From: an uncultured virus (IMG/VR IMGVR_UViG_3300031087_000494)
Lineage: Duplodnaviria > Heunggongvirae > Uroviricota > Caudoviricetes
Length of the DNA stretch: 20,000 bases
IMG/VR virus record: IMGVR_UViG_3300031087_000494
Strand: one strand, 5' to 3'
Shown here one piece after another: positions 1-20,000 of the stretch. The number at the start of each line of letters is the position of its first letter. Position 1 is the first letter of the stretch. The notes below the pieces were generated by a model. The model searched no databases, was not told where the DNA came from, and worked only from the letters and a program-made list of their open reading frames with translations. The position numbers and the translations under genes were made by a program.

Positions 1-1
1 C

Positions 2-235
2 GAGACCATCTCCGACGCTGAGCTCTTCGTGGTGCTCTACTGGCCCGATCCCAGCCACCATGTGCCCGAGGTCAAGGGACCCTACTTCAGCAACGACCAC
101 GCCCTGAGCGTTCGGGACAATCTTCGCTCGATTCAGAAGCGGGAAGAGAAGATGGCTCAGGCTATGCCCCTCGCTCGCTATCCCCACGGAAAGAACTCCC
201 ACGACCGGGGTGAGCTCACTCGTTTCAGCGGTTGA
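2..235 (+). CDS. 3' end of a hypothetical protein (truncated by window start)
   Basis: Frame is open from position 2 (ETISDAELFVVLYWPDP...) to TGA 233-235, with the same C/G-ending codon usage as the other genes. The stop overlaps the TTGACA box at 232. Confidence 0.6.
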   Translation, partial: ETISDAELFVVLYWPDPSHHVPEVKGPYFSNDHALSVRDNLRSIQKREEKMAQAMPLARYPHGKNSHDRGELTRFSG

Positions 236-260
236 CAGCAGGACTCTGTCCGTATAGAGT
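232..260 (+). promoter_or_regulatory. SigA/HrdB-type promoter
   Basis: TTGACA (232-237), 17-nt spacer, TAGAGT (255-260), upstream of the 328 ORF. Confidence 0.7.
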
Positions 261-327
261 GGTGCACGATCTCATCCACCACTAGGAGGCCGTAGGCTGC
301 CTCCTAAGCCACAGAAAGGCCGCAGCC

Positions 328-1164
328 ATGCGCGCCATCACTGCTCCCAATTACGGGCTCCTAGGGGTCATGGGCGATGTGCACTCCCACGCACCCTGGA
401 CCCTGCAGGCCATCGAGCGCTTCGCGGCCCTGGGAGTGACTCACATCCTGCAGGTCGGTGACTTCGGAGTCTGGCCCACGGAGACCGGAGAGAACTTCCT
501 CCGGGTTGTGAACCGCAAGCTTCTCGAGCTCGGCGTGCTCATGGTTGTGGTTCCCGGCAATCACGAGAACTACACTCGCCTCGAGAACGAGCTCCGGCCG
601 GCAATCCATGACGGCAGCTTTCTGCAACTTCCGGAGTACGACGGGATCCTCTTCGCTGATCGCGGTCAGCGCTGGAACTGGGACGACACCGATTTCTGCG
701 CCCTCGGTGGAGCCAACTCCATCAACAAGGACAGCCTCGTACCCTTCGTGAGCTGGTGGCCTCAGGAGTCCATCAGCCTCGGAGATGTCTACCGCACGGT
801 GGCCGGCGGTCGAGCCGACATCATGCTCACCCATGAGGTTCCCGACGGTGTGCCCATCGTCCAGGAAGTCAGCCACCACGGTGAGGATCAGGGCTGGAGC
901 CCCGAGGCTCTCGGCTACGCCCAGGATTCTCGGGCCATGCTCCGACAGGCTGTGGACACCGTGCAGCCTGAGCTCCTGATCCACGGCCACTACCATGTGT
1001 TTGCGGATCTCCATGTGGAGCTCGGAGTGCTCGGCACCGACGAGTCCTACGCCATGCGCTCGGTCTGCTTGGACATGGAGGAGACTCCTGGCAACATGGC
1101 TCTCCTTCAGCCCCGAGCCCGCAGGCTCACCAGGTACGACGACTGGATGGCTCAGAACAGCTGA
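328..1164 (+). CDS. Calcineurin-like metallophosphoesterase
   Basis: All five motifs in order: GDVH, VGDFG, GNHEN, LTHE, HGHYH. RBS-like AGAAAGG upstream. Confidence 0.9.
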   Translation: MRAITAPNYGLLGVMGDVHSHAPWTLQAIERFAALGVTHILQVGDFGVWPTETGENFLRVVNRKLLELGVLMVVVPGNHENYTRLENELRPAIHDGSFLQLPEYDGILFADRGQRWNWDDTDFCALGGANSINKDSLVPFVSWWPQESISLGDVYRTVAGGRADIMLTHEVPDGVPIVQEVSHHGEDQGWSPEALGYAQDSRAMLRQAVDTVQPELLIHGHYHVFADLHVELGVLGTDESYAMRSVCLDMEETPGNMALLQPRARRLTRYDDWMAQNS

Positions 1165-1179
1165 GTAGTCCGCAGCGAG

Positions 1180-1208
1180 TTGCCTCTGGGTCCATCAGTG
1201 TGTACGAT
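1180..1208 (+). promoter_or_regulatory. Promoter embedded in a perfect inverted repeat
   Basis: TTGCCT (1180-1185), 17-nt spacer, TACGAT (1203-1208). Confidence 0.6.
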
Positions 1209-1222
1209 GGACCCAGAGGCAA
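1180..1222. repeat. Perfect 17-bp inverted repeat (hairpin/terminator-like)
   Basis: TTGCCTCTGGGTCCATC (1180-1196) and GATGGACCCAGAGGCAA (1206-1222), 9-nt loop. Confidence 0.95.
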
Positions 1223-1246
1223 TTGCCCACGAGATAGGAGACGGAG

Positions 1247-1834
1247 ATGACCAGCTTCGATAGCGCAGCGCTCTGCGCGAAGCGTCCAGTGTTCTATCTC
1301 GACTGGGACGGTGTAGTCAACTTCTTCGGAAGCCGCAATCAGTACCTCAAGAAGGCTGGCTTCGGCTACCTTCGCCGCGGTTCCGCCATGCCCCGCCCCG
1401 CCGACCTGCCACCGGGAGGCCTAAGCTTCGGCCCCTTTCCCCTCAACTGGTCGGCCGAGCTCCTCCGCAAGCTCGCAGCTCTTCCCGTGGACATCGTCTT
1501 TCTGAGCACCTGGCGACACTCCTTCTCTGAGCTCCTCAGCGCAACGCAGTGGGAGCTGGAGAACTACCGGGTCCTCGACTGGACGGATGGCCCCAAGGGC
1601 TCTGAGCACGCTGGCAAGGTGCCCGCACTGGTGGCCGATCAGCTCGCCGATCCCCGGCCCTTCATCTGGGCAGATGACGAAGCTCACAGCTTCTACGGTG
1701 AGGAAGATCGGGCCAAGCTCGCCGGCATCCCCCAGCTCCTCCTTGCCCCGGACGAGGCGCTCGGACTCACGGCCGCCGACTATGCGGCAGTGCTGGATTT
1801 CCTCTACGACCTCAATGCTCTAGGGGAGGCCTAG
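1247..1834 (+). CDS. HAD-superfamily phosphatase (Swiss Army Knife RNA-repair-like HAD)
   Basis: Motif I YLDWDGV, motif II LSTWR, conserved K (AGK), motif IV FIWADDE, C-terminal GLT. RBS AGGAG at 1236-1240. Confidence 0.8.
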   Translation: MTSFDSAALCAKRPVFYLDWDGVVNFFGSRNQYLKKAGFGYLRRGSAMPRPADLPPGGLSFGPFPLNWSAELLRKLAALPVDIVFLSTWRHSFSELLSATQWELENYRVLDWTDGPKGSEHAGKVPALVADQLADPRPFIWADDEAHSFYGEEDRAKLAGIPQLLLAPDEALGLTAADYAAVLDFLYDLNALGEA

Positions 1835-1837
1835 CCC

Positions 1838-4633
1838 GTGACCATCTTCCAGAGGACCGAGGTCTCGGTGGAGGATCTCCTTCGGGAGTTCTATGAGGCA
1901 CCTGACTTCAGCTTCCTCCAGCACTGGGATGGAGAGAGCTCGATCTTTCCTCGGCTCAACGGCGCTCCGATCCGCCCCCTGGACCTCAAGGGTGCGGATC
2001 GGAGCAAGCTCGAGGCAGCGGTCGCATCGGCCCGTCGGCTCGAACCCCTCCTCGCCGAAACCGGTCCCGAGCTCCGAGCGAACCGCGGATCCTTCAGCAA
2101 CTCGATCTCTACCTTCCAGCGCGACGGTGAGCTCTCGGTGGTGGCCATCCCCGTGACCGGGGAAACTCGCCGCAGCCTCGCTGGCTTCCTCCTCGCCCGG
2201 GAGCTCATGGCCTTCGGCAATGCTGAACAGTTCTTCGAAGAGCTTCGAGACCTCGAGGTTCTTGCCGACGGAGCACAGCGCGCGCTGAGCCACAAAAGGC
2301 GCTGGTGGAAGCGCCGGGACGACAGCGATCTCGAGATCGACCTTCGCCGGGCTTCCCAGCTCCTCCTTGCGGCAGAGGCCACCGGGCCCTCCCAGCTCGG
2401 CCGCATCGTCGGCAATCTCGAGGGCCGCATCGCCCTCGCCACGGCGGAGAAGCCCTCCGTGAGCGATTGGCAGCATGCTCTCCTGAAGCTCGAATCAGTG
2501 AGCCAGCTCCCCAAGAGCGCGGTGGTCTCAACCATCGAGATCAGCGAGTCCGGCGAGCTCACGAAGACTCTGGATGCAATCGCTGTGGGCTTCCACCGGC
2601 TCGATCAGCGGCGCATAGTCCTCGAGAACAGCCTGGACACGCTGAAGGCAGCCAAGGTGCAGGACTACGCTCGCAGCTTCAGCCTCGAGAGCTTCGCCCA
2701 GCGAGTCAAGGGCAAGGGCTTCCCCCGCAAGACCCTGGAGCGCATGGTCCTCGATGACCGGCGCCGCTTCAGCGTCGAGGAAGACCGCTCTCCGAGCATC
2801 GGAGATGTGCTCGACCTCGCAGAGCACAGCCCAAGCCTCTTCCGCAACAAGTCCATGGGCTCAGCCCTGAAGCTCCTCCAGGACTTCTTCGAGGATCAGA
2901 AAAACCTGCTCAGCTACCCTCGGCTCACCGACAGTGGCGATGCCTTCGACAGCTTCCTCGTGGCGGCCCACGAGCTCACCCTGGAGCAGACCCGACCCTA
3001 TCCCGTGCGGGCTCAGTTCGATGTGCTCTACAAGCTCCTCCAGGGTTCACCCAACGAGCTCCATCTCATCGGTCGCACCAAGGAGTCCATTTCCAGGCTC
3101 ATCGGCTCTGTCAATCTCTACTCAGATGCTGACAGGCGAGCAAGACTCTCGGCAGAAGCTGAGGTGTCCACGGTGGAGCGCGCTCGAGACTTCTTCCAGG
3201 CGAACCCCGCGAGCTTCCAGTCGGTGCTCTCCAACCTGGGCTTCAATGCGCTCTCCCTGGAGCAGATCTCCGGCTTCCTCGCACCCGAGCTCACCTCGAA
3301 GATCAAGAACCTGGATCTCGACCTCGCGGGCATGCGCTCACAGCTTCGCTCCTACCAGAGCTTCGGAGCCCAGTATGCGCTGAACCAGAAGCGCGTGATC
3401 CTCGGCGACGAGATGGGCCTCGGGAAGACCGTGACCGCTCTGGCCCTCGCCAAGCACCTGAGCAATGAGGGCGCGCAGCGCATCCTTGTGGTGGTGCCCC
3501 TGGCCGTGCTCGAGAACTGGCGGCGCGAGGTGCTCAAGCACACTGACTACACGCCTCGGGTGCTCTACGGAGAGAGCTTGGACGATGATCTCGATCTCTG
3601 GGTGCAGTCCGGTGGGCTGGCTCTGGCCACCTTCGAGAGCATTCAGCGAGTCAACCAGCGGGATGTGCTCGCGGCGCTGAACTCCATCGACCTCACGGTG
3701 GTGGATGAGGCTCACCTGATCAAGAATCCCAGGACCAAGCGCACCCGGGCTGTGGTCCCCTGGCTCGGTGGCTCCGAGCGCGCACTGCTCATGACGGGCA
3801 CTCCCCTGGAGAACAGCCTCGATGAGTTCGTGCAGCTCATCCGCTATGTGCAGCCCAACCTGCAGCTTCCAGAAGACATGCTCGACTATGCTGCCTTCCG
3901 GAAGGCCATCGCGCCGGTCTACCTCCGCCGCAACCAGGTCGATGTGCTCCAGGAGCTCCCTGAGCTTCAGGTCGACGAGGACTTCATCGAGCTCTCTGAG
4001 GCCGATGTGGAGAACTACAAGCGCGCCCTGGCTAAGCGAGATTGGCACGGAGCTCGCCAGGCCCGGGTGCTCGCCGGAGAGAAGTCCTCTACAGTCCAAT
4101 GGATCCAGAGCACCGTTAAGGAGTCCGTGGACAATGGCCACAAGGTGCTGATCTTCAGCTACTACCTGGACACCATCGCCGTGCTCCAGCGCTGCCTCAG
4201 CGAGGATGATCCCTACACTCCGCTCACCGGAGCCCTGAGCTCCAAGGAACGGCAGGAAATGGTGGACAAGTTCACCGAAGCCAAGGAACCAGGCGTACTT
4301 CTCGCCCAGGCCAGCGCCGGTGGAACGGGGCTCAACATCCAGGCAGCATCGGTGGTCATCATCGTCGAGCCTCAGCTCAAGCCCTCCATCGAGGATCAGA
4401 TGATCGGCCGATCCCACCGCATGGGTCAGACCAAGGCCGTCCGGGTCATCAAGCTCCGCGGAGCGAACACTACGGACGAGCGCTGGGTTGCACTTGTAGA
4501 GGAAAAGCGTAAGGTATTCTCTGCGACCGCTGGAATCTCAGATGCGGCCGCCCTCGACAGCGCACTAGAAGGTGCCGGTAGCTCCAGGGAGATCATGGAG
4601 GCCGAGCGCAGGGCCTGGGGAATCGACTCATGA
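1838..4633 (+). CDS. SNF2-family (SF2) helicase/ATPase with long N-terminal extension
   Basis: LRSYQ, GDEMGLGKT, VVPLAVLENW, DEAH, TGTPLEN, YLRR, KVLIFS, GGTGLNIQAAS, QMIGRSHRMGQ. GTG start with GGGGAGG RBS. Confidence 0.92.
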   Translation: MTIFQRTEVSVEDLLREFYEAPDFSFLQHWDGESSIFPRLNGAPIRPLDLKGADRSKLEAAVASARRLEPLLAETGPELRANRGSFSNSISTFQRDGELSVVAIPVTGETRRSLAGFLLARELMAFGNAEQFFEELRDLEVLADGAQRALSHKRRWWKRRDDSDLEIDLRRASQLLLAAEATGPSQLGRIVGNLEGRIALATAEKPSVSDWQHALLKLESVSQLPKSAVVSTIEISESGELTKTLDAIAVGFHRLDQRRIVLENSLDTLKAAKVQDYARSFSLESFAQRVKGKGFPRKTLERMVLDDRRRFSVEEDRSPSIGDVLDLAEHSPSLFRNKSMGSALKLLQDFFEDQKNLLSYPRLTDSGDAFDSFLVAAHELTLEQTRPYPVRAQFDVLYKLLQGSPNELHLIGRTKESISRLIGSVNLYSDADRRARLSAEAEVSTVERARDFFQANPASFQSVLSNLGFNALSLEQISGFLAPELTSKIKNLDLDLAGMRSQLRSYQSFGAQYALNQKRVILGDEMGLGKTVTALALAKHLSNEGAQRILVVVPLAVLENWRREVLKHTDYTPRVLYGESLDDDLDLWVQSGGLALATFESIQRVNQRDVLAALNSIDLTVVDEAHLIKNPRTKRTRAVVPWLGGSERALLMTGTPLENSLDEFVQLIRYVQPNLQLPEDMLDYAAFRKAIAPVYLRRNQVDVLQELPELQVDEDFIELSEADVENYKRALAKRDWHGARQARVLAGEKSSTVQWIQSTVKESVDNGHKVLIFSYYLDTIAVLQRCLSEDDPYTPLTGALSSKERQEMVDKFTEAKEPGVLLAQASAGGTGLNIQAASVVIIVEPQLKPSIEDQMIGRSHRMGQTKAVRVIKLRGANTTDERWVALVEEKRKVFSATAGISDAAALDSALEGAGSSREIMEAERRAWGIDS

Positions 4634-5289
4634 GTAAGGAAACGAGAAGGACTGTGAACAGGACTCGAGCACTCATCGGCAGCGGAGTGATCGCGGCGAG
4701 CTCCATCGGCTCTGCGATCTTCCTCGCGGTGGCTCCCAGCGTGTTCCTCACGGCGACTCCGAGCACCGTCGCCATCGGCCTTGGAGCCATCGGCATCGGA
4801 TCGACGCTCATCGCCTCCCGGTCGAAGAAGAGGGCAGTGGAGAGCTCAGCCGTCAGTGCTCTCACCATGGGGAGTCAGATCTCCGAGGAGCTCCGGGAGA
4901 AGGTCGCTGAGCTCCACGGACTCGCTCAGGTCTACGAGGAGCGCAACAGTCCCCTGTTCCCCGCGGTCAATGGTGTCCTCGCCAATGTGCAGGAGCTCTT
5001 CGAGCGCATGGGTACCCACACCGATGAGCAGTCTGCCCGCATCGCAGGAGTCCGCTACACGGACACGCTCACCAAGCTCAACCGGGCGCTGGGTAGGAAC
5101 TACTACCTCGACATCGAGGCCCATCCGGAGCTCTGGAGCGATCCCGATGGTCGCATGGAGGCAGTGGAGACAGCTGTCAACGCCACCGGAGAACAGATCC
5201 TCCGCAACATCCGAGAGCTCAACAGCAGCCGGGATCTCATCTACCAGCTTTCCCTGGACGCCCTCGAGCGCTCTGCCGCCAACAGCTAA
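4630..5289 (+). CDS. Two-TM membrane protein with helical C-terminal domain, possibly XpaC-like
   Basis: Two N-terminal hydrophobic segments followed by an amphipathic helical region (RYTDTLTKL...YYLDIE). ATGA overlap with the SNF2 stop. The XpaC resemblance is by eye only. Confidence 0.55.
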   Translation: MSKETRRTVNRTRALIGSGVIAASSIGSAIFLAVAPSVFLTATPSTVAIGLGAIGIGSTLIASRSKKRAVESSAVSALTMGSQISEELREKVAELHGLAQVYEERNSPLFPAVNGVLANVQELFERMGTHTDEQSARIAGVRYTDTLTKLNRALGRNYYLDIEAHPELWSDPDGRMEAVETAVNATGEQILRNIRELNSSRDLIYQLSLDALERSAANS

Positions 5290-5297
5290 AGATCAGT

Positions 5298-5326
5298 TTG
5301 CCACAGTTTCGAACTTGGTGTAGGAT
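5298..5326 (+). promoter_or_regulatory. SigA-type promoter
   Basis: TTGCCA (5298-5303), 17-nt spacer, TAGGAT (5321-5326). Inverted repeat AGTTTCGA (5305-5312) / TCGAAACT (5326-5333) straddles the -10. Confidence 0.7.
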
Positions 5327-5367
5327 CGAAACTAACACTGTCCACACCGAAAGAGAGGGAGACAGCT

Positions 5368-5838
5368 ATGGCTGAGATCCTGGACGAGCTCAACAGAGCA
5401 AAGACGGCCGCCATGAAGGCGAAGATCGCAGGTGAAAGCGAGAATGAGAAGCTCCTGGCTGGAATTCGGCTCGGCGTGGTTCGTACGCTCATCGGAGAGG
5501 TCGAGAAGGACTCGAAGCTTGAGAACCCCCGTGGGGCACTCGCCGTGCTCAAGTCCGAGCTCAAGAAGCGCAACGAGATGGCTGATCTTTTCCGGAAGTC
5601 CGGCAAGGACTCTCATGCCTTCAAGGAGCTCGACGAAGCTCGCGTCGTGGAGGAGTTCCTTCCGAAGGCACCCAGCGCAGAGCAGCTCGAGACTGTGATC
5701 GCCAAGGTCATCAAGGACAAGGAGCTCAAGGGCACCGGTGGCAAGGGCATCGGTCCAGTCATGGCTGAGCTCAAGGTCACCTTCGAGGCCTACGACGGCA
5801 AGGTCGCCTCCGAGATCGCTCGGAAGCTCCTGGCCTAG
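5368..5838 (+). CDS. GatB/YqeY domain protein
   Basis: Typical YqeY pattern and length: AMKAK, ELKKRNEMADLF, E..VVEEFLPK, GPVMAELK, DGKVASEIARKLL; 156 aa. Confidence 0.85.
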   Translation: MAEILDELNRAKTAAMKAKIAGESENEKLLAGIRLGVVRTLIGEVEKDSKLENPRGALAVLKSELKKRNEMADLFRKSGKDSHAFKELDEARVVEEFLPKAPSAEQLETVIAKVIKDKELKGTGGKGIGPVMAELKVTFEAYDGKVASEIARKLLA

Positions 5839-5871
5839 AGCGCCATAAGTTTCAGGTCGCTAGAGCCATCA

Positions 5872-5916
5872 AAGGCCGGCACACCCTGTGAAAATGGTGT
5901 GCCGGCCTTCGCTTTT
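5872..5916 (+). terminator. Rho-independent terminator
   Basis: 14-bp stem AAGGCCGGCACACC (5872-5885) / GGTGTGCCGGCCTT (5896-5909), followed by CGCTTTT. Confidence 0.8.
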
Positions 5917-5983
5917 CCCGCTACTTTCGGCACCATAGACTGACAGCAGACTATCTTCAACCCAGCAACTAAGGATCAGAAAA

Positions 5984-6568
5984 GTGCTCCAGTACTCCCC
6001 CGACAAGTTCCAGTGGCTCATGCTCACTGACTCAAGCCCCATCGGCTTCCTTCTCCTCATCCTCGGCCTCGCGCTCCTCGTGAAGATGGCAGTCACGGCC
6101 TACAGGAAGAAGGACGACCGGTCCAACTACCTCAAGTTCGGCATCCCCGGCATCGTTCTGGTGGCCATCGGGGTCTTCCTTCCGAGCTTCGCCAGCACCG
6201 CTCCTCTTGCGGAGGGCGTGGCCAAGAACCTCTCCTCCACCGCGAACTTCAAGGATGTGAAGCTCCTCCATCTGGAGACAGTTTCGGACACTCCTTTCAC
6301 CGAGGGCTCCGTGGTCTTCGTGGGTACCGCCACCGATGTGGACGGCGACCCTCGACAGTTCCGCTACACCCAGTACGCTGACTTCGGCATCTACGACATC
6401 GTGGGCTTCGATAAGCCCGCCGTGGACCTCAAGGACCAGAGCTACCAGGACCTCGAGGACGGCCTCGACAGCCGCAAGGATGACCTCAGCGCCAGTGAGT
6501 CGCCGAAGCCCAGCCAGAGCTCCAGGAGCACCTCGACTCCGACGCCCTCAGCAACTCCCAAGTCCTGA
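5984..6568 (+). CDS. Hypothetical membrane protein
   Basis: Two hydrophobic helices separated by a basic loop (YRKKDDR), a soluble domain and an S/T/P-rich tail. GTG start with AAGGA upstream. Confidence 0.75.
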   Translation: MLQYSPDKFQWLMLTDSSPIGFLLLILGLALLVKMAVTAYRKKDDRSNYLKFGIPGIVLVAIGVFLPSFASTAPLAEGVAKNLSSTANFKDVKLLHLETVSDTPFTEGSVVFVGTATDVDGDPRQFRYTQYADFGIYDIVGFDKPAVDLKDQSYQDLEDGLDSRKDDLSASESPKPSQSSRSTSTPTPSATPKS

Positions 6569-6612
6569 GCATCGGATCCTAGCGGACTCTTGAGCACACA
6601 GAAGGAGAGCCC

Positions 6613-7671
6613 GTGGTTCAGAACCTCATAGCAGTGGCGCTCATCGCCCTGGGAGCGACCTTCGCCCTCTGGCCGGTGCCACTGCGAAAGATCAGCACCT
6701 TCTTCGACACGCTGATCCACGAGGCTGGCCACGGGCTCTCCTCTCTTCCCTTCGGAGCTCCACTGCCCTCGATCACTGTTCGGAAGAACACTTCGGGCGA
6801 GACCCAGTCCGCCATGGGCTACCTCCACCAGTTCCTTCCCCTGGGCCTGGGAGTGCTCACCGAGAAGATCGCGCGCTTCTTGAGCCTCATGGCCGGCTAC
6901 AGTGCGAGCCTCATTCTAGCAGCATTCCTCCTCGTGCTGATTCCTCTCAGAGAGATCCACCTCGAGCCCTGGGTGCTGCTCCTCATTGCTCAGATCGCTC
7001 TAGCAACGCTCCTCTGGACGCTGGTACGGGTCACAGAGAGCCCGCTGACCTTCCTGGCCGTGGCGGCTGGCTTCACCTTCATCTACCTCCTGCTCTTCTC
7101 CTGGAACTGGCTGATCTACGGTGGAGTGATCCTGGGAGCTGTCGTGCTCTTCTTCCTTGCGAGGAGCCTTCTGGCTACGCTGGCAGTGGCCCTCACCGTC
7201 ACCGCTCCTCTGGTGCCCATCGCTGAGCTCACCGTGCTCCAGGGAACCGCCCTGGGGAAGCTCATCGAACCCCTGGGGCTAACGGTGGACATCGCGCTCT
7301 TCTCTCGGGTGCTCTTCGGGGCGCTCCTGCTCTTCCTGGCGCTCTGCTGCAGGAGCTGGCTGAGCTTCGGGCTCACGGCGCTGATCCTGGGCTCCGTGTT
7401 CGGGCTGCTCTTCGTTCCGGGATTGCCCGTGGCCTTCGTGTTCGCCTTCGTGGCTGGGATGCTCACGGTTGCAGGCGTTCGCAGCCTGATGGAGCTCCAT
7501 CGGATCACCTTCAGCGCTACGGCGTCCCACTGGCAGAGCGAACGAGTTGCCACGGACATGGTCTTCGCAGCTGAAGAAATCGGTGGCGATCCTCGCTACT
7601 GGTACTGGGCCCAATGCTTCGTAGCTGGAGTTGGATTCCTTGGTATCGTCGTTTTTGGCTACTTCCTCTAG
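6613..7671 (+). CDS. M50B-like intramembrane zinc metalloprotease
   Basis: TLIHEAGH (HExxH), SGET, AGY, late TD motif; many TM helices. RBS GAAGGAG. Confidence 0.82.
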   Translation: MVQNLIAVALIALGATFALWPVPLRKISTFFDTLIHEAGHGLSSLPFGAPLPSITVRKNTSGETQSAMGYLHQFLPLGLGVLTEKIARFLSLMAGYSASLILAAFLLVLIPLREIHLEPWVLLLIAQIALATLLWTLVRVTESPLTFLAVAAGFTFIYLLLFSWNWLIYGGVILGAVVLFFLARSLLATLAVALTVTAPLVPIAELTVLQGTALGKLIEPLGLTVDIALFSRVLFGALLLFLALCCRSWLSFGLTALILGSVFGLLFVPGLPVAFVFAFVAGMLTVAGVRSLMELHRITFSATASHWQSERVATDMVFAAEEIGGDPRYWYWAQCFVAGVGFLGIVVFGYFL

Positions 7672-7735
7672 GTTCTGTTGACTCATTAGAACTCCTCTCA
7701 GTCAAGAGCAGTAATCAAGCGGCAAGGAGCACAGA

Positions 7736-8410
7736 ATGGCCAAGGGACAGCTACACTCGACCGGAACGGTCTGCAGGGCAGAGATTCGCTGCCCCATCGA
7801 GGACGAGGGTGGTCAGCACTTCGATTCAGTCGATGAGCTCGTGGAGCACACGGCAACGCAGACGGGCACCGATGCCTCTGAGCTTCGAGGCGTGCTCGCA
7901 ACCGGAGTCAGTACCGCTGAAGCTGTTTCGATGGCTAGAGAGGGAGTTCTCGGCAGCGGTACCCCTCAGTCCGTATCCCGGGAGCCTCTGAAGCCCGCTC
8001 AGGTAAAGGAGCTCGACCAGTTCGATCCAGCTGTCCACAGCGTGTTCTCCAACGCTGCTGCTCGGACCGATCCCAATGTGGCCGCTCGAGCACTCAAGAA
8101 GGAAGTTGCCAACGGCGAATGGATGGGCTCGCTCTCCGACGAGCATGCAGACCTCGTGGACTCCAATGCAGATCCCGACTACATCGAGGAAGATCGAGCA
8201 AAGGTAGTAGAGTACGGGGATAGGCAAAAGGCATCCGAGGCTCGACAGGCTGCGATGGCCAAGGAGATGCTCTGGCTTGCTGACAGCGCTCCCAGCTACA
8301 AGGCCCGGCTTCCCAAGGGCGCCCACGGACTCCTTCAGCGTGTTCAGGGCTATGACCACTCAGGCATCTCCATCGGCACGGTGAGGAAGGCACCTGCAGC
8401 CAAGGGCTAG
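7736..8410 (+). CDS. Hypothetical protein with N-terminal H-C-C-H motif
   Basis: RBS AAGGAG. N-terminus LHSTGTVCRAEIRCPIEDEGGQHF. Confidence 0.7.
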   Translation: MAKGQLHSTGTVCRAEIRCPIEDEGGQHFDSVDELVEHTATQTGTDASELRGVLATGVSTAEAVSMAREGVLGSGTPQSVSREPLKPAQVKELDQFDPAVHSVFSNAAARTDPNVAARALKKEVANGEWMGSLSDEHADLVDSNADPDYIEEDRAKVVEYGDRQKASEARQAAMAKEMLWLADSAPSYKARLPKGAHGLLQRVQGYDHSGISIGTVRKAPAAKG

Positions 8411-8427
8411 AGCTGATCTGGCTGAGT

Positions 8428-8457
8428 TTGACAGAACAGCCTCCAGGATGATAGATT
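8428..8457 (+). promoter_or_regulatory. SigA-type promoter
   Basis: TTGACA (8428-8433), 18-nt spacer, TAGATT (8452-8457). Confidence 0.7.
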
Positions 8458-8495
8458 GGTTGAACCGATCTGGCTACTCATCCTGGAGGCTGTTC
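8434..8495. repeat. 18-bp perfect inverted repeat pairing the promoter spacer with the RBS
   Basis: GAACAGCCTCCAGGATGA (8434-8451) / TCATCCTGGAGGCTGTTC (8478-8495). The right arm contains GGAGG (8485-8489). Confidence 0.95.
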
Positions 8496-8497
8496 CC

Positions 8498-9256
8498 ATG
8501 TCCAAGACCTACAAGGATGCTCCCTACCGGATCCGCGAGAAGCGACTCGGCATCACCGACGGAGATGAGAGCTGCTCTCTCTGCCTCGAGAACAAGGGTA
8601 AGCCTCGAACCTTCACCACCGGCTTCACCGCGATCTTCTTCGCCCATGAGCTCTCTCAGCTCGAGTCCTTCCTGGAGCTCGCCGAGGAGAAGGGCTTTGA
8701 GATCCAGCAGCGCGAGGCGCAGGGCTACCTCGGCAAGGATGTCTACGAGGACTTCGGCTACAGGCTCTCCTTCCGCTCCGCCAAGTCGGCCTTCGAGGGC
8801 TACTACGACGACGAGCGCGCCATCTACTCGGAGCCTCGCGCTCTCAAGGAGAACCTCCTCTGGAATCTCACCGGAAGTGGGAAGGATGCCGACGCCAATC
8901 AGCACAGCTACGGACGCAGCGTGTCTTCCGCATTCTTCGGGCTCCCCTCTGTGTCCCACAAGCGCAACATCTTTAAGGTGATCTCTGTCTCCAAGACCTT
9001 CGAGAGCCGCTACCCTCGCTTCGGAGGTCACAGCCACGAGATCGACAGCGCGAGCTACCTCCTCGGTGGCGTTCACCACTGCCACTGCGACTACTGCGAG
9101 CCCGACGAGAAGAGCAGCAAGACTCGAGTTCGCTCGGTGACCAACGAGCTCAAGAAGGCCTACAACGGAGGCGACTACGATGCCCTCGAGGACATTGCCT
9201 CCGAGCTCGTTCGAACCAGCACCAGCGCTCAGCGCAGCGGCGACAGCATCTACTGA
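8498..9256 (+). CDS. Hypothetical protein, possibly Zn-binding
   Basis: Start reassigned to ATG 8498 (MSKTYKDAPY...) because GGAGG lies 8 nt upstream and the track start at 8456 falls in the -10 box. Contains CSLC and HHCHCDYC. Confidence 0.75.
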   Translation: MSKTYKDAPYRIREKRLGITDGDESCSLCLENKGKPRTFTTGFTAIFFAHELSQLESFLELAEEKGFEIQQREAQGYLGKDVYEDFGYRLSFRSAKSAFEGYYDDERAIYSEPRALKENLLWNLTGSGKDADANQHSYGRSVSSAFFGLPSVSHKRNIFKVISVSKTFESRYPRFGGHSHEIDSASYLLGGVHHCHCDYCEPDEKSSKTRVRSVTNELKKAYNGGDYDALEDIASELVRTSTSAQRSGDSIY

Positions 9257-9395
9257 CGGCAACCTGCGCGCCGATAGTTCTCAGGTTGCACACGCTCACG
9301 CCGAAGCGCCTTTCGGCGTGCAGCGAGGCAGCTACTGTCTTTCAGGACCGGTTCCTGACAGCCCACGACCTCAAGTAACACAGATAGGGATACCC

Positions 9396-9680
9396 ATGGC
9401 CACTGCCACCATCGAACTCGAGCTCTCCGACGGTGAAGCAACCGCTGACGGGATTCTCTCAGAGCTCCCCGAGGATCTCGATGGAGTAACCGTCGCCGTG
9501 GACTGTGGCGGCTCTGCCCTGGTCACGAGGAGCTTCACCGATCAGCTCGGGAGAGAGCTCCTCGAGGTTCGCCATGCCTCGGGGCTCGTTCTTCGGGGTC
9601 TCTCGGAGGCCATGACCAACGCCGCGCTAAAGTCGAGCTACCTGCGAGGACTTCCGGGGCTGACTGTGATCTCCGGCTGA
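9396..9680 (+). CDS. Small STAS-like (DUF4325-like) protein
   Basis: Start reassigned to ATG 9396 (MATATIEL...), AGGGA upstream. VTVAVDCGGSALVTRSFTDQL...LVLRGLSEAM resembles the STAS beta-loop-helix pattern. Confidence 0.55.
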   Translation: MATATIELELSDGEATADGILSELPEDLDGVTVAVDCGGSALVTRSFTDQLGRELLEVRHASGLVLRGLSEAMTNAALKSSYLRGLPGLTVISG

Positions 9681-9744
9681 CGGTTGCGTGACGCTACTGC
9701 CGCGAGATCTCCCGCATTTTTGCCGAAAATTATGCCTCAAAGTA

Positions 9745-9773
9745 GTGACTTCCGTTCCGCCCCGTGATACGAT
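9745..9773 (+). promoter_or_regulatory. Extended -10 promoter
   Basis: GTGACT (9745-9750), 17-nt spacer ending in TGA, TACGAT (9768-9773). Confidence 0.5.
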
Positions 9774-9796
9774 GGATTCCATTGGGAGGCGAGACC

Positions 9797-10138
9797 ATGA
9801 AGCCAGAAGTTCTACCGCAGGCACCACTGAACCTCTTCGCGGACCTAGTGCGGCTGGCGCCGCCTGAGACATCCACGAAGGCTCACATCGACGCGACGCT
9901 GAAGTACCTCGAGGACCGTCAGAATCGCTGGACTGTGGAGCAGAACCTTCGCCTTCAGAAGGCCGAGAAGCGCATCAAGCTCTGTGCCTACCTCCACGGC
10001 ATGCTCCTGGGCATCGGCCTGACTCCGGACTACAGGGTGCATCACAAGCACTTCAGCTGGTGCCCCTTCGAGGACTGGATGGGCAGCGAGTACAGCACGA
10101 TCCCGGAACTCCTCGAGCCTCTAGGAGATCAGGTGTAG
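9797..10138 (+). CDS. Hypothetical protein
   Basis: ATG 9797 (MKPEVLPQ...) with GGGAGG RBS. Codon usage matches neighbours. Confidence 0.7.
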   Translation: MKPEVLPQAPLNLFADLVRLAPPETSTKAHIDATLKYLEDRQNRWTVEQNLRLQKAEKRIKLCAYLHGMLLGIGLTPDYRVHHKHFSWCPFEDWMGSEYSTIPELLEPLGDQV

Positions 10139-10142
10139 ACCC

Positions 10143-10694
10143 ATGCAGACATTCCTTCCCTACGCAGACTACGCAGCTTCCATGGCCACCCTGGACGACA
10201 AGCGCCTCGGCAAGCAGCGCGTGGAGGCCTATCAGGCGCTTCTGCAGCTCACGAGCCTCAAGATGGTGGATTTCCCGGTCTGGGAGCCTCGCTTCGGAGG
10301 CTGGAGCCACCCCGCCATGGCCATGTGGTCGGGCCACGAGATCGAGCTCCTCAAATACATCGAGGCCTGCTGCAACGAGTGGACAAGTCGAGGGGCCAAG
10401 GACACCGTCCTGGAGAAGTCGGCCTTCACCCTGGAGCTCGCCCGGGAGGATGACTGGAGCACTGAGCCTCCGGCCTGGCTCGGCGATCCCGAGTTCCACC
10501 GAAGCCACCGCTCCAACCTCATCCGCAAGGACCCGGCTCACTACAGCCCGCTCTTCCCCGAGGACGGACCCGAGCTCGAGTATGTGTGGCCCACCACGGA
10601 GATCCCCATGAGGGACCGGAAGATCTACAACTTCAAGCGCATGATCGAGCTCAAGGAAGCTGAGTTCGAGGCCATTCGCTCAGAGGCTTCCTAA
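10143..10694 (+). CDS. Pyrimidine-dimer DNA glycosylase-like protein (DenV / MSMEG_6728 family)
   Basis: MQTFLPY, LDDKRLGKQRVEA.Q, HPAMAMWSGHE, PPAWLGDPEFHRSHRSNLIRKDP, YVWP. Confidence 0.88.
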   Translation: MQTFLPYADYAASMATLDDKRLGKQRVEAYQALLQLTSLKMVDFPVWEPRFGGWSHPAMAMWSGHEIELLKYIEACCNEWTSRGAKDTVLEKSAFTLELAREDDWSTEPPAWLGDPEFHRSHRSNLIRKDPAHYSPLFPEDGPELEYVWPTTEIPMRDRKIYNFKRMIELKEAEFEAIRSEAS

Positions 10695-10803
10695 GCCCCT
10701 CGGCACTCCAGGCGAAGCGTACCGATGGAGCTGGACTGTAGCCGTCCTAGAGCGGCTCCTGCGGCCGTAGGTGGTGCCATCGGGAATGGGACGGCAACTA
10801 CAG

Positions 10804-10832
10804 TTGACAGGAGCTGCTGATGATTGTAGGAT
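10804..10832 (+). promoter_or_regulatory. SigA-type promoter
   Basis: TTGACA (10804-10809), 17-nt spacer, TAGGAT (10827-10832). Confidence 0.8.
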
Positions 10833-10877
10833 CGGTTCCATAGTACACCACGCAACCGAACTCTAGGAATCAAGCAG

Positions 10878-11951
10878 ATGCCACTCTCCCTGACGAAGAT
10901 CACCGAGTACATGCAGCACGGCCTGAACATCTACATCACGGGCAAGGCAGGTACCGGTAAGACCGAGGTCCTCAAGGCTGCCGCCAAGAAGAACAACCTC
11001 TGCATGGGCTACATGTCTGCTCCGACCCTGGATGCCTATGTGGACCTCGTGGGTATCCCCGTGGCCAAGATGGACAAGCAGCTCAAGAAGCGCGTGCTCA
11101 AGTTCATCCGCAAGCAAGACTTCGATGACATCGAGGTGCTCTTCATCGACGAGCTCCCCCGAGGCGAGCTCAAGACCCTCAACGCGATCTTCGAGATCGT
11201 GCAGTTCGGCACCATCAACGGCGAGGTCGCCATGCCGAAGCTCAAGTGCGTGGTCGCTGCCGGCAATCCGATGACCGACGAGTACCAGGGTCAGCAGGAG
11301 CTCGACGAGGCACTCCTCGACCGCTTCGACATGTACCTCGAGACGGACACCGAAGCGGATCGGGCCTACTTCATCGGCGAGTTCGGCACTGAGATCGGAA
11401 AGGCCCTCGTGGGCTGGCACAAGGCCCACGATCACGAGGCCAACGGCTATCTCTCCCCTCGACGCCTGGAGAAGATCGGCAAGACCTGGCTGAAGATGCC
11501 GGAGCTCTCCACCATCAAGGCCATGGTGCCTCCCGGTGGACGCTTCAATGTTCAGAAGCTCCAGGATGACCTCGAGCGCGCTCGCGCCAAGGGTCTCGGT
11601 GCGCAGGCAGTGAGCAGCACCGCTCCCATCTGGGATCAGATTCCCTACATGAGCACCGGCGAGCTCCGCAAGAATCGTGAGGACATCATCCGGGTGCTCC
11701 CCGACCTGGACGCTCGGGGTCAGGCTCAGGTCACCGAGGCCCTGGCCAAGGGCCTCCAGCGAGGCTTCACCGTGGACGGGATCCTGGACAACTGGAAGGT
11801 TGCCCTGGAGTACTTCAGCCACAGCGACCGCTCCGCCCTGCTCTCGGGCTGGACCGCAAGCAAGAACAGCGAGTTCCTCCAGAAGGCCTCTGAGAAGAAG
11901 GTTTCCCTGGGGAAGAACCTCGTCAAGCCGGACTCGGTTATCAGCAACTGA
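10878..11951 (+). CDS. MoxR/dynein-related AAA+ ATPase
   Basis: Walker A GKAGTGKT, DLVGIP, Walker B LFIDE, sensor 1 AAGNP, Arg finger DEALLDRF, sensor 2 SPRR. Confidence 0.88.
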   Translation: MPLSLTKITEYMQHGLNIYITGKAGTGKTEVLKAAAKKNNLCMGYMSAPTLDAYVDLVGIPVAKMDKQLKKRVLKFIRKQDFDDIEVLFIDELPRGELKTLNAIFEIVQFGTINGEVAMPKLKCVVAAGNPMTDEYQGQQELDEALLDRFDMYLETDTEADRAYFIGEFGTEIGKALVGWHKAHDHEANGYLSPRRLEKIGKTWLKMPELSTIKAMVPPGGRFNVQKLQDDLERARAKGLGAQAVSSTAPIWDQIPYMSTGELRKNREDIIRVLPDLDARGQAQVTEALAKGLQRGFTVDGILDNWKVALEYFSHSDRSALLSGWTASKNSEFLQKASEKKVSLGKNLVKPDSVISN

Positions 11952-11957
11952 GGAACT

Positions 11958-12001
11958 CGCGCTCTGGGAGCAGTTCAGTTGACAGCTGCTCCCAGAGCGC
12001 G
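11958..12001. repeat. Perfect 16-bp inverted repeat with TTGACA in the loop
   Basis: CGCGCTCTGGGAGCAG (11958-11973) / CTGCTCCCAGAGCGCG (11986-12001). Confidence 0.95.
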
Positions 12002-12007
12002 TAGGAT
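11979..12007 (+). promoter_or_regulatory. SigA-type promoter
   Basis: TTGACA (11979-11984), 17-nt spacer, TAGGAT (12002-12007). Confidence 0.8.
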
Positions 12008-12039
12008 CGAATCGACACCGCATTCGAGCAAGGATACCC

Positions 12040-13917
12040 ATGGCCAACAGCAATAGCCTCGACGGCTACTACGCAGCCATCAACTGGCTCTCGGACCACC
12101 GGCCCCACATGGTTGGCTACATCACCGCCCTGGGTATGCCCCAGAACGATCTGCGCACTAAGCGAGCCATGGTGGTCGCCGGCCGGGACCTGAAGCCCAA
12201 GCTCTACGCCAACGACGAGTTCCTCCAGAAGATCGGTCCCGCACAGGCGGCAGGCGTGCTCGTCCACGAGTGGCGCCATGTGCTCCTCAACCACTTCAGC
12301 GAGAGCTTCGACCCCAAGCCAGCCTGGCGCTACGAGCAGGTGCTGAGCGATGCCCACGAGGTCGTCATCAATGACCACATCGAGCTCGCCGGCTACGAGC
12401 TCCCCGCCGACTGCGTTCGGGGCTCCAATCGAGGTGGCCACTTCTACGGCTACTGGACCACCGACGAGGCCTACGGTCCCATGGAAGAGTGGTACCTGAG
12501 CCAGCAGCAAGAGCCCCAGGGGAACCCCCAGAACGAGCAGGATGACTCTGACAGCTCCGACTCAGGAGATGAGAGCCAGAGCGACTCCAGCGATGGTGGC
12601 TCCAGCGACCAAAATGGATCGCAGGATCAGTCAGAAGCTAATGACGGAGGCCAGGGAGGCGACGGCGCGGGCGAGGGCCAGGCTGGAGAGTCTTCAGGTG
12701 ACGCAGAGAGCTCTGAGAGCGGTTCTTCCGAGGGTTCCTCGAGTAGCTCCAGCGAACCTTCTTCGAGCTCTCCCTCGAGCGACCAGTCCGAAGGAGATTC
12801 ACAGTCCGAAGACTCCTCCAGCCAGCAGAGCGGTGGTTCAGCCGAAAGCTCCAGCTCCGGTGGCTCTTCCTCCTCTGAGGGATCTTCCCAGGAAGGTGCA
12901 GATCAGTCTGAGGGCAGCTCGACCGCCGATGCTGCCAGCCAGGGAGCCTCCCCTTCGGCAGACGGTCCGAGCGACGGCGGCTCGCAGGATGACGGAAGCT
13001 GCGACAATGGCACGGGCCTCGTCGAGGACGCCGACGGCGATCTTCGGGAGATGACCAAGGACGAACTCGAGGACTTCCTCGACGAGCTCAATCGGCGAGT
13101 AGCTGAGGCAATCCGTCAGCAGCCCATGCCCGATGAGGAGACGCCCGAGGAAGACGAGCTCGACTCCATGGATCAGGAGGTCGCTGAGGCCATCGATCCG
13201 AGCCGAGCTCAGGGCTACTCCAAGGCCGGCACCATGAGCGCAGCTGAGAAGGTTCTCGCCGGTGGTAAGCTCCACCTGGGCTGGCTCAAGCTCCTTCAGC
13301 GCATCAACCCCAATGTGGGTAAGGAAGACGGAGGCATCAACAGCAAGGCTGCCTATAACTGGGCCCGGCCTCGCCGTAGCACCTCGCTGGTTCGAGGCGC
13401 CAACCTCCCCTCCCCCGGAGCGCCTCGCGACCGTGGGGCTGGAGGCAAGCTTCGACCCACGGTGCTCATCGCTCTGGACTTCTCCCTGTCCATCGACCGG
13501 AGGCTCGCTCACGCCATGAAGGACATGGCCCAGAGCATCCCAGAACAGCACATCGAGGCCAGGTGCTTCACCTTCTCCACGATAGCCATTCCCTTCGACT
13601 TTAGGGCTTCGAGCAACCGCACCGCTTCAGGTGGCACTGACTTCAGCTGCATCGAGGTCGAGGCTCGCAAGATCCAGAAGCAGACCGGGGAGTACCCCTA
13701 TGTGATGTGCCTCACCGACGGTCAGGCCTGGTTCGGAGGCGGCTACGGTGGGGCAACCGGCCTTGCCCCTACCGCCCAGCAGCTCAAGGATCGCTGGCTC
13801 TGGGTGGATGTGCTCACCGAGGATGACGACCGAGCCTTCACGAGCTCGACTCCCTACCCTCAGGTGAAGGCACAGGCCAACAAGTCCGCTCTTCCCTACG
13901 ACCGCAGCAAGCTCTAG
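12040..13917 (+). CDS. DUF2201-like metallopeptidase-vWA protein (MoxR partner) with long low-complexity linker
   Basis: N-terminal VLVHEWRHVLLNH (HExxH) and EVVIND; S/G/D/E/Q-rich linker; NWARPRR; vWA MIDAS DFSLS, GGTDF, LTDG. Directly follows the AAA+ ATPase. Confidence 0.85.
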   Translation: MANSNSLDGYYAAINWLSDHRPHMVGYITALGMPQNDLRTKRAMVVAGRDLKPKLYANDEFLQKIGPAQAAGVLVHEWRHVLLNHFSESFDPKPAWRYEQVLSDAHEVVINDHIELAGYELPADCVRGSNRGGHFYGYWTTDEAYGPMEEWYLSQQQEPQGNPQNEQDDSDSSDSGDESQSDSSDGGSSDQNGSQDQSEANDGGQGGDGAGEGQAGESSGDAESSESGSSEGSSSSSSEPSSSSPSSDQSEGDSQSEDSSSQQSGGSAESSSSGGSSSSEGSSQEGADQSEGSSTADAASQGASPSADGPSDGGSQDDGSCDNGTGLVEDADGDLREMTKDELEDFLDELNRRVAEAIRQQPMPDEETPEEDELDSMDQEVAEAIDPSRAQGYSKAGTMSAAEKVLAGGKLHLGWLKLLQRINPNVGKEDGGINSKAAYNWARPRRSTSLVRGANLPSPGAPRDRGAGGKLRPTVLIALDFSLSIDRRLAHAMKDMAQSIPEQHIEARCFTFSTIAIPFDFRASSNRTASGGTDFSCIEVEARKIQKQTGEYPYVMCLTDGQAWFGGGYGGATGLAPTAQQLKDRWLWVDVLTEDDDRAFTSSTPYPQVKAQANKSALPYDRSKL

Positions 13918-13938
13918 ACTTCAGGAAGTAGAAGAACC

Positions 13939-14346
13939 ATGGCTAAGCCCAAGAGGATCAAGCGGAAGCTCGCTGCTGAGACCATCCGAGCGAGCATCCT
14001 TCACGGACGATCGGACGGCGCTCTCTGGGGTGTTCCTCAGGAGGATGGCAACGACCGGCCCCTCTGGCAGGAGAACCGCTGGCGATTCTCCATGGGAGAA
14101 AGCGTCTGGACAGAAAACGCCTATCAGGCGGGGTACTCGAGATCCTTCGGTAGAGCCAAGGAGGCTCGAATGGCGACCATGATCCCTGAGGAAATCAGGG
14201 AGGCTGAGCGCACGGTCGAGCGCAATCGTGTGCTCTTCTGGGAGACTCGAAGCCAACGAGAGATGCGGCTCCTTCGAGAGCGTGTGGAGCTCGCCGAACA
14301 GCGTGCCGAAGTGGCCGAGCAGAGGGCACTGGCGGCTCAGAAATAG
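13939..14346 (+). CDS. Hypothetical protein with C-terminal coiled coil
   Basis: Fills the gap on the + strand; basic N-terminus; repeated ELAEQRAEVAEQRA. Confidence 0.65.
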   Translation: MAKPKRIKRKLAAETIRASILHGRSDGALWGVPQEDGNDRPLWQENRWRFSMGESVWTENAYQAGYSRSFGRAKEARMATMIPEEIREAERTVERNRVLFWETRSQREMRLLRERVELAEQRAEVAEQRALAAQK

Positions 14347-14380
14347 TTTCGTCTGAAATCCCACTATCCTATCGCGGGAG

Positions 14381-14409
14381 TTGACAGACGCGCCGCGATT
14401 GGTTAGGAT
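14381..14409 (+). promoter_or_regulatory. SigA-type promoter
   Basis: TTGACA (14381-14386), 17-nt spacer, TAGGAT (14404-14409). Inverted segments TATCCTA/TAGGATA and ATCGCGG/CCGCGAT overlap it. Confidence 0.8.
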
Positions 14410-14455
14410 AAATCCAAGGAAAAACGAACGCTACGAGCAGCAGGAGAAGCATCAG

Positions 14456-16813
14456 GTGAAGATCCGTACCGAAGTCTTCAAGAATACCTCGGATTTTGAG
14501 GGCCGCAAGGGTAGCGCTACCCTGAACATGGACCGGCTGTCGCTCTTCATGGACAACATGATCAGCAACTACAACTACCCCGAGCTCGCCGTGCTCCGTG
14601 AGTGGGTCTCCAACGCCCACGATGCCCATGTGGCAGCCGGAGTGAAGAAGCCCGTCAAGGTCACGCTCCCCTCCAACCTCAGCCCGACGCTCATCGTCCA
14701 GGACTTCGGCGAGGGCATGAGCACCGACTTCGTCGAGAATGTCTACCTCGACTTCGGTAGCTCCTCCAAGAACCTGGGCAACGACCAGATCGGCGGCTTC
14801 GGCATCGGCGGTAAGTCGGCCCTGGCCATCGCTTCTCAGTACACCATGACCACGATCTCCCAGGGTCTCAAGAGCGTCTACATCTTCGAGCGCTCCCCCA
14901 AGGGCGGCGTGGACTTCAAGAACCCGATCTACGAGATCCCCACCGATGAGCCCAGCGGTGTCGTCGTCCAGGTCGCGGTGGATCGAGTCGGCCAGTTCAC
15001 CGACACCAACCTCAACCGGGTCCTCGCTGGCTGGTCCAACGCCGACATCTCGCTGAACACCGGCAAGGAGTTCTTCTCGATCCCGGACAACTCCAGCCCG
15101 GTGGACTTCGAGCTCGACTTCACGGACTACAGCCTCCAGGGCCAGGAAGAATTCGAGGAGGATGTGCGCTCCGAGAAGGGCTTCGTGCTCCACGGAGCCC
15201 TGAACGCTGAGGGCAAGGGCAAGCAGCTCTCCCGGGAGCTCGGACTGAGCTGGAACGAGTATGTGGTCCTCGTGGGTCCCGTGGCCTATGTGTTCAGCCC
15301 CGAGGGCTTCAACGGCGGAGACTCCGTTCGCAACTTCATGGTCCCCTCGCTCAACATCGGCGATGTGTCCTTCCCGTCGAGCCGTGAGGTCATCGAGCCC
15401 ACCCGGGCCAATCGGACCACCGTCTCCAACGCCTTCGAGAAGATCACCACGAAGGCCTTCGATCTCCTGCAGGCCAAGGCCGATGGAGTCGGCAGCCGGG
15501 CTGAAGCGCTCACGCTCCACCGTTCTCCCCTGGCCCAGAGCCACCAGGGCAAGATCAAGATCAGCTTCAAGGGTGAGGAAGTTCCCACGACCTTCACCAC
15601 CGACAGCGACCGGGAGATCTACGCCTACCAGCACACCGGTGGCTGGCAGGGCATCAAGAACTACAAGCTCAGCCTCGAGGAGGGCTTCGCCAACGGTGCA
15701 GTGCGAACACTCCCCCTGAAGATCCAGACCCTGGTGATCCTCGACGACGACAGCTCCTCTCAGTCTGTCCGCAACAATGTGCGGGCCCGTCACAGCTCCC
15801 TGGGCCACAAGCCCAAGGATCTCGGCGGCTACCTGGTGATGACCAAGAAGGCCAACAAGTGGCTCAAGGCTGCAGCTGATACCACCATCACCTCGAGCGA
15901 GCTCGCCGCTGTGGCCAAGGAGCACCGCCGCAAGGAGCGCGAGGCGAAGGCCGCCGCCAAGGCTGCTGGAACCGCTCCGACGCCCGCAGTCAAGATGACT
16001 CGCCGGGACCGCATCGGCGAGTACCGGGCCGAGTGGCTCGAGTTCTCCAGGACCCCCGAGGGCAAGCTCGAGGTTCGCAGGGTCGATGGGGATCTCATGG
16101 AGTTCCACGACGGCCTCTACGACCCCAAGAAGACCCTGGTGATGAGCACCAACTCGAGCTCCTACAGCCCTGAGGCCTTCGCGAACTACTTCGAGACCTT
16201 CTCCGTGGACCCGCAGGATGCTCAGTTCCTGCGCGTTCACACTGGAGCCAAGGAGGAGACGCTTCGCCATCTCCTCGGCTCCGAGGTCACCATCATGGAC
16301 TTCGAGCCCTGGATGGAGAAGAACTTCGCTAGCCTCGCCAGCTACAAGGGTCGCACTCCGGCCGAGATCTCCCGGGAGATCCCCTTCAGCCTCGACAGCG
16401 CCTCGGTCTCGCTGATCAAAACTCTCGGCGTGGACACGCTCCACCCGAAGTACGCCGAGTTCCTGAAGCTTCAGGCAGAGCTCGAAGAGGCGGAGAAGGC
16501 CATCAGCGAGAACAACCGGGGCTATTACTACTACGGTGGCCCCGGAAGCCTCATGCGCCGAATCCTGCAGGACTTCGGCAAGTCCGTCCGCAACGACCGG
16601 GCAGAATTCTTCTTCCTCAGCAGCCTCGGCTACATCCGGATCCACAATCTCGAGGATCGGGAGTACGACGCTCTGCGCCAGACCCTGAACCAGATGGTGG
16701 TCAACTGGCTCGACAACCTGGCCATGGAAGAGGCAGAGGCAGAAGACGCCGCTGAGGAGAGCGCCAAGGCAGAGGCTGAGAAGCCCCTGCAGGCGGTGTC
16801 CAACGCCGGCTGA
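14456..16813 (+). CDS. rIIA: RIIA-like protein (N-terminal HSP90-type GHKL ATPase)
   Basis: LREWVSNAHDAH, VQDFGEGMS, SSSKN...IGGFGIGGKS, EPSGV, SSREV; adjacent to an rIIB-like gene. Start reassigned to GTG 14456 (AGGAG at 14442-14446) because the track start at 14381 is the -35 box. Confidence 0.85.
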   Translation: MKIRTEVFKNTSDFEGRKGSATLNMDRLSLFMDNMISNYNYPELAVLREWVSNAHDAHVAAGVKKPVKVTLPSNLSPTLIVQDFGEGMSTDFVENVYLDFGSSSKNLGNDQIGGFGIGGKSALAIASQYTMTTISQGLKSVYIFERSPKGGVDFKNPIYEIPTDEPSGVVVQVAVDRVGQFTDTNLNRVLAGWSNADISLNTGKEFFSIPDNSSPVDFELDFTDYSLQGQEEFEEDVRSEKGFVLHGALNAEGKGKQLSRELGLSWNEYVVLVGPVAYVFSPEGFNGGDSVRNFMVPSLNIGDVSFPSSREVIEPTRANRTTVSNAFEKITTKAFDLLQAKADGVGSRAEALTLHRSPLAQSHQGKIKISFKGEEVPTTFTTDSDREIYAYQHTGGWQGIKNYKLSLEEGFANGAVRTLPLKIQTLVILDDDSSSQSVRNNVRARHSSLGHKPKDLGGYLVMTKKANKWLKAAADTTITSSELAAVAKEHRRKEREAKAAAKAAGTAPTPAVKMTRRDRIGEYRAEWLEFSRTPEGKLEVRRVDGDLMEFHDGLYDPKKTLVMSTNSSSYSPEAFANYFETFSVDPQDAQFLRVHTGAKEETLRHLLGSEVTIMDFEPWMEKNFASLASYKGRTPAEISREIPFSLDSASVSLIKTLGVDTLHPKYAEFLKLQAELEEAEKAISENNRGYYYYGGPGSLMRRILQDFGKSVRNDRAEFFFLSSLGYIRIHNLEDREYDALRQTLNQMVVNWLDNLAMEEAEAEDAAEESAKAEAEKPLQAVSNAG

Positions 16814-16840
16814 GAGCCCCCGCCGGGGGTTGTGCTCAGC
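16809..16840 (+). terminator. GC-rich hairpin after the rIIA stop, overlapping the next -35
   Basis: GCTGAG-AGCCCCC-gcc-GGGGGTT-gtg-CTCAGC; no U-tract. Confidence 0.45.
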
Positions 16841-16858
16841 GCAAGACCATGATAGGAT
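16830..16858 (+). promoter_or_regulatory. Extended -10 promoter for rIIB
   Basis: TTGTGC (16830-16835), 17-nt spacer ending in TGA, TAGGAT (16853-16858). Confidence 0.65.
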
Positions 16859-16894
16859 GAACATGACTAAGTACAGAAGGAAGGGCTGACAGCC

Positions 16895-18751
16895 ATGACC
16901 GATATCTCCGTAGCAACCTACTCCCTGGTGTCCGGGGACAATGGCGAGCAGGTGAGCATCGTTTTCTCCAACGGAGAGAGCGAGACCGTCACCGACAAGC
17001 ACGCCAACTTCCAGTCCATCGTTCAGGCGCTGATCTCGAAGCCCGCCGGCTACGGCCCCGTGGTCTACGACCTCGCCAACATCGCCAAGACCGTGGGCCG
17101 CAAGTTCCGCAACCTCTCCGAGCGAGTCACCACCGATGGTTCGGAGCTCTACTTCGACGGTGACGCCATCGATGGCTCCCTGGCCTCCTTCATCCTGAAG
17201 CTCCTCCGGGAGGACGCTCAGAAGTCCGCTGCCTTCTTCGGCGGCGACGCTGCAGATGCTGGTGACGAGGAGTCGCAGGTCACCTGGGAGGCGCTGGTCA
17301 AGTTCCTCGAGCTCCTCTACGCCAACCCCAACCCGCAGTCCCGGGAGTCGCTCTACGGCTTCATCTCCCGCCACGGACTCACCATCCGCAAGGACGGTCA
17401 CTTCATCGCCTACAAGGGTCTCGACGGTGACTTCGGTTCGAAGCACAAGGGCTACGGCATCGTGGACGGCGTCGAGGTCAACGGAACCCTCTTCAACAAG
17501 CCCGGCAGCGTCCTGCGCTTCCCCCGCAAGGATGTGAACTCCAACACCGCCGTCGGCTGTGCTCAGGGTCTCCACGCCGGTACCCACGCCTACGCAACCA
17601 ACTGGGCAAGTGGCGGCAAGCTGGTGGCAGTTGCCATCAACCCCACCAATGTGGTGTCGGTGCCGGATGACTGCTACTACCAGAAGATCCGGGTCTGCGA
17701 GTACGAGGTCCTCAACGAGATCGATCCCCTGGCTGAGGCTGCTGCTACCCGCGGCGCTGAGTCCTCCTCCCTGTGGACTGACAGCACCTGGGACGACAAC
17801 TACGATGGCCACGCCATCGAGAATGTCCAGGTCGATGACCGGATCTCCTTCGACTATGTCGGAGTGGATGGCCGTGAGCAGTTCATCGAGGAGGCCGAGG
17901 TCGACGAGGTCCAGAGCGACTACCTCAAGGCCTTCGTTCCCGCCAAGAACGGCTACCGCACCTTCCTCTTCGCTGGTATCTCGAACTTCGAGAACCACAG
18001 CCAGGACGAGGATGAGGATGAGGAGTACGGCTACGACGACGGCTCTGAGGAGTTCGAGGACGAGTACTCCAACAGCTACTCCGACGACGAGGACGCTCAG
18101 GACGATGAGCCCGAGGTTGCTCAGGAGGAGCCCAAGGCTCAGAACGGCAAGGACTTCTTCGATGGTCTCGCTGACATCCTGCACGGAGGTGGAGGCTCCA
18201 CCCAGGGGGAGTTCCTCAAGAAGGCTCAGGAGTTCTTCGCCGACGGTGACCTGAAGTCCAAGGCCGAGAAGGTCCTCAAGGACTCTGGTCTCACCGATGT
18301 TGTGGACGCCTTCAAGGAGGGTCTCCAGAGCACCGACGGTGACTCCAGCGCCGATGAGGTCACCGAGGGGTCCACCGTGAGCTTCGGCTACACCGACAAC
18401 ATGGGTGCCCACCAGGAGATCAAGGACGCTCGAGTCGAAGAGGTGCAGGCCGAGTACTTCAAGGCCTTCGTCCCTTCCAAGGGTGGCTACCGGACCTTCC
18501 GCTTCGAGGGAGTCTCCGACCTCAAGGTCGCCCAGGGTGGTTCGCAGGACCGGAGCGAGATCGAGGCCACCGTCGCCGGGCTCAAGACCTCTGACATCAT
18601 CTCAGTGGAGCTCAACAAGGACGGAGAGCTCCTGAAGCTCGACAACGCGATCGTGCTCATCAGCGTGGCCGGTCAGGTCACCATCAAGCTCCAGGGTCGA
18701 GGCTACAAGGCCTTCACCGCTGAGGATGTGGTGAGCATCACGAAGCACTGA
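16895..18751 (+). CDS. rIIB: RIIB-like protein with C-terminal tandem WYL/Sm-like repeats
   Basis: LYANPNPQSRESLYGF, DGHFIAYKG, PRKDV...CAQGLHAGT..YA, INPTNVVSVPDD...KIRVCEYEV match the RIIB core. About 310 further residues contain repeats. RBS GAAGGAAGGG. Confidence 0.85.
   Translation: MTDISVATYSLVSGDNGEQVSIVFSNGESETVTDKHANFQSIVQALISKPAGYGPVVYDLANIAKTVGRKFRNLSERVTTDGSELYFDGDAIDGSLASFILKLLREDAQKSAAFFGGDAADAGDEESQVTWEALVKFLELLYANPNPQSRESLYGFISRHGLTIRKDGHFIAYKGLDGDFGSKHKGYGIVDGVEVNGTLFNKPGSVLRFPRKDVNSNTAVGCAQGLHAGTHAYATNWASGGKLVAVAINPTNVVSVPDDCYYQKIRVCEYEVLNEIDPLAEAAATRGAESSSLWTDSTWDDNYDGHAIENVQVDDRISFDYVGVDGREQFIEEAEVDEVQSDYLKAFVPAKNGYRTFLFAGISNFENHSQDEDEDEEYGYDDGSEEFEDEYSNSYSDDEDAQDDEPEVAQEEPKAQNGKDFFDGLADILHGGGGSTQGEFLKKAQEFFADGDLKSKAEKVLKDSGLTDVVDAFKEGLQSTDGDSSADEVTEGSTVSFGYTDNMGAHQEIKDARVEEVQAEYFKAFVPSKGGYRTFRFEGVSDLKVAQGGSQDRSEIEATVAGLKTSDIISVELNKDGELLKLDNAIVLISVAGQVTIKLQGRGYKAFTAEDVVSITKH
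17825..18523 (+). repeat. Intragenic duplication of a 55-aa domain (17825-17989 and 18359-18523)
   Basis: Ungapped manual alignment gives 27/55 identical residues, including EVQ..Y.KAFVP.K.GYRTF.F.G.S. Confidence 0.9.
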
Positions 18752-18778
18752 CTTCGAAGGCCTCACTGAGGCGATATG

Positions 18779-18814
18779 AGGGCAGGTGGTCTACGGATCA
18801 CCTGCCCTTTGTCT
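18779..18814 (+). terminator. Rho-independent terminator with C(UACG)G tetraloop
   Basis: AGGGCAGGTGGTC-TACG-GATCACCTGCCCT (18779-18808) followed by TTGTCT, just after the rIIB stop. Confidence 0.75.
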
Positions 18815-18836
18815 ATGCCCGGAAGATCGGAAGTCC

Positions 18837-20000
18837 ATGGGAGTTCATGCCCAGGAAGCCCAGCGCTCTACCTACTGGCAGCTGCTCAAGCTCAATCAGA
18901 AGCTGAGAAAGCTCCTTGGACAGCTGGCCTCCGAGAGCTTTCCTCCCAGGCTCACCGGGCAGGCCAAGCAGTCGAAGCAGAAGATCGATCAGCTCTTCAG
19001 GCGCCACAGGGCCCTGGTTGACGACTTCCGCAGGCAGAGCTACGAGCTTCGATCCCTGGGCCAGAGCGACTGCGAGCCCTTCCTCAAGCACTCGCTCCAC
19101 GGCGATCCAGCTGAGATCTTCCCCAACTGGATGGGGAGCTACCGTGGACCCAACTACAGCTTCGGAGCACTGAGCTCCACGGGGCTTGAGATCATTCCCG
19201 CCGAGGGCAGCGCCTACAGCGGATTCTGGCAGCTCTTCCAGAACCTCCTTCCAGTGGGGGACAATCGGCTAGAGCTCTGGCCGGCCTACTTCGGCCAGAG
19301 CAGCACCGGTGGCTGGGAGCTCAAGGATCAGCGCGAGATCCTCGAGGAGCTTCGCTTCCCCCTCTCTGGGGCAAATCTCGAGGGAGCCATCGCGGTGGAT
19401 CTAGAGACGAGCTCCCTGACTCCACTCACCGGCGAGATCCTGGAGATCGGCATCGTGGAGGTCAAGGGTCCTGATCCCCTCCTCTGGCCCCGATTCTCTC
19501 TACGCTTTGACCTATCCAGCGACCGGGCTCGATCCCTGGGCACTGGAGCAAAGCACATCCATGGCATCGATGTCGAGGACATCGCTGGAGCGCCAAAGAT
19601 CAGCGATCCAGCAGTCCAGCGGCTCCTCAGGGGCTACCTCTGCTCAGGGCGAAGGCTCATCACCCACAATGCTTCCTTCGAGTTCCGCTGGCTTAGTCAG
19701 TTCGTGGATGGCTTCTTCGAGGCCAACTACAGCCAGTCTGGCTTCCAGACCATGATCGACACTGGCGTACTCTGCAAGTTCGCCTTCTCCCTGGGCGGAG
19801 GCCGAGGGGCAACTGGTAACAGCCTTCGAGCAACGGTGGAATCTCTGGGGCTGAGCTACCGGGAGGCCCACCGGGCACAGGCAGATGCCGCGATGGCAGC
19901 CCTAGCTGCCCACGGAATGCTCAAGGGAGTGGGACTTCGGCAACCTCGAGAGCTCGACCCAGATGAGTACCTCGCACTTCTCCTCGAGGAAAGCGCCTAG
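18837..20000 (+). CDS. DEDDh 3'-5' exonuclease (DnaQ-like) with N-terminal extension
   Basis: AVDLETSSL, GEILEIG, IHGI, THNASFE, IDTG, HRAQADA; stop TAG at 19998-20000. Start is uncertain: ATG 18837 preferred because GTG 18786 lies inside the terminator hairpin. Confidence 0.85.
   Translation: MGVHAQEAQRSTYWQLLKLNQKLRKLLGQLASESFPPRLTGQAKQSKQKIDQLFRRHRALVDDFRRQSYELRSLGQSDCEPFLKHSLHGDPAEIFPNWMGSYRGPNYSFGALSSTGLEIIPAEGSAYSGFWQLFQNLLPVGDNRLELWPAYFGQSSTGGWELKDQREILEELRFPLSGANLEGAIAVDLETSSLTPLTGEILEIGIVEVKGPDPLLWPRFSLRFDLSSDRARSLGTGAKHIHGIDVEDIAGAPKISDPAVQRLLRGYLCSGRRLITHNASFEFRWLSQFVDGFFEANYSQSGFQTMIDTGVLCKFAFSLGGGRGATGNSLRATVESLGLSYREAHRAQADAAMAALAAHGMLKGVGLRQPRELDPDEYLALLLEESA

Follow-up and report, generated by a model that had tools for sequence, protein, structure and literature searches.

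Organization of the RIIA-RIIB locus

The window, a stretch of 20,000 nucleotides from an uncultured virus, contains an RIIA gene for a GHKL-type ATPase and, directly 3' of it, an RIIB gene with three repeats (R1-R3) in its 3' half (Table 1). The initial annotation had placed an RIIB after an RIIA, and both identifications hold. Five PHROG RIIB families match residues 130-278 of the RIIB product (best phrog_609, E 1.7e-43), RIIB structures in BFVD match it at E 1e-17, and its core carries the precomputed Pfam label PF26926. Scans of the protein with Pfam, NCBIfam and PADLOC gave no family, and sequence searches of solved structures gave nothing significant and no relative of RIIA or RIIB. The RIIB reading frame is uninterrupted. 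The RIIA frame opens at a TTG (14381) that is overlapped by a promoter-like site (14381-14409); the ATG at 14459, which would give 784 amino acids as in the cluster mates, is probably the start rather than the TTG.

Table 1. Genes and protein regions of the RIIA-RIIB locus in the window
Feature	Position	Strand	Remarks
RIIA, N-terminal GHKL-type ATPase	14459..16813	+	phrog_612 E 1.1e-53; HATPase_c_3 36.5 bits
RIIB-WYL fusion gene	16895..18751	+	618 aa; model mean pLDDT 82
RIIB N-terminal beta/helical region, residues 1-157	16895..17365	+	alignment with T6, SP1, D527 and wV8 RIIBs
RIIB conserved core, residues 158-282; possible ADP-ribosyltransferase-like fold	17366..17740	+	
R1, WYL-like Sm barrel, residues 307-367	17813..17995	+	pLDDT 89-97, helix and five strands
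Acidic disordered linker, residues 369-420	17999..18154	+	48% Asp+Glu; pLDDT <50 over 377-417
Four short low-confidence helices, residues 418-477	18146..18325	+	model and alignment; variable between relatives
R2, WYL-like Sm barrel, residues 485-546; most WYL-like copy	18347..18532	+	
R3, degenerate Sm/SH3-like barrel, residues 553-618; groove residues lost	18551..18748	+	

The RIIA-RIIB synteny is found in L001-L007, and in 95 of 106 loci RIIA and RIIB are neighbours. When RIIA was modelled as a complex with residues 3-280 of RIIB, the score was 0.52 (best control 0.00), with at least 79% of the contacts agreeing between runs and a partner pLDDT of at least 73. The mark used was reached by 116 of 157 solved pairs and by two of 215 mismatched pairs; scores at the mark but not above 0.60 were found for 18 of the 157 solved pairs and for both mismatched pairs. 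The prediction thus hints weakly at a pairing of RIIA with the RIIB core.

The order DenV-like glycosylase, MoxR-type AAA ATPase, vWA-metallopeptidase, RIIA, RIIB and DEDD exonuclease is kept in six other loci as far as those reach. The first three genes, for a pyrimidine-dimer glycosylase, the ATPase and a vWA-metallopeptidase with a long Ser/Asp/Glu tract, lie at 10143-13917; their order together with RIIA-RIIB is kept in L003-L006, and the glycosylase was not matched in L007. Genes for a metallophosphoesterase, a HAD_SAK_2 phosphatase, a SNF2 helicase, a YqeY-like protein and an M50B peptidase are found at 328-7671. Just past the window's right end, a vWA protein, a PP2C phosphatase and a Ser/Thr kinase are encoded consecutively in related loci (L002 12915-16476, L007 13272-16966), a row that we take to resemble the TerY-phosphorylation triad, here on a mobile element. 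The next gene in L002 encodes an RseP-like M50 peptidase.

Sequence and predicted fold of the repeats

R1 (17825-17989) and R2 (18359-18523) are identical at 27 of 55 amino acid positions without gaps, as the initial annotation stated, and at 101 of 165 nucleotide positions. The strongly acidic tract described between them was recovered, followed by a helical segment that is predicted with low confidence. The motif observations were likewise reproduced: the FxY, G and RTF positions are kept, and the final Arg is replaced by Gly.

The proposed WYL/Sm-like barrel agrees with the structure prediction, in which all three repeats reach a pLDDT of about 90-97 and show an Sm-like five-stranded barrel with an N-terminal helix, the arrangement that characterizes WYL domains. 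WYL regulators made up nine of the top 15 structural matches among 48,161 chains; CgeA, GerQ, Hfq, Spindlin and EDC3 were also among the top matches. Because Hfq, Tudor and other Sm/SH3 barrels score within 1 Z unit of the WYL matches, the fold alone does not pick the ligand. Single-sequence folding of R2-R3 was unusable (pLDDT 41.5), and the match of R2 to a WYL cluster in the ESM Atlas (0.83) is a lead only.

R3 had been described as a degenerate third copy. It has the same predicted fold as R1 and R2, and orthologous R3 sequences reach 26.4 bits against the R1/R2 profile, which supports the description; R3 of the window alone gives 2.4 bits, with 20 of 1000 shuffles as high. In profile-profile comparison R3 matched R1/R2 at 63% (E 9e-6).

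Descent of the repeats from WYL domains

The Pfam WYL model (PF13280) did not match the window protein or its repeats, and it matched only two of 13 related repeats, at best with E 0.075. A second WYL profile contains outgroup sequences only, 22 domains from 15 Pfam-positive RIIBs outside the clade of the window. It gave 21.3 bits for R1 and 26.1 bits for R2 with 0 of 1000 shuffles as high in each case, a result with a mild circularity since the domain borders were taken from iterated searching that had started with the window repeats. The R1/R2 profile aligned with the outgroup profile at 96.9% (E 2.6e-10). For R3 the outgroup profile gave 0.9 bits (210 of 1000 shuffles) and the profile-profile alignment 4.0%, and R3 is linked to WYL solely via R1/R2. 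From these profile scores and alignments R1 and R2 are WYL-derived, and R3, which joins them via R1/R2, is a degenerate copy. As the repeats of the window protein fall below the Pfam cut-off, they are named WYL-like or WYL-derived and not members of PF13280.

The cut-off is passed by 16 of 94 rescanned RIIBs. One of these, P0048, has the same three repeats and a core 77% identical to that of the window protein; it scores 23.5 bits against a cut-off of 21.8 bits, and it matches the PADLOC WYL model at E 1e-7.

The R1/R2 profile was also run against 1.84 billion representatives and matched 15 of them. Five are close relatives and one is a distant RIIB with repeats (P0039); two are stand-alone mini-domains, another is P0040, and the remaining six, all long and repetitive, were treated as noise. 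P0033 (63 residues) and P0041 (57 residues) are stand-alone WYL-like proteins related to the repeats. P0040 (774 amino acids; YafY-like regulator by its source name) appears by eye to consist of about eight WYL-like repeats and nothing else, and it passes Pfam WYL.

Groove residues and charge

The WYL domain has four basic groove residues (PMC4012209). In PafB, Y196, R181, R204, R208, R211 and R214 are needed for ssDNA binding, which is abolished in R211A/R214A (PMC11804915). All 62 copies of R1 and R2, at an identity of no more than about 40-50%, keep the Tyr of beta-1, a Gln of beta-2, Lys(+8) and Arg(+12). The Tyr, Lys and Arg concerned are Y321, K351 and R355 in R1 of the window and Y499, K529 and R533 in R2. 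Lys(+8) and Arg(+12), mapped by their spacing from the WYL Tyr, correspond to R204 and R208 of PafB, which are described as part of the ssDNA groove (PMC11804915). Position +15 (R211 of PafB) is basic in 19 of 28 R1 and 25 of 34 R2 copies, with Leu in R1 and Arg in R2 of the window. Position +18, by spacing R214 of PafB, is Gly in 28 of 28 R1 and 29 of 34 R2 copies (57 of 62 overall). Of the four basic positions, located by spacing and not by superposition, two are kept in R1 and three in R2 of the window. On this reading of the alignments the groove of R1 and R2 is conserved but reduced. In R3 the groove is lost entirely, yet R3 is kept in 34 of the 35 classified proteins of the clade.

The net charge is -7 for R1 and -2 for R2 of the window (medians -6 and -4.5), against 0 for other WYL domains borne by RIIBs. 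The WCX domain makes up half of the ssDNA tunnel in PafBC (PMC11804915) and in DriD. Domain scanning of the window protein gave no HTH or WCX match, and neither is seen in the element order of the model. The loci examined contained no WCX, HTH or stand-alone WYL neighbour.

Distribution and phylogeny

Searching with the tail picked out 22 of 6693 candidate proteins, one of them the window's own, and nearly all of the 22 share the arrangement of three repeats; in the final set 27 proteins have all three. Since the tail is shared by 21 other proteins, the three-repeat layout is due neither to chance nor to assembly error. In a tree of 129 repeats, based on few columns, R1 and R3 each form one group, which indicates that the layout is old within the clade and that single copies were lost in places; an assembly artefact or a recent duplication was rejected. 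Single repeats are missing in several relatives. Among close relatives 35-51 of 56 positions are identical in R1 and 39-52 of 57 in R2, whereas the acidic tract is the least conserved part (18-28 of 45-49).

Searching with the RIIB core gave 138 proteins, and 13 of the 120 listed have a precomputed PF13280 label. One to three WYL-like domains are present in 66 of 124 RIIBs and none in 58. A quick tree of 113 RIIB cores requires four changes of the WYL label, at least three of which are forced by well-supported branches, and the RIIB-WYL fusion was therefore gained or lost more than once. RIIBs that bear one to three WYL copies are thus frequent in a metagenomic group.

The carriers of RIIB-WYL are metagenomic assemblies, several of them on contigs of 346, 475, 494, 543, 674, 683, 696 and 828 kb (those of L002, L005, L007, P0060, P0076, P0079, P0048 and P0083). 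The repeat was absent from 103 other RIIB frames (80 IMG/VR loci, best of 338; 18 GTDB loci; four cultured phages) and from 12 cultured-phage RIIBs checked directly, which include those four phages. A tblastn search with the tail against 50,697 phage records gave no match at E up to 1, and what looked like extensions of Microbacterium phages into the WYL region turned out to be unrelated tails. No relative came up in IMG/VR when it was scanned with the window protein, with the close-clade alignment or with the AAA ATPase next to the locus.

The neighbouring AAA ATPase matches only four records, all of them jumbo phages, so the element carrying the locus is probably a huge phage; the carriers may represent a megaphage or megaplasmid lineage not yet described. 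The GC content of 62% and the closest cultured RIIBs suggest a high-GC Gram-positive host. RIIB is also found on nine plasmids. RIIB relatives occur on Variovorax plasmids of about 800 kb (H106-H109), and in a named bacterial genome RIIB appears to be split over two frames (L023 5566-7338).

The RIIB core

K174, R211, C222, H227, K264, R266 and Y270 are invariant between the RIIBs of the window and T6. The predicted structure of the core weakly resembles ADP-ribosyltransferases, with 14% identity to Arr (PDB 9iaf; PF12120). In the consensus lines, compared by eye, RIIB has Lys, His and Lys/Arg at the places of the ADP-ribosyltransferase triad, which is H-Y-D in Arr. The canonical triads are labelled R-S-E and H-Y-E/D. 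Profile comparison lent no support: hhalign of the RIIB core with Arr, Tpt1 and DUF952 gave below 1%, in a test in which positive controls among those families also failed (0.02-7.6%). This test used 22 of 30 Arr, 12 of 13 Tpt1 and 21 of 21 DUF952 loci; four Tpt1 from unpublished genomes, one partial Tpt1 and three partial DUF952 had been removed beforehand. Its conservation figures are partly circular for K174 and H227, as the locus rows were picked by motif. The ESM Atlas gave nothing for the core.

Comparison with known systems

The order of a GHKL-ATPase RIIA followed by RIIB is that of rIIA-rIIB in T4 and T6. T6 RIIB starts with an HTH and stops at the core, whereas the RIIB of the window lacks the HTH and has a 340-residue tail with three barrels. 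An HTH scores above the cut-off in SP1 RIIB, just under it in T6 and weakly in D527 and wV8, and all four proteins end at the core. Among cultured relatives the best are RIIB-like proteins of large Streptomyces, Rhodococcus, Microbacterium and Arthrobacter phages, which share 35-41% identity across residues 1-283 and have RIIA adjacent; their tails are short and acidic, Cys-rich or basic, with no WYL-like repeat in the eight checked.

Other RIIBs carry other small, swappable appendages, seen in the tails of P0089-P0130, L009, L190 and others: a KTSC domain in P0139 and, among 210 tails, 32 with an RDxxGRF motif and 11 with at least two CxxC. KTSC, RDxxGRF and CxxC appendages may likewise bind nucleic acid. 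Acidic tracts are present in 107 of 203 tails. One RIIB (L020 5553-7148) has an acidic tail of 251 residues that by eye includes another Sm-like domain; this tail had no Pfam match and was not matched by the repeat profile.

PafBC, DriD, BrxR and CapW (PF13280) are transcription factors, whereas the barrels of the window are borne by a phage protein without HTH or WCX, have lost the last Arg, have an acidic surface and fall below the Pfam cut-off. As there is no HTH, a role as a transcription factor like PafBC was rejected. According to Mueller et al. (2019), more than 90% of bacterial WYL proteins have an HTH (PMC6789036). The best precedent for a tether is the Pif1 of Thermotoga elfii, with a C-terminal accessory WYL on a non-regulatory protein; there a single WYL on a helicase is shown to bind ssDNA (10.1101/163188), whereas the window has three barrels that would bind it.

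RIIAB overcomes rexAB-type exclusion, as reported for five coliphages (PMC11879866), and the term anti-exclusion is carried over by analogy from T4 to the lineage of the window. The literature treats the way RIIAB works as unclear and describes RIIB as toxic and as triggering gasdermin defence (10.1101/2023.05.28.542683, PMC11879866); PMC13716836, PMC11077077 and PMC13434031 add no mechanism. Iyer et al. (2021) assign rIIB as a transcription factor and rIIA as a GHKL counter-defence protein (PMC7824862); 'rII' does not occur in their 2022 survey of viral NAD/ADPr systems, supplement included (PMC9503650). WYL fusions and multi-WYL proteins are catalogued by Makarova et al. (2014), whose text and supplements do not mention rIIB (PMC4012209). 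Full-text literature searches turned up no RIIB-WYL fusion and no ADP-ribosyltransferase fold for RIIB; subscription journals, bioRxiv supplements, the text of PF26926 and the supplement of PMC7824862 lie outside this scope and may record either. Within the papers checked and the cultured phages, the architecture is as undescribed as the initial annotation supposed. It is, on the other hand, not the new system suggested there, being a lineage-level variant of RIIA-RIIB that is not peculiar to the window.

Discussion

The most likely role of the tail, held with modest confidence, is that of a low-affinity multivalent tether or switch for single-stranded nucleic acid, ahead of protein-binding and decoy functions. 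In the RIIA-RIIB module of this very large mobile element, probably a huge phage, RIIB has acquired C-terminal WYL-derived barrels on long flexible linkers, which would stand in for the N-terminal HTH of T-even RIIB. R1 and R2 would bind ssDNA or RNA ends from replication, recombination or defence attack, each with low affinity and together with higher avidity. The barrels would then tether or switch on the pair of RIIA ATPase and RIIB core at the nucleic-acid site, as the WYL of Pif1 does for its helicase, with R3 as a spacer or a protein contact. The barrel fold, the WYL descent, the kept groove residues, the swappable nature of the appendage, the Pif1 precedent and the adjacency of RIIA all speak for such a role. 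Against it are the lost last Arg, the net acidic charge, the missing WCX and Pfam WYL match, the many RIIBs without any repeat and the loss of single repeats. That the core stays constant while small appendages are exchanged suggests a role of the appendage in directing the core to nucleic acid.

The same acidic charge and lost Arg would be expected if the WYL-derived barrels had been repurposed as protein-binding or oligomerising Sm/Tudor-like modules, which would attach to one another or to a basic partner, such as a host defence protein, a nucleoid protein or a phage protein, with the acidic linker as a nucleic-acid mimic. The retention of R3 without its groove, the non-WYL barrels among the top structural matches and the frequent acidic tracts in RIIB tails also fit. 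The residues that are invariant in R1 and R2 are, however, those of the WYL groove, and sister RIIB groups have canonical basic WYL copies that pass the Pfam cut-off. Repurposing is on the whole unlikely.

It is less probable still, and on balance improbable, that the barrels are decoys, an alternative raised in the initial annotation, that soak up the ssDNA or nucleotide signal of host PafBC, BrxR or CapW and damp defence induction independently of RIIB activity. An ssDNA cue that derives from the phage induces host WYL repressors (10.1101/2025.11.13.688357), WYL regulators are given as most numerous in Actinobacteria (PMC6789036), the likely host group, and stand-alone and poly-WYL relatives of the repeats exist (P0033, P0041, P0040). 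Yet a sponge could work without being joined to RIIB, the RIIB tree shows the fusion in at least three places, and weakened grooves without WCX would presumably compete poorly with host sensors. A dispensable, drifting tail without current function, suggested by the variable copy number and the many RIIBs with none, is highly improbable and largely refuted by the conservation pattern, as the repeats are better conserved than the linker between R1 and R2 and retain invariant polar residues.

A single-stranded nucleic-acid tether or switch would be of interest because WYL domains have mostly been described in bacteria, as sensors that activate defence and DNA-damage genes, and here they are found on a phage counter-defence protein; the virus side may thus read the same ssDNA cue. 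Interchangeable tethers suggest that RIIA-RIIB acts at nucleic acid.

More speculatively, the RIIB core, with an ADP-ribosyltransferase fold and a Lys/His/Lys-Arg site, might act on a defence protein or a nucleotide signal. A bold and rather doubtful extension is that RIIB is an enzyme of this fold, powered or positioned by RIIA and guided to nucleic acid by an exchangeable tether, which would be the HTH in T-even phages and one to three WYL barrels in uncultured elements of 340-830 kb. If true, the WYL barrels of that lineage would sense ssDNA and thereby license a counter-defence reaction that depends on NAD. The Arr-like core points to the T4/T6 equivalents of K174, C222, H227, K264 and R266 as mutation targets, and such mutants can be scored in the classic T4-on-lambda-lysogen assay, so that the boldest lead is also cheap to test in T4. 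The rII mechanism has been open since Benzer, and the defeat of RexAB, the toxicity of RIIB and the triggering of gasdermin would thereby be made directly testable.
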